Source: an uncultured delta proteobacterium (GTDB lineage: Bacteria; Desulfobacterota; Binatia; Bin18). Taken from it: DNA of 64,000 nt. Numbering within the stretch: the first letter of the stretch is position 1; each line of letters starts with the position of its first letter. The stretch is from contig CAVTCR010000081.1 of assembly GCA_963733195.1 (NCBI GenBank), positions 1 to 64,000 of the forward strand. Reading direction: 5' to 3'. Below, in pieces: positions 1-64,000 of this stretch. The notes under the pieces are model-generated. The model ran no database searches and had not been told where the DNA came from. It worked only from the letters and a program-made list of their open reading frames with translations. A program made the position numbers and the translations under genes.

Positions 1-195
1 CGCATGCGTGAGCTGTCAGACCGCTTCGCCGTATTCAGCGAATAACGCCTGTCCCCCATCAAGGTGGGCTGGGTCCTTCGCATCGCGAAAGTCAGCGATG
101 AGATTGGTAATGTAAGTGTCAAGATAGACTGCTGGATAGTCGGCCAGGAAATAACGTCCAGCATGGGCTTCTGGAAAGCTTGCGGCTTTAATCAT
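1..195 (-). CDS. hypothetical protein, 5' part (runs off the window start)
   Basis: ATG at 195 preceded by a purine-rich stretch; open frame MIKAASFPEAHAGRYFLADYPAVYLDTY... to the window edge; no family recognised. Confidence 0.35.
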
Positions 196-220
196 GGCGT
201 TGCCCCTTGTCCCTGTATCC

Positions 221-638
221 TCATCGCTTAGGTCGAAACAACGGAATCGAAACTACGGGGTGGTGTCTTCGAAGGTCACTTCAACCGGCATGCCGATCTT
301 TACTTCTTCGGGTTTGCACTCGACGATATTGGTCAGCATGCGCACGCCTTCGTCAAGTTCAACATACGCCATGATATACGGCAAATTTTCGCGAAACCCT
401 GCACTCTGATTCTGTTGCGTGACAGTGAAAGTATAGACTTTGCCTTTGCCGCTGCATTTTACCCAGTCAAGATCTTGCGACAGATCGTCTGGGCAGAAGG
501 CGCGGGCGTAGTAAAAGATTTTGCCGCAGCTCCGACATTTCTGCACGTATAGCTCGTGCCGGCGTAGGCCTCCCAGAACGGTTTGTTCTCCTCGTCAATC
601 CGAGGAATCGGTTTTTTGTATTTTTTCTCTTCGGCCAT
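221..638 (-). CDS. Zn-ribbon/OB-fold protein (DUF35/ChsH2-like), frameshifted
   Basis: MAEEKKYKKPIPRIDEENKPFWE...QKCRSCG...RAFCP...GKVYTFT...ELDEGVRMLTNI; indels near 570 and 255; adjacent to a thiolase-like gene as is typical. Confidence 0.9.
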
Positions 639-654
639 GATTCAAATCTCCTAA

Positions 655-730
655 GACGTGATTCGTGTTACGTGATACGTGAGAAGAGAGGCAGGACTGT
701 GCAATACGTAACACGCAATACGCAACACGG
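655..730. repeat. intergenic heptamer tandem repeats (CGTGATA/ACGCAAT type) forming an imperfect inverted pair
   Basis: acgtgattcgtgttacgtgatacgtga ... caatacgtaacacgcaatacgcaacacg; similar tracts at 1890-1935 and 17310-17360. Confidence 0.6.
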
Positions 731-731
731 T

Positions 732-1876
732 TCACACTCCGAGAACTAGCGACGCGCCACTATGCCGCAGGCCCAGGGTTCCACCAGTGCCGTGCACCAT
801 AGCGATCTTGCAGTCCTTCACTTGCCGTTCGCCACATTCCCCACGTAATTGTTTGGTTGCTTCGATCACGAGAAAAATGCCACGCATGCCAGGATGATTG
901 GAGGACAGCCCGCCGCCATCGGTGTTAATCGGCAGCGCCCCGCCAAGACCAACGCGACCATTTTGCACGAACGAGCCACCTTCACCTTTTTTGCAGAAGC
1001 CCAGACTTTCCAGTGTCACACAGACAGTGATGGTAAATGAGTCATAGATCATCGCCATGTTGATGTCTTTGTGAGCGACACCGGCTCGTGCTAATGCTTT
1101 TGGACCGGATTGCTTGGCCGCAGCGTCAGTAAAGTCGCGCATCCCGGCACTGGTGTGATAACACGCTTCTGCGGCACCTAAGATGCTCACAGGTTTCTTT
1201 TTGAGATCTCGTGCCCGTTCTGCTGAGGTGACAACGACGGCACCGCCACCATCGGAAATCATACAGCAATCAAGCAGATGCAGTGGTGACGATACCATAC
1301 GAGAAGTCATGACATCGTCAACCGTAATCAAATCGCGAAACTTGGCCAAAGGATTCAAAGATGCATGCTTACGCATGGTCACGGCGATTTCTGCCAGTTG
1401 TTCACTGGTGGTGCCAAACTCATGCATTGCCGCTGAGCGACGAGCGCATAGTCACCGACTGTTGTGGGGCCGTAACAGTTTTCAAACTGTTCTGATGGAT
1501 CGCCGCCACTCGCACCACCGGTTCCGATGGCGAACCGGTCAGACGACCATTTGCTACCGTAGAGAATCAGCGCCACATTACAGTAGCCAGCGGCAATAGC
1601 AGCTGCGGCATGGGCAGTATGCGACACAAAAGAAGAGCCGCCGATAGAATTCGAGTCTAAAAAGTCAGGATTCAGATTGAGATGTTCGGCAAGGGAAACA
1701 ATCCCCATTCCACTCACGCCAGAAGTGAAGAGACCATCGACATCTTTGAGAGAAAGCCCGGCATCATCGACGCGCCCGCGCGCTCTCAGCCATAATCTGA
1801 TATTGGTCTTATGCGGAGCCCAACGCAACGGATGCTCATAGACTCCTGCAACAGCAGTTTTTTCTTTGATGCTCAT
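732..1876 (-). CDS. thiolase-family protein (SCP2/Ltp2-like, likely non-thiolytic), frameshifted near 1427
   Basis: ORFs 1379-1876 and 732-1427 join; motifs IGGSSF, DCCMISDGG, IYDSFT, NTDGGGLSSNHPGMRG, QLRGECG. Confidence 0.9.
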
Positions 1877-1946
1877 GATTTCTCCATTTTACGCCCGTAT
1901 CACGTATCACGTGTTGTGTATTGCGTGTTACGTGTGTCTCTTTTTC

Positions 1947-2750
1947 TCAGGCAGCGAGAAAATTAAGACGCAATCGCCTCACACGCCTCTTGCGGCTTCT
2001 CGATCGGTAACCTGCCCAGCTTGTGCAATCACTGAGAGTTTTGCTCCAGGAATACGATCGCGTAACAATTCGCTCTGTGCCACTGGAGTGCTCATGTCAT
2101 CTTGACCGGCTAACACCAGCGTCGGTTTGCGAATCTCGCCGAGTTTTGCCGTCACATCGACTTCCCGACAAGCAACAAGATCAAAATAGCGGACACGCGG
2201 ATCGGTCTTAATCTGCTCTCCCCAACCTTCTTGGACGATGTTCATTGGCGTGGCTGGTGAGCACGCATCCTTGGTAAACGGCTGACCCGCTCGGCCTTGC
2301 ATAACCTGCTTCCAAACATTGAGCCGCTCGTCGGTAATATTAAACTTCGCCGCAGTGCACGTCAGGATCAGGCCATCGACCATATCAGGATGGCGCAGCG
2401 CGAGGTCCATGGCAATTGCACCGCCCATCGAGTGACCCATCACGACCGCTGACGGCACGCCTAACTTCTTCCACAGCGCATACGCAAAGTCGCTGTAAGC
2501 AGTGACACTCTTGAGGCTTTCGGTGCCACTCGAACGCCCGTGGCCCGGATAATCGAATGATAGCGGACTATGCTTTGCTGACAGAATATCGAGCAGTTTG
2601 TGAGCGAAGTGGCCGTTACTTCCAGCGCCGTGGACATAGAAGATCAACTTTCCCTTTGCTCACATCTGGCACCACCGGTGGTATGGTGGTACGGCCGGTG
2701 TGAAAATAGTTCACTGCATAGCCGTCAACTTCCACATATTTTGTTGGCAT
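1947..2750 (-). CDS. alpha/beta fold hydrolase, frameshifted
   Basis: HGAG, DYPGHGRS, nucleophile motif GHSMGG, GQDD; start MPTKYVEVDGY at 2750. Confidence 0.88.
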
Positions 2751-2782
2751 GATTCCCTCGCAGGAAAAAAACTGCCCCTTGA

Positions 2783-3220
2783 CTAGTTGGCTGGTCTGTC
2801 TTTGTCAAGGGTTGAGGGGGAGGAACCCGAAGCCGATCGAGACAGGTTATCGCTCGCGACCAATAGGAAGAGGCGAACCCGATGCCGACTGTCTTCCACG
2901 GAGATGATTGCGCCTTCTTCGAGGTCCCTGGCTGATTCCGAGAGCACGCGCGCCAGGCGACGAATGACGTTCTCGCTTCGCGTGTTGAGGAGACGGAAGA
3001 CGATAGCGCTGACGAGCCGCGTTTCCGAGAGCGCGACAATTTCCGTAAAATCCAGATCCCAGGTGAGGATGACGCGCTGTTCGTCAGCAGCTTTAGTAAA
3101 AATCCTGCCATTCGGTAAACGATGAAGCTGCTGTTCTCGAAGGTGGATGGCGTCGTGCCCTTCGGTCCTGAGCCATTCAACGATACGCCACGACACACCC
3201 ATGTCCGCCACGAAACGCAT
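2783..3220 (-). CDS. DUF5615 PIN-like toxin
   Basis: MRFVADMGVS...GHDAIHL...VILTWDLDF; immediately downstream of DUF433. Confidence 0.88.
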   Translation of the reverse strand: MRFVADMGVSWRIVEWLRTEGHDAIHLREQQLHRLPNGRIFTKAADEQRVILTWDLDFTEIVALSETRLVSAIVFRLLNTRSENVIRRLARVLSESARDLEEGAIISVEDSRHRVRLFLLVASDNLSRSASGSSPSTLDKDRPAN

Positions 3221-3225
3221 AGGAT

Positions 3226-3441
3226 TTACTCAGGGTGCACTTCTTCATGGGCTAACCAAGCGCTATACGCGAGAACCTGTTGAATGTCCTCTCGTTCCAG
3301 GTCGGGATAATCGGCAAGCACTTCCTCGATGGTTGCTCCATACGCAATCTGGCCAACAATCACGGAGACCGGAATACGCATCCCGCGGAGGCACGCCCGC
3401 CCGCCCATAATCTGTGGCGAAAAAGTGATACGGTCAAACAT
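3226..3441 (-). CDS. DUF433 antitoxin
   Basis: RITFSPQIMGGRACLRGMRIPV...EEVLADYPDLEREDI. Confidence 0.92.
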   Translation of the reverse strand: MFDRITFSPQIMGGRACLRGMRIPVSVIVGQIAYGATIEEVLADYPDLEREDIQQVLAYSAWLAHEEVHPE

Positions 3442-3537
3442 CCTAGTATGCCCTTTCGTTTTTGAGAATTACACCTTTGTATTATTGGGTCATTCACTGA
3501 ATGATTCAATTCCTCAATGATCCGATGACTTAATCAC

Positions 3538-4138
3538 TCAATGGCTCAATTCTTCGATCAGCATCTTCGCTTCCTGCAAATCCTTCGTATCGAACCCTTC
3601 GGTGAACCAGTTGTAAATTTCGGATAACACGCGGTGAGCTTCGATCTGCTTGCCTTGTTGTTGCCACAATCGCGCAAGGCTCATCGTCGCGCGTAGTTCT
3701 AGGGACTTGGCTTGTTGCTTCCGCGCAATATTGATGGCTTTGAGGAAGCAGAATTCGGCCTCGGCTTGGGGGTCGAATGTCAGGGGTTGAGGATCGGTAA
3801 CTTGGAACTTTGAACCTTGAACTTTGAACTGCTGAAGCGTCAGTTCGCCTTTGAGTCGATACAGCTCCGCCTCGTAGTAACGCTCCCCAGTTCTGTCCAC
3901 CATAGCCAGTGCCTCGGTGAGTACGCTTAGCCCTTCCTCTCCTTGCCCCACTTTCCCATGCAACTCAGCCAGCAGAGCAAGCAACTTTGTCCATCCCAGC
4001 TCTGCCCCCATAGCCCGAAGGGCGGCCAGACTGTGGTGCATCTAGGCGATCCCTTCCGCTCCCTGTTCCCGCTCAGCCAGCGCCCAGCCCCGCAGGTTAG
4101 TCCCCAGCGCTAACTCAAACGCAAATCCCTGCTCACTA
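3538..4138 (-). pseudogene. C-terminal TPR region of an AAA-ATPase/adenylate-cyclase-type regulator, truncated by IS5
   Basis: ERYYEAELYRLKGEL...AKSLELRATMSLARLWQQQG...YNWFTEGFDTKDL; in-frame TAG at 4042-4044; 5' part absent beyond the IS end. Confidence 0.85.
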
Positions 4139-4991
4139 GAGGGTGTTATGCACTTTTGAGTGGCGACGGTTAAGCTGGAAGGATGGCAAGAAAGCCTATC
4201 CCAGTGATGTGAGCGACGAGGAGTGGGCGTTGTAGCGCCCTATGTGACCTTAATGACAGAAGAGGCCCCGCAGCGAGAGCATACCTTGCGGGAACTCTTC
4301 AATGCCGTGCGCTGGATCGTGCGGACGGGGCGGCGTGGCGGATGCTGCCCCATGACTTGCCGCCGTGGGCAGCAGTGTATCAGCAAACCCAGCGATGGCT
4401 GCAGGCGGGGGTGTTTGAAGCGATTGTAGAGGACTTGCGGGTGGTGTTGCGGGTGGCGCAAGGGGGTGGAGGGCAGCCCTCGGCGGTCGATTCTGGACAG
4501 TCGCACGCTACAATCGAGTCCCGAGAGGGGCCCGCGCAGGCTATGATGGCGCCAAACGCAAGCGGGCAGTAAGGTGCATATCGCGGTGGAACCTTGGGGC
4601 ATTGTTGGCACTGCGAGTAACGGCGGCCAATGAGCAAGACCGCGCGCAGGTGAAGGAGTTAGCTGCACAGGTCCAAGCGGTGACGGGAGAAAACGTGGAG
4701 CTCGCCTTTGTGGATCAGGGCTACACGGGGGAGCAGGCCGCGCAGGATGCGGCGGAGCACGGGATCAAGCTTGAAGTGGTGAAATTACCCGAAGCCAAGA
4801 AGGGCTTTGTGCTTGCTGCCCCGACGGTGGGTAGTGGAGCGTAGTTTTGCGTGGGCGGCCCGCTTTCGCCGGCTGGCTCGGGATTACGAACGTTTGCGGG
4901 AGACTTTAGCCGGGCTTGCATTTTCTGGCCTTCGCCATCCTGATGCTCAAACGGTTTGTGGTGCTCCTGGTGCAAAGTGCATAACACGCTC
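4139..4991 (+). mobile_element. IS5-family insertion sequence (IS1031/IS427-like, ~850 bp) with frameshifted transposase
   Basis: terminal IRs GAGGGTGTTATGCACTTT / revcomp GAGCGTGTTATGCACTTT, both overlapping CTAG (TA-type target); motifs [42 protein letters not shown]. Confidence 0.95.
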
Positions 4992-5115
4992 TAGATTTTT
5001 TTTGGAAAATTGTAAATATCTTCGCCGTACGCTTCTTGAAAATGGAGGTATGCCTCACTGTCCCCCACTCGCGCAGGTCTGCAAAAAGCACGAATATCGG
5101 CGGGCTCATGGGACA

Positions 5116-6354
5116 TTAAAAGGGCGCCTCTTCTCCAGCGAATTCATCACTATCAAGCACGATCACTTTCACCTCCATTCCTTTCAGAAGCGTGGGAAGT
5201 TCGGACGGGCCGATAATGAGCCCTTCGCCAAGAGAGAGTGAACTGAGTACACCTGAACTCTGACTGCCAGTAGAATGCGCTATGTAATGGCCATGTTCGT
5301 GGGTGATGCGACAGCGGACAAACTCGGTCAGCCCCTTAGCCTTTGAGATATCCTCACCAAGCGTTGCTGACAGGACCGGGAGAAAGAGTTTCTCGTGACC
5401 CGTCATGCGCCGCAAGGCTGGGCGGACGTATAAGTAAAAGCAGACTAGAGCAGAGACTGGATTTCCGGGAAGCCCAAAGTACGGGCGCTCACGGAGCAAT
5501 CCGAACGTGAGAGGTTTTCCCGGTCGTTGCGCCACTTGCCAGAACAAACGATGCATCCCGAGTTCATCCATCGCTTGTTTGACGAAGTCAAAATCACCAA
5601 CTGAAACGCCACCGGTTGAGAGGACAACATCGTGCCGGACAGCTTCAGCTAACGCCGCGCGAATCTCTTCAAGCGTGTCACGAGCAATAGCGAGTGGAAC
5701 AGGAACGCCACCTGCCTCGCGCACCGCAGCGGCAAGTGTGTAGGCGTTGGAGTTCACAATTTGTCCAGGCCGTAATGCGTCATCGATTTCTGCCAGCTCG
5801 TTACCAGTGCTCAGGATTGCAACGCGCGGACGCTGATAGACGAGTACGAGGCTGCGCCCGACAGAGGCCAATAGGCCGATATCAGCAGGGCGTAAGACGC
5901 GACCTTTCTCTAAAACAAGCTGCCCGCGCTGAATATCCTCACCGCTTCCACGTACGTTGTTTCCCGGACGCTCACTACGTTTAATCCATACGCGACCGTC
6001 ATGTTCTTCGGTATCTTCAACTTTCACCACGGTATCGGCACCCGACGGCATCACCGCGCCGGTCATGATCTTACTTGCAGTGCCAGGAATTACCGGCTGT
6101 TTCGGAACCGTCCCAGCCTGAATGACTTCCAGCACCTCGAGGGTGACGGGCTGATCTGCATTCGTATCGCGAACGTCATCCCAACGGACGGCGTAACCAT
6201 CCATGGCCGAGTTCGCAAACGGTGGGACTTCGCGCTCCGAGCGGATTTCCTCGGCCAACACCCGACCGACAGCATTCAAAAGTCCGAGCCGTTCGCCCGC
6301 CAAGGGCGAGACCGTATCCAAAATCGTAACTAAAGCGTCGTGTACAGAGATCAT
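5116..6354 (-). CDS. moeA: molybdopterin molybdotransferase
   Basis: [48 protein letters not shown]; likely start MISVHDAL at 6354. Confidence 0.96.
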
Positions 6355-6492
6355 GGAGATAGAGTAGGCAAACTTCACGGGGATCGTCAACTTCCTGTAG
6401 AAAAAATGGGGAAAAAGCGAATAATATTTACTTTCCATTCGCAACCGCAACACTGCCTCCTTCATCGAACTTACGGGATTAGATTTACACGA

Positions 6493-6510
6493 GGTGGCAA
6501 ATCTGCCACC
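6493..6510. promoter_or_regulatory. palindromic operator upstream of the PIN/RHH module
   Basis: GGTGGCA-AATC-TGCCACC just downstream of -35-like TTTACA (6484-6489) and 9 nt before the GTG start. Confidence 0.55.
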
Positions 6511-6519
6511 ATAAAAAAG

Positions 6520-6946
6520 GTGCGTGTTGTGCTTGATACGAACACTTTGTATGCCGGAATCCGCTCCTCTCGTGGCGCATCCCGGGTGATTGTAGAACTT
6601 ATCACTGAGGGTCGGCTAGTAGCCGTCCTCACCCCAGCGTTGTTTTTGGAATATGAAGAACGGCTACGAGGAGATGTCGCTTTACATGCTTTGGGCCTCA
6701 CGGATGCCGAGTTGAGCGCTTTTTTGGATGAAATGGCAGCTAAAAGTCATCGCGTGCGAGTGGATATTCGCTGGCGACCCGTGTCCCCAGACCCTGATGA
6801 TGACATGGTCATCGAGTGTGCCGTCAATGGACGGCCGATGTGCTCATTACCTTTAACATTCGAGATCTGCGAGTGGCACAGAGCGCTTTGGGATCCTTGT
6901 TCTGACTCCACGTGAATTTCTCCGCCGTTATGGGAGCCGATTATGA
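6520..6946 (+). CDS. PIN-domain toxin (TIGR00305-like), frameshifted near 6835
   Basis: VRVVLDTNTL...LFLEYEE...PDPDDDMVIECAVNG(ADVLITFNIRDL); end approximate. Confidence 0.88.
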
Positions 6947-7263
6947 AGAAGACCACCGTCCGACTAGAGGAACAGATCCACGTCCTTTTGGAGCAGATCG
7001 CTGCCAAACGCGGACTTTCTCTCAATCACTTGATTAACTATGCGCTAGTCCGGTTTGTGTCGTTTGAAGAGGCGACGCAGTTACTGGAAGAGCGAGCCCG
7101 GCAGGCACGGCCAGGAGCGATGCGGCGGGTGTTGCAAAAAACGGCAAAGTGGAAAGGTTCCCCCATGTCTCCGGAGGATGAACGACCAGCAGGATTCGAC
7201 CGGCAAGTATTGGAGCGACGCCTGAAAAGGGAGGCCGCATTACAACGAAGGATTGGTACCTAA
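6943..7263 (+). CDS. ribbon-helix-helix antitoxin
   Basis: MKKTTVRLEEQIHVLLEQIAAKRGLSLNHLI; adjoins the toxin end. Confidence 0.8.
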   Translation: MKKTTVRLEEQIHVLLEQIAAKRGLSLNHLINYALVRFVSFEEATQLLEERARQARPGAMRRVLQKTAKWKGSPMSPEDERPAGFDRQVLERRLKREAALQRRIGT

Positions 7264-7267
7264 GAAT

Positions 7268-7328
7268 TGCCACCCTGAGTGAAACGAAGAGTCTTTCAAA
7301 GAGATTCTTCGCTCCGCTCAGAATGACA
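7268..7328. repeat. REP-like palindromic element (GTCATTCTGAGCG..AGCGAAGAATCTC type)
   Basis: tgccaccctgagtgaaacgaagagtct...agattcttcgctccgctcagaatgaca between convergent genes. Confidence 0.7.
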
Positions 7329-7387
7329 AGAATGAGTGGTCGCGTTGCAAAGTGTACGAAGGTCGTGTGGTTCGATTGAGATGAGAA

Positions 7388-9117
7388 TTAGCAACTCCGA
7401 ACAATGCGCCCCGGTCGTGCGCCTGTGTCTTTGCCGTTTTCCTGCACGACTTCGCCACTGACAAAGGTCTTCTCATAGCCGGTGGCGGTTTGCATGAGAC
7501 GCGGCATGCCAGCCGGCAGATCGTAGATCATCTCAGGATGGCTCACACTCAGATTCTCATAATCAATGAGGTTGATATCCGCCTTCGCTCCTGGCTCCAG
7601 CGTGCCGCGGTCAGTCATACCAAATAGCCGCGCGCTGTCGTGCGTCAGCTTCTTGACCACAAACTCTAAGGGCAGACGTTTGGGATCATCAGCTGCTTTG
7701 TCGCGTGTCCAGTGAGTCAACGCATAAGTCGGCACGCCAGCATCAACGATCTGCCGCACATGGGCGCCGGCGTCACTGCCGCCCATGACGGTAATCGGGT
7801 TACAGATCAATTCGTGCAAAGAATTCGCATTGCCATCTGCATACCCAGCAGCAGCATACATGAGAAAGGCACGCCCGTTCTGTTCAAGCATGAGGTCGTA
7901 GACGATTTCCCGAGGATTACGTCCCTCTCGCTTGGCGATCGCGGCAATGCTGTTCTTGCCGTCGGGCTCGTAACTGAGCGGGTGAACCCATGGGATAGGT
8001 GCGCTCCCACACCAAGGGATTCTGATACAGCAGGGACATTCCCGTGGTATTGGGGTCTTTTTCCGTCACTAGCTTCTGCCGCAACTCCGGGTTCCGCAGG
8101 GCGGCGACCTTTTCACTGTGAGAGAGCTTTTTCAGTGGCTGAAAGCTCGGCAGGTATTCAAACGGATTATCTCCCTGAAAACTGAAGAGGACACACACCG
8201 GGCGGGAGAACACCATCGGGACAATCGGGACACCACTGTGGACAGCGGCAGTGCATTTCGCCATGACCTCGCGCCATTGGTCAGGGTAGCTGTTGTTCTG
8301 GGCTAACAGAAAGATCAGCGGACAACCCGTCGAGCGGGCAATCCGGATCATCAGGTCGACTTCTTCCGGCAGATCTGGGGATTCGCCAGCGATGCCGCGG
8401 GGCACCATTTCCAGGATGCCGCGCCCGGTGGAGCGCACGGCTTGGGCGATCCCAATCAATTCTTCTTCTGTCGCAAAGGTGCCAGGCACCGGTTCCCCGT
8501 CATTCGCCGATGTGACACGAGGGTGCGTGAGGACGAGAATCCCAGGGCACCAGCCAGAACCGCCTCTTTTACAAGAGCGGCCATCTGGGCAATGTCTTGC
8601 TGCGGTCGCCGGTTCGTTCTTGGCGCCGCGCTCGCCCATCACAAAGGCCCGCACAGCGCCATGGGTGATCAGCCCGCCGACGTCCAAGGTGCGCGGCATT
8701 TTTTCCAGTACGTCAAGATATTCAGCGAAGCTCTGCCAACCCCACGGCAGCCCTGCCGCTAGTGCGGGACCGGGAATATCTTCCACGCCTTCCATCAGGC
8801 CGATGAGCCAGTCGTGACGATCAGGTGTTGCCGGGGCAAAGCCGACCCCGCAGTTGCCCATCACTACGGTCGAGACCCCGTGCCAGAGAGATGGGGTCAT
8901 CTGCTGGTCCCACGCGACCTGACCATCATAGTGAGTATGCACATCCACCCAGGCAGGGGTGACGAGGAGACCATCCGCTTTGACCGTCCTTTTGGCGCTG
9001 CCGAGGTCCTTCCCAACGGCCGCGATCACGCCCCTTGGCAATCGCTACATCTCCGGTGAACGCGGGTTTCCCCGTCCCGTCTACAATCTTTCCACCACGA
9101 ATCAATACGTCATGCAT
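7388..9117 (-). CDS. N-acyl-D-amino-acid deacylase-family amidohydrolase, frameshifted
   Basis: MHDVLIRGGKIVDGTG, DVHTHYD, MGNCGVGFAP, SDAGAHV, RGTLEPGAKADINLID. Confidence 0.92.
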
Positions 9118-9153
9118 GAGCTTTCCTCCTTCTTTAGTTATGTGTATGGCAAC

Positions 9154-9480
9154 CTAATTGTGCTGCGTTACAATCCGTTTTACATCGTAGCCGTCAACTA
9201 CACTGGGCTGACCAAACTGCTCCACGGCGGGCGCGACCTCAGCCAGTGACAGCGTGAGATAGAAGAGCCGTGTGGCGTCCTGTGGAAGTGCATCCATAGA
9301 AAACTGCTCTAAGTATGGCAACACCTCTTCCATCCGGGCCAGCATAGCATTGTAAAATGTTTTAATGTCCTCCATCGTGCTGGCCTGTCGCCTGGCGCTC
9401 CGTTCCTGCTCGGTCGCTAGCGACCACTCTTTCCATTGCTCAAGATCTTGAAACTGTGCGGGTAAAAGTGACTCAGGCAC
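9154..9480 (-). CDS. small hypothetical protein translationally coupled to the Rieske oxygenase
   Basis: GTG start with GGAGG RBS overlapping the Rieske stop; LPAQFQDLE..W.LATE.ER...FYNAM...LAEVAPAVE.FGQP. Confidence 0.8.
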   Translation of the reverse strand: MPESLLPAQFQDLEQWKEWSLATEQERSARRQASTMEDIKTFYNAMLARMEEVLPYLEQFSMDALPQDATRLFYLTLSLAEVAPAVEQFGQPSVVDGYDVKRIVTQHN

Positions 9481-10741
9481 GAGCAGCCTCCTCCTTTCCA
9501 TTGGCGTGCGATACCGCAGCAACCGGCTGGCCGTTGAGCATCTGCTCAATGACGTGGTGGCTGTGTCGGACCAAGATTTCTTCATCATGCAGATAGAATT
9601 CTTTTTTCGCGCCGGAAGAGAGGACCGACTGGGTCTCTTCAAAGGTCCGACCATCTTCCAAAATAACATCGCGGAAGATCACATTGCCGTATTCCTGACT
9701 AAACCGCTGAGCAGGAGTCGTGGCTTTGGGGAAATACTGCGTGGATGTCCAAATAGTTCGGTCCACCGCGAGCGGCATGAATTGGTGGGTAAAATACGAC
9801 CCTTCAGACACATCGACAAAGAAGGCCGGAAAGATCACATTCAGATCCAGTGTCCATTCTTTGCTGCGCGTCGGGTTCACCGCCGGCGGCAGCCGGCTTT
9901 CAGAAAAGTCTTTGCGAATGACAAAGGCGCCGTGCCGGAAGGCCAATTCCGCCACCGGAGTGGGTTTGAGATCTGCGTTCCCATACAGCGACATGCTGCC
10001 ATGGCGTGGATACAAATGCACATCGAGACAGTGGGCGTAGGGATTGGCCTTACTCGTAAAGGAATCAGGAATGGACCGTTTGTGTAAAAAGGCGACATGG
10101 TAGACTTCCTGGAATGCATCTTTGATCACTTTCCAGTTGGCCTTCACCTCAGTGGTCCATGACGTACTGGTGGCCGACAATTCGCCAAACGGATAATCAA
10201 TCAGTCCAGCGCCCAACTCGCCCAAGTAGTCTTGCAGGGTTTCTTGAGGGGTGGGATCAACATTAATAAAGATAAACCCTGCCCACACATCCACCGCCAC
10301 CGGCGTCATGCCGAGGGTCTCTTTCTTCAGACCAAAGAACCGCTCTTCGTCCGGCACGAACGTAAGCTTGCCGTCCAACGCATAGGACCACCCGTGGAAT
10401 TTGCAGGTAAACATCCGACATGTGCCCTTGTTATCCCAGGCGATCTTATTGCCGCGATGAGAGCACATGTTGTGAAAAGCCTTCACTTTGCCGTCTTTGC
10501 CGCGTACCACGATGACCGAGGTATTGCAGACGGCGAGGTCTTTCACAAAGTAGTCACCGGGATGAGGAATCTGTTCCACCCGGCCCACATTCAGCCACAC
10601 CTTCTTAAAAATCCGCTCCCGCTCCTGCTCGAATTGTTCCGCGGAAGTGAAGACATCAGCAGGAAGCGGGGCTGTTCCGAGATGTGGATATTTATCGTGC
10701 CATTTGGTGCCGTTCCCATTTGTTGTGGAGCCATTTTTCAT
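9473..10741 (-). CDS. Rieske non-heme iron oxygenase alpha subunit
   Basis: Rieske motif CSH...CKFHGW; Fe site NWK...EVYHVAFLH, ED. Confidence 0.95.
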   Translation of the reverse strand: MKNGSTTNGNGTKWHDKYPHLGTAPLPADVFTSAEQFEQERERIFKKVWLNVGRVEQIPHPGDYFVKDLAVCNTSVIVVRGKDGKVKAFHNMCSHRGNKIAWDNKGTCRMFTCKFHGWSYALDGKLTFVPDEERFFGLKKETLGMTPVAVDVWAGFIFINVDPTPQETLQDYLGELGAGLIDYPFGELSATSTSWTTEVKANWKVIKDAFQEVYHVAFLHKRSIPDSFTSKANPYAHCLDVHLYPRHGSMSLYGNADLKPTPVAELAFRHGAFVIRKDFSESRLPPAVNPTRSKEWTLDLNVIFPAFFVDVSEGSYFTHQFMPLAVDRTIWTSTQYFPKATTPAQRFSQEYGNVIFRDVILEDGRTFEETQSVLSSGAKKEFYLHDEEILVRHSHHVIEQMLNGQPVAAVSHANGKEEAARA

Positions 10742-11433
10742 CGCGCTACCTCCTTACCTTGATCGTTATGTCCGCTTGTCCAATGTTGTGTGAGCCGATC
10801 CAATTGCTGCTCAATTTCCCGCAGACGGCTGAGCAACCGCGGACGCCCTTTTTCTGTGGCCACAGCGAGCAGGCACAGACTCAGCCCATAGAGCAATTGC
10901 GTTTCAAAGCCCTCAATGTCGACCCCACCCTCGATCCACAACTCCATAGCTCCGCGGTAATTCACCTGAATCTGACGCGCAACGAGATCGGCGCGGGTGT
11001 GTGGCTGAAAGAGTCCTTGTGCGATCCCGGCATCGAGCCCGCGCTGCCACAAGGTGGTATGCCGTTGGACAATACGTGGCACGGGGAGTGATTCCCCGGT
11101 CGTCACCATCGAAGCGAGTAAGCTACGATAAAAAACTGGATCTCGTGCGTACTCCTTGACGGAGAACTGCGTGAGGGCGTACATGGTGTTGATTGGGTCC
11201 TGGGTATCAAGCTCGTCGAGAGCGGACTTAATCTTATCAAAGAGGGATTCGAGCAGAGCATAGAGAACATCTGCCTTGGAACCGAATAAGTTATATGGCG
11301 TTACCAGGCTGACACGGGCCTCTTTTGCTAGCTCCCGCATCGACAGGTGCGTAAACCCTTTTTTACGGATCAACCGCCGAGCCGCGTCCAGAATTTGCTG
11401 CTTGCGCTCTGTTTTTTGTATTTCTCGAAGCAT
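10738..11433 (-). CDS. TetR/AcrR family transcriptional regulator
   Basis: ILDAARRLIRKKGF..LSMRELAKEARVSLVTPYNLFGSK; 4-nt overlap with the Rieske gene. Confidence 0.93.
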   Translation of the reverse strand: MLREIQKTERKQQILDAARRLIRKKGFTHLSMRELAKEARVSLVTPYNLFGSKADVLYALLESLFDKIKSALDELDTQDPINTMYALTQFSVKEYARDPVFYRSLLASMVTTGESLPVPRIVQRHTTLWQRGLDAGIAQGLFQPHTRADLVARQIQVNYRGAMELWIEGGVDIEGFETQLLYGLSLCLLAVATEKGRPRLLSRLREIEQQLDRLTQHWTSGHNDQGKEVAR

Positions 11434-11474
11434 AACAAGTTATAGATTTATAACTTGTTATAGTTTTTCGTCAA
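11432..11474 (-). promoter_or_regulatory. TetR operator (perfect 13-bp inverted repeat) and promoter
   Basis: ATAACAAGTTATA-GATT-TATAACTTGTTAT (11432-11461) touching the start codon; TTGACG -35 on the minus strand at 11474-11469. Confidence 0.8.
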
Positions 11475-11668
11475 GAGCCGGAAGGTCGGGTTTGGGTTCG
11501 GCTGCAACCTGGGCGAAAGGACCATCTTGTTAGAATTTGTAGGTTGATCCAGCTCGCTGAGTTCCTTGTCGCTCCCGTGTTCGGCAAATTACATTGCGTC
11601 CTCGTCCTGACCCTAATGCGAAAACAGGGTCGGTAGCGGGCTCCCTTCTCTGAGCTTTTGACTTCGGC

Positions 11669-11926
11669 TCAATGCAAGTGACCCATCTTGCCGTTCTGGT
11701 AATCCTCCATCGCTTGACGAATTTCCTGAGAGGAGTCCCGGTGTTCCACTTCGCCCTCATAGACGATGGTCACCGTTTCGAACCCGCGATGCGGGTGCTC
11801 GCCGACGCCGCGGCGCTCGTCCGTCGGCGCGAACTCCATGGGGCCGGTGTAATCGAGCAGCAGGAATGGACTGAGGACCGCCCCCAGGGTTGCATCAGGC
11901 ATCCCCGGGGCCACAGCAATGTCCAT
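11669..11926 (-). pseudogene. pirin-family remnant with large internal in-frame deletion
   Basis: SPFLLLDY...[14 protein letters not shown]...HRDSS joined directly to C-terminal [16 protein letters not shown]. Confidence 0.8.
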
Positions 11927-12254
11927 CTATTTTACGCCGAGTTCACAGGCCGGCTCAGTCCGGGAGCCTGGACCCGGCGAATGCGCATGGCTTGACCGAA
12001 CGTTAAGCCCGGGCGAACCCTCAATGATGGCGATAAAATCCCCTAACATTGAATTCGCGTTTCAGGTCACGGGTGATGGGCGCATCGTGGTGGACGGCAC
12101 GGGTCTGCGGCTTAATGTCGAAGGCACGGCGGGGTCGTCCGGAGCCAGGGATTGGCAGTACTTGGTCGACGGAGTCATGAAGGGGCAGCTCTTCTCCGCG
12201 CACGTCTATAACGCAGGCGGCAGCGCTATGATGATTATACGAGTGAGACCGTAA
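11919..12254 (+). CDS. hypothetical protein or gene fragment
   Basis: beta-rich-looking ORF, no family recognised. Confidence 0.3.
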
Positions 12255-12497
12255 TTTGCGATTGCACATGGAGGGAGGAGAGAATCCGCGCCTCCACCCA
12301 TGGCTCGCCGCGTCAGTTGAGATACCACCTGCAGCGTCAACACGCGTTGAATCGCAGCCGCGGCATAGTGACGCAGACGGCCGAATAGGGGGGACTGCGG
12401 CAAACTAACCGCACCCGGTGCAGTAAAGATGTCGCAGTCCCTACGAATAAGGGATGTTAGCTGGATAGTGCTACATAAAGACTTACGTGCTTTTATG

Positions 12498-13400
12498 TCA
12501 GGACGCTGGATGCGAGATTATTTCACTAACAGTGATCGTTCCTTGAAGAGAAGCGCGCAGTTGCTCAAGTGCGGGAGGAATGTTCAGACTATAGTACACT
12601 TGAATGGCACGAATGCCGTCCTGCTTGAGGCTTTCCCCTTCTGGATCGCCGGTAAAGTCGTCTGGCATAAAACGGTGGGAACCGGTCAGAAAATCTTGCA
12701 GAAAATATAGAAATCCACTCTGGCCGCTATACCGCTTCGTCAGAACAAACCGCTTGGCTCCTTCAGAAAGATACACGGTGAGCGCCGCTTCCCCGCAGCT
12801 TTGATACGACCACGGAACCGTCACTGGTGCTTCATCAGTAACCCGGTAGGTTTTCCCCGCACAAGTGATGGAAAAGACGGTTTGCTCCTGCACGAGAGAC
12901 GGTCGGCCCTCAATCCTAGAGCGCTGGGTTACTCGTATCTGTACCGGCTGTGGTCCTCCTCCACCTTCGAGTGTGGACTTAATTTGTTTGGCATTGCCAA
13001 GCAGTTGCACAAAACGGGTCGAGAACGTCATCCCTTCACCTAAGATTGTGCCACTCCGTGGTTCTTCTCCAGCAAGAAAGGGACGAACAAATTGTTCGAC
13101 AAAACCACCAACCTTTCCTCCTGGTCCATACAACTGTGCAACTTGTTCTGCTGATGGTAATCCTTTAAGCGGAGCCATTATTTGTTCTGTCCAGTTTTTT
13201 TGCAGATACAAGCCGGCCTCATCGAGAATCGCGCGCCAGACATATCGTATCGGTTCCGATACTAATGGTCCTAAAATGTCTGGGCCAGACTGTTGCGTGG
13301 GTGCTTCTCCTTGGCGAGGTTGGGAGGCAATCCACCATGCCCGCAGCACGGGATTATTGGCTCCCTCGGAGGGTTTCCCCTCAGCGAAGGCCGTCTGCGC
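12498..13400 (-). pseudogene. tssM: C-terminal part of type VI secretion TssM/IcmF-like protein, 5'-truncated
   Basis: LQKNWTEQI...LYGPGGKVGGFVEQFVRPFL...SITCAG...WSYQSCGE...LTKRYSG..GFLYFLQDF..G...F.PDDF resembles IcmF C-termini; near tssE/tssF. Confidence 0.65.
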
Positions 13401-13621
13401 GCATCCGGCAGGTTGGAGGTTTTGCCTTTAGCGGGGACGTTGATGCATTCACCAGTGCTATTTTGGCGGGCTGCGATGGCCGTCATTCGCTTGGTGAACT
13501 CGTGACTGGACTAGCACACGGCGCAAATATGGATGTTGCGGCGTTCGTTCCAGCGTGTATCAGCGTGGTGCGGAAGTTGATGCAACTCGGCTTTCTAAGT
13601 GCAGCGAATTTCTCTCCGTAG
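13395..13621 (+). pseudogene. C-terminal fragment of a class I SAM methyltransferase-like protein
   Basis: GGFAFSGDVD...ILAGCDGRHSLGEL...VVRKLMQLGFL winged-helix-like tail; no 5' part. Confidence 0.45.
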
Positions 13622-13682
13622 CATGTTCTAGTTCACTTACATTTCCCTAGGGTCTTGCTGTTTAGGTGTTTTCGCCTCTAGG

Positions 13683-14222
13683 ATGATCCGCATGGGTGCA
13701 CTCGCGCTAAAGTCCCCCCTATATGATCGTGACTATTATAGATGGCTCTTGGAACAAGCGGCGCATATCCGGGCGCACCGTTTGGACCAACTCGACTGCC
13801 AAGGGCTCGCGGAGGAACTGGAAGACATGGGACGCAGCGAACGCCGGGCGGTTGAGGGTCATCTGAAGAATCTCCTGCTGCACCTCTTGAAGTGGCTCAT
13901 ACAACCGCAGCGTCGCTCTGACAGTTGGCGAGATAGCATCGATAATGCTCGTGATGCTCTTGCCGACCTTCTGCAAGATAGTCCTAGCCTCAGGCCGCAG
14001 CTTCCTGAATTTATTACACGACAATATGCGCGTGCCCGCCGCAGTACGGCAACTCAAACTGGCATTGCCGAAACAGACCTCCCTACCGACTGTCCTTTTC
14101 GTTTGGATGAGATCCTTGATCATGGGTTTCTCCCTCACGCTGGAGGTCAGCAAGAACCTAGCCCGATGCGGGTACGAGGACTGAAGCAGAGAAAAGAACG
14201 GGTCACGAAGAAAAGACACTAG
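13683..14222 (+). CDS. DUF29 family protein
   Basis: LYDRDYYRW..EQA...LD...LAEELEDMGRSE...LLLHLLKW..QPQRRS.SW...DSPSL...CPF. Confidence 0.93.
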   Translation: MIRMGALALKSPLYDRDYYRWLLEQAAHIRAHRLDQLDCQGLAEELEDMGRSERRAVEGHLKNLLLHLLKWLIQPQRRSDSWRDSIDNARDALADLLQDSPSLRPQLPEFITRQYARARRSTATQTGIAETDLPTDCPFRLDEILDHGFLPHAGGQQEPSPMRVRGLKQRKERVTKKRH

Positions 14223-14356
14223 AAGCTTTTACAAAACCTCTCTAAAGATTAAAAAATTCGCCTCTTTTCCTCTGTTCCTCCCCGCATTGACAGTGACCTA
14301 GAAAATGGCGTACGAAAGGATGACGATCTATTAACAGATAGTGATAAAGATACCCG

Positions 14357-14849
14357 GTGGCACGAGTAGGTAATGAGCTGAATTTAGTTCCGTCGGTCCT
14401 TGACCGACTTCTCGATGACGAGCCTGAACTCTCACACGAGTCGCTCACCAGTCGCTTCCAGCACGTGAGCCAGTTGAAAAAAGCGGTCGCACGTGATCTG
14501 GAAGCCTTACTCAATACCCGTCAAGAAACACTGGAAGAGGTCCCGGCGGAATTCACTGAGGTAAGCCGCTCGCTCCTCGTGTATGGGCTGCCTGACTTCA
14601 CTACCTTTACCCTACTTAGTCAGAACGATCGCACCTGGGTGCGGCGGTCCATCGAGCAAGCAATTGCCCGGTTTGAACCGCGATTGGCACGAGTCCGGGT
14701 CACCTTAGAACCTCCGCGTGAGAATGATCGCGGTCTGCACTTCTGCATCGAAGGGATGCTCATGAGTGGAGCCGGCGCCTGAGCCGGTCTCTTTCGACGC
14801 CGAGTTGCGGCTCAACACTCAGGAATACGTCGTGCAGGGGCGAGCCTGA
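14357..14849 (+). CDS. tssE: T6SS baseplate subunit (gp25-like), frameshifted near 14762
   Basis: PSVLDRLLDDEP, RDLEALLNTR, YGLPDF, IARFEPRL; TGATG overlap with tssF. Confidence 0.92.
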
Positions 14850-15586
14850 TGGCGGACGACCTCCTAACATACTACGAACGCGAGCTCACGTTCCTGAGAC
14901 AGATCGGTGCAGAGTTCGCGGCTAAATACCCGAAGATCGCGGGCCGTCTGCTCCTGGGGGCGGACAAGGGGGAAGACCCTCACGTCGAACGTCTAATCCA
15001 GGCGTTTGCCTTTCTTGCCGCCCGCGTTCACCATAAGATTGATGATGAGTTTCCTGAGATCACTGATGCGCTCCTCAATGTCCTCTACCCGCACTACCTG
15101 GCGCCCTTACCCTCCATGTCCATCGCGCAGTTCGTGTTGGATGCGGAACGGGGCAATTTGACCAGCGGATATCGTATCGAACAAGATGTGACGCTCTACT
15201 CACAGTCAGTCAACGGAACGCCCTGCCGCTTCCGGACGCGTTACCCGGTGACCCTCTGGCCTATCGAGGTCGCCTCTGCACGTCTCGATGCGCCAGACCG
15301 GTTCGGTCCAGTCCCGCGGGCCGCCTCGGTGATCCGGATGGAACTCCGCTGTCTCGCGGGCACAACCTTTCGTGAACTCGCGATTGATCAGTTACGCTAC
15401 TTCCTGCACGGCGAGAGCCAGCTTGTCTATGCTCTCTATGAACTGCTCCTGAATCATACCTGTCAGGTGCAACTCCGTCCGCCGGAGGGACAGAAAGGAA
15501 GCAAGCCGATCGTGCTTCCTCCATCGTCGCTGCGTGCGGTCGGCTTCAACCCGGATGAGGGCATGTTGCCCTACACCGCGCGCTCG
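14849..15586 (+). pseudogene. tssF: T6SS baseplate subunit, 5' portion only
   Basis: LLTYYERELTFLR...FAAKYPKIAGRL...DPHVERLIQAFAFL...LYPHYLAPLPS; cut at YTARS by the IS1 remnant. Confidence 0.93.
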
Positions 15587-15919
15587 TAAATTGCAAGAGC
15601 CACTGCAGCCCGACACCCACGGCGCGGCAGATCCCGCGTAAGGAGATTCTCTCCAGCAGTAACCGCTCAATGAGGGCGCGTTGCTCTTCGGTGATTACAG
15701 AATTTTCTGGCGTCAGCACGAAGGCCCGGCCACACACTTTGCAGCGGTGATTTTGCTTTCCCGTGTGAATGTGACCATTCCGTTTGTACCACCTTGATCC
15801 GCAGTGTGGACATGCTTCTCTGGATCATCATACGCTCTCACACCTCCCCGCTCCTCGTTTTTTGCTCATGGCCCAGAGTACTATGAACCTTCCGAAAGCA
15901 TTACCAAGAGAGCATTACC
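15587..15919 (-). mobile_element. IS1-family remnant (InsA zinc-finger/HTH portion) with two tandem GGTAATGCT ends
   Basis: CPHCGS..KRNGHIHTGKQNHRCKVCGRAF...LLLERISLRGICRAVGV; GGTAATGCT on the minus strand starting at 15905 and 15919; no InsB. Confidence 0.85.
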
Positions 15920-16042
15920 CAAGCCAGACTGATGATCCACCAGTAAGACAGCCGCCTCATCTTTGGACAGTCGGTTGTATTTGTATGTAGCATTCATAGA
16001 TGACTCCTTTCTTGGGCTTGGGTATAATTTGCTTCTATCAAG

Positions 16043-16480
16043 TCATACCGCACGCTTGATCATCGCCTCACTCGGCGCAACGACAAGCGCGTGGAGATTT
16101 CCCTTCCAGCGTAGGCCAGTCATTGAGCCGAGCGGAGCAAAGCAGATGTCGCCAGCCCGCATATCGAGCCTGCGGAAGCGCCCGTCAACCAGCCGCTCCA
16201 ATCTGAGCGGCGGACAGTTTAAGTACAGCAAGACTGTATGCTGTCTAGGGAACAGTCTTGGCACTTCAAATGAATCTATGCGCTGTTCTTCGATGATGAC
16301 GTCGTTCAAGGTGTGGGGACTCGACAAGCAAATCTCTAGGCGATCGACAACGGCTTGAGCTTTTCCATTCGCTGAATGAGAAACAAGAATTTTTGGCGCG
16401 GGTGTCGTCTGGGATGTTTGCACTTCACCCTCCAAAGGCGACTGTTTTGTCGGTCGAGTTCCCCTGGTGGGACTCAGCAT
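16043..16480 (-). pseudogene. AraC-family regulator N-terminal (cupin-like) fragment, HTH missing
   Basis: QHTVLLYL...LER.VDGR....M.AGDICFAP.G....RW; ends before any HTH. Confidence 0.5.
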
Positions 16481-16783
16481 GATTTGCGAATGTAAGCCGT
16501 CGAGTCCCGCGCCGCCCCGTTCTCCTGAAGGTCAGTTCAACATAAACCGTGGGCAAAAAGAACCCTCTGTAGAGAAGTTAGCTTGTGACCCGAATATGTT
16601 AAGCGGAAGGGATTCTTGGATGCAGAATGGAGGATTTTCTCGCGATCGAAGACGCTACTACTCTTGTACGAAATCAAACTCCAAGAGAGCGGGACGACAG
16701 AACTGGTACTCTGAGCCCTTCGGCAAGCTCAGGATAAACTCTGTTTAGGGAAGGCAAACATCCAATCTCTTGTACGCGATGTA

Positions 16784-17287
16784 TCATTTTCTGTTCCGCA
16801 ACCGCTCTTGCAGCTTCCGATCTTTGTCCAGTGTCGCTTTGGCGAGGTCTTCTTTGAATTTCACCATGCGAGCAAATAGTTCAGTGTCCTTAACCGCAAG
16901 GATCTGGATCGCGAGCAGACCGGCGTTGCGCCCTCCGTCGATTGCGACTGTCGCGACAGGGATTCCTGGGGGCATTTGGACCATCGACAGCAGAGAATCG
17001 TGTCCTTGCAAGGCTTTGCTTTTGACAGGAATGCCAATGACTGGCAGAGGCGTGTGAGCAGCAACCACACCTGCCAAATGAGCTGCGCCCCCAGCTCCAG
17101 CAATAATCACTTGTAGTCCTTTTTGATGTGCTTGCTTCGCATATTGAGCTGTTTCATCGGGAGAGCGATGAGCGGACAACACATGCATCTCATAGCCAAC
17201 CCCAAACTCTTCACAGACCTTGGCGGCTTCTTCCATCACTTCTAAATCAGAATCACTACCCATGATGATACCGACGCGGGGGGTCAT
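16784..17287 (-). CDS. purE: N5-CAIR mutase
   Basis: [42 protein letters not shown]. Confidence 0.97.
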
Positions 17288-17315
17288 AAGACTTCCTTTC
17301 CTGCTTTCGTACGAA

Positions 17316-18770
17316 TCACGTTTCACGCATTACGTGTTGCGTGTTACGTACTTCGTGTTCTTGTAGTGATGTATTACGACTCCAGTTGACTCGCTTTGTG
17401 ACTTCCTCTAACCGAATACCACGTGAACCTTTAACCAGCAGCAATTGTGGTCCATGAAACCGCTCTATCTCTTCACGCACGAATGTTGCCGCCACATCGG
17501 ACGTGGCAAACCAACGAACCGGAATCGGGGTTTTCTGTATCTCTGCAGCGATCAGTTTCGCATCTTCACCAACAGCAACAACCAAATCTGGCGGAGGAGT
17601 AAGTGTTGCGACCATTGTGCCGATTTGTTGGTGACGTAAGTGACTGAGGTCGCCGAGTTCCAACATGTCACCGAGCACGAGAAGGACCCGTTCTCCTGCG
17701 GCGCGCACGTGTTGGACTGTCATCAATGCCTGCTGCATCGAAGCTGGGTTGGCATTGTAGCAGTCATCAAGCACGGTAAGTTGTCGAGCTGGTATGTCAA
17801 CGACAGCCATTCGTCGTGCCGCCCCCTTAGCGACACTGAGAGCTAAACAGGCATCGGCTAGCGCAATGCCACAGGTTGTTGCAGCGGCGACTGACGCTGC
17901 AGCTGCCAGGGCGAAATGGCTACCAAGTAACTTGAGGTGAATTTCTTTTGTTCCAGTCGGCGTGATCAGCGTAAAACGTGTTCCTTGCCGAGTTACCTGG
18001 ACGTTGTTGACGTGAAATTGATTTGTTGCTTGCTCACCAAAGGTCACAATCCGACACCGTGCCTGGCGATACACGGACTCTAATAGACCATTGTGATCAC
18101 CGTTCACGATAGCCAGTCCATCGTGAGGGAGTGCGGAGATCAACTCAGTCTCAGCCGCAATAACTCCAGCAAGATCTTTAAGTGTCTCTGTATGCTCCTC
18201 GGCAATAGACGTGATGACACCAATTTCTGGATGAGCGATACGGCAGAGCGTAGTCAGTTCACCAGCACCGCTGGTGCCGAGTTCTAAAACCATCGCCTCA
18301 ACGTCACTGTCTGCCTGCAAAATAGTTAACGGTAAGCCAATGTGATTGTTGAGATTGCCTTGTGTAGCGAAGGTTTTCCTTTGCGACGCGAATACCTGCG
18401 CCATGAGTTCTTTAGTTGTGGTTTTGCCATTACTGCCAGCAATACCGATAATACGGGCATGCAAACGATTCCGATACCAGGTCGCCAAGTCTTGCAGAGC
18501 AGTAAGCGGATCATGAACCCGAATTGCCGTAGCATTGTCGGGAAGCTCGGGCTTTAGGTGTCCAGCGAAGAAGAAACCTGCAGCTCCTTGTTGAACGGCA
18601 GCCGTCAGAAAAGCGTGTCCATCAGTCCGTGTGCCAGGAAGGGGAACAAACAGCGCGCCCTCTGGAACCGCACGAGAGTCAATCGTCACCGCAGTGAAGA
18701 GGGTCTCTTTACGACCTTTAACTAGGGTCCCATCCGTTGCGGTGCAAATATCTTGTGCGGTCAGTTTCAT
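17316..18770 (-). CDS. murF: UDP-MurNAc-tripeptide D-Ala-D-Ala ligase
   Basis: [53 protein letters not shown]; 3' end probably extended by an indel. Confidence 0.96.
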
Positions 18771-18820
18771 TGTCGGGCAACTGTAACTAGGCAGAGGTAC
18801 CACTGCAAGGAGGGAAGCGC

Positions 18821-18878
18821 CTGGGAGCGCGGGCGTCCCGCCCGCATAAAGGGCGACCGAGACGGTCGCGCTCCCAGA
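18821..18878. repeat. REP-like palindromic element (GGGAGCGCG type)
   Basis: ctgggagcgcgggcgtcccgcccgc...gcgaccgagacggtcgcgctcccag. Confidence 0.65.
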
Positions 18879-18916
18879 TCATTGATCCGTTCCGGTCCGC
18901 ATGCCACCATGAACAG

Positions 18917-20227
18917 ATGACTGACAAAGAACGCCATGCCCGAGCGATCGTGCAGACGCTCCGCGATCGCGGTTTTATCGCGTATTTCGCAGGCGGATGC
19001 GTGCGTGACAAGTTGCTCGGTGTCGAACCGAAGGACTTCGATGTTGCTACCAACGCACAGGCAAGGGATGTAATGCGCTTATTCCCCCAGACTGTTCCTG
19101 TGGGCGCACAGTTTGGTGTCGTGCTTGTCATGCAAGAGGGAATACCGTTTGAGGTTGCGACCTTTCGCTCAGATGGAGCCTATGTCGATGGCCGTCATCC
19201 TACGAGCGTTCGTTTTAGTGATGCGCGTGAGGATGCGCTCAGACGAGATTTCACGATCAATGGGATGTTTTTTGATCCGTTGACGGAGCAGGTGATTGAT
19301 TACGTTGATGGGCAACGGGATCTTGCTGCTGGGATCCTCCGCGCCATCGGCGACCCGTATGCACGTTTTGCTGAGGATCGTTTGCGTATGCTGCGTGGAG
19401 TGCGCCTTGCCGCGCGTCTTGGATTTTCAATTACGCCAGAGACCTTCAAGGCAATCCAAGAACTCGCGCCCACTATTGTCGATATCGCCTGGGAACGGAT
19501 TGGCGACGAAATCGTCAAGATCCTCACTGATGGTGGTGCGCAACGCGCTTTTCATCTGCTAGCAGAGTTGGGTTTACTGTCAGTGATTTTGCCAGAGATT
19601 GTGGCGATGCGTGGAGTTGAGCAATCCCCAGATTTTCACCCAGAAGGCGATGTCTTTATTCACACACTTCTCCTCTTAGATAAACTCAACGCTCCAACCG
19701 AGACCCTCGCTCTGGGGGCGTTACTCCATGATGTTGCGAAGCCTGTCTGCCGTGGCCAAAACGGAGAACGTATTACGTTCTACGGCCATTGCGAAAAAGG
19801 GGCTGAGATGGCAATCGACATTTGTCAGCGCCTCAAGCGCTCGCGCGAAACCTGGGAGCGAGTCGCCTATTTGGTCAAGAACCATCTTCGTCTGATCAGC
19901 GCGCCAGAGATGCGGGCCTCGACCCTGAAACGTTTTCTCCGCGAAGACGGAATTGAAGAACTGCTTGAGTTGGCACGTATTGATGCATTGTCATCGAGTG
20001 GTGATCTTCGTCCCTACGAGTTCTGTCGCCAAAAGCTGTCCGAGCTTGGACCTGAGCAAATTGCTCCGCCTCGGTTGCTGAGTGGTCGCGATCTTATCGA
20101 CCTCGGGCTCCAACCTGGACCTCGATTCAAAGAGATTCTCCACGCTGTAGAAGATGCACAGCTTGAGGGACGTTTACAGACCCCGGAAGATGCCCTCTCG
20201 TGGGTTCGCCGACAGTATGGCATATAA
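18917..20227 (+). CDS. cca: CCA tRNA nucleotidyltransferase/poly(A) polymerase family with HD domain
   Basis: AGGCVRD...DFDVAT, EVATFR, DALRRDFTIN, EDRLRMLR, HPEGDVF.H, LLHDVAKP. Confidence 0.92.
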   Translation: MTDKERHARAIVQTLRDRGFIAYFAGGCVRDKLLGVEPKDFDVATNAQARDVMRLFPQTVPVGAQFGVVLVMQEGIPFEVATFRSDGAYVDGRHPTSVRFSDAREDALRRDFTINGMFFDPLTEQVIDYVDGQRDLAAGILRAIGDPYARFAEDRLRMLRGVRLAARLGFSITPETFKAIQELAPTIVDIAWERIGDEIVKILTDGGAQRAFHLLAELGLLSVILPEIVAMRGVEQSPDFHPEGDVFIHTLLLLDKLNAPTETLALGALLHDVAKPVCRGQNGERITFYGHCEKGAEMAIDICQRLKRSRETWERVAYLVKNHLRLISAPEMRASTLKRFLREDGIEELLELARIDALSSSGDLRPYEFCRQKLSELGPEQIAPPRLLSGRDLIDLGLQPGPRFKEILHAVEDAQLEGRLQTPEDALSWVRRQYGI

Positions 20228-20254
20228 TGATGCGAGAAAGGGAGGAACGAACGT

Positions 20255-20876
20255 ATGGGCCTCTTTCCCAAAGACACCAATTTTTATGACCTCTTCGAGC
20301 GTGGTGCGGGCAAAGTCTGTGAAGGAGCAGAGCTTCTGGCCGAGCTGGTAAAGGATTTCACCAACGTTCCGCTCAAAGCCAAGCGCATTAAGGATGTCGA
20401 ACACGAAGCAGACCTCATTACCCATGAGACGATGGAAAAATTGAACAAAACGTTTGTGACCCCGCTTGATCGTGAAGATATTCACGGCCTCATCTAGTTC
20501 ACTTGATAATATTCTCGATCACGTTGAGGCGGCAGCTGATAAGTTCTCACTCTATCGTATCCCTGAAGTTCAGCCTGATGCCGCGCTCCTTGCGGATATT
20601 TTGGTTCACAGCGTGAAAGAAGTGCAGACCACTATCAGCAAGCTGCGCAATCTCAGAGATGCTGATCTTATCCTCAAGCACTGCATCGAGATTAATCGTT
20701 TGGAAAACGAAGGTGACTTTGTCTACCGTTCTGCCATCGCCAAACTCTTTGAACGTGGCGGCGATCCACTCAACGTGATCAAGTGGAAAGAGGTCTACGA
20801 ATCAATCGAGAACGCGATCGATAGCTGTGAAGATGTGGCCAATGTGATCGAAGGGATAACGTTGAAGAACAGTTAG
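20255..20876 (+). CDS. DUF47 (PhoU-like, Pit accessory) protein, frameshifted near 20493
   Basis: IKDVEHEADL...LNKTFVTPLDREDI...RLENEGD...IKWKEVYE.IE.AID.CEDVAN. Confidence 0.92.
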
Positions 20877-20887
20877 GCAACCTCAGT

Positions 20888-20916
20888 GTAGAGACGCCCC
20901 GGCGGGGCGTCTCTAC
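20888..20916. repeat. GTAG-type REP hairpin / bidirectional terminator
   Basis: GTAGAGACGCCCCGGCGGGGCGTCTCTAC between convergent genes; related hairpins at 44757-44785 and 48740-48767. Confidence 0.75.
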
Positions 20917-20949
20917 GAACGTCACCTCACACCTGAAGCCTCTGGCCTG

Positions 20950-21949
20950 CTAAAAAATCGCTTTTAGCAACGGCTCACTCACCATGTACGTTACAGCAGC
21001 AATTAACGCTGAACCAGGAATCGTAAGTACCCACGCCCACACAACCGTACGAGCGACTCCCCACCGCACGGCAGAGAGCCGTCGTGCTGCCCCCACCCCA
21101 ATAATGGCGCCAGTAATCGTGTGCGTCGTGCTGACGGGAATCCCAGCGTAGGCTGTGCCAAGCAGTGTGATCGCCCCAGCGGTTTCGGCGCAGAACCCAC
21201 CCACAGGCTGTAACTTGGTAATACGCATGCCCATCGTGCGGACGATACTCCACCCGCCGAACATGGTGCCAAGCCCGAGAGCTGCGTGGCAGGAAATGAT
21301 AACCCAAAACGGCACGTAGAAGGTTTCCCCAAGGTAGCCCGCGTTAAAGAGTAAGATGGTGATAATTCCCATGGTTTTTTGTGCATCATTGGTGCCGTGC
21401 CCGAGGCTGTAGAATGCAGAAGAAACCAACTGCAAGCGACGGAAGTGTTTATCTACTCGTCCCGGTGTCGCCTGCCAAAAGAGATTCAAGACGAGCGACG
21501 ATAAACGTCACTCCTAGTGCGAATCCCAGCAAGGGAGAAACAATGATGAACGTCGCGGTTTTTGAGAAACCGCTGAATATCACCGCCTTGAATCCTGCTT
21601 TCGCGATCGCAGCACCAGCAAAACCGCCGATCAGTGCATGCGAAGAACTACTCGGGAGTCCATAAAACCAGGTAATGAGATTCCAAATGATCGCTCCCAT
21701 CAGGCTCCCGAAGATCACATACGGATCAACGATTGCTGGGTCGATGATCCCTTTCCCGACCGTGGTGGCGACATGAACCCCAAAGCCAAAAGCCGCTATG
21801 AAGTTAAAAAAGGCTGCCCATGTTACTGCCTGAAGCGGAGAAAGCACGCGTGTCGAGACAACGGTAGCAATTGAATTTGCGGCATCATGAAAGCCATTAA
21901 TAAAGTCAAAGACCAACGCAACAAAAATCAAGAAGACAACCAATTCCAT
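20950..21949 (-). CDS. pit: inorganic phosphate transporter (PiT), frameshifted near 21490
   Basis: FINGFHDAANSIAT, GLPSSSSHALIGG, GHGTNDAQKTMG, GIPVSTTHTITG. Confidence 0.95.
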
Positions 21950-22074
21950 GCCCACCCTCCGGACGGTCCGCTCTCTTGTGCCGGAGTTAGGAGGAAGAAT
22001 CAATCGGAATCCGATATATGGCGAATGATGGACCGCAGTGAAGTCTGATGTAACTGAACTTGTGCTCCCACCTT

Positions 22075-22137
22075 GGAAAGATTAGGCTGTTGCTCATGAG
22101 CCTGGAAACCGAAGTCACATATCAGCACCTTAGAGCC
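22075..22137 (+). repeat. stub copy of the 5' end of the DUF433 gene at 26574
   Basis: ggaaagattaggctgttgctcATGagcctggaaaccgaagtcacatatcagcacctt vs ggaaggcttaggttgttgtttATGagcctgggaaccgaagtcacgtatcagtacctt. Confidence 0.8.
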
Positions 22138-22170
22138 AATACCGAGGAAGCATGAAAAGAGTGTATTCGT

Positions 22171-22443
22171 ATGACCGAACCGATAACTCTCAAACAGGTT
22201 GAAACACTCGCTGTGCGACTGCCCGCCAAAGACCAATTGAAGTTGCTGGCACACCTCAGTGAGCGCTTGAGCGATATGCTCCCGGCTGAACGAGACGGGA
22301 AGCGACCACGAGCAGCAGACGCGTGATGCAGCGATTGCGTCTCGCCAAAGCCCTCTGTGAAGAAGTTGAGGATACGACTGACGATGCGCAAGGAACATTC
22401 GACGCAGCGGAAGACATTCGCCATATACGAGACGAAAGAATGA
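22171..22443 (+). CDS. putative antitoxin (small, upstream of VapC), frameshifted
   Basis: MTEPITLKQVETLAVRLPAKDQLKLLAHLSERL...DAAEDIRHIRDE; position 5' of the toxin. Confidence 0.65.
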
Positions 22444-22450
22444 CCCAGTT

Positions 22451-22884
22451 ATGCCGGAGCGATGTGTAGACGCTAGCGTGGCGATCAAGTGGGTAGTGAA
22501 GTCGGAAACCTGGCGGAAGAAAGCGCGCCAGTTCTTACTGAACTCGCTCCGGGACGGGTATAACCTCATCGCTCCACCGCTGTTTGCCTATGAGACGGAA
22601 AGCATCTTGCAAGAGCGGTTGCATTCTGCAAACAATGATCGTTACGAAGTAGACCAAGCGCTGACACGGCTTGCGAGTTTTCGTGTACAACTGGTGACGC
22701 ATCCTGATATGGTGACACGCGCCCGTGCCATCGCCCGGCAATGCAATCAGCCGAGGATTTACGATGCGCTCTACGCCGCGCTTGCCGAACTGCGCGGGTG
22801 TGAATTCTGGACGGCAGACAAAAGGTTCTACGACGCAGTGACCACGAACCTGGCATTTGTGAAGTACTGCCGCACTACCTGTGA
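22451..22884 (+). CDS. vapC: VapC PIN toxin
   Basis: CVDASVAIKWV...LIAPPLFAYE...IYDALYAALA...FWTADKRF. Confidence 0.92.
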
Positions 22885-23158
22885 GCAATGTAAGGTGGGT
22901 CGATTGCTCATCTTCTGTCTTCTGTTTCCCATTTTCCGTCTTTTCCTTTTCGCCCTTTCCCCATTTCGCCTGTCTCTCTCCGTTTCCGCTTCTTTCTTTT
23001 CGACTCCCAGACTCTGAGACTCCTAGACTTCCTGCCCCCGTTTCCCCGGTTCCTGCCTTCCCTGTCTCTGTCTCGCTTGAGCCGTTTCAGGACAAAGGTT
23101 ATGCTCGCTGACAGAAGAGAAACGCTCGGGCTCTCACCATTGCAAGGAGATGATCGTC

Positions 23159-23400
23159 ATGACCAAGACTCCCTTGCTCACCACAGAACAGATGCAAACC
23201 CAATATCCCGGTCAGTGGCTTCTGGTCACGGACTACGACTGGACACTGCGACCTCCCTTCGTAAGGGTCGGGTCGTGGCTCATAGTAAAGATCGGGATGA
23301 GATCCATCGCGCCCTCAAGCACCATGCTGGCCATCTGTGTATTCACTTCACTGGCCGCGTGCCGCAGGATACCGTGGTGGTCTTTCCATGCCTTGAGTAA
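23159..23400 (+). CDS. small DUF5678-like protein (TA-associated), frameshifted; partner gene degenerate
   Basis: QYPGQWLLV.D......GRVVAHSKDRDEI...IHFTG. Confidence 0.6.
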
Positions 23401-23696
23401 CGTATGATCTCTCTGGCTCGTGGTTGCTATAGGACGATATTCCCTTTCGCCCCGTCTCCCGCTCACCCATTCACCCATTCACCCATTCGTCTTCTCGCCT
23501 GCCGTCTTCTGTTCTCTGTCTCACATCTCTGTCTGCCTTCCCCTTCAGCCTTTAGCCTTTTTCTTACTCTTGCTTTGGATTTTCTTCCGTTTCTAGACTC
23601 TCAGACTCCTAGACTCTCAGACTTCGGTGCCATTTCCCCTTTGTCCTCTCCCCGATTCATGGTAGAAGACAGGAAAGTTTGGAGAGGGCCATTCCT

Positions 23697-23981
23697 ATGG
23701 CGACATCAACCGAACAGATTGAAGAGTTTCGCAATCGGCTGCGAGAGGTAGATTTGCTTACCTGCTAGCTTTGACCGCGAGTTGCATCGGCTTCTAGATC
23801 TGAAAAGAGAAACCAACGGCAAACAGCACCGGACACGACGGCACAGAGAGTTTCGCCAGCAATATCCCCACCTCACGATTGATCCCGACCTGTTTGCTCT
23901 CGTTGGCATCCATCCCGCTACGCCGGTAGAAGAGGATAAGCCTCTGATCCGCGCGCAAATTTCCGGAGATTAACGGAGTGA
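23697..23981 (+). CDS. putative antitoxin, frameshifted
   Basis: MATSTEQIEEFRNRL...IDPDLFALVGIHP; GTGA overlap with the PIN gene. Confidence 0.6.
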
Positions 23982-24413
23982 GAATCCTGGTGATGTCAAC
24001 GTCTTCATTGACGTGGTGACAAAACGGGCAACTGGCAAGGCAGTTTGCGCGCCGTGAATCTTGCCCGTCCTCGCCAGAGATCGAAGGCTGGACTTCCGCA
24101 CTGACCGTCCCGCTCCTTTATTTCTTTCGGTTGCGAGTGACTGAGGAAGAGCAAGCTCGTGTAGACACCCAAGCCTTGGTCAAAGGATTCAGTCTTGTCC
24201 CCCTCATCCCAGACATTATCGACAAGGCCTGGCCTCGGTCCTGCCGATTTTGAAGATAATATCCAACTGATGAGTGCTGAGACAATTATTGCTGACCATA
24301 TCGTCACTCGGAACAAGAAACATTTTCAGCCAGCCCCGATCTCCGTTCTCACTCCGGAAGAATGGCTTGCTCTTGACGCAGTTGCCGGACTTGAAGCGAA
24401 CTTACAAGACTAA
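23978..24413 (+). CDS. PIN-domain toxin, frameshifted
   Basis: MRILVDVNVFIDV...DFEDNIQL.SA....D.IVTRNKKHF....VLTPEE. Confidence 0.85.
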
Positions 24414-24614
24414 ACCATTTGTTTCGTTCTCGCTTTCTATTTTTCTGTCTGTCCCTTTTTCCATTTCACCGTTGCCCCATTTCCCCTTTTCGCCCTTTCT
24501 CTCTTCTCCCCTACAGCCTGAAGCCTTTAGCCTTTCTGTACTGACAACTGATACCTGGCAACTGGCAACTCTGTCTCTTTTCTCTGTCTTTTTTACTTTT
24601 GACTTTTGATTTCT

Positions 24615-25430
24615 CTTAGCTTCTTTCGCTTGCATCCGCGCGAGAGCGGGCGGAGGGTACGGTACCGTCTCGTAGGGATCTTTACTGTCGCGGGGTTGTT
24701 TGATCCGGCGTTTTTCCGAAATGATATGCAGATTCACGTTACTCGTTGGGGACGGTGTACCGGGCTTGATTTGCACGAACTGGATTGCTTTATTGATAGC
24801 AACATCGGGCATCTCAAGCTGCCTGTCGGGTTCGGCGCACAGGCTTACCATCTATTTGTATGCTCTCGACAAACACCACGGTTTGATTTGTCGGAAGAAG
24901 GTAGCTAGGCGACCTAGACAAGGCTCGCTTGGTCTTACCTGTGACTTTTGTTCGAGGCTTCCCAGCGGCAAGCGTCCCTGTGGCGCCGTTGCCGCCTAGT
25001 GGGATTCCTAAAGCTTGAGCGTTCCTCCTCCTGCGATACTGAAGGTATAGAGGCGAGAGAACCACCACTCCCGCCACCCCAGTGGTCGCCCGGTAGCCGC
25101 GTGTTCACCAGCGTCGTTGTTGTTGCAGAGGTGATCGTAGTTCGCACACCTTAAACGCCACAGTATTGTCGACGGTGTACCGCTAAAGCTTGTCCCCGGA
25201 TCATACTGTTGTTCCATCGCTCCATTTCGGGGGATAGCCGAGACAGAAAGCCTGGTAGTTGAGCGTTTGATTTCCAGGTCTTCAACCGATCGTCGACGTA
25301 CTCGATGACATTGCTGCGATCGATCACTTCGTCATTGCCCACTCGTCGTAGAATACTGAAACGTGATCGGCGCTTGGGTAAGTACCGGCGTTGCCAGCAC
25401 AATGCGAGGAACAAGCGGTCAACCAGTGCG
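24615..25430 (-). pseudogene. unidentified fragmented coding sequence opposite to the TA array
   Basis: ORF pieces 25151-25414, 24814-25077 and 24402-24851 read as one protein-like stretch across frameshifts; no family recognised. Confidence 0.3.
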
Positions 25431-25542
25431 ACCTGTGCGGTCAGTGTCCGCTCGCCCCTGCCGGCACCTCCCGGCCGTATTCTCTTCTTTTGCCCCTGTG
25501 GTACAGTTTCCTTGCTACGCGGAAAAAAGGCACGGGACGGTT

Positions 25543-25829
25543 ATGCACACCGTCACATCGATCTCTCGCTAGAAACTACAAGTTGAGAGCAGCGCAGAGC
25601 GGCAGCGTGGTTTGGCGTTGCTCGAACGGCGCTGAGTCACATGAAGTGGTGCGTCCGCAAACTGCCCGCAACGTTCTCCAAGCCGCAGGGCGAGTTCGCC
25701 GCTGGTTCAACCCTGCGCGACAGGATCATTCCAGGTGTTACACTTGATGAAGTTCGCACGATTCTCTCACACGCTTCCGGCCCCTCGCTCAGCGACCTCA
25801 TCCAAGAGCAACGAGGCGCGAAGTCGTGA
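25543..25829 (+). CDS. putative antitoxin, frameshifted
   Basis: ...LQAAGRV...IPGVTLDEVR..LS....PSLSDLI.EQRG; GTGA overlap with VapC. Confidence 0.65.
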
Positions 25830-26337
25830 CGGAGTAGACTCGAGCGCTCTGGTCAAACGCTACGCGGATGAATCCGGCAGTACGTGGATGCGGCAGATTA
25901 CTGATCCGTCTATTCAACACACAATCTTGCTTGCCGAGATTACGCTCGCAGAGGTAGCGGCGGCACTGGCGGCCAAACAGCGCGCTCCTGGTGGCAGCAC
26001 GCAAGAGCAGCGGGACCGGGTTCTGAGTCGCTTCTTGCAGGATTGTGCTGAACACTTCGTTTTGCTCCCTGTGGATCGCCTTGTGATTGACCGCGCGGTA
26101 GAGTTGACCCAGCGCCACCGCTTGCGCGGGTATGACGCGGTTCAACTGGCCACTGCTCTGGTTACAAATGAAACTCTGCAAACGCAAAATTTACCTTCCC
26201 CTATCTTTGTCGCCTCAGACAGAGACCTCCTGACTGCCGCAACAGCAGAGGGGATTCCGGTAGACAACCCGCTGAACCATGCTGATCTTGATCCCCAGCT
26301 CTCAAAACTTGACCCCAAAAGCAACCCTGATAACTGA
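25826..26337 (+). CDS. vapC: VapC PIN toxin
   Basis: DSSALVKRY..ESGS...EVAAAL...LRGYDAVQLATAL...FVASDRDL. Confidence 0.92.
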
Positions 26338-26573
26338 CAACTTGTTTTATCGCCTTTTCCCTTTTTCAACTGACAACTGGCAACTGATGCCTGGCAACTT
26401 TTTTCACTTTTGCCTTTTGCTTTTCTTCTGACTCTAGACTCCCAGACTCTCAGACTCCTAGACTTCCGGTCCCCGTTTCCCCTCAGCCTTCAACCTATTT
26501 CGCCTCTTCTCCAGCGCACCGTTTTGTTGCACGACACTTGTCCCGCCAGCGCGGAAGGCTTAGGTTGTTGTTT

Positions 26574-26849
26574 ATGAGCCTGGGAACCGAAGTCACGTAT
26601 CAGTACCTTGAGCCACGCCCGCACCCATGGCGGAAAATTCTCTGGATCAGCGGTCGTAATATGCACGTGTGGCACCTCGTGGCCACGATGCTTCGAGAGG
26701 AAGAGACGCCGGAAGAAACGGCCAGGAATTTCGGCTTGCCGGTGGCAGCGGTGCGCGAAGCTCTCGACTATTACCGGCGCAATAAGACGCTGGTGGATGC
26801 AGAGATCGAAGAAGAAGGACGGCGATTGCGCGCCAAAGGCCAGCTCTAA
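26574..26849 (+). CDS. DUF433 domain protein, without DUF5615 partner
   Basis: LWISGRNMHVWHLV....TPEETARNFGLPVAAVREALDYY. Confidence 0.8.
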   Translation: MSLGTEVTYQYLEPRPHPWRKILWISGRNMHVWHLVATMLREEETPEETARNFGLPVAAVREALDYYRRNKTLVDAEIEEEGRRLRAKGQL

Positions 26850-26861
26850 GGAGCGAACGAT

Positions 26862-27173
26862 ATGTCTACTTGGGAACAAGAGGTAGGAGAACTCAAAATA
26901 CGTGTAGAGCCTTGGAAACAGCCGTGCCAAGTTGGCCGATCAATGCACAGCCAAGGCTCTCGCCAGAACCAGACCAGCTTGCAGACCCAGAACAGCTCTT
27001 GACTTGGCTCAACGCCGAAGGCTTGGTTCGTCATCCGACTAGCCGAAGAACAGCGTCTGGCCGCTGAGTGGGACGCTCTGCCAGAAGAGGAAAAACAGGA
27101 GCATGTGCGTTTCATGCGGAGTCTGCGTCTCGATCCACCTCTGAGCCAGATTCTTATTGAGAGCCGTCGCTAA
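26862..27173 (+). CDS. putative antitoxin, frameshifted
   Basis: MSTWEQEVGELK...LDPPLSQILIESRR, directly before VapC. Confidence 0.65.
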
Positions 27174-27179
27174 CCCCTT

Positions 27180-27665
27180 ATGGCTCTGTATTATTGCGAT
27201 ATCAGCGCGCTGGTCAAATACTACGTCACTGAGCCGGGCAGTACATGGGTTCGTCAGCTCATCGAGAGCGAGACGAAGAACCCCATGCGTTTCCGTCACG
27301 CTATCCTCATCGCTGACATCACCGTGTAGAGGTTGCGGCGGGGCTTGCCATCATCGACGTGTAGGCCGGGTCAGGAGGTCAGAGCGTGACCGAGAGTACG
27401 CTCACTTTCTTGCTTAATGTGTCCATCGCTATACTAGCCTTCCGCTCACACCTATCGATCTGGAAACAGCCGCAGCTCTGACCCAACGTCATCCCCTCAA
27501 AGCTTACGATGCCGTGCAATTGGCTGTGGCTTTGCGTTATTATTTTTTGGCCGCTCATCCTCTCACTTTCGTCTGCAGCGATAACACCCTCATTACCGCT
27601 GCTCAAACCGAAGGGCTTTCCACCGCTAACCCTTTCGATCATATTGTTCCCAGAAGACCAGTAAA
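27180..27665 (+). CDS. vapC: VapC PIN toxin, frameshifted (paralog of 25826-26337)
   Basis: YYCDISALVKYYVTEPGS...EVAAGL...HPLKAYDAVQLAVAL...FVCSD..L..AA..EGL. Confidence 0.88.
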
Positions 27666-27967
27666 ACTTTCCGACTGCCGCTTTGCCTTCTCTTTTCCCT
27701 ATAGCCTGAAGCCTTAGCCTATTTCCCGTTTCGCCCTGTCGCCCCGTCTCCGTTTCTTTGTTTTCGACTCCCAGACTCCCAGACCCTTAGACTCCTAGAC
27801 TCTAGACCCTAGACTTTCTGTCCCCGTTTCGCCCTTTTTCCCTTCTCCCCTACAGCCTGAAGCCAATAGCCTGTGGCCTTTTTTCTCCGCTTCCCTCTCT
27901 GTCTCTCTTAGAGAGCAAGTCGCCAGAGCACCCGGCTATTGAAAGAAAAAACCAGTAGGATTTCCCG

Positions 27968-30900
27968 TTAAACCGGCAACGCACTCCTGAGTGTTAGTCC
28001 CGCACATGGGTCTCGCAATGGCCGAAGCGAACAGTTATTATAGTCAGCGGTAAAAACTTCCACTATTTCCTGGCAGAGTCTTTCGACACCTTCTTGGCCA
28101 AGATCCTTGAGAGATGTTATTGAGGGGTCTGTTTTATTACCTAGTAGTTCCACGACACAATCAATTAAGCCGCACACGATCGCTTCACATACTTCCGGGT
28201 GCAGGTTGCAAAATGTGGCAACTGTCACGACCACTGCTGGCACTCCTCTCCCAGTTGGATCTGTAAATCTCGTAGAATTATTAAAGACATAACGATAAAG
28301 ATTTACATCTCCTCCATTAAACCCAATCAGATCTTCACTAATAAATCGTCCGGCGATCGGATTGTAAAACCGCGCTCGATAGTAATAGAGATTTCCCGTT
28401 ATCGGCACTCTGCCAGTAAACTGGAAAGGATATTTACCTCCGCTTGCTGTCGTTTGTCCGAATGGTTCGTAGAGACTGCGAACTGCTCGACCCGTTCTGA
28501 TCGGTCGTGGCAGTTGTACTGTTGATGGTGTCGGTTAAGCCAAAGTTGGTCTGACCACCCGATCCAACAACCGCGAGATGCGTGTCGATACTCTGCCCGG
28601 TCAGAATGTGAGCTGACTGCTATCACTGTTCTTCTGGTAGGCGATGTTGGTTATCTCATCTAAGACAAACTCTTGCGACGATGGATTTGCTCCGCTGACG
28701 CTCTTGCGAATGAGATTCCCAGCAAAGTCATAGAGGAAACTGATTGTTTGACCATCGGGCGTTGTAAGAGACGCGAGACGATTCCTAGCGTCCCAGCGAG
28801 TAGGTTGTTGTTCCCTCTAAACCAGTTTCTGAAGTTAGATTGCCATTGTCATCGTAGGCGAACGTCTTTGCTCCGCTTTGTGTCAAACGATTACCGTTGT
28901 CATACGAGTTGCTCACAGGCTGCGTGATCAACAGCTGGGCGATGTTGGTGGCGTAGCTCGTGCGGTTGCCAACCGCATCGTATTCATACGTCTGAGTGTT
29001 CAGTACCGTGGCGTCCTTGGCATGGGTGAGGGACAGTACTCGCCCAATCGGGTCATACTCATACGTCGTAGCGACACCATTAGAGCGGGTGATGTCGAGA
29101 AGCTGATCTCTAGCGTCATAGCTGAAATCTACCGTCGCCTGGGGCATCGCTGCCTTCAGCAGGTTCCCCACCGGGTCATAATCGTAATCAACCGGTGGCT
29201 GACCGACTACCTGACGGGTAGTGACTCGTCCGAGCGGGTCGTATCCGTACTGCACGGTGCCAAACGGACTGGCCGCGCTGGTCGTGCGACCGACGAGGTC
29301 GTAGGTGAAGGTAAAATCACCGCCGACGGAATCTTCCACCCGCACAAGGCGGCCACGCGCGTCGTAGAAGCGTTGCACACTTCCATCTTGGTAGGTCTCG
29401 CTAACCAACTGGTCCAGCGCGTTGTAAGCGAAGGAACTTTGCTGCCCGAGTCGATCTGTGAAGGTCGTCAGATTCCCGTTGAGGTCATAGACGCGCGTGT
29501 CGGTCTTCTCGAGTGGGGTCTTTTTCGTCTTGAGGCGATCCCTATCGTCATAGGTGAACGAAGTGGTGTTGCCCCGCGCATCCGTAACCGAAAGCAAGTT
29601 GCCAATAGGATCATAGGCAAATCTCGTTCGCGTCGTTCTTCGCGTTAGTCTGTGCCACGACCTGGTCAAGATTGTCGTACGTCGTGCCGGTTTTTCTGGT
29701 GAGTGTGTCGATCGTTTCGACCTGTCGTGAAATGGCATCATATCTGAATAACGTAATGTGATTGAGCGGGTCGGTGATGGAGATGAGGTTGCTAAGAGCG
29801 TCGTAGGCGAACATCGTGCGTTGGCTAAGCGGGTCGATGATCTCAGTCAACAGGCCGGCACTGTCATATCCAAAAGAGGTAGTGTGATTATTCTCGTCCG
29901 TCCGTTTGGACAGGTTCCCGCGTGCGTCATAGGTAAACTTGGTGATGTTGCCGAGCGGGTCCTTAATCGAAGCGACACGGTTGAAAGCCGATTCATACAT
30001 GAAGGTTGTGGTCTGTCCCAGCGCATCAGTACGCGTCAGCACGTTCCCTTTGGCGTCATAAGTAAAGCTCTGGTCACCGGCACTCTGGTTGCCACAGGCG
30101 GTGCAGGTGGCGTTTCCCTTAACGGCCAACAGCAGGCTCGTGGCTGGGTCTCGCTCAAAGGTCTTCGCCTGCCCCAATGCGTCGGTCACCTCGCGCAAGA
30201 ACCCTTGCGGGTCCCAGCGGTAGGTCGTCGTGTGACCCCGCGGATTGACCGCAACTGCGCCCGTCGGCGCGTCCTCGGGTCCAAGATATGTGAATGACCA
30301 GGTCCCCCCATCAGCCTGGTGCTCCTTGATCACGCGACCCTTGGCATCGTACTCGGTTCTCAGGTACGTAATGCCCCGTGCGTCTACGATGGAACGAATC
30401 CCTCCTGCTGTCGCATCGTAACTATACCGCGTCACCCCACCCGCCGGATCGGTGACGGTCTCAAGACGCCCAGTCCCGTCATAGCTATAGCGGACAACAC
30501 GTGTCAGCGGATCGCTGATCGCCGAGATCCTGTCAGCAGTGTACGAGATCACTATGCGCGGCCCGCAGGTTCGACAATTCGTGAAACCTGGTTACCACTG
30601 CGTTCGATGAGGAGGCGGTTTCCATTCGGGTCAAGCTGCTCGGCTAGAAGATAAATCCCTCCGACAGACCCAGGCACGAAGCGCCACTGCGCGCCGTCCT
30701 TGAAGCGCAAGAAATACTCCCCTCCACTGGCACTGAGCGTGGCACCGGCAAAGCGAGGACGGGTCGTATTTATAAACGACCCATCCGGCTGCAAAACAAA
30801 GGAGAATCGTGCATTGCCCGGTAGAATAAGGGTGCGTAATTTCGAGCTTTCTTCCTCGAGCACGACGTCTACTGACAGCGCCCAGCCTGGCCCTAGGCCC

Positions 30901-33726
30901 AGTTGAAATCCGGCGATCCCGCGAAACGGGTCATGGGGGTTGTAGGTGCGGTGGATCACTGCGGGGATCCGGCCCTGGAGCGTCAAATCGGTCTTCTCCA
31001 CAATCGTCTGCCCCAAGAATAAATCGACTGGGTTGCTGCCGGTACAGCCATCCGGATTGCGGTTCGGCTGAGCCTTTTGCAGAGAGATGAAGCAGGACAT
31101 CCCGCATACACCGCAGAAACGTTCGATTCCTACACCTGGATCAGAGGCAATCGTGGTCCCATCTTCGCTCACGGTTCCGAGCCCAGCCTTCCGCCATTCT
31201 CCAGGAACACCTGGAAGAGGAGCAGCATCGTAGTACCAGAGTTCGGCCTTCTCGCCCGGCTTGAGATCGAGGTCGTTCGGAAGGGTCACCGGGATCGGGG
31301 CTGAGGGTAAACCGCCCATCGGCGTGCCGAAGAAGGGCTGGTACAGAGAGCGGGTCGGACCGGGCGGTGGCGGCACCGGTAGGCGATCAGGGGACAGCCG
31401 TTCCATGGCCATCTGTGACTTGAGGATCCCATCCCAACCGGTGATCGTCACCCCGGCAGGTAAGGTGAAAGACGCTCCTGGATAGCGAGCGTCGGTGATG
31501 ACTTGAGCTTGTGTGGCATTTTGGATCGGAGTAAAGCGCTCGGACGGTGGCGGCGGGTAAATAAATTGTGGGGGCAACTGCACGGCCTGTCCAGCTACTA
31601 ACGTGACACTGACGCCAAAGATGGGAAATTTCGGGTTCGCAGGGGTAGCATCAACCGACATGACCTGGTCCCCAGCGGGGAGATCCAGGAGCAGAAAATT
31701 TCCTCCACTATCTGTTTGTGTTGTCTTGTCGGTCACTGAAACCTTGACGTTTGCCAGAGGAGTGCCGGAAACCAGTCTGATCTGTCCGAGCAAGGCGGTA
31801 CGGCCACCAGCAAGAACCGTAACGCTCGCCGACGCCGACTGGGTCACATCCTGGCCGTTCACTTGAGCTGTACCAGTGACGGTAAAGACTGTGGATGTTT
31901 CGGCTGCATTCTGGCTGGCCTGGACGGTGAGCGTCGCTGACTGTCCAGCAGTGATAGTCGGTGCCGAAAAACTCCCGCTGACCCCTAGAGGGAGGCCTAC
32001 GACATTGAGGGTTGCCAGTTGAGAGAAACTGCTTGTGGCGCTCAGAGAGACGGTGTAGCTCACCGATGAGCCTTGGAGGACATTCGTGGCGCCCGGCTGT
32101 GCAGTGATGATGAAAGGAGTGATTTCATCGCTCCCGTTACAATCTTCATCAACCCCGTTGCCAGGGATTTCTGGCGCGGGCAGGACTTGCCCGTCGCACA
32201 CGCCGAAGGTCTTGTCAGGTTTGCAGGTCTTCGTGCCCGCTTTGCATTGTCCTACCCCTTTGGTCTCGGATGGTCCGTCGTAACACTCCTTGATTTCACC
32301 AGGGGTGCACTCTCCGATTGGCTCGTCCTGTCCGTTACAGTCCTCATCGATGCCGTTGCCGGGGATTTCTGGTGCGGGCAGCACCTCCCCTTCACACGGT
32401 CCGAAAGTCCCGTCAGGCTGACAGGTCTCCGTACCGCCCCGACAGAGCCCGACATCCTTAGTGCCGCCCGGTCCTGTGTAACAGGCTTGCGTCGCTCCCG
32501 GTTCACACTCCCCCACGGTGATGGTGACCTTCGCCGAATTCGGCGCGCTGTCCACCTTGCCATCGTTGACAATGAGTTGCACGACATAGAGCCCAACTAC
32601 ATCCGGGATGAACGTTGGGTTGACGATGGTGGAGTCTGATAAGACGGTGTTGCTATCGTCGGGAACGGAGATAAACGACCACCGATAGCTCAATGGGTCT
32701 CCGTCTACGTCGCTGGAGTCGTGCCCATTAAGCTGTATGGTCTGATTGACGAGCCCGGGCAGGTCCGGCCCCGCGTTTGCCACTGGAGCGCTATTTTCCG
32801 TGGAGACGATGACGATGTCGGCGTCGCTTTCGGTGACTCCGTCTTTGACGATCAACCGCACTCGGTAGGTCCCCGCCTTATCCGCCACAAAGCTGGGGGC
32901 TGGTGTTGTTGAACCAGCTAACACAGCGGTGCTGCCCGCTGGCGTACTCGTCAACGTCCACTGATACGTTAAAGGGTCTCCGTCCGGATCAGACGAGGCG
33001 CTGCCGTCAAGTTGGACAGATCCTCCAGCAGACACCGTTTGGTCCGGCCCCGCGTTCGCAGTTGGGGCACTGTTCGTGGTGCTGATCACCACAGTATCGG
33101 GAGTACTACTGGCGTTCAGATCTTTCACTACCAGTTGGATTTCGTAGTTCCCAGGTTTATCGGCCACAAAGGTGGGGAGAACCGCCGTCGGATTGGTTAA
33201 CGTCGCTGCGCCGCCTAGCGGTCGAGTCCGCAATTCCCACTGAAAGGTCAGTTCCTCCCCATCCATGTCGCTCGATTCGCTGCCGTTGAGTTGTACCGTC
33301 GCGTTCACCTGGACGGTCTGGTCACGGCCGGCATGAGCTACCGGACGGGTGTTACCGCTAATCTTCCACACCAAATCGGCCGGGTTGAAGGGCGTGCTGC
33401 GGTCCTGGCGGATGGTGAACGTAATCTGTGCAAGCAACGGTCTTTCCTGCTGGCACATTGCCGCAGGTGAGGCTGCCATCGATGACCACCGTCTTAGGTG
33501 ATTTGCTGGTAAGTGTGGCAGTGACACCGAGAACGTCGGCTGTGTCAGGGTTAGTGACACTCGCTTTATAGACATAGTCGAACTCGGTGCGGGTAACACG
33601 GGTACTGCTGATGAGCTGGTAGGATCCAATAGTGAGGTTCGACACCGCAGCGCGGCCAGTGAGCAGCGAAGACAGCAAAGCCGTCGCTACCACCGTTAGG
33701 ATCACCGACCGCACGAGGTTCTTCAT
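27968..33726 (-). CDS. giant secreted Rhs/YD-repeat protein (signal peptide, 3 PKD/REJ-like, 2 Cys-rich MopE-like repeats, Ig and carboxypeptidase-regulatory-like domains, DUF6531-like, YD repeats, Rhs core, short C-terminal domain); frameshifted
   Basis: ORFs 33358-33735, 30552-33629, 29611-30552, 28785-29741, 27968-28408 are collinear; PVAHAGRDQ/PTANAGPDQ/PVANAGPD, EIPGNGIDEDCNG x2, NPVDLFLG, LYYYRARFYNP..GRFISED, NSTRFTDPTG. Confidence 0.9.
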
Positions 33727-33780
33727 TGCCAACATGTTGTTACCGTTCGTCGCTCACCGAATCACACCGAACCGTACGCC

Positions 33781-33816
33781 CCCTCACCTTAACCCTCTCC
33801 CGCGAGGGGAGAGGGA
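33781..33816. repeat. REP-like element (CCCTCACC.TAACCCTCTCCC..GGGAGAGGG)
   Basis: ccctcaccttaaccctctcccgcgaggggagaggga. Confidence 0.65.
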
Positions 33817-33824
33817 ATTCTCTC

Positions 33825-34382
33825 TCACCCGTTTTCGCATAAGACCCAGGCCGACCAGCCTGTGCCGACCAGGAGAAAGGTGCCTGGCTCTGGGATCACC
33901 CCACGAGGAATGGTCTGCCCAGTATCGAGCGTCTGGAGAAAATTACCTTGCGCATCAAACTCATTGACCTCAAACGGCTGGACGCCCGGAGTTGTACCTG
34001 TAGCACCCAACCACACGAAACTGAGGCTAAACGGGCCAGACAATAATGCGCCATTGAGTAAGGCAAGGGCGGAATAGCGTCCCGGATCGGGAATGTTCGG
34101 GTCTGGCTGGAAGATCAAGATGCCCCAATCCGGTACTGTCGGAGGCGGATCTTCGAGGTCACTGTATAAGATTGGATTAAAGAGCACTTCGAAGGCGACG
34201 TTTTCCTGCGGAGTGAAATCGCTGACAAAATAGAGGTACTGCCAGAGATCGCCTCCGTTTGGCCCAGGAGTAGCGAGGTCGATGGCTTCGAACTCAATGG
34301 TGATCGCCTGTGCAGGTCGCGGCACGGTCGATGGAAAGAGCAGTACACTTATCGCCAGTAAGAGTAGGATAGGTTTGTTCAT
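33825..34382 (-). CDS. PEP-CTERM sorting-domain protein
   Basis: signal peptide MNKPILLLLAISVLLF...AQA; C-terminal IPEPGTFLLVGTG followed, across an indel, by LVGLGLMRKR. Confidence 0.88.
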   Translation of the reverse strand: MNKPILLLLAISVLLFPSTVPRPAQAITIEFEAIDLATPGPNGGDLWQYLYFVSDFTPQENVAFEVLFNPILYSDLEDPPPTVPDWGILIFQPDPNIPDPGRYSALALLNGALLSGPFSLSFVWLGATGTTPGVQPFEVNEFDAQGNFLQTLDTGQTIPRGVIPEPGTFLLVGTGWSAWVLCENG

Positions 34383-34548
34383 GATGCAGGCCTCCAGTAG
34401 TAATGAGGGGGAGTTGGCGACGGGCACGGAAAGCACGCCCTGTATGACTCCCCCTTTTTCCCCTTGCAAACGCTCCTCATTTATGGGAGGTCTACCATAG
34501 GTCGGAGTAGGGAGTCCTGACAAAATGTTGACATTTCTCGGAGCACGT

Positions 34549-36512
34549 ATGACAGATGTGCAGGAACGCCCGATTGCCCCCTTATGGGTGGACACGGAGA
34601 ACGAATGGGTCTGGCTAGGGGAACAACGCCTCACGCTGACGCCGAAACCCTTTGCCGTTCTGCGTTATCTGATCGAGCGCCCCGGCCGGCTGATCACCAA
34701 AGAGGAAATTCTCAAGGCGGCATGGCCGGGTATTTATGTTAGTGACGAGACTCTCCAAAAGTGTATCAGCCGTATCCGTAACGTCTTAGGAGATGAGGCG
34801 AGCGTGCCACAGTACATCGAGACGGTGTCCCGCCGGGGATATCGGTTCATTGGGGAAGCAGCCAGTAGTCAGTATTCAGTAGTCAGTAACCCCCTGCCTC
34901 AGCCGACCCCTTTTCCCCTAGCCCCTAACACCCAGCACCCAACACCTACTCTGGTCGGGCGAGAGGAGGAATTAACGCAACTGCACCGATGGTTAGATCT
35001 GGCCCTGACAGGACAGCGCCAAATTGTCTTTGTCTCGGGTGAGCCAGGGATTGGCAAGACCACGCTTGTCGATGCGTTTCTGCAACAGATTCAGGAGACG
35101 AGAGTCCCGGAGGCAAAAGAAAGTCAAAATGCAAAAACGCAAAAGTCAAAAATAGGAAACTCCTCCCTAGCCCCTAGCTCCCAACCCCCAGCCCCTGTCT
35201 TCATTGGCCGTGGACAGTGCTTGGAGCAGTACGGAGAAGGCGAGGCGTATTTGCCCATCCTTGAAGCGTTCGGTCGCTTGTGTCGTGAGCCCGAGACGAC
35301 CAATCTGATTCCTCTCCTCGGTCAGTATGCACCGACTTGGTTAATCCAGATGCCGGCGGTACTCAATGATGCAGAGCTCGCAAACCTGCAGCAACGAACC
35401 CAAGGGGCGACTCGGCAGCGCATGCTGCGAGAAATGGTGGAAGCCATTGAGGCCATGACCGTGGAGACCCCGCTTGTCTTTGTGCTCGAAGACCTGCACT
35501 GGAGCGACTACTCCACGTTGGAGTTACTTGCTTATCTCGCACAGCGGCAGGGACGAATGCGGTTGCTGGTAATCGGTACCTACCGACCCACAGACCTGAG
35601 ACGGGGGCATCCCTTAAAAACGATCAAGCCGGAACTGCACATCCGACAAAAGTGTGAAGAACTGCCGCTGAAATTGCTCAGTGAGCAGGAGGTGGCAATC
35701 TATCTTGCCAAACATTTTTCCCCTCAGGCGGTCTCGCCAGAGCTCGTCAAGGTGATTCATCGTCAGACGGAAGGGAACCCGTTATTCATGTTGAACCTGC
35801 TCAATGAGCTCGCGAGCCAGGGAGTGATAGGAGAAAAGGAGGGGCAGTGGGAGATCCAGAACGGCAGTAGGGATCTCAACTTTCCTGAGAGCCTATGCCA
35901 AGTGATCGAACAAAAATTTGCGCACCTCAACCCTGAAGAGCGGCAAGTCTTAGAAGCGGCCAGTGTCGAAGGCGCAGAGTTCTCTTCTGCCGTGATCGCT
36001 ACAGCGGTAGGAAGAGAAACTATCGAGATTGAAGAGCGCTGTGCCGAGCTTGTCCGCCATAGCCAATTCATTCAGGAACGCGAAACGCGGCACTGGCCAG
36101 ATGGCACGGTTACTGCTCGCTATGGGTTTGCGCATTCCCTCTATCAGGAAGTGTTGTACAATCGACTGACCCCGGGGAAACGTGCGCAGCTGCATCTCCG
36201 CATCGGTGAGCGCCTCGAACAAGCGTATGAGATCGTACCCATGAGATAGCGACAGAACTGGCGTTACATTTCGAGCGCGGCCAGGATTATCAACGGGCAG
36301 TGCAGTATCGGGAACAAGCTGCACAGACCGCCCTCCAACTGTTCGCGTACCACGAAGTGATCGATCATCTTACCAAAGGGCTGGAGTTACTTGAGCACCT
36401 GCCGGACACTCCGGAGCGTCGCCGGCACGAACTGCAACTGCTCACCGCCCAGAGTCCAGCCTTGCTGGCAGCCAAGGGCTATGCCGCACCGGAGGTAGAA
36501 CAGGTCTACCAA
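34549..36512 (+). pseudogene. winged-HTH (trans_reg_C) + AAA-ATPase regulator, C-terminal TPR region lost
   Basis: LTPKPFAVLRYL...ITKEEIL...YIETVSRRGYRF; Walker A GEPGIGKT; LEDLHWSD; GNPLF; homology ends abruptly after GYAAPEVEQVY. Confidence 0.9.
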
Positions 36513-36709
36513 CTGCAGACTTTAGAAAAGGCCTGAGACTCTAAACCAAAATGTAGGAGATTGGCTCCGTTACCGCAGTCGCCGGCCTACCCCTTCGCTA
36601 ATCCCAAGGCGTCGTCCTAGCTCAACATTGCTCACGCCGGCTGCACGCATAGCCTCTTCTTCAATATCAGAAAGCTTTCATGCGATGTGGAGAATGCACC
36701 CTTCGCTGC

Positions 36710-38283
36710 TTATGGATGCGCGGTGACCATAGAATGAGACGAGGTGCCCGAACTACGCGGTAGAAAAATCCGCACCGTGGTCCCGTGCTTGAGCTGACTC
36801 TCGATCCGCAGAAACCCATTATGCGCTTGGACGATATGCTTCACGATTGCGAGCCCCAGTCCGGTGCCGCCGAGTTCACGCGAACGGGCTTTATCTACTC
36901 GATAAAAGCGTTGCGTAAGACGAGGGAGGTCTTCTTCCGGAATGCCGCAGCCGGTATCTGTGACCGCGACTTCTAGCCATTCTTTTGAGGCTTGCCCCCG
37001 ACGGAGGGGGCAGGCGGATTGAGGCTTGGAGGACTGTTGAGGAGTTGCGTGTTAGGGAAACTAGTCCTCCATTCTCCTTAGTCTCTTCATGATCTCTGAT
37101 CTGGACTTTGGACTCCGGACTCTGGAGTCTGGACGGTCTTCGCTGTGACCGTGACTGTCCCACCGCTTGAGGTGTACTTGATTGCGTTATCGACGAGATT
37201 CACAAGCACTTGTTGGAGACGATCGTTATCGCCTCTTAACGGTGGAAGGGTAGGTTCACACACGTGAACCAATGTGATGCCTGCTCGCTCTGCTTTCTCC
37301 TTCACGACTTCAAAAATCTCGTTTATCAACTCTGGCACGATGACTTCTTCTTGGAGTAACTCGGTCTTTCCGAGTTCGAGATTGGAAAGGGTGAGCAGAT
37401 CATCAATCAAACGACTGAGCCGTTCGGAGTGTCGATCGATAATTTCCAAAAACCGCTGCGCAGTAGCAGGCTCTTTGAGCGCCCCGTTGAGCAAGGTCTC
37501 GGCATACCCTTTGATCGCGGTGAGCGGAGTACGGAGTTCGTGCGAGACATTAGCGACAAAATCCTCGCGCACGGATTCTAACCGTTTGATCTGGGTGAGA
37601 TCGTAGAAGACCAGCACATACCCACTCACAGTGACGCCGTCTTCACAGATTTGCATACTGCTTGCAGCCAGATGACGCTCATCTTTCCCTTCGAGCGACA
37701 GTTCTCGAGTCACCGGTGCATCACCTGGCCGCCGTTCAGCAACCTCCCGCAGCAGATCTTGTAAGAGCGGATGACGGGAGAACGCTTGGATAGGTTTCCC
37801 TTGCCAATCGTGGTCAGCGCGGAGCCCAAACAATTCTTTGGCGGCACGGTTACACAGGACAACGTTTCCCGCTGGATTGATGACCACTACGCCTTCGGCC
37901 ATGCTCTGTAAGACCGCTTCCAGCTTTTTTTGTTCTGCTTGTAACGCACGGAGACGCTCATGTTGGCGCATCATCAGTTGCTGGATACCACGTTCGAGGG
38001 AGCCAACCTCATCCTCATTCCATACTGGAAGCGAGGGCGGTTTGTCCCGTTCCGACGCAGAGGAGAGGAAGGTCGTGAGACTACCAAGGCGGCGCTGGAG
38101 ACGTACTCCGAAAGCGATAATCCCTCCAAGGGCGATCAGTGCGAGTGCCGCCGCCCCATACCACAGCAGTGATGGACGATGAATCAACGAGAGGAGGTAG
38201 AAGAGTAAGAGACTGCTGACAGTCGCGAGTGCGAGGAGGGCAAGGGAGAGGAGCGGGAAGAGAATGCTATGTTTCGAGGGCAT
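36710..38283 (-). CDS. phoR: phosphate regulon sensor histidine kinase (HAMP-PAS-HK), frameshifted
   Basis: DFVANVSHELRTPLT, NLVDNAIKYT, GGTGLGLAIVKHI; overlaps the phoB end. Confidence 0.92.
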
Positions 38284-39017
38284 CAGGATTGAATTTATAC
38301 CCAACGCCGCGCACGGTCAAAATGAGAGTAGGATTGGTGTCATCTCGTTCCACGCGTTGGCGCAGGCGACGGATGTGAACGTCGACCGTCCGTGGCTCGA
38401 CGTACACGTCTTGCCCCCACACGAGATCAAGGATCTGGGTGCGGCTAAACACTCGGTGAGGATATTGTACAAAGAACTTGAGGAGTTCGAACTCGCGCAG
38501 CCCGAGCGGGGAGGGTTGACCATCGAGCATGACTTCATAGGTGTCGTAGTCAATACGGAGACGGCCTTTGTCGTAGACTTCGTGCGGGCGATCGAGGGTT
38601 GGTCCATAGGCACGGCGGAGTACCGCTTTTACTCGGGCAACAAGCTCACGCGGGCTGAACGGCTTAGTGACATAATCATCTGCCCCCATTTCCAAGCCTA
38701 ACACTTTGTCTACTTCCGAAGCACGGGCAGTGAGCATGAGCACCGGTAGATGCAACGTCAGCTCTTTCGTCCGCAGTAAACGGCAGACTTCAAGGCCTGG
38801 GACACTGGGTAACATCAGATCTAAGATCATCAAGGCCGGTCGCTCGCTGGCGGCTAAGCTTCAGCGCGATTTCGCCGTCACTCGCCTCAACTACACTAAA
38901 ACCTTCGCTTTCCAGATTGTAACGGACCAGTTCGCGGATATCCTGCTCGTCTTCGACCAGGAGAATTTTGCGTTTAGGCTCAACGATCGGAGATTTGCTT
39001 TGTATTTGCGCTTCCAT
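38267..39017 (-). CDS. phoB: OmpR-family response regulator, frameshifted near 38850
   Basis: ILLVEDE, ILDLMLP, GADDYVTKPFSPREL, RTVDVHIRRLR, TVRGVGY; between phoU and phoR. Confidence 0.9.
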
Positions 39018-39136
39018 AGACTCCTTTGGAGGAAAAGGGGAAAACGGCGAAAAGAAAAAGAGAAAACGGTGACCTTGCTATTTTGTTGCAGTTCCCATTC
39101 CACCCTTTCCCCGTTTCCCCTTTCTTTATCTTAAGC

Positions 39137-39838
39137 TCAGAGCGATGCCGGTGGCGGTGACATATGGCGGATACTCTTTCCTTTGGCCATATAGATGACC
39201 ATCTCGGCGATATTGGTGGCATGATCTGCAATGCGTTCGAGGTATTTGGCAATGAACAGATGGCGCGTAGCACGACTCACACTCTGTGGCTCTTGCGTCA
39301 TTTGTGAGAGCATAGAGCGGAACAACTCTGCCGTTAAACTATCGATGAAATCGTCACGCTGACAGACTTGCAGCGCCAGTTCCGTATCTTCACGCACGAA
39401 CGCATCCAGGCTATCGCGCAGCATGGCCTGTGCCCATTCCGACATACGAGGAAGATCGGCAGAGAACATGAGCGGGGCTTCTTGGTTTAGTTCCAATGCT
39501 CGCTCGCAGATGTTCTGTGCAATGTCGCCGATACGTTCGAGGTCCGTGGTAATTTTCAGACTCGTCATAATGAGACGGAGGTCCCGCCCTGCCGGCTGAT
39601 GTAATGCAAGGAGACGGGTACAACTATCATCAGTCGCCACATCGAGGTAGTTAACCGTGTGATCACGGGCAATCACCTCCTGTGCTTGAGGCGAATTGCG
39701 TGCGATCAGAGCAACCATCGCGTCGCTGATTTGCTTCTCGACGAGTCCGCCCATTTCCAAGATTCTCGCCCGGAGTTGCTGAAGTTCTTCTTCGTACTGA
39801 CGGTCAGTGTGGAGTGGTGGCATGTAGTGTTCTCCCAA
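39137..39838 (-). CDS. phoU: phosphate signalling protein
   Basis: LALHQPAGRDLR, TDLERIGDIA.NI, YLERIADHATNIAE. Confidence 0.96.
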   Translation of the reverse strand: MGEHYMPPLHTDRQYEEELQQLRARILEMGGLVEKQISDAMVALIARNSPQAQEVIARDHTVNYLDVATDDSCTRLLALHQPAGRDLRLIMTSLKITTDLERIGDIAQNICERALELNQEAPLMFSADLPRMSEWAQAMLRDSLDAFVREDTELALQVCQRDDFIDSLTAELFRSMLSQMTQEPQSVSRATRHLFIAKYLERIADHATNIAEMVIYMAKGKSIRHMSPPPASL

Positions 39839-39841
39839 TGA

Positions 39842-40702
39842 TCAACCGAATCGGCCGGTAATATAATCTTCCGTTTCTTGTTTCTCCGGGGTAGTGAACA
39901 GCTTGTCGGTCTTGCCGAATTCTATCAGCCGCCCCAGGTACATAAAAGCCGTGTAATCTGACACCCGCGCAGCTTGCTGCATGTTATGGGTGACAATCAC
40001 AATCGTGTAGTTCTGTTTCAGTTCGTGGATCAGCTCTTCAATCTTGGTAGTCGCAATGGGGTCAAGCGCTGAGCATGGCTCGTCCATGAGCACGACTTGC
40101 GGTTCAACTGCAATGGTCCGAGCGATACAGAGGCGTTGATGCTGACCACCAGACAGCCCGAGCGCATTATCGTGAAGGCGGTCTTTCGCCTCTTCCCATA
40201 ACGCGGCTCCGCGTAGGCTACGTTCGACAATCTCATCAAGTCGCGCTTTGTTACTGATGCCAAGGATACGGGGACCATACGCGACATTTTCGTAAATGGT
40301 CTTGGGAAACGGATTGGGCTTTTGGAAAACCATTCCGACCCGTTTGCGTAACTCGGTAACATCAAGTGTCGGATCGATAGTTTCTCGTCCATCGATCTTG
40401 ATACTGCCGGTGACTTTGACGCCGTCAACCAGATCATTGAGCCGATTGAGGCAGCGAAGCAAGGTGGATTTGCCACACCCTGAGGGACCAATAAAGGCCG
40501 TCACCTCATGACGCCCGATGTCCATATTAACGTCGTACAAAGCTTGTTTTTTGCCGTAGAACAGGCACGCGTCACGAATTTGAATCTCGATATCCTGTTT
40601 ATACTCTCTGGCAGCGGTGATGCCGTTTCCGCTTATGCGAGGGAGGGAGACCGAAGCTGCATGGGTTGGAAGCTGGTGTTCTTTCTCCATAGTGTTGATC
40701 AT
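39842..40702 (-). CDS. pstB: phosphate ABC transporter ATPase
   Basis: [51 protein letters not shown]. Confidence 0.97.
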
Positions 40703-40704
40703 TT

Positions 40705-42336
40705 CTAAAACGTTCCGAAGCGCATGCGACTCCGAAGACGGTTACGTACGGTGATGGCGGTTAGATTGAGAGTCACAATAATGGCAATTAACAGCAGCGT
40801 CGTCATGAATACCATCGGTTTGGCGGCTTCAACGTTCGGCGATTGAAAGCCAACGTCATAGATATGGAAGCCGAGGTGCATGAACTTGCGCTCCATGTGG
40901 ATAAACGGCCAGTAGCTATCCAACGGTAAGGTCGGTGCTAACTTCACCACGCCAGTAATCATTAACGGTGCCACTTCTCCGGCTCCTCGCGCCATCGCCA
41001 AGATCATTCCGGTGAGGATACCAGGCAGAGCCCCGGGCAGCACGACTTTGCGAATGGTTTCCCATTTCGTTGCTCCCAAGGCGAGCGAACCCTCGCGCCA
41101 CTCGCGAGGAATTGCAGCCAATGACTCTTCAGTGGCAACAATGACCACCGGAACGGTGAGTAACGCGAGGGTCAACGAGGCCCACAGAATACCACCAGTG
41201 CCGTAGGTTGGTGTCGGTAACGCTTCAGCGTAGAACAATCGGTCGATGCTGCCACCCATGAGATAAATGAAGAATCCTAAGCCAAACACGCCAAAGACAA
41301 TGGAAGGAACACCGGCAAGATTATTGACCGCGATACGCACTGCCCGAACCAGTGTCCCTTGTTTCGCATACTCGCGTAAGTAGAGGGCAGCAACGACACC
41401 AAAAGGAACAACCATGATGCTCATGAGCAAGACCATCATCACCGTGCCAAAGATGGCGGGGAAGATACCGCCCTCAGTGTTGGATTCGCGCGGCTCATCC
41501 CATACGAACTCCCACAAACGTGTGCAATAAAGACCAAAGCGCTGCCCCCAACTCATCTGATTGGGAAAGAACGCCCGCACGACGTCGGCAATGGGCATCT
41601 CTTTCTCGCGTCCACCGGCGGCTTGAACAATCATCCGATAGCGTGCGTTCTCCGTCGCCAAGGCTTGAAGCTCTTTGGATTTTTCCTCATAGCGTTGCTG
41701 CCATTCAGCAATCTCTTTCTCAAGTTCAGCGACCTTCCCCGCAGTGCGGCCCTGATCCTGTTCCTTCTTCTGGATACCTTTTATTGCCAGGCGCAGCTTT
41801 TCCAGGTTGTAGTTAATGTCACCGATTTCTTCGCGCTCGATTCTGCGTGTGCGTTCGAGTGTTTCTTGTGTCCGTGGGTGCAACTCCTGAAACTTTTGCC
41901 AACTTTGCTGCGGCCCATCAGCGATGACTTGTCCATCTTGGGTGATCTGTTTGAGGGTGCCGAACAGCGGCCCCCATTCCCAGCGTTCAAAGTAGATGGC
42001 GTCAGCCGGCTGTTGTTGCGAGACAATCTCATCGTCATTCACCCAACGAAAATCTGATCCGTACAAATCGCGATTGGCGACCTGAAACTGCGTACGAGAC
42101 TGCGGCGTACCTTTTTCAGAGGCTGACCGTGGAATTTCTTCATGTCCACGAATTTGTCCGAGGAGTTCGCTGCCATCCTTCAGCTTAGCCGAAACGAGAC
42201 GGTCAGGCCAAAAGAAGCCGAACGCGTTGCTCGCGATAATCACCATCAAGGCAATGATCATGAGTAAACTAGAGGCTAGTGCTCCGCCTGTTAGCCACAC
42301 AAAGGGATCGCCACTGCGCCAGAAGTTCTTAAACAT
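40705..42336 (-). CDS. pstA: phosphate ABC permease PstA (long form with periplasmic coiled-coil)
   Basis: [39 protein letters not shown]. Confidence 0.95.
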
Positions 42337-42395
42337 AGTTCACTTACCCAACTGTGAGACTCCTAGACTCTCAGACTCCTAGACTGGCAGACTTT

Positions 42396-44742
42396 CTAAA
42401 TCCGACTATACCGCTCCCGTAACCGCTGACGGACGATCTCTGCTACCGTGTTGACCAAGAACGTCAGAACAAACAGCAGGAATGCGCCAAGGAACAAGAC
42501 ACGATAGAGCGTCCCACCCTCTGGCGCTTCGGGAATTTCGACAGCGATATTAGCTGACAATGCGCGAAACCCACTGAACGCGTTGAAGTCCATGACCGGC
42601 GTATTTCCTGTTGCCATCAGCACGATCATGGTTTCCCCGACCGCGCGGCCAAAACCAATCATGACCGCCGAGAATACCCCTGGGCTCGCTGTTGGCAGCA
42701 CCACCCGGAGGGCAGTCTGCCAGCGATTCGCCCCAAGGGCCAACGAACCCGACACTAAGTGCTGCGGGACATTGGAAAATGCGTCTTCACAAATAGTGTA
42801 AATAATCGGAATCACTGCGAATCCCATCGCAAAGCCAACGACGAGAGAGTTGCGAGGATCGTACCGGACGCCGGTGGTGTCATAAAGCCATTGTGGGAAA
42901 CTGCCGTTAAAAAACGTTGCTTCGAGCCAGCCATTGGCATAGGCGCAAGCCGCGACTGCCATCACTAAAAGTGGCGCGAGAAAAAAGATCTCGACTCCGG
43001 GTTTGAAGCGACTGCGAGTCGGCAGTGGGATCAAGCGCCAGACAAACGATGCGGCCAGTGTCACCAGCGGAAGTGCGATCAACATCAGCATGATGCCTGG
43101 CACCATCTTCTCGACCCTGGGGGCGAGCCATAACCCGGCAAAGAACCCCAGGACGACACTGGGCAGGGCGGCCATCACCTCTACCGTTGGTTTGATCACG
43201 TTTCGCAGGCTCGGATGCAAAAATTGCGAGGTGAAGATCGCAGCGCAGATGCTCATCGGCACTGCTAAGAGGAGAGCGTAGAACGTCCCCTTTAAAGTGC
43301 CGTAGGCAAGCGGCGTTAAGCTAAACTTAGGCTCAAATTCATCGCTCCCACTACTCGATTGCCAGGTGTATTCAGGTTTGTCATAGCCTTCGTACCAAAC
43401 CTTACCGAACAGCGTCCTCAGGTTAATATCTGGATGTGGATTATAGAGAGACCAGTAGGAAAGTTTATCGTCGCTGGTGAGGGCAAAGATTCCATCGGCT
43501 TTCGGAGTAAAGCTAGCGAGGTGAACGGGGCTGCCGTCCGTGCGCACGTCGAGTAGTGTCTGCTCAGACGTGGAATGATGAAGGAAAACGTTGCCCTGCT
43601 CATCAGCCGAGAGGAAGCCTTTATCGCGCGGCGAGGGCGTGAGCGCCGTGACCGTTGCCGGATGCGAACGCAAGGCGTGTACGCGATGATAAGAGGACTT
43701 CGCAGAATCGTTCGGATCACGGATCTGAAACCACACGCTAACACCGCCGGCAGCATCTCCCACCAGCAACGATCGATCGCCGAGTAACCATCCTAGTGCA
43801 GTGACTCCGGCGCCAGGCTTTGAGCTAGCTGCATACGTTTCGGTAAATTGCGGTGCCGCCGGATCAGTGAGGTCCCAGTGATGCAAGTCGCCGGTCGCGG
43901 TCCCGGCTATGAGATTCACGCGGTATTTGTCTAAGGCAAGCGCCGTGGCATCAGCTTTCAGCACGGAAGAGAGATCCGACCGCAGCTCCTCAACGCTAGA
44001 TTCTCCCAGGAGCGAGGTCTTTTCTTCCTGTGCCAAGAAGATGAGAGTACGTGGGCCAAGCAGCGCGGCAGTAGCAACCTTTCCCTCCTCTTCGCGATAT
44101 ACCAACTGTGTGATTGCTCGGCCTTGCGGGTCGAGTTGCAGTGGTTTTCCTTCCTTCACCTCAGGTACGATCACGCGTTTCCCTGTTTGAGATTGTGTCG
44201 AAAAACTGAGGCGCAACGGAATCACACTTCCACCAGACGGTGCCGATAACGATAACGTGCGAGATGCCGTCGCGATACGCGGCTGTCGCCTGTTGCCCCT
44301 GGAGCGCTTTAACCTCGTAGCGTTGAATGAGCTGATTGTTTGGCAACGCCAGAAAATCGACCGTGCCGTTGTCTCGTAGCACGTAAGCAATTGACTGGTA
44401 TTCATCGACACCAAAAGCGAGCAGTTTCTCAGGCGATGTTGTGGCACTCGGAGTGGGCGCCTCAGACGATTGCGGTGTCGACTGACTCAGATTGAGTGTG
44501 GCTACCGGAGTCGCTATTGGTGAATTCCACAATGGCAGAGTTTCCGCAACAATGACAAAGAGAATGGCAACGATGCTCAAAATAACCGCGATCCCACCAG
44601 CAGTAATAATGTAATCTGCCGCCTTGTCCGCGAGCTTCTTGCGTCGCAGCCGGGCCTTGTCCTCCATGGTCGATAGACGGACATCGACTGGGGCAGATGA
44701 AGATTCCTGCCGTTCTCTTTCTCGTTGCTGTACTTCTGCCAT
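42396..44742 (-). CDS. pstC: phosphate ABC permease PstC (long form with beta-propeller-like domain), frameshifted near 44235
   Basis: KVWYEGY..P.Y.WQSSS, LPSVVLGF, GRAVGETMIVLMATGN, ANIAVEIPEA. Confidence 0.93.
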
Positions 44743-44790
44743 ACACTCCTCAGTTGTGTCGGGGCGCAGCACGCTGCGCCCCGCAGGTTC

Positions 44791-45777
44791 TTACTGCAAG
44801 TTCTTCATCTCCTCGTTCACAACCGAGGCCGGTAATGGGTAGTAGCCGTCTTTAATGACAACCTCTTGTCCTTCTTTGCTTACGATGAACTTGGCAAACT
44901 CACGGACAAGGGGATCGAGTGGTTGACCAGGTGCACGGTTGATGTACACAAGCAAAGCGCGGCTCATTGGATACTTTCCACTGGCGACGTTTTCGTAGCT
45001 CGCCGGAAAAAACGGATCCCCCTGCTTTGCGGCCAGCGGTACTGCGCGTACACCAGAGGTGGCATAACCAATACCGCTGTAGCCCGCGCCGTTACGGTCT
45101 TCGCTGACACCCTGCACGACTGAGGCTGAGCCCGGCTGTTCTTTCACTGTGTCCTTAAAGTCGCCGTTGCACAGCGCATGCTCTTTGAAGAAACCATAGG
45201 TTCCAGAGGCTGAATTACGACCATACAGGCTAATAGGCGAGGTGGCCCATCCTCCATCTACCCCAACCTCTCCCCACACCTTCACGTCGTTCGGCGTTCG
45301 GCAGCGACGGGTTTTGGAGAAAATCGCATCCACCTGCTGCAGAGTCAGCCCTTTGATCGGATTGTCTTTGTTGACAAACACTGCCAAAGAGTCGAGCGAT
45401 GTCCGAATCGCGGTAGGCTTATAGCCGTATTTCGCCTCGAAGGCGTCTATTTCTGAGCCTTTCATCGGACGTGACATTGGTCCAAGTTGCGCCGTTCCCT
45501 CGATCAACGCCGGTGGGGCAGTACTGGATCCCTTGCCTTCAATCTGAATGTTGACATTGGGATAAAACTTCTTAAATCCTTCGGCCCAGAGCGTCATCAA
45601 GTTGTTCAATGAGTCTGAGCCAATACTATTGAGGTTGCCTGAAATTCCGCTCGCGGCTTTGTACGCAGGAATTGTGGGATCGACCTTGACGGCTTCCTGG
45701 GCATATCCTTGACTGGCTCCGAGGGTACCCAGGGCCAGAACGGCTGCGGTTACCGTGCGCCAGATAGATGCTTTCAT
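44791..45777 (-). CDS. pstS: phosphate-binding periplasmic protein
   Basis: signal peptide; [36 protein letters not shown]. Confidence 0.95.
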
Positions 45778-45814
45778 AATTTTTACCTCCTTACTACTAA
45801 GGTTGCTATACGAT

Positions 45815-45853
45815 TATTACAAACGTGTTACACGAAGGTGACCATTTGGTGAC
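45815..45853 (-). promoter_or_regulatory. Pho box array (4 half-sites) upstream of pstS
   Basis: minus strand GTCAC-6-GTCAC-6-GTAAC-6-GTAAT, exact 11-bp period. Confidence 0.85.
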
Positions 45854-45908
45854 GTTAAATCGAATCATAAGAAGATTCAGATACTTTCTTCTCTATAGTG
45901 AGATACTC

Positions 45909-46032
45909 CCCGTTCGTCCTGAGCGTAGACGCGCAGCGTCGAAGTCGAAGGGCGCTGAGGCATTACCCGTAATCCCTCGACTTCGCTGCGCGTAGTTTAT
46001 CCTGAGCTTTGTCGAAGGGCTCGGGACGAGCG
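45909..46032. repeat. composite REP-like element (CCGTTCGTCCTGAGC..GTCGAAGG type)
   Basis: ccgttcgtcctgagcg...gtcgaaggg ... ccctcgacttcg...agtttatcctgagc.ttgtcgaagggctc; inner unit also at 16713-16740. Confidence 0.65.
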
Positions 46033-46067
46033 CATGTAGGCTCAGATGTAACGAGACCGGGTCTGAC

Positions 46068-47480
46068 TTAGAACGCAACCTGTGCATCAAGCTGGAAGCG
46101 GTGCAGGAGCGAATTCGATTGGCCCTGTGGTCGATCGATGAAAGAAACGAAGTGATTCTTGGCGGTGAGCGTCAGGCGGGGGAACAGCATGTAGTCGATC
46201 TTGACAAAAGGGCCTTGGACGTTAGTTCCACCGTCACGACCGAAGTCACTATAGCTAAAGGCTGACAACACGGAGTCGGTTTCCATGCGTGCCCATACAA
46301 CCGAGAACGCCCAATCTCCAGGGTTTCTGGTTTGACCGAGACCCAGCCCCGCCCAAACGGCAAAATCTTCACCTCGCTTCGCATCGAAGTTGCGCGCAAT
46401 ATCAGCCATCAATGTTAGCGGCCATCTGGCGTATCCCGTATTGTACTCAAGCTGCAACGAACCGTTGAGAATATTGTAACTGCCCCAGAAGTCCTGGAAT
46501 TGTTTGTCGCCGGTTCCCGGAGTCAATGAAGATCCTCCTCTGACGATGGTTCCATCTCGGAGAACAACAGAATTAGTAATTTTGAGAGCGCTGTTAGTAT
46601 TCCGCGCTTGGGCAATGAGGTCGTCCTTGGAGAAGTAATAATCGGCCATAGCCACGGTTAAGCGGGTACTGGGCAGGGGCTGGATGGTCGCCACTACTTG
46701 TCCACCGAACATCCATCCATCTGCCGCCCGAGCCATTTCCCGGTACACCCACTGGGCAGCATTAAGTTGGAAGCGGCGCAGCAACCCTTCTGTGCCTTCA
46801 TACAGAGTAAAGGTCTCATGCAGCCCTTCTGGAGAGAGGTCATCGTCGAAGATCATTTCTGAGCTCATCACCGCCCGAGGTTTGAAGAATTGGTTAGCGA
46901 ATTTCCCTGCAGTAATCGAGATCGGGCTCCAGGCCCAGTCGCCTAATCCAATGCTCTCTTTCGGTGTGATCGTGATATACGCATGGTCAATACTCACGGG
47001 CTTACGTGTGAATATATTGGTCAACGTTTCATTGGTCGAGATCGGATCGTTGGCATCTCCGCTGGCAAGTCGAATCCCTGCGAGTAATTCGTCACTGATT
47101 TTCATCTGCGCACCAAAGCGTAAACGGAATCGTTCACGTGTACGTGCATTTGCGTTGGGCCCGTGGTCTTGGTAAAAGCCCTCCATACGAACGCGCAAAT
47201 CTCCTGAGAACGTGAATCGGCTCAACCAATCGAGGCTTCGATCAGCTTTGATCATTTTAACGGGATCGCGGCGATAGGCTTCGACCCCAGCTTCACGTGC
47301 TTCGTTCTCAGCTCTGGCCCGGTTCATCAGTTCTTGATATTTCTCGTCACTAATCTTGTTTTCCGCACGCAGAATCTCGAGAATCTCTTCTGCCACACTG
47401 CGTTTCTGTGCCAGTGCAGGAGAGACTCCGAACGCAATCGCCACAAGTCCGCTCCAGAAAGTCACCATCAGTTTTCTCAT
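46068..47480 (-). CDS. putative outer-membrane porin (Porin_5-like), probably phosphate-starvation induced
   Basis: signal peptide; FSGDLRVR.E, RERFRLR.G, DPISTN.TL, FDDDLSPEG, DFG..GGTN, terminal Phe. Confidence 0.85.
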   Translation of the reverse strand: MRKLMVTFWSGLVAIAFGVSPALAQKRSVAEEILEILRAENKISDEKYQELMNRARAENEAREAGVEAYRRDPVKMIKADRSLDWLSRFTFSGDLRVRMEGFYQDHGPNANARTRERFRLRFGAQMKISDELLAGIRLASGDANDPISTNETLTNIFTRKPVSIDHAYITITPKESIGLGDWAWSPISITAGKFANQFFKPRAVMSSEMIFDDDLSPEGLHETFTLYEGTEGLLRRFQLNAAQWVYREMARAADGWMFGGQVVATIQPLPSTRLTVAMADYYFSKDDLIAQARNTNSALKITNSVVLRDGTIVRGGSSLTPGTGDKQFQDFWGSYNILNGSLQLEYNTGYARWPLTLMADIARNFDAKRGEDFAVWAGLGLGQTRNPGDWAFSVVWARMETDSVLSAFSYSDFGRDGGTNVQGPFVKIDYMLFPRLTLTAKNHFVSFIDRPQGQSNSLLHRFQLDAQVAF

Positions 47481-47547
47481 TACCCCTACTCCTTCCCTTG
47501 CGTAGATTCCTATCCATCACTTTCGTGGTGCAGGGTAGAAGGAGAGT

Positions 47548-47585
47548 GTTACGGAGAGATGACAGTGTCGTTATGTGTTTGTGAC
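47548..47585 (-). promoter_or_regulatory. Pho box array upstream of the porin
   Basis: minus strand GTCAC-6-ATAAC-6-GTCAT-6-GTAAC, 11-bp period. Confidence 0.8.
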
Positions 47586-47721
47586 GCTCGGAAAGCGATA
47601 TATAGGTACGAACAAGTTTTGCCGTACCGTTTCATAACGACCTCTGACAAACGAATTGGTATTAGATAAGCGAGAAGCCTGTCCTTGACGGCGGACTGAG
47701 AAGCCCGTCCCACCAAAGATC

Positions 47722-48123
47722 TTATAGTGGATTTGCCCAGCTCACGTCCTGGGGCTTTTCCAGCAACGAACGCACTAATAAGCAGAGTTCAGTGACAGAG
47801 AAGGGTTTTCCCAAACAATGCTCGACACCATTGTGACGAAGTTCGGTTTGGAGCTGCGGGGAGCGTAGCGCACTCAACACAATAACCGGTAGTGTGGCAA
47901 TCTGTCTCCTGGGGTGCTTGCGGATAAAGTCTAAGACCTCCCACCCGCTGTGCAACGGGAGCAAGAGGTCCAACGTAATGAGGTGTGGTGCGGAATCTTC
48001 AATCAGGGAGAGTGCTTCACGACCGTCAAAAGCTGGAGCTGTCAGATACCCAGCCTCAGTCAGGTTATAGGTAATAAGTTGAGAAATGTGGAGTTCGTCT
48101 TCCACGACTAGAATGCGTTTCAC
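47722..48123 (-). CDS. stand-alone receiver-domain (CheY-like) protein
   Basis: KRILVVEDE, LITLDLLLP..SG.EVL, PVIVLSA, KPFS. Confidence 0.88.
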   Translation of the reverse strand: MKRILVVEDELHISQLITYNLTEAGYLTAPAFDGREALSLIEDSAPHLITLDLLLPLHSGWEVLDFIRKHPRRQIATLPVIVLSALRSPQLQTELRHNGVEHCLGKPFSVTELCLLVRSLLEKPQDVSWANPL

Positions 48124-48186
48124 GCTATATGATCCCTCCATATGGCAGAGGATCGCATCTATGTTTTGCAGGAGAATGGCAGCAAT

Positions 48187-48202
48187 GTGAAAATTGTGTG
48201 AC
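48187..48202 (-). promoter_or_regulatory. Pho box upstream of the receiver protein
   Basis: minus strand GTCAC-ACAATT-TTCAC. Confidence 0.6.
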
Positions 48203-48285
48203 AGTGAGCGCCCGTGGGCTTCACTCACACTATCTCTCGTGGTGAGGGAACGATTTCCGCCTATCAGCGGAAATTTCCTTTCACG

Positions 48286-48591
48286 TCAATTACGACAGAA
48301 TATGAAGGAAGTCTTCCGTTGAGAGTTGACCTTGCGGAGCCGAGTGCGAGGAGTGGGACGCAAGAGCTTTTCGAGAGACTGGTTGCCTTCGATGACCACG
48401 ACCCAACGTTGTCTTTCTCCTCGTATCGTCACCTGCCAACCTTGCTGGCGAAGTTCTTCGGCCTTAAGACACATCCGTAAGTAGAACCGTACGTTTTCGC
48501 GAGCGTGAGGACCTCCCTGTTTCACAAAGTCGCGTAAACGCTCAAGGATACTTCGTGTGTCCTCTTTTTGTGAAGGCTCGTTTGTTATCAT
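48286..48591 (-). CDS. small hypothetical protein
   Basis: 101-aa ORF with upstream GAGGAG and Pho array; no family recognised. Confidence 0.55.
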   Translation of the reverse strand: MITNEPSQKEDTRSILERLRDFVKQGGPHARENVRFYLRMCLKAEELRQQGWQVTIRGERQRWVVVIEGNQSLEKLLRPTPRTRLRKVNSQRKTSFIFCRN

Positions 48592-48674
48592 CTTATTATG
48601 GCTCTCCTCATGCTGACATGCTGAAAGGGATACTCATCTGTTTTTACAGAACTGGTTGAATATTGTGCAGTCGT

Positions 48675-48712
48675 GTGACGGCACTGTGGCAGCATGATGA
48701 AGGTTTAATGAC
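48675..48712 (-). promoter_or_regulatory. Pho box array upstream of the small hypothetical gene
   Basis: minus strand GTCAT-6-TTCAT-6-GCCAC-6-GTCAC, 11-bp period. Confidence 0.75.
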
Positions 48713-48771
48713 ATTCTTGCTTCGCGGAGTTTATTATAGGCAGGGGCACGGCATGCCGTGCCCCTACTAAT

Positions 48772-50007
48772 TTAAGAAACCCGTTGCGCTCGGCGGCGCG
48801 GGGCGAAATGTCGTATCGTGCCGTTCGCGATGCGTGCCGCATGGGACATCGCGGGCCGTGCGGGCGCTTGCAAGTGGTCGATGGCAGGTACGAAGCCTTT
48901 GACTATCTGGTGAGGGATTGGGCTACCAATACCGCGCTCGATCGTGCGAACGAGTGCAACTTCATCGGCGGAGACAAGCGAGACGGCATCCCCTGTCGCC
49001 GTTGCCCGTGCCGTGCGACCAATACGGTGCACGTATTCTTCAGGAGTCTTCGGCACGTCAAAATTCACAACATGAGAGATCCCGTCGACATCCAGACCTC
49101 GCGCCGCGATATCCGTTGCTACCAGCACCTCGACACTTCCATTGCGAAAGCCGCTTAAAGCCTGTGTACGTGCCCCCTGGCTTTTGCCTCCGTGCAACAC
49201 TGCTACGCGACGGCCTTTTTGCGCTAAATGCCTTGTTAGACGATCTGCACGGACCTTGGTGCGCGTGAACACAAGTACCTGCTGCATATGTCCGTTCTCT
49301 AACAGGTGGCAGAGCAGGTTCCGCTTCTGTTCAGCCTCTACAGAGTAGAGGACTTGTCGCACTGTCGCGACTGGCGTTGCCCTGCGACCGACATCAATGA
49401 TGACCGGAGCCTGCAGGGTCTCGTGCGCAAGACGCTCAATCTCAGCAGGCATAGTTGCCGAGAACATGAGAGTTTGCCGCGCGGCTGGCATGGTGCGGAG
49501 GAGCCGGCGCACATCGGGAAGGAAGCCGAGATCGAGCATGTGGTGTGCTTCATCCAGGACGAGAACCGCAAGATCATCGAAATGCACGTTCCCACGCTCC
49601 AGATGGTCTAAGAGCCGTCCTGGCGTAGCGATGAGGAGATCTACTCCAGAGCGCAACCGTTCGGTTTGCGGCCCTAGACGAACCCCACCAAAGACCGTCG
49701 CTGTGCGGATGCGCAGATATTTACCATAAGTACGAGCGCTCTCGCCAATCTGAGCAGCTAACTCTCGTGTCGGTGTTAAGACGAGGGCGCGAGGGTGTCC
49801 CGCTTTCCTTTGTGCCAAGTGTTGTAGGATAGGCAGAAGGAACCCTGCTGTTTTGCCTGTGCCGGTTTGGGCGCATGCAAGGACATCGTCACCTCGGAGG
49901 ATCGCAGGAATGGCTTGGGCCTGGACTGGTGTGGGGGTGTGGTACCCTGCGTCACGCACGGCGCGTAACAATTCGGGCAAAAGATCTAATTCAGAAAACG
50001 TGGTCAA
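48772..50007 (-). CDS. rhlE: DEAD-box RNA helicase (RhlE-like)
   Basis: Q motif PTPVQ, AQTGTGKT, PTRELA, TPGRLLD, DEAH, SAT, ARGLD, HRIGRTAR. Confidence 0.92.
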   Translation of the reverse strand: MTTFSELDLLPELLRAVRDAGYHTPTPVQAQAIPAILRGDDVLACAQTGTGKTAGFLLPILQHLAQRKAGHPRALVLTPTRELAAQIGESARTYGKYLRIRTATVFGGVRLGPQTERLRSGVDLLIATPGRLLDHLERGNVHFDDLAVLVLDEAHHMLDLGFLPDVRRLLRTMPAARQTLMFSATMPAEIERLAHETLQAPVIIDVGRRATPVATVRQVLYSVEAEQKRNLLCHLLENGHMQQVLVFTRTKVRADRLTRHLAQKGRRVAVLHGGKSQGARTQALSGFRNGSVEVLVATDIAARGLDVDGISHVVNFDVPKTPEEYVHRIGRTARATATGDAVSLVSADEVALVRTIERGIGSPIPHQIVKGFVPAIDHLQAPARPAMSHAARIANGTIRHFAPRRRAQRVS

Positions 50008-50277
50008 ACTTCTTTCTCCTTGTCTATGTTGCCTAATGACACAGACGGGTAAACCTGCAGGTGGGATACCTACACGTGGGTTATCAAAAGAACCTGGGAA
50101 ACGTGGGACTCGGATCTAGGCAACCAGAGGGCCCGCTCCTGAGCGGAGCATCTTGCAGAAGGGAAAAAGAAGCTTGCTCGCGGTTCGTTATGTAATCAGC
50201 AGGACTCAACATAGCTCACTTTTGCTGCGGATGCTAGCCTTGCAGGTGTATATATTTTGCGGGAAGCCGGCAGAAGT

Positions 50278-50293
50278 GTGAAAGTTGTGTGAC
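50278..50293 (-). promoter_or_regulatory. Pho box ~270 bp upstream of rhlE
   Basis: minus strand GTCAC-ACAACT-TTCAC, one mismatch from the box at 48187-48202. Confidence 0.55.
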
Positions 50294-50307
50294 CGCTACC
50301 TCTCATG

Positions 50308-50496
50308 TCATGCTGCAGTTGAACATTCTTCGCTAGAAGAATCTCCGTGATTGGCAAGGAATTCAGTCATTCCCTTCTGTCCCATATATCGAGAGAGGAC
50401 CTTTTCCCAGAGGAGATCAGAAGATTCTGCAGGGACGACTGGAACCAAAGTGTTGCCGCTTACCGATTCGTTAGCTCCTGCGAAGAGTTGATACAT
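50308..50496 (-). CDS. small hypothetical protein
   Basis: 62-aa ORF with GGAGG RBS upstream. Confidence 0.4.
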   Translation of the reverse strand: MYQLFAGANESVSGNTLVPVVPAESSDLLWEKVLSRYMGQKGMTEFLANHGDSSSEECSTAA

Positions 50497-50619
50497 GATG
50501 TATGCCCTCCACTTTCTTAAGCCAAAGATAGAGAGCGTGAGTTACAAACTTAGTAACAACGAGTTTATTTATCGGTGAAATGAGCAATAGCACCGCCACG
50601 ATAGGAGTCCCTGTAGATC

Positions 50620-50884
50620 ATCACACAAAGTTAACTTTTCTGTTACCGCCTGTTCACGATGGCGAGAGACCTTCTGTTCTGAATGGACTTTCATCTGGAG
50701 GCTTCACTAAAAGTTTATTTCGTCGTCACCCTTATGTGGTGGAAGCAAAAGAGCCGCGCAGTATCCCCCAGAATGTCTGGCATTCAGTACATTCTGAGAA
50801 GATGACGTTACGCGGGTGTCATTCTGAAATGATGTGAGGATATACGTTCACACGATTTTAACGAAAACAACACGAAGCGGTCAC
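50620..50884 (+). promoter_or_regulatory. two Pho box arrays upstream of the Na/Pi cotransporter
   Basis: ATCAC/TTAAC/GTTAC/TTCAC at 50620, 50631, 50642, 50653 and TTCAC/TTAAC/AACAC/GTCAC at 50847, 50858, 50869, 50880. Confidence 0.7.
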
Positions 50885-51018
50885 CGAACACACTCATTGT
50901 CGCCCCTCTCCTAGTGATAGCTGCGACAGACTGACAAGGCCGCTCTCCATAAAGAAAGAAAATTTACCACACAGCAAAGCAAGGAGGATGGTCATGCGAT
51001 ATCTCAGAGGGGGTTGCC

Positions 51019-52734
51019 GTGCAGATTGACATATTTAAAGAAATTCTCGTGCCAGTCATTGGCGGCCTGGGGATCTTCATGCTCGGCCTCGAGTTCATGT
51101 CCGACGGCATCAATAACCTCGCGGCCAACCGCATGCGGATGTTGCTGGCCAAGATTGCTGGCACGCCGATCAAAGGGCTGTTCGCCGGCACGCTGATCAC
51201 GGGGGTGCTGCAATCGAGCACCGCGATGACGGTCATGGTGGTCGGGCTGGTCAATGCGGGCGTGATCGGGCTGCGCCCCGCGATCAGCATCATCATGGGC
51301 GCGAACATCGGCACCACGCTGGGCAACGGCCTGATTGCGCTGCCGCTGGGGCCGTTGGGGCTGATCGTCGCGGGCATCTTCGCGCTGGTGTACGTGTTCG
51401 CCAAGGTCGAAAAGACCAAGAATATCGCGCTCTCCATCATGGGCTTTGCGCTGATCTTTTACGGCCTGAACCTGTTGACCGGCGGCCTGAAACCGTTACG
51501 GGCGATGCCCGAGGTGATGGCCTCGATTTCGTCGCTCAATGCCAATAGCTTCATGGGCCTGCTCTACTGCGTGTTCACCGCGGCCGGCATTACGGCGATG
51601 ATCCACTCCTCGTCGGCCACCATCGGGATTGTGATGGGCCTGGGCGCGGCTGGCGTGCTCGGCTGGCAGACCGCGGTGGCCTTTTCGCTGGGCGCCGACC
51701 TGGGCACCACCGTCACCTCGTGGATGGCGTCGCTGAATCTGTCCAAAAATGCCAAGCGCGCCGCCTATGCGCACATCTCGTTCAACGTCATCGGCGTGGC
51801 GCTGATGCTGCCGCTGTTCTTCCTGTCGATGGAGTTGTTGCAGTGGGTCATGGGCTTCTTTGGCGGTGACCCTGGCAAGGCCGTGCTTGATGCGAACGGC
51901 AAGGAGACCTTCCCGCTGGTGCCGGTGGCCGTGGGCCTCTATTCCACCGCGTTCAACATCTTCAATACCGCGGTGCTGTTTCCGTTCATCGGCGTGTTTG
52001 AACGGGTGCTGTCGCGCATCGGTCACAACGTCGCCGATGACGAAGAAGACTATTCGATGCCGCTCCATCTGGCCCCAGGCTTGGCCAGCCAGCTGCAGAC
52101 GGCGGTGCCGGCCGTGCAGCAGGAAATGGCGCGCTTTCTCGGGGCCTCGCGGCTGATGCTGGCTGCGGCCAGGGGCGGCGATACGAAGTTCAAGAGCGTG
52201 CACGATCACCAGAAGGCGCTGGATTCGCTCAATCGCGAGATGCGCAGTTTCACGGCCACCACCTTTCAGACCGAGCTGACGCCCCAGCAGACCGAATTGG
52301 TGGCCAGCCTGATCGAGGAAGAAGACTTCAGCGCCAGCCTGGGTGAAACGCTGTACCAGATCGCCCGGCGGGTCGAGCGCCAGCCCTTCACCCCTGAGGG
52401 GCTAGAGATCATGAAGGCGATCCTGGCCGTGGTGGACCGCGGCCTTGCCGCCCATCTGGGCTACGCCGTCACGCCGATAGGACCCAGGGCGCCGGTGGAC
52501 ATTGAGCCCATGAAAGCCCTCGGGGAGCTGCGCCAGCGCTGTCTGTGGGCCAACGAGTTGCCCGGCGAAGATCGCGGTGCCTTGCTCGCGCTACTGGGTA
52601 GCGCCGAGCGCGCCTTGTACCTGGCCGAGCGCATCGAGGCCGAACGGCGCTCGGTGTCACGCGAGCTGCCGCAGGTGGAGCCCGTGCTCGATCACGGCAT
52701 GGTCTCGGGCAGCTTGTTACCAAAGCAGGCGTGA
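51019..52734 (+). CDS. Na+/phosphate cotransporter (NptA/YjbB family)
   Basis: GGLGIFMLG..MS.G, LQSSTA, MGANIGTT, IHSSSAT, LGADLGTT; helical PhoU-like tail. Confidence 0.93.
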   Translation: MQIDIFKEILVPVIGGLGIFMLGLEFMSDGINNLAANRMRMLLAKIAGTPIKGLFAGTLITGVLQSSTAMTVMVVGLVNAGVIGLRPAISIIMGANIGTTLGNGLIALPLGPLGLIVAGIFALVYVFAKVEKTKNIALSIMGFALIFYGLNLLTGGLKPLRAMPEVMASISSLNANSFMGLLYCVFTAAGITAMIHSSSATIGIVMGLGAAGVLGWQTAVAFSLGADLGTTVTSWMASLNLSKNAKRAAYAHISFNVIGVALMLPLFFLSMELLQWVMGFFGGDPGKAVLDANGKETFPLVPVAVGLYSTAFNIFNTAVLFPFIGVFERVLSRIGHNVADDEEDYSMPLHLAPGLASQLQTAVPAVQQEMARFLGASRLMLAAARGGDTKFKSVHDHQKALDSLNREMRSFTATTFQTELTPQQTELVASLIEEEDFSASLGETLYQIARRVERQPFTPEGLEIMKAILAVVDRGLAAHLGYAVTPIGPRAPVDIEPMKALGELRQRCLWANELPGEDRGALLALLGSAERALYLAERIEAERRSVSRELPQVEPVLDHGMVSGSLLPKQA

Positions 52735-52735
52735 T

Positions 52736-53837
52736 ATGAACCGCACTCACATTGCTCCGCGGCTTTTCGTGGTGCTCATCGCGCTGGCTGGGGCGCTCAC
52801 CGTGGCGGCTCCGATAGGGCTGCAGGCCCAGACTGTCGATGAGTTCGGCTCGCCTCGGCTCGACGGGCGCTGGCTCCACCTTCGCTCACCCCTTGATGTC
52901 GGCGTGGGCGCGCGACTATCGCGTCTTTCGCAACAGCGGCGGCGTGGAGGTGGTGGCCGCTGGCAGTGGACTTGCTGACGAGATCGGCGGTGCCGCGCTC
53001 GACTACGAGGCCATTGGCTCACAGGCTGGTATCCAGCGTGTCAAGGCGCGCGCGGTCGACTTCGCCGTCTCCGAGATGCCACTACCGGCGGCCGACCTGC
53101 GCAGCAACGGCCTGTTGCAGGTGCCGCTGGTGGCCGGTGCGGTAGCGGTGGCGGTAAACATTGAGGGCCAAGCCGCGGCCGGGCTACGGCTGAGCCCGGG
53201 CCTGCTGGCCGACATCTTTCTCGGCCGCGTCAAGACCTGGGCAGACCCCACCATCGCCCAGCTCAACCCCGAGCTCAGGCTCCCCGCGGCACCGATCGCC
53301 GTGGTGCACCGTACTGATGGCTCGGGCACCACCTACACCTTCACCGCCTTCCTGGCGCAATCCAGCGCCGACTGGAAAAGCCAGATTGGCAGCGACCTGC
53401 TCGTCAACTGGCCAGTGGGCGAAGGCTCCAGGGGCAACTCCGGTGTGGCACGTGCGCTCCAACGCACCCCCAATTCGATCGGGTATCTGGACCTGGTGCA
53501 GGCGCTCGCCGCCAAGCTCCAGGTCGCCAGTGTGCAGAACGCCAGTGGGCGCTTTGTCACGCCGAGCGGGGCTTCAGTACAGGCTGCGGTGGCCTCTGCG
53601 AGCTGGGACCCGGCCACGCAGTTCAATACGTCGCTCGTGAACATGGCCGGCGAAGGCAGCTATCCCATCGGGGCTGTGGTATTCGGCCTGGCGAGCGACG
53701 GCTCCGCCCAACGCGCACAGACGGCGCGTGCCTTCCTCGAGTGGTCGGTCACGAGCGGTCGCGCCACAGCCGAGCAACTCGGCTACGTGGCCCTGCCGCC
53801 GTCGGTAGTGGAAAAGGTACAGGCTGTTCTGCGTTAG
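52736..53837 (+). CDS. pstS: second phosphate-binding protein (E. coli-type PstS), frameshifted near 52855
   Basis: GAGSTF..PL..AW, Y.AIGS.AGI, VDFAVSE, HRTDGSGTT..FT, GSRGNSGV, YPI. Confidence 0.92.
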
Positions 53838-53935
53838 TGCACTTTGCTACGTTAGGGGCTAATCTCGGGGACACTGGTATTTAAATGGACAAATTCTAGC
53901 TCGTCCATTTATTTCCCATCGCAAGAGGATGCGCC

Positions 53936-54688
53936 ATGGAGTGGATCGTTGACTCGCAAGCCTTGATTGGCCTGGTAACGTTGACCTTTCTGGAAATCGT
54001 GCTTGGCATCGACAATATCATCTTTATTTCGATTCTCGCTGGCAAATTGCCGAAGGAGCGGCAGGACCGGGCCAGGCAGATGGGCCTGGCCCTGGCGATG
54101 ATTATGCGTATTCTGCTGCTGCTGTCGTTGAGCTGGATCGCCCGCTTAACCGAGCCCCTGTTTACGGTATTTCACGTTGCCATTTCGGGGCGCGCGTTGA
54201 TTTTGCTGGGCGGCGGCCTGTTTTTATTGGCCAAGAGCACGTATGAGATTCATGAAAAACTGGAAGGCGAGACCGCCCACGCCTCAGCTACAGGCAAAGC
54301 CTCATTTAGCAGTGTCATCACGCAAATCATCCTGCTCGATATCGTGTTTTCGCTCGATTCGGTCATCACTGCGGTTGGGATGGCCAACCAACTGTGGGTC
54401 ATGGTGACGGCCGTGATCATCTCCGTCGTGATTATGTTGTGGGCGTCTGGCCCCATCAGTGCCTTTGTCAACCGCCATCCGACCGTCAAGATGCTGGCTT
54501 TGAGCTTTCTCTTACTGATTGGCTTTTCGCTGATGGCAGAGGGGTTAGAACTGCATATTCCGAAAGGCTACATCTACTTCGCGATGGCGTTCACCGTTTT
54601 CGTAGAGATGCTGAATCTGCGGCTGCGCGCGAAGGCCGAGCCCGTGCACCTGCGCGAGCCATACGCAGCTGTGTCAAACAAAGAGTGA
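53936..54688 (+). CDS. TerC family membrane protein
   Basis: LEIVLGIDNIIFI, LDIVFSLDSVITAVG, HPTVKMLAL, IPKGYIYFAM. Confidence 0.95.
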   Translation: MEWIVDSQALIGLVTLTFLEIVLGIDNIIFISILAGKLPKERQDRARQMGLALAMIMRILLLLSLSWIARLTEPLFTVFHVAISGRALILLGGGLFLLAKSTYEIHEKLEGETAHASATGKASFSSVITQIILLDIVFSLDSVITAVGMANQLWVMVTAVIISVVIMLWASGPISAFVNRHPTVKMLALSFLLLIGFSLMAEGLELHIPKGYIYFAMAFTVFVEMLNLRLRAKAEPVHLREPYAAVSNKE

Positions 54689-54730
54689 GCAAACAAAAAC
54701 GTAAAAGGCTGTCTGAGAAGCAAGAGGTCA

Positions 54731-54785
54731 AGTCATTGCGAGCGGAGCGAAGCAATCTTTGCCCGAAACAGAGACTGCTTCGTCG
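54731..54785. repeat. REP-like element (GTCATTGCGAGCGGAGCGAAGCAATC type)
   Basis: agtcattgcgagcggagcgaagcaatct...gagactgcttcgtcg. Confidence 0.65.
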
Positions 54786-54842
54786 TTGAAGCCTGTCCTA
54801 AGCGGAGAGAAAAAGATAGACACCGCTCGGCCCTCCGCACAT

Positions 54843-57188
54843 TTAAGGAAATAATTGTTGGAAACGGCCAAGATGAGGAACCAGGTCTCGCCGGACCAGT
54901 CTTCGACGCCGTCGTTGTCGGTAACAACAAAGGTGCGGCCACTACTGGTAATCGCAACGCCTTCTGGCTTGTCGGTGATCCAGCCTTTAGTCGCCTTGAG
55001 ATCGGGCAACATGTTATACACAGACTTCTCGCTGCTGTTGATCAGATTGTCGGCGCCGCATTGGGTTTGACCTTGACCAGCGTCTTCAGGGCAGCGAAAT
55101 CACCAGAAAGGTTATCGCGTTCAAGAACGACATACGAACCATCTGGCGCGCGGGTGATCTCGGACAGGCCGACCCAGGCAGCATTGGCTGGCAGCGGTGC
55201 CAGTTCCCAGGCGATCTACTCCCAAGTATCAGCTATCTGGATCGTAGATCCAGATGCGGGTGCGGTTCGGTTCGTTACGTGAGTTGAAATCGCCAGCATC
55301 GTCGTCAAGATCTTCGCATTTTTTGCTGGCGTGGTATAGTCCCAGCCACGTTGCTGGGCAACGAGTAACTTGTAGCTACTGCCGTTACCAGGCAGCACTG
55401 CCACGCCTTCGAAGCCTGAGCCTAGTGTCCCTCTGCGGGTAGAAGCCGCTCGGCATGCGATAATCTCTGCTGGGAAGGCCCACTTCCTCAATGACGTTTC
55501 CGGAGAAATCGACTTGCAACAACAGATTCGGCCGCGAATCGCTGGCATTGCCTTCGCTGGCAATCCACAAGGTGCGGTCCGGTGCAATCGCAATGCCTTC
55601 CGGATCATAGTCCCCGGTACCGCCACGAATGGTCAGCGACTCGGTGATCACTGCCGGTTTTTCTGAAACATCGATGCGGAAAATATTGCTTTGGCTATAA
55701 TACGAGTCCCATACCGCCAGTAGGGTGGCAGGCTGGCCCGGAACGGCGACCATGCCAGACAGTGCCGACCACGGGATCGGCGAGCCATTGACATCATCCG
55801 AGACGATCTGCGGTAGGTCGGCTGACCAGGTTTAGCTGATAGATCATGATGGTAGAACGCACACCGAAGCTCGGATCATCTTCCTCGCCAGAGGCGATCA
55901 GGAGATTGCGCGAGGGAATAGCAAGCACTCCTTCCGGGCCTAGCGGTCCAGGCAACAATTGCTTGAACTTCGGACGGGCACCGTTAACCTCGTACACCGC
56001 AATGAAGCTACCACGCTCGGAGCCGACAAAGAGATAATCGTCGTTGCCGAAACTACCAAATTCAATCGCTTCCGGTTCAGTGCCTTTATTTAGACCGGAC
56101 TTCCGGGTAGTGGCCGTACTGCACGGCGATTTGTTCTAACGATGCCCCGCTATCGAACACTACGTTACCATTACGGTCGAACAGTGAGAACCCGCGCCTT
56201 CCGCCAAACAGGTCCCTTCGTTCGCCTTAGCGATAAAATATCGCGCCGTGGCGGCCATTGCGAAACAAGACAACAGCGTCCGGTTCGCGCGCTACGTTGG
56301 TTAACGTTTCGGTAGGGAAATGATCCGTCCTCGGTCTTGTCGATACCGTTTAGTGTGACTGAGCCGGCGGTGAAATGTTTTATCACACCCCCGTGACAAG
56401 ATTGACGATGACAATGTGACTGTTCTCCTGTAGCGTCACCACAGCTTCATTATCCTCGTTAATGTCGACGGACTCCGGTTCCGGATCACGCCCTCCATAG
56501 CTGGCAAGACGGTGAAGCATCAACATCTCGGATCGCGGCGCTCCCAGGTCGTTGCATTCGTGCCACCAACGATATCGACGATAGCAAGATAACCAGGAGG
56601 CAGTTGCGGCAGCTTCACTTCACACCATTGACTTCGACGTCTTCATCGCATTCATTCTCAATGGCGATGGCAACGTACTTCCGTCCCGGCTGATCTTGAC
56701 GGAGACGGCTAACCGCCGAGATCGATGCTATGCACGATCGCCGCGGAATAGTAGTGATATGGACCACAGCAGCTTGCCGCTCGGATTAATGAAGCGGTGC
56801 TGGTATTAACGGCGACCAGCGCGTATTATTGCCAAGCACGTCAACCGAGGTCGGTTCGCCACCCATCGCAAGGACCCCAGTCGGCGCGGAGTAGATTGAT
56901 CGGTAATGTCGACAAAACCGATTTGCTTGCTGGGCTGTCGGTATAGATCGGCGTGTTGCCGTCACGCGTGGCAGCAATGATTTCTGATATGTCGTCTTGC
57001 CGTTTGGTAGCGCCATATTCACGTAGTTGCCAATGTCGACACCCGTTGAAAATCTCGCCTTGTTATCATGATTGCGGAAATCATTAATGACTTCCGATCA
57101 TCCCCAAGCCCAAAGGCGAACTGGGCGTGGCGGCAGCGCCCGCAATAAACAGAGTTGTCAAGTAAATTCCGGTGTTTTTCTTCTGCAT
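54843..57188 (-). CDS. secreted alkaline-phosphatase/phytase-like esterase (beta-propeller), many indels
   Basis: fragments GGEPTSVDV, KGTEPEAIEFG, FVGSERGSF, GPEGVLAIPSRNL, YDPEGIA, GFEGVAV, DKPEGVA, VTDNDGVED.SGET. Confidence 0.8.
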
Positions 57189-59101
57189 AGGTACTCCTCT
57201 CGATTTCAGATGTTCGATCTATCTCGGTAGTAGTCACAATTGGAGAGGGCATATGATGTCTCCGGTATGTTGTATCAATATGCACACTCGTATGACATCC
57301 ACTTGGGGGTGACGAACCACACTGCTCGGCATTCGTTATGCACACCCAGTTATAAGTTCTTGCTCCGGCAGGGGGGGGGAAGGGCTGCAGAGCCACAGGG
57401 ATTAGGTTTGGTGGTGACGCGAGAGGCCGTCGCTGTCATCAACTTTCGATCCGTCCTCGTCAACCGTTCACATAGGTAGCGTAAGGTCCCTCCCCGCACC
57501 CGATGACTAAGTCTCGTGTGACATTCCTATACGACCATTGTTCTGATATTCTTTTTGTAAATATCACACTGAGAATGTCTTATTTTGAAAGAGGGTTTTA
57601 TGCGTCAAGGTGTAGCAATACCAGTGTCGCGGCTGTTCTCTGGGCATTTTCCTATCAGGCGAGATGGTCTCCGCCGGCGATGATAGTAGCAGTAGAGGGA
57701 AAGGAAAGAGAGGTAATCGAGGTGAGGAACTCTGGCTGCGGAGAGGTTTTGGGCAGGATCGGACACGGCCGGAACATGCAACTCGGCCGCGCCCGTTCTC
57801 TGTGGTCGACAGAATGCGTGCCGCCCACTCGGGGAACGCTGCCGACAGTGCAATAAAAGTCGTTCAACTGAATTCGTTTTTCGATAGATTAACCGTGGGG
57901 GCACACCTCTGCTGATTCCCGAGCACACCAAGGAAAGTAGATCGAGACAGTAGCAGCATGGGCACTCGTATTCTTGAAGTGACGTAACCTACAAGATACA
58001 ACTCATCTGACGTCACAATAAATGTCGATTAACATCTCGACGAACAACATTCGTGCTGCTCCATTGGCAGGCAGAAGTGCACGAAGCCGTCGATTAATAC
58101 AGCGAAACTACCCGGCACTCGCACCTCCGCGCAAGTACTCTGTGCTTTCTACAAGCAAAACTACGTTCACGAACTCAAACCTGAAAGGAAAAATCGGACG
58201 CGTCTGACCCTCGGGAACTACCGTACGGGTATCGACAGAACCGCGAACTATGACGACCTAATATATATAGGACAAGGGGAACGCTGTTGAGCCACAAGGA
58301 AAGTGTCGGGCTGGTGTCAAGTTTCTCGGCGCCGAATTTGCGCCCAAACTAGAAGGGCCCCGACCGTCATCACCCCAACCTGCAAGATGAGGAGGTGTTC
58401 AACAACCAGGAACATACAAAGAAGATGATAGAAAGATCCAGAACGACGATGTCAATCCTTCCCAGGGAATGTCTTGGCCCAATCTTGACTGTGCGATGTC
58501 TGTCTACTGGATACGAGAAGCAGCCGAGTTCGGCGGGAGAGCCGTGTTCCTCGATGATGCCAATGTCCCCAGCAAACTTCCGATACTGGCTGACCTCCAA
58601 ACATGCAGAAAGCAATGATCTCAACATTTCAGCCCCACCCATGTAGCGCTTGCTGACAGTAGAGCAACGGACGGATCATCCCTTCCCGGTACGCCCGGAA
58701 CGCTGAGATTCGCTCACCTCGATGCTGTCGCCTGGACGCTGGAGCGCTCGGGCGACCATCATCGAGGAATGTTGCCGAACCAAGGGTACCGCGAGCCCCA
58801 TCGATTCTACTACCAGTGACACTCGATGCCCTGCGTAACAACGGTGACATCCTGACGACACCTGAGACGTGTTAGCTTCGGCAGATTTCCACATCACGGC
58901 ATCTTCTCCGACTGGTCTGCAACAGTCGTCTGCTATGCAAACTGTAACGGATGAAGATGACAACTCAAAAACGATGCAGCGCGGATCTTGCTCGCTACGC
59001 CCACTCGTAAGTCAAGGACCACCTCCCGTTCAGCCAGGGCCTATCCTGTCCAGAAAGAAAACAGAAGGTGTCTGTGATAGGATGCTCCTACAACCGTTTC
59101 A

Positions 59102-60175
59102 TCACTCATCGTGCGAACATTCGGCGTGGCCTGCGTATTCGAACCACGTCGCCGGGGTTCTTTTCTTCAGCAAAGTCAGGTTTCCTGGCCGCATGCGAGC
59201 TGAAGCACCTGATACCGGCGCGAGACCCTGAGGCACACAGCGGGCGGCCTTCTCAAATAGCAGCAGTGATCTACGACGCCCCTCACCTGAATCCGAGACA
59301 CGCCCCGAGAAATTTGCCAAGTTGTTACCGATTTCTCCTCAGAGCAAAGCAAGATTAAATCCGACGAGCCACGAACCACGACACTGCCGCCCGCCACACT
59401 TCAGCAATATATGGAAGAAGTTAGCGAATGATACTGATAATGCTACAGATTGAGTAACAGTGTCTTATTTCAGCATCCGCTTTCCGGTACTCCTTCCCTC
59501 TCGTGGCAGTCTACCGTGAGATATTGAATCCTTCGGCGTAGGCCGCCATCAGGCCGTACTTCGATGCCGTTGTTGCCGCCCATTTTTTGACGAATGCCCA
59601 GCCCCAGACAGCCACCAGTGCAGATAATTTCCTCCTCCACTGTTCCCGAACATTTGCATGCCCAGGAGTGCGAGAAGGTACGCATCTCTCACCCGGGCCA
59701 ACGTCTCGGGAATCGGAATAAGGGTTTCTTGAACTCCCTGTTCAGGTACCACCAAATAATGAGACGATGACCAACCACCTCCAGGCCCAGATGCCAAACT
59801 GATGCCGAAGACATCGAGATAGTGAATCCCCTTGACTTTGAGATTGTTCGAGCCACGGATGTCGTTCAAATGTAATATCAATCTCCGCCGTCGATCACAA
59901 TGTAACTATGTGCTGGAGACGAGGAGCAAAATCGTCGGGAGCGTTCTCGTCGACCACCGCCTCGCACCATCACCCAGACTGCCCGTGGTGGAGTCGAATC
60001 GCTGGATGGATTCATTTACTATGGACGATGTTTCCTACAGCCCCTTCATGAACAAGCATCTGCACCAGTACATAGGATTCATGTCAAAACGACGCATAAA
60101 TGGTTCACCACGTAAGAGCCAGACGGCACCATGTACCCATTCTGCCAAGCCCAATCATCCCCAGTTCTTGCATCA
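59102..60175 (-). pseudogene. gnd: 6-phosphogluconate dehydrogenase (decarboxylating, short form), heavily disrupted or mis-sequenced
   Basis: collinear fragments LGMIGLGRMG, IDGG, KGIHYLDV, SGAGH, NGIEYGLMAAYAEGFNI, GRVSDSGEGR. Confidence 0.85.
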
Positions 60176-60460
60176 TCAATATCCTTTCTCACTGTTCTTC
60201 TGACATTTTTGTCTCTTTCATTGCAAACAAAGTGTCTCAGAGAAGAGCAAGCACGCGTGTGGTGAGCAATCATCAAAATCACTACAGTCGTCGCAATGAT
60301 ACACACGGTACAAGAACTGCGTAGATCACTTCTTTTACTGATATTCTTGCATGCGCTCTAACTTATAGAAGTGCTCAGTATGTGAAGTAGTAGTGAAGCC
60401 GGAACACTGTACAGACTTCATCGAGGAGTTTCGGTCGTTGACTTCTCGTCGTGTCAGGCA

Positions 60461-60579
60461 TATCAGGGCCAGTCATCGCGTCTTGAGATTGTTGAGAATA
60501 GAAACAGGGCAAAACTGCCCAAAAACCCGGTTCATATCGCATTATCAGGGCAAAATGGCAAGTTAATCAATGGTTAGCC
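60461..60579 (+). other. candidate attI-like/cassette entry site
   Basis: GTTAGCC core at 60573-60579; CAGGGC direct repeats at 60464, 60505, 60546; no attC palindrome upstream. Confidence 0.45.
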
Positions 60580-60622
60580 GCTGGCTTGGCTTATTCAGCA
60601 ATGTCTGCAAAAGTATGATCGG

Positions 60623-60856
60623 ATGCACTTTGAGATTATTGGAGACATTACTGACATTGAACCGATTGCAACTGGACCCAGTATCCGAATCCTCCCGTTT
60701 CTTCGCAAGCGCTATGGGAGAGGGCGATGGCGGAAACTCAAAGGAAAAGCCCTGGTGCGGCTTGCGGATGGAACCGTCCGGCGCGCCGAACTCCATTGGT
60801 TTGAAGCGCATGGCATCGGCAAACGGAAACTGCGGATCAAACGCTTCCTGGACTAA
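60623..60856 (+). CDS. small basic conserved hypothetical protein (putative toxin)
   Basis: IRIL..LRKRYGRGRWRKLKG.A.VRL.DG..RRAELHWFEAHGIG. Confidence 0.8.
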   Translation: MHFEIIGDITDIEPIATGPSIRILPFLRKRYGRGRWRKLKGKALVRLADGTVRRAELHWFEAHGIGKRKLRIKRFLD

Positions 60857-60861
60857 AGACT

Positions 60862-61095
60862 ATGCCTACACGAGTAAAACCCAAGCGACGATTTGCGATT
60901 TGTATTCGGGCCGATGACTCTGATTTGCTGACGCCCCGTCGGATTTACGAAATTCTCCCTGACGCAGACTCGGCCAAATCCCAGTACGTTCGGGTGATCG
61001 ACGATGAGGGCGAGGATTATTTATATCCGGCTTCATATTTTGTGGTTGTAGACTTTCCACCAGCAGTGGAACAAGCCTTATTGCAAGCGTCGTGA
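60862..61095 (+). CDS. small acidic partner protein (putative antitoxin)
   Basis: FAICI....DLLTPRRIYEILPD......VRVIDDEGEDYLYP..YF; 5 nt after the partner gene. Confidence 0.8.
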   Translation: MPTRVKPKRRFAICIRADDSDLLTPRRIYEILPDADSAKSQYVRVIDDEGEDYLYPASYFVVVDFPPAVEQALLQAS

Positions 61096-61112
61096 CATCC
61101 CGAAGTTGTCGC

Positions 61113-61217
61113 GGCTAACAAACGTCCTGGCAGCGGACGCGGCCCCTGTTGCGGATTCTGCTGAATCGTGAAAAGGCAGCGGTTGGGGGCCTTGCCGGCT
61201 GAGGGCAGACGTTAGGC
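61113..61217 (+). other. integron attC site
   Basis: R'' GGCTAAC (61113-61119) ... imperfect palindrome ... R' GTTAGGC (61211-61217), 17 nt after a stop codon. Confidence 0.8.
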
Positions 61218-61282
61218 TCCTTCGGCGGAGAATGACAGAAATCTCTGGATCTTATTACAATAGCGAAGGGTAAGGAGGTGAT

Positions 61283-62216
61283 ATGGATGTTAGGTCTCAT
61301 CCCTAATCGCGACAACTCGCACTGGTGATTTAGCCGCACTCGCTCGTCGTACAGAAACGATATGGGCTTCGACTCGCTCTGGATTCCCAGAACACTCGTG
61401 CTCCCCAGCGGTTCCCTTTCCCCGTTATCCTATTTCCTTCGTGGCCAGAGCACTATGGGCGCTGGGTCGATCCCTTTGTGGCGCTCACCGTGGCGGCAAC
61501 TGCGACCACAAGGCGACTCAAATTGGCCACCGGGGTGTTTGCCTCTTGCCCTAGCGCGACCCTCTGGTGACGGCCAAGGTCGTCCTGAACTCTGGACTAT
61601 TATTCTGGAGGGGGCGGGTTACTTGAGGCGTGGGGGCAGGAGGGCTCAAGGAAGAACTCGAAGTGATGGGGACGCCATTCCGATTGCGCTGGCAGCGGTT
61701 GCGGGAGACGGTGGAGGCGATGCGCGTCCTCTGGACGCAGGCAGAGGCGAGTTATATAGTGGGCTAAACTGGTGCAGTTTCCCGCAGTGCGGTGCGAGCC
61801 CAAGCCGGTTCAACTGGGCGGTCCCCCGATCTTGTTAGGCGGACATGGGCCGAAGGCGCTCGAACGGGTAGCGAGGAGTTATGATGGATGGTGTCCAATT
61901 GTTGTGGAGCCACAAAGTTTTGCAGAGGCGGTGACGATCCTGTGCCAGCTCACGCGCGAGGCGGGACGCAATCCGGAGGCATTGCAACTGAGTCCCTGTG
62001 TTGACCCTCAAGAAGGGGAATCTGTCCGGCGACACTCTGAAGGCGTATCGAGAGGCCGGAGCCACCCGGGTGGTGCTCCTTTCCCAACACATCGCGAGCG
62101 AGATGGCTGATGGGCAGGCAGCAGCGTGGATTGAGCGGCTGGCTCCTATCGTTGAGCGGGCACGACCTCTTATAAAGGAGGCTTCTTGGACAGCTAAGAT
62201 AATAGCAGGGGCGTAA
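61283..62216 (+). CDS. LLM-class F420-dependent oxidoreductase, frameshifted
   Basis: AAGGAGG RBS; GFDSLWIPEH, DPFVAL..AA..T...KLATG, PKPVQ..GPPILLGG, LERVAR.YDGW.P, AYREAGATR. Confidence 0.85.
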
Positions 62217-62249
62217 AGCAGGGCAGACAACAGCGAAGTGGTGCTCACG

Positions 62250-62770
62250 ACTAGGATTTGGCAGCCTGACTCCCATCAGGGCCCCGATGTCAAGTGGGCA
62301 GACGGATGCACTACGGGGGCGGGGTGGCCGTCCGAGAAACAAATGGTGAGTCGTCTTTGCCAAGCGATCGCGGCTGACTTCATTTCGGTTGCTGGTCACA
62401 GCCTGTGGGCTGCACCAAACACCTATAGAGGGTCAATGTTTCCGTGGACAATGTTCCACGGGAAACAGTGGCATCTCGCAGAACGCCACGCCCTAGAAAC
62501 ACTTCTGTGCCCTCATGCCGGTCTTCTCAATAGCAGCGGGTTGTGTCCAAAGACACTCCTAGTTAGTCTCAGACTCGGGGGAGGGGCAGCCACGGGACCC
62601 TTGGTGACGGATCACCAAGAAGATGAGCGGGAGAGACGGTCCAATCACGGCCTGCGGCTCCGGGCTTTCGTCCAGATATTCCCCACAGTCCGTGCTGTAT
62701 ATAAGGAAGAAGCATCAAGAGGGCTCTCCCTGTGTGGGCCAGTTAGACGGCGGGCTCCGTCTCTCCCCTC
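62250..62770 (-). ncRNA. candidate bridge/seek RNA region of the IS110 element
   Basis: hairpins TGTTTCCGTGGA..TTCCACGGGAAACA (62437-62467) and CTTGGTGA-CGGA-TCACCAAG (62600-62619); long stem GGGAGAGACGG/CCGTCTCTCCC (62629-62639/62757-62767). Confidence 0.55.
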
Positions 62771-62775
62771 AGCGG

Positions 62776-63818
62776 TTACGCGGTCACAAAGCGTTGCAGA
62801 TCAAACGCCTGTTCCCGCGTGAGCATGTAATACACGGCGCGGCCCAACTTGTGGGCGAGCACGGTGAGCGCTTTGGCTTTGCCGTGTTTGTGTTCGAGTG
62901 TGGCAAAATACTCTTTCCCCGGCTGACTCTGGCGGATAAACAGCACGGCGGCTTCGGCAAAAGCCCAGCGAAGATGGACGTTGCCAATCTTTTTGCCCGA
63001 AGTCCCCAGTCGTTTGCCATTGGATTCTTTGGCGCACTTCACCAAGCGACAGTAGGAGACAAAATCTTGTACACGGGGAAAGCGGCAATGTCCTGAATCT
63101 CATATAGGATGACCAACGCCAGAATCTGTCCGATCCCGGGAACCGACTGCAACCGGGCGAACGTCTGGACATCATCGGTTTTGGCACTGCGCGTGAGGTA
63201 GAGTTCCACTTCGCCTAATAACTGATCGTAGTGATCAATGAGCGACACGTCGACCTCGATTGCCTTGTGGACACTGGGATCGGGGAAATGGTCGGCGACA
63301 TCTTCGCGATTCGCTTTGTTCGCCAGCCGTTTGCCGATCTCCGGCAGATTGTACTGACTATTGGTATTGTGAATGTGCGCTAAGAGTTCGGCCCGTTTAC
63401 GGGCGAGATGACAGCGGCGCCGGAGTAAATCTCGCGTCGCCCGCATCTCTGAAGGATAGACATAGGCTTGGGGGAACATCCCACCGCGCAATAAGACGGC
63501 AATCTTCTGCGCATCAATTTTATCGTTCTTGGCTTTGCCCCCATGAATCGCCTTCATATAGAGGGCGTGTCCCAGAACGAAGGCAATCCCTTCCTTCTGA
63601 CACAGGTCCGCCAGCCAATACCACGTGAACATACATTCGACGCCGACGACCAGATCTTCACGATACGGGGCAATGAGCCGTAAAAATGCTTCCGGGGTCG
63701 TCGGCAAATTCTTGTGGACCAATTTCGTGCCGTGTTGATCGAGAATACAGACGTACATCGCTCGCGCATGTAGATCGATGCCACAATAGTGTTTATGTTG
63801 GTGCGTGTAAAAGTTCAT
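62776..63818 (-). CDS. IS110-family DEDD transposase/recombinase, frameshifted near 63080
   Basis: GIDLH, VGVEC, KNDKIDA (DEDD); SVPGIG; ESNGK; GNVHLRWAFAEAA; AHKLGRAVY. Confidence 0.95.
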
Positions 63819-63903
63819 CCAGGTTTCCTCCTTGGGGGGTGGATTGTTGGGATACAGCCATCCTACCGCTGCCACTCGCAGCAAAGGAGGCCTGGATGAG
63901 TAT

Positions 63904-63985
63904 CAAGGCGCGCCACCGCATCGCTGCCCTGTGGCGGTTCTGACTAAACCTGAAAGGATACATCTAGCCGCGGCGTGTGATGGCA
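63904..63985 (+). other. distal part of the interrupted attC-like site
   Basis: aaggcgcgccaccgcatcgctgccctgtggcggttctgactaaacctgaaagg resembles attC1 (..gccc.tgttgcggattctgctgaatcgtgaaaagg); R' not clear. Confidence 0.55.
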
Positions 63986-64000
63986 ACGGCATACTTAACC

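What the first reader, a model, noticed from the sequence alone, without database searches (positions are those of the whole stretch)
62221..63985. IS110/IS1111-type recombinase inserted precisely into an integron attC, with a long structured non-coding end (candidate attC-targeting bridge RNA)
Seen: removing the element and keeping one CA rebuilds GCAGACAA-CA-AGGCGCGCCACCGCATCG..., an AAC-ending R''-like box followed by a central region resembling the intact attC at 61113-61217. The circle junction would be GATGAGTAT-CA-GCGAAGTGG, with offset subterminal IRs. The ~540-nt region 3' of the transposase holds at least three clear stems. It also has short matches to donor (GATGAG 62622-62627; CACTTC 62500-62505, revcomp of GAAGTG) and to the attC core (GTTAG 62562-62566 and 62742-62746); these are too short to be significant alone. 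Known: IS110-family elements use bridge/seek RNAs, and IS1111-attC elements target attC sites. Inference: this is an attC-programmed RNA-guided recombinase with a long ncRNA region in an under-sampled lineage.
Basis: partly seen in the sequence, partly recalled or inferred. Interest (0 to 1): 0.8.

Follow-up and report, generated by a model that had tools for sequence, protein, structure and literature searches.

The report
Decayed attC-targeting IS1111-family insertion sequence
This is a broken copy of a very widespread jumping gene that uses its own guide RNA to insert just inside integron recombination sites, a kind of element already described, so the case is largely ordinary.

Summary
The window holds a 1,634-bp IS110/IS1111-family insertion sequence at 62272-63905 (minus strand), inserted one base after the R'' box of an integron attC and antisense to the cassettes. 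The left end is about 40 bp off (62271/62272, not 62231/62232), so the proposed R'' box and circle junction are wrong.

The copy is dead: one base is missing at 63084/63085, which shifts the frame. It is one of six copies in this genome (81-91% identical to it); five of the six are disrupted. The genome also has one miniature derivative and four end remnants.

At least 506 relatives occur across many phyla, mostly with intact 347-aa genes. They share a roughly 500-nt 3' non-coding region with helices supported by covariation. They also share guide-like segments:
- CUAAC, complementary to the R box.
- Sense copies of the left target flank plus the TG core.
- A donor pair whose sequence changes together with the element's ends.

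This anatomy matches the published IS1111-attC group and the seekRNA/bridge-RNA mechanism, shown experimentally for attC-targeting ISKpn4 and ISPst6 in 2024. It is a new member of a known kind. The only unusual feature is a long RNA with two target-like loops.

The parts
62272..63905 (-). Whole insertion sequence (1,634 bp); transposase sense is the minus strand
   Evidence: Limits of similarity among the 6 genomic copies.
62264..62271 (+). R'' box of the interrupted attC (GCCTGAC, degenerate form of GYCTAAC) plus one variable base N (T)
   Evidence: All 6 copies and 5 remnants are preceded by ..CTAAC-N. Empty attCs read CTAAC-N-AGCCGCGCC.
63906..64000 (+). Rest of the interrupted attC (L'' ... 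L', degenerate R' CTTAACC at 63994-64000)
   Evidence: attC HMM hit 63901-63982. Aligned with the flanks of the other copies, which end in GTTAGSC.
61113..61217 (+). Neighbouring intact attC (R'' GGCTAAC 61113-61119, R' GTTAGGC 61211-61217)
   Evidence: Sequence. HMM hit 61124-61215, E 1e-6. Its single-strand fold is not better than shuffles (z +0.82).
63085..63818 (-). Transposase, N-terminal part (aa 1 to about 245, DEDD/RuvC-like domain), ATG at 63818-63816
   Evidence: Pfam PF01548. tblastn against an intact 347-aa relative gives aa 1-248 in one frame.
63084..63085 (-). Frameshift: one base absent compared with three intact relatives
   Evidence: Alignment A3, column 63; frame change in tblastn.
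62776..63084 (-). Transposase, C-terminal part (Tnp domain) in another frame; stop codon at 62776-62778
   Evidence: Pfam PF02371; tblastn aa 246-347.
63889..63905 (-). Left end: core TG (63905-63904), -10-like GATACT (63904-63899), subterminal inverted repeat CCAGGCC (63895-63889)
   Evidence: LE alignment. LE12 against RE-6 is complementary in 95% of 40 elements.
62272..62293 (-). Right end: -35-like TTGACA (62288-62293), subterminal repeat GGCCCTGA (62276-62283), terminus ..TGATGGG
   Evidence: Family-wide cTTGACA-N-GGCCTsATArG ends. Joining the ends gives TTGACA-N17-GATACT.
62629..62767 (-). Loop 1: stem S1 (62757-62767 with 62629-62639) enclosing block A CGUCUAACUGG (62739-62749, right-target guide) and block B GCAGGCCGUGAUUGG (62641-62655, left-target guide + core + first bases of the LE)
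   Evidence: S1 has 10 pairs, all with double changes. Block B matches the left flank, permutation p 0.0002-0.003.
62510..62586 (-). Loop 2 (about 80 nt): stem S3 (62571-62586 with 62510-62524) enclosing block C GAGACUAACUAGG (62558-62570) and block D CGCUGCUAUUGAGA (62525-62538)
   Evidence: S3 covariation. Block D matches the left flank, p 0.0008-0.005.
62415..62506 (-). Donor module: right-donor guide AGAAGUGUUUC (62496-62506), stem S5 (62491-62495 with 62428-62433, enclosing two hairpins), left-donor guide UAUAGG-UG-UUUGG (62415-62427)
   Evidence: The left-donor guide equals the RE end plus core: RE-2 is the same base in 93% of 40 elements and exact 6-mers occur in 24 of 27. The right-donor guide matches the complement of LE3-10, p about 0.001.
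62301..62333 (-). Last hairpin before the -35 box, followed by a U-rich stretch in many relatives (possible 3' end of the RNA)
   Evidence: Single-sequence fold and inspection of relatives. No consensus came from RNAalifold.

Best explanation
**What it is.** 62272-63905 is a non-functional copy of an IS1111-type (IS110-family, DEDD recombinase) insertion sequence. Its family inserts into integron attC sites directly after the R'' box, antisense to the cassettes.

**Inferred mechanism in intact relatives, by analogy with published seekRNA/bridge-RNA systems.**
- The element excises as a circle whose joined ends form a TTGACA-N17-GATACT promoter.
- That promoter transcribes the transposase gene and the roughly 500-nt 3' region.
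- The 3' RNA folds into modules that base-pair with DNA.
  - A CUAAC segment pairs with GTTAG, the R box on the transposase-sense strand.
  - A segment that copies the left target flank plus the TG core pairs with the other strand.
  - A donor pair reads the element's own ends: AUnnnUUUC is complementary to the left end, and AUAGG-UG copies the right end plus core.
- Recombination then occurs at a TG (CA on the window's + strand) shared by donor and target, without a target duplication.

**Shown here:** anatomy, copy ends, attC context, RNA helices by covariation, and co-variation of RNA segments with flanks and ends.

**Inferred:** transcription, RNA binding by the recombinase, the chemistry and the exact crossover.

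**State of this copy.** In this genome the family is a fossil. The window copy has a frameshift, a degenerate R'' box and a mutated right terminus.
For: - **Family assignment.** Pfam and NCBIfam place it in the IS110 family.
- **Copies in this genome.** Six copies all show the same ends, the same orientation and the same position in attC. Empty attCs in the genome read CTAAC-N-AGCCGCGCC.
- **Integron context.** There are 69 attC-like sites on 29 contigs, in same-strand clusters at cassette spacing. Several lie next to intI or intI fragments (C41, C77, C62, C32, C1), and a full intI scores 477 bits.
- **Target across the family.** The right flank starts N-GTT in 41 of 43 elements.
- **RNA helices.** In S1 plus one hairpin, 140 double-change cells were seen against 42.7 +/- 6.1 in shuffles (0/500), and slid controls gave at most 39. 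In S3 and S5 the figures were 57 against 14.5 +/- 4.6 (0/500).
- **Guides.**
  - Left-donor guide: the same base as RE-2 in 93% of 40 elements.
  - Left-target guide against the left flank: p 0.0002-0.003, n = 39.
  - Right-donor guide against the LE: p about 0.001, n = 26.
  - L056 and L058 carry CG instead of TG at the LE start, the RE junction and blocks B, D and E together.
  - L051 pairs UUUAAC with GTTAAA, and L056 pairs UAUAAC with GTTATA.
  - A Vibrio campbellii plasmid copy (54% aa identity) shows AUAUG-UG opposite a CATATG|TG end.
- **Subterminal repeat.** Its variable base is complementary in 95% of 40 elements.
- **Decay.** A 1-base gap is, and 5 of 6 copies are disrupted.
Against: - **No experimental support.** There is no evidence of RNA, of RNA binding or of movement for this family. 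One metatranscriptome holds contigs of relatives on 62488-62599 and 63085-63668, but DNA carry-over cannot be excluded.
- **Left-flank matches are partial.** They are often only 3-5 bases. One element type sits at two sites with different left flanks (L063, L064). The permutation tests do not correct for relatedness or base composition.
- **The CUAAC guide mismatches many sites.** GTTAG follows N in only 18 of 43 elements; the others are GTTAT in 9, GTTAA in 5, and further variants.
- **The UGG after CUAAC shows no relation to the target** (p 0.48 and 0.80).
- **The base opposite the first core position is U, not A.**
- **The crossover is not fixed by the data.** The RE-junction base N varies and looks target-derived, while the LE junction is TG in 37 of 40 elements.
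- **attC identity of sites in distant relatives is only partly supported.** 16 of 36 rebuilt sites fold attC-like, and 12 of 38 have an R' complement against 3 of 36 in a control.
- **The neighbouring intact attC does not fold better than shuffles**.
- **Kinship with ISPa21, ISPst6 and ISKpn4 could not be tested.**
Confidence: 0.87

Rival explanations
1. One reading: an active attC-programmed RNA-guided recombinase whose element spans 62233-63905, with a CA core at both ends, an R''-like box GCAGACAAC on the left, and a home in an under-sampled lineage.
For: The right end and the CA are correct. The attC context is correct. There are guide-like segments in the 3' region.
Against: The other five copies share nothing with 62233-62271; each has its own ..CTAAC-N directly before CCTATCAGG. 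The gene is frameshifted. 506 relatives were confirmed in one scan.
Confidence: 0.03
2. The repeats hit by the element are not integron attC sites but another kind of dispersed palindromic repeat (REP-like). On this view the element is an ordinary REP-targeting IS1111 member, like ISPa11.
For: - The repeats are scattered over 29 contigs, often in pairs or alone.
- The intact repeat at 61113-61217 has no significant single-strand fold.
- Only 16 of 36 rebuilt sites fold attC-like.
- No intI lies near the window's pair of sites.
Against: - The repeats have RYYYAAC ... GTTRRRY boxes with complementary inner arms.
- They form same-strand arrays at 0.6-3 kb spacing, for example on C55 and C24.
- They lie beside intI genes or fragments on C41, C77, C62, C32 and C1.
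- The genome has a full integron integrase above the curated cut-off.
- Short ORFs precede the repeats in the window.
Confidence: 0.06
3. The long 3' region is conserved because it encodes a protein (for example the 194-aa frame 62238-62822 on the + strand), or because it holds only cis-acting binding sites, rather than a guide RNA.
For: Open frames of 157-194 aa overlap the region. The terminal roughly 160 nt survive in remnants and in a miniature derivative, which suggests a cis role for that part.
Against: - Relatives differ by many indels that are not multiples of three.
- Conservation is in short blocks separated by variable hairpins.
- Helices keep pairing through double changes.
- Blocks co-vary with flanks and ends.
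- Published IS1111 members make a transposase-bound RNA from this region (PMC11187229, section 8).
Confidence: 0.04

Closest known systems
IS1111-attC group (ISPa21, ISPst6, ISKpn4, ISPa25; Tetu & Holmes 2008, Post & Hall 2009)
   Same: - IS1111-type element with subterminal inverted repeats and a long 3' non-coding region.
[quoted passage not shown]
- No target duplication.
- A guide RNA from the 3' region with the top-strand match before the bottom-strand match (PMC11187229).
   Different: - Kinship is untested. I could not obtain sequences of the named members: PMC2447020 is not held and supplements are closed.
- In the plasmid collection the best matches outside this clade are at most about 35% identical. 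It may therefore be a separate clade, or simply the environmental bulk of the same group.
- The published seekRNAs are 82-86 nt (long forms 145-170 nt). Here about 470 nt of the 3' region is conserved and there are two target-like loops.
IS621 bridge RNA (IS110 group; Durrant 2024, Hiraizumi 2024)
   Same: - A DEDD/RuvC plus Tnp recombinase.
- An RNA with internal loops.
- One side of a loop copies the left arm plus core and so pairs with the bottom strand. The other side is complementary to the right arm (PMC11208160, section 7).
- A dinucleotide core shared by donor and target.
- Separate target and donor modules.
   Different: - The RNA lies 3' of the gene, not 5'.
- The order of the guides is reversed.
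- The subterminal repeats are long.
- The sense guides run on past the core into the partner arm (UUG-AU, GG-UG-UUUGG).
- The base opposite the first core position is U.
- There are three modules rather than two.
ISEc11 / ISPa11 seekRNA systems (IS1111 family; Siddiquee 2024)
   Same: - A circle-junction promoter.
- An essential 3' NCR.
- Terminal extensions beyond the subterminal repeats.
- Flanking target sequence needed for excision (PMC11187229 passages), which fits guides that match the integrated junctions.
   Different: The targets differ (a linear site, REP). Nothing has been tested experimentally for this clade.
Copy on a Vibrio campbellii ATCC BAA-1116 plasmid (NC_022271.1, annotated only as 'IS110 family transposase')
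   Same: - 54% aa identity over 95% of the query.
- The same LE (TGATACTCATTGAGCC) and the same RE (ATTGACA...GGCTCATATG|TGTTATG).
- The same blocks: CGUCUAACUGG, UUUGAUUAG, GAUAACUGG and AAUAUGUGUUUG.
   Different: It lies next to another IS110-family gene, and I did not establish whether its site is an attC. Its 3' region is shorter (about 455 nt).
Group IIC-attC introns
   Same: Another mobile element that reads attC by RNA-DNA pairing, inserts near the 5' end of attC and sits antisense to the cassettes (PMC3001079).
   Different: It is a retroelement with a ribozyme and a reverse transcriptase. There is no homology.

Membership tests
IS110 family (DEDD recombinase IS) | N-terminal DEDD/RuvC-like domain plus C-terminal Tnp domain | tested here: met
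   PF01548 at 2e-17 and PF02371. NF033542 at 212.8 bits for the intact relative L019 and 143.4 bits for the window fragment, cut-off 140.
IS110 family (DEDD recombinase IS) | Intact transposase gene in this copy | tested here: not met
   One base is missing at 63084/63085 compared with three intact relatives, giving two frames. This makes the copy a pseudogene; it does not make it a non-member.
IS1111 subgroup | Subterminal inverted repeats | tested here: met
   GGSCTNA in the RE against its complement at LE11-17. The variable base is complementary in 95% of 40 elements and a second position in 100%.
IS1111 subgroup | Long non-coding region downstream of tnp, short upstream end | tested here: met
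   504 nt downstream against 87 nt upstream in the window. The downstream region is 447-661 nt in 43 elements.
IS1111 subgroup | No target duplication; abutted ends form a promoter | tested here: met
   Removing 62272-63905 restores the spacing of empty attCs. TTGACA-N17-GATACT forms when the ends are joined, read from sequence only. A circle was not observed.
IS1111 subgroup | Transposase clusters with IS1111 rather than IS110 in a tree | not tested
IS1111-attC group | Inserted in attC near its 5' end, one orientation, antisense to cassettes | tested here: met
   6 of 6 copies plus 5 remnants lie directly after ..CTAAC-N. The cassette ORF and the attC are on the + strand and tnp is on the - strand. 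The literature description is in PMC3001079.
IS1111-attC group | Monophyly with ISPa21/ISPst6 | not testable with these tools
   PMC2447020 is not held. No named sequences were found in the plasmid searches.
seekRNA / bridge RNA | Conserved RNA secondary structure in the non-coding end | tested here: met
   Helices S1, S3, S5 and one hairpin show covariation far above the shuffled and slid controls. The last 170 nt gave no consensus.
seekRNA / bridge RNA | [quoted passage not shown] | tested here: met
   CUAAC (complement of GTTAG) lies 5' of NNNN-UUG-AU (a copy of the left flank plus core) in loop 1 and again in loop 2. The matches are partial.
seekRNA / bridge RNA | Segments that co-vary with the element's own ends (donor loop) | tested here: met
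   The left-donor guide tracks the RE end in 93% of 40 elements. The right-donor guide tracks LE3-10 with p about 0.001. The CG-core lineage changes in all places together.
seekRNA / bridge RNA | RNA is made and bound by the recombinase and is needed for movement | not testable with these tools
   The only hint is metatranscriptome contigs of relatives on 62488-62599, and the library may hold DNA.
Integron attC site | R''(RYYYAAC)-L'' ... L'-R'(GTTRRRY) with complementary arms | tested here: met
   Seed alignment of empty sites. 69 sites were found by iterated nhmmer.
Integron attC site | Arrays on one strand at cassette spacing, next to intI | tested here: met
   Clusters on C55, C24, C74 and C77. 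intI or intI fragments lie beside arrays on C41, C77, C62, C32 and C1. The window's own pair has no intI nearby.
Integron attC site | Stable single-strand hairpin | tested here: inconclusive
   61110-61222 gives z +0.82. Rebuilt sites of 5 of the 6 own copies fold with GTT paired at a span of 84-102 nt.

The most novel reading that the evidence does not exclude
The family's 3' RNA may be a three-module bridge RNA of about 470 nt, roughly twice the published 150-250 nt. It would have two separate loops that each carry an R-box-complementary CUAAC and a copy of the left flank plus core, together with a donor module.

The doubled target module could be an adaptation to attC in one of two ways:
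- Reading both R boxes of the two-fold symmetric site.
- Giving separate modules for insertion and for excision.

It would sit in a phylum-spanning clade distinct from the clinical ISPa21/ISKpn4 lineage.
Probability: 0.2. Interest if true: 0.55.

Novelty: new member of a known kind. Interest (0 to 1): 0.3.

Why it matters
- **For this genome.** The element marks decayed integron cassette arrays and explains one broken attC.
- **For the field.**
  - The clade is very abundant: at least 506 loci in species-representative genomes of many phyla, with hundreds of contig fragments in soil and sediment metagenomes.
  - Because it inserts into attC sites, it may influence cassette mobility in environmental integrons.
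  - It offers a large natural series of guide/target/donor triples for IS1111-type bridge RNAs, including a lineage with a changed core and a copy in a culturable Vibrio.
- **Limit.** The mechanism itself is already published, so the single window finding adds little.

Tried and rejected
- **Rfam.** At E <= 1 on 60000-64000 the only match was a chance snoRNA hit outside the element.
- **The repeat finder.** On 40-64 kb it did not pick up the attCs, and BLAST with attC queries was too insensitive. An iterated nhmmer search replaced both.
- **Plain mutual information** between RNA columns and DNA positions was dominated by clade markers. I kept only pairs with high identity or complementarity.
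  - The single-column links of LE15 with block A and of LE12 with RNA position 374 were set aside as probable clade effects.
- **A first right-donor-guide candidate** (AUGAG in the S3 3' strand) did not follow LE variation and was dropped in favour of AUnnnUUUC before S5. In that test 2 of 28 elements had no candidate, and three rows (L025, L027, L033) were anchored at the wrong place but still counted.
- **The three or four bases after CUAAC** show no complementarity to the target (p 0.48 and 0.80).
- **RNAalifold on the last 170 nt** gave no pairs.
- **The own-genome attC HMM** recognises only the nearest relatives' sites: 10 hits in 6 loci, 3 of them adjacent to the LE.
- **Crude attC tests on distant sites** were weak.
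- **Search for named IS1111-attC members.**
  - PMC2447020 is not held.
  - A Pseudomonas aeruginosa plasmid hit (32% identity) is not in an integron.
  - Plasmid searches gave no ISKpn4 or ISPa21 label.
- **Supplementary Fig. 7 of PMC11187229** (ISKpn4/ISPst6/ISPa25 seekRNA folds) could not be seen. It bears on whether loop 2 equals the published seekRNA.
- **Sequencing runs.**
  - All holders had small shares, at most 0.16 of words.
  - In the four runs laid, no contig lay on 62200-62259, and depth fell after 63939. This is only absence of cover, so it is listed here and not used as evidence.
- **Not used:** Structure prediction, complex prediction, protein-representative, atlas and homologous-protein searches.
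Full report
**What is in the window.** Two overlapping minus-strand frames (63039-63884 and 62776-63045) carry the two domains of an IS110-family recombinase. Pfam gives PF01548 at 2e-17 and PF02371. NCBIfam gives 'IS110 family RNA-guided transposase'.

A tblastn with an intact 347-aa relative shows aa 1-248 and aa 246-347 in different frames. Alignment with three intact relatives shows a single missing base between 63084 and 63085. The rest of the window has long open frames of up to 1,025 aa, so this is not general assembly noise.

**Ends.** The genome (6.95 Mb, 87 contigs) holds six full copies. The five others are 81-91% identical to the window copy.

Aligned with flanks, similarity starts at CCCATCAGG (62272) and stops at GGATGAGTATCA (63905). 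Every copy is preceded by ..GYCTAAC plus one variable base. Every copy is followed by a roughly 90-nt conserved stretch ending in GTTAGSC.

Empty versions of that repeat in the same genome read ..CTAAC-N-AGCCGCGCCACCGCATCG.... The left end is 40 bp too far out, and the 'R''-like' GCAGACAAC is ordinary flank.

**The target is an attC.**
- The repeats have RYYYAAC and GTTRRRY boxes with complementary inner arms.
- An iterated nhmmer search finds 69 of them on 29 contigs, in same-strand clusters at cassette spacing.
- Several clusters adjoin intI genes or fragments, and one full integron integrase scores 477 bits against a cut-off of 265.
- In the window, an intact attC lies at 61113-61217, behind a short + strand ORF. 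The next cassette holds fragments of a luciferase-like monooxygenase. Its attC is the one split by the element.
- The transposase is antisense to the cassettes, and the insertion lies at the 5' end of the attC. This matches the published description of the IS1111-attC group (PMC3001079 passage).
- Against: the intact attC does not fold better than shuffles as single-stranded DNA (z +0.82).

**The family.** One scan of species-representative genomes confirmed 506 relatives. The 80 kept are 62-95% identical and come from MAGs labelled Binatia, Deltaproteobacteria, Planctomycetota, Acidobacteriota, Nitrospirota and others.
- 49 of the 74 loci in which I could call the gene have a 346-350-aa frame.
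- A profile of the 3' region hits 68 of the 80 loci.
- In 43 elements with defined ends, the 3' region is 447-661 nt and the right flank begins N-GTT in 41. The five bases after N are GTTAG in 18, GTTAT in 9, GTTAA in 5 and other words in the rest.
- The ends carry a subterminal repeat whose variable base stays complementary in 95% of 40 elements.
- The right end carries TTGACA and the left end GATACT. Joined, they would form a promoter with a 17-nt spacer.
- These are the hallmarks of IS1111-type elements (PMC11187229, passages; PMC11208160, section 12).

**The RNA.** The window's 3' region folds better than all 100 shuffles (z -2.46). Family alignments support four helices by compensatory change.
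- S1 and a small hairpin: 89% of cells paired, with 140 double-change cells against 42.7 +/- 6.1 in shuffles (0/500). Slid controls gave at most 39.
- S3 and S5: 97% of cells paired, with 57 double-change cells against 14.5 +/- 4.6 (0/500).
- The last 170 nt gave no consensus.

*Loop 1.* S1 encloses an internal loop.
- Its 5' side is ..CGYCUAAC-UGG, the complement of the R box GTTAG on the transposase-sense strand.
- Its 3' side is NNNN-UUG-AU-UGG. This copies the last bases of the left flank, the TG at the element's start and its next two bases.
- The variable bases match the left flank more than in permuted pairings (81 against 59.2 matches over four bases, p 0.0002; n = 39).

*Loop 2.* S3 encloses a second loop of about 80 nt with the same two kinds of segment (CUAAC-UGG..UUGA). 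Its match to the left flank gives p 0.0008-0.005, n = 32.

*Donor module.* S5 is flanked by two segments.
- AUnnnUUUC follows the complement of left-end positions 3-10 (p about 0.001, n = 26).
- AUAGG-UG-UUUGG copies the right terminus plus TG. It has the same A/G as the terminus in 93% of 40 elements, and exact 6-mers in 24 of 27.

*Individual lineages show the linkage.*
- L056 and L058 have CG instead of TG at the left end, at the right junction and in three RNA blocks.
- L051 pairs UUUAAC with GTTAAA.
- A Vibrio campbellii plasmid copy pairs AUAUG-UG with a CATATG|TG end.

*Comparison with published systems.* The order, with the top-strand-complementary segment first, is the one reported for IS1111 seekRNAs. 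The logic is that of the IS621 bridge RNA: a sense copy of the left arm plus core, and the complement of the right arm.

**Weak points.**
- The left-flank matches are short, and one element type occupies sites with different left flanks.
- The CUAAC guide mismatches the fifth base of many sites.
- The UGG after CUAAC has no target relation.
- The permutation tests ignore relatedness.
- The crossover is only inferred. The left junction reads TG in 37 of 40 elements. The base before GTTAG at the right junction is T in 30 of 43 overall, but G, A or T in this genome, much like the base at that place in its empty attCs.
- Sites of distant relatives pass crude attC tests only in part (12 of 38 and 16 of 36).
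- Expression evidence is limited to contigs of relatives in one metatranscriptome.

**State in this genome.**
- Five of six copies are disrupted by frameshifts or an in-frame stop. One keeps the frame but has lost its stop codon.
- There is a roughly 170-nt derivative with both termini in an attC on C49, and four right-end remnants behind R'' boxes.
- The window copy also has a degenerate R'' box (GCCTGAC) and a degenerate terminus.

**Verdict.** The finding is real but ordinary in kind. It is a decayed member of an abundant clade of attC-targeting IS1111-type elements, and their RNA-guided mechanism was published in 2024. The literature searches for 'IS1111-attC', for seekRNA with IS1111, for bridge RNA with IS1111, and for attC with bridge RNA returned those papers and no description of this clade.

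What may be new is the long three-module RNA with two target-like loops. I could not compare it with the published attC seekRNAs because the named sequences and the supplements were out of reach.

Noticed in passing
G000 contig C49, about 9.69-9.86 kb: A derivative of the element of roughly 170 nt (about 150 nt of the right end joined to about 20 nt of the left end) sits in an attC at the usual position. It looks like a non-autonomous miniature element lacking the guide blocks.
   Followed up: partly
G000 C47:62003-62167, C56:189882-190011, C73:48985-49048, C5:56248-56323: Solo right-end remnants (75-175 nt), each directly behind a ..CTAAC-N box and broken off at a different point.
   Followed up: partly
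window 54700-62220: About 7.5 kb without long open frames, next to well-kept genes. It holds fragments of a phytase-like gene (55385-55753) and of a luciferase-like monooxygenase (61772-62110), so it looks like a decayed, pseudogene-rich stretch around the cassettes.
   Followed up: partly
G000 C33, C32, C1, C66, C41, C62, C77: One full integron integrase (C33:20009-20953) and many intI fragments with stop codons. Several lie beside attC clusters, but no attC of this type was found on C33 itself.
   Followed up: no
L028/L029, L039, L049, L062: Some relatives carry extra DNA inside the 3' non-coding region: about 135 nt in L028/L029 and about 0.55-1.1 kb between profile segments in L039, L049 and L062.
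   Followed up: no
L069:5862-6037 and 6073-6249: Two tandem solo copies of the last roughly 175 nt of the right end lie downstream of a full element in a Terriglobia contig.
   Followed up: no
L063 and L064 (one Nitrospiraceae contig): Elements with identical 3' regions sit at two sites whose left flanks differ (GATGCCTT and CAGCCGAT). This suggests that left-flank recognition is loose.
   Followed up: partly
window 62340-62400 (RNA sense GAAAUGAAGUCAGCC) and relatives: A conserved motif GAAAc.AAGUCAG, downstream of the left-donor guide, has no role in my model.
   Followed up: no
L098 (NC_022271.1 20880-21923 and 22340-23356): The Vibrio campbellii plasmid copy lies directly downstream of a second, different IS110-family transposase gene.
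   Followed up: no
window 60623-60856 and 60862-61095: Two adjacent 77-aa ORFs precede the intact attC and have no Pfam match. They may be a two-gene cassette.
   Followed up: no
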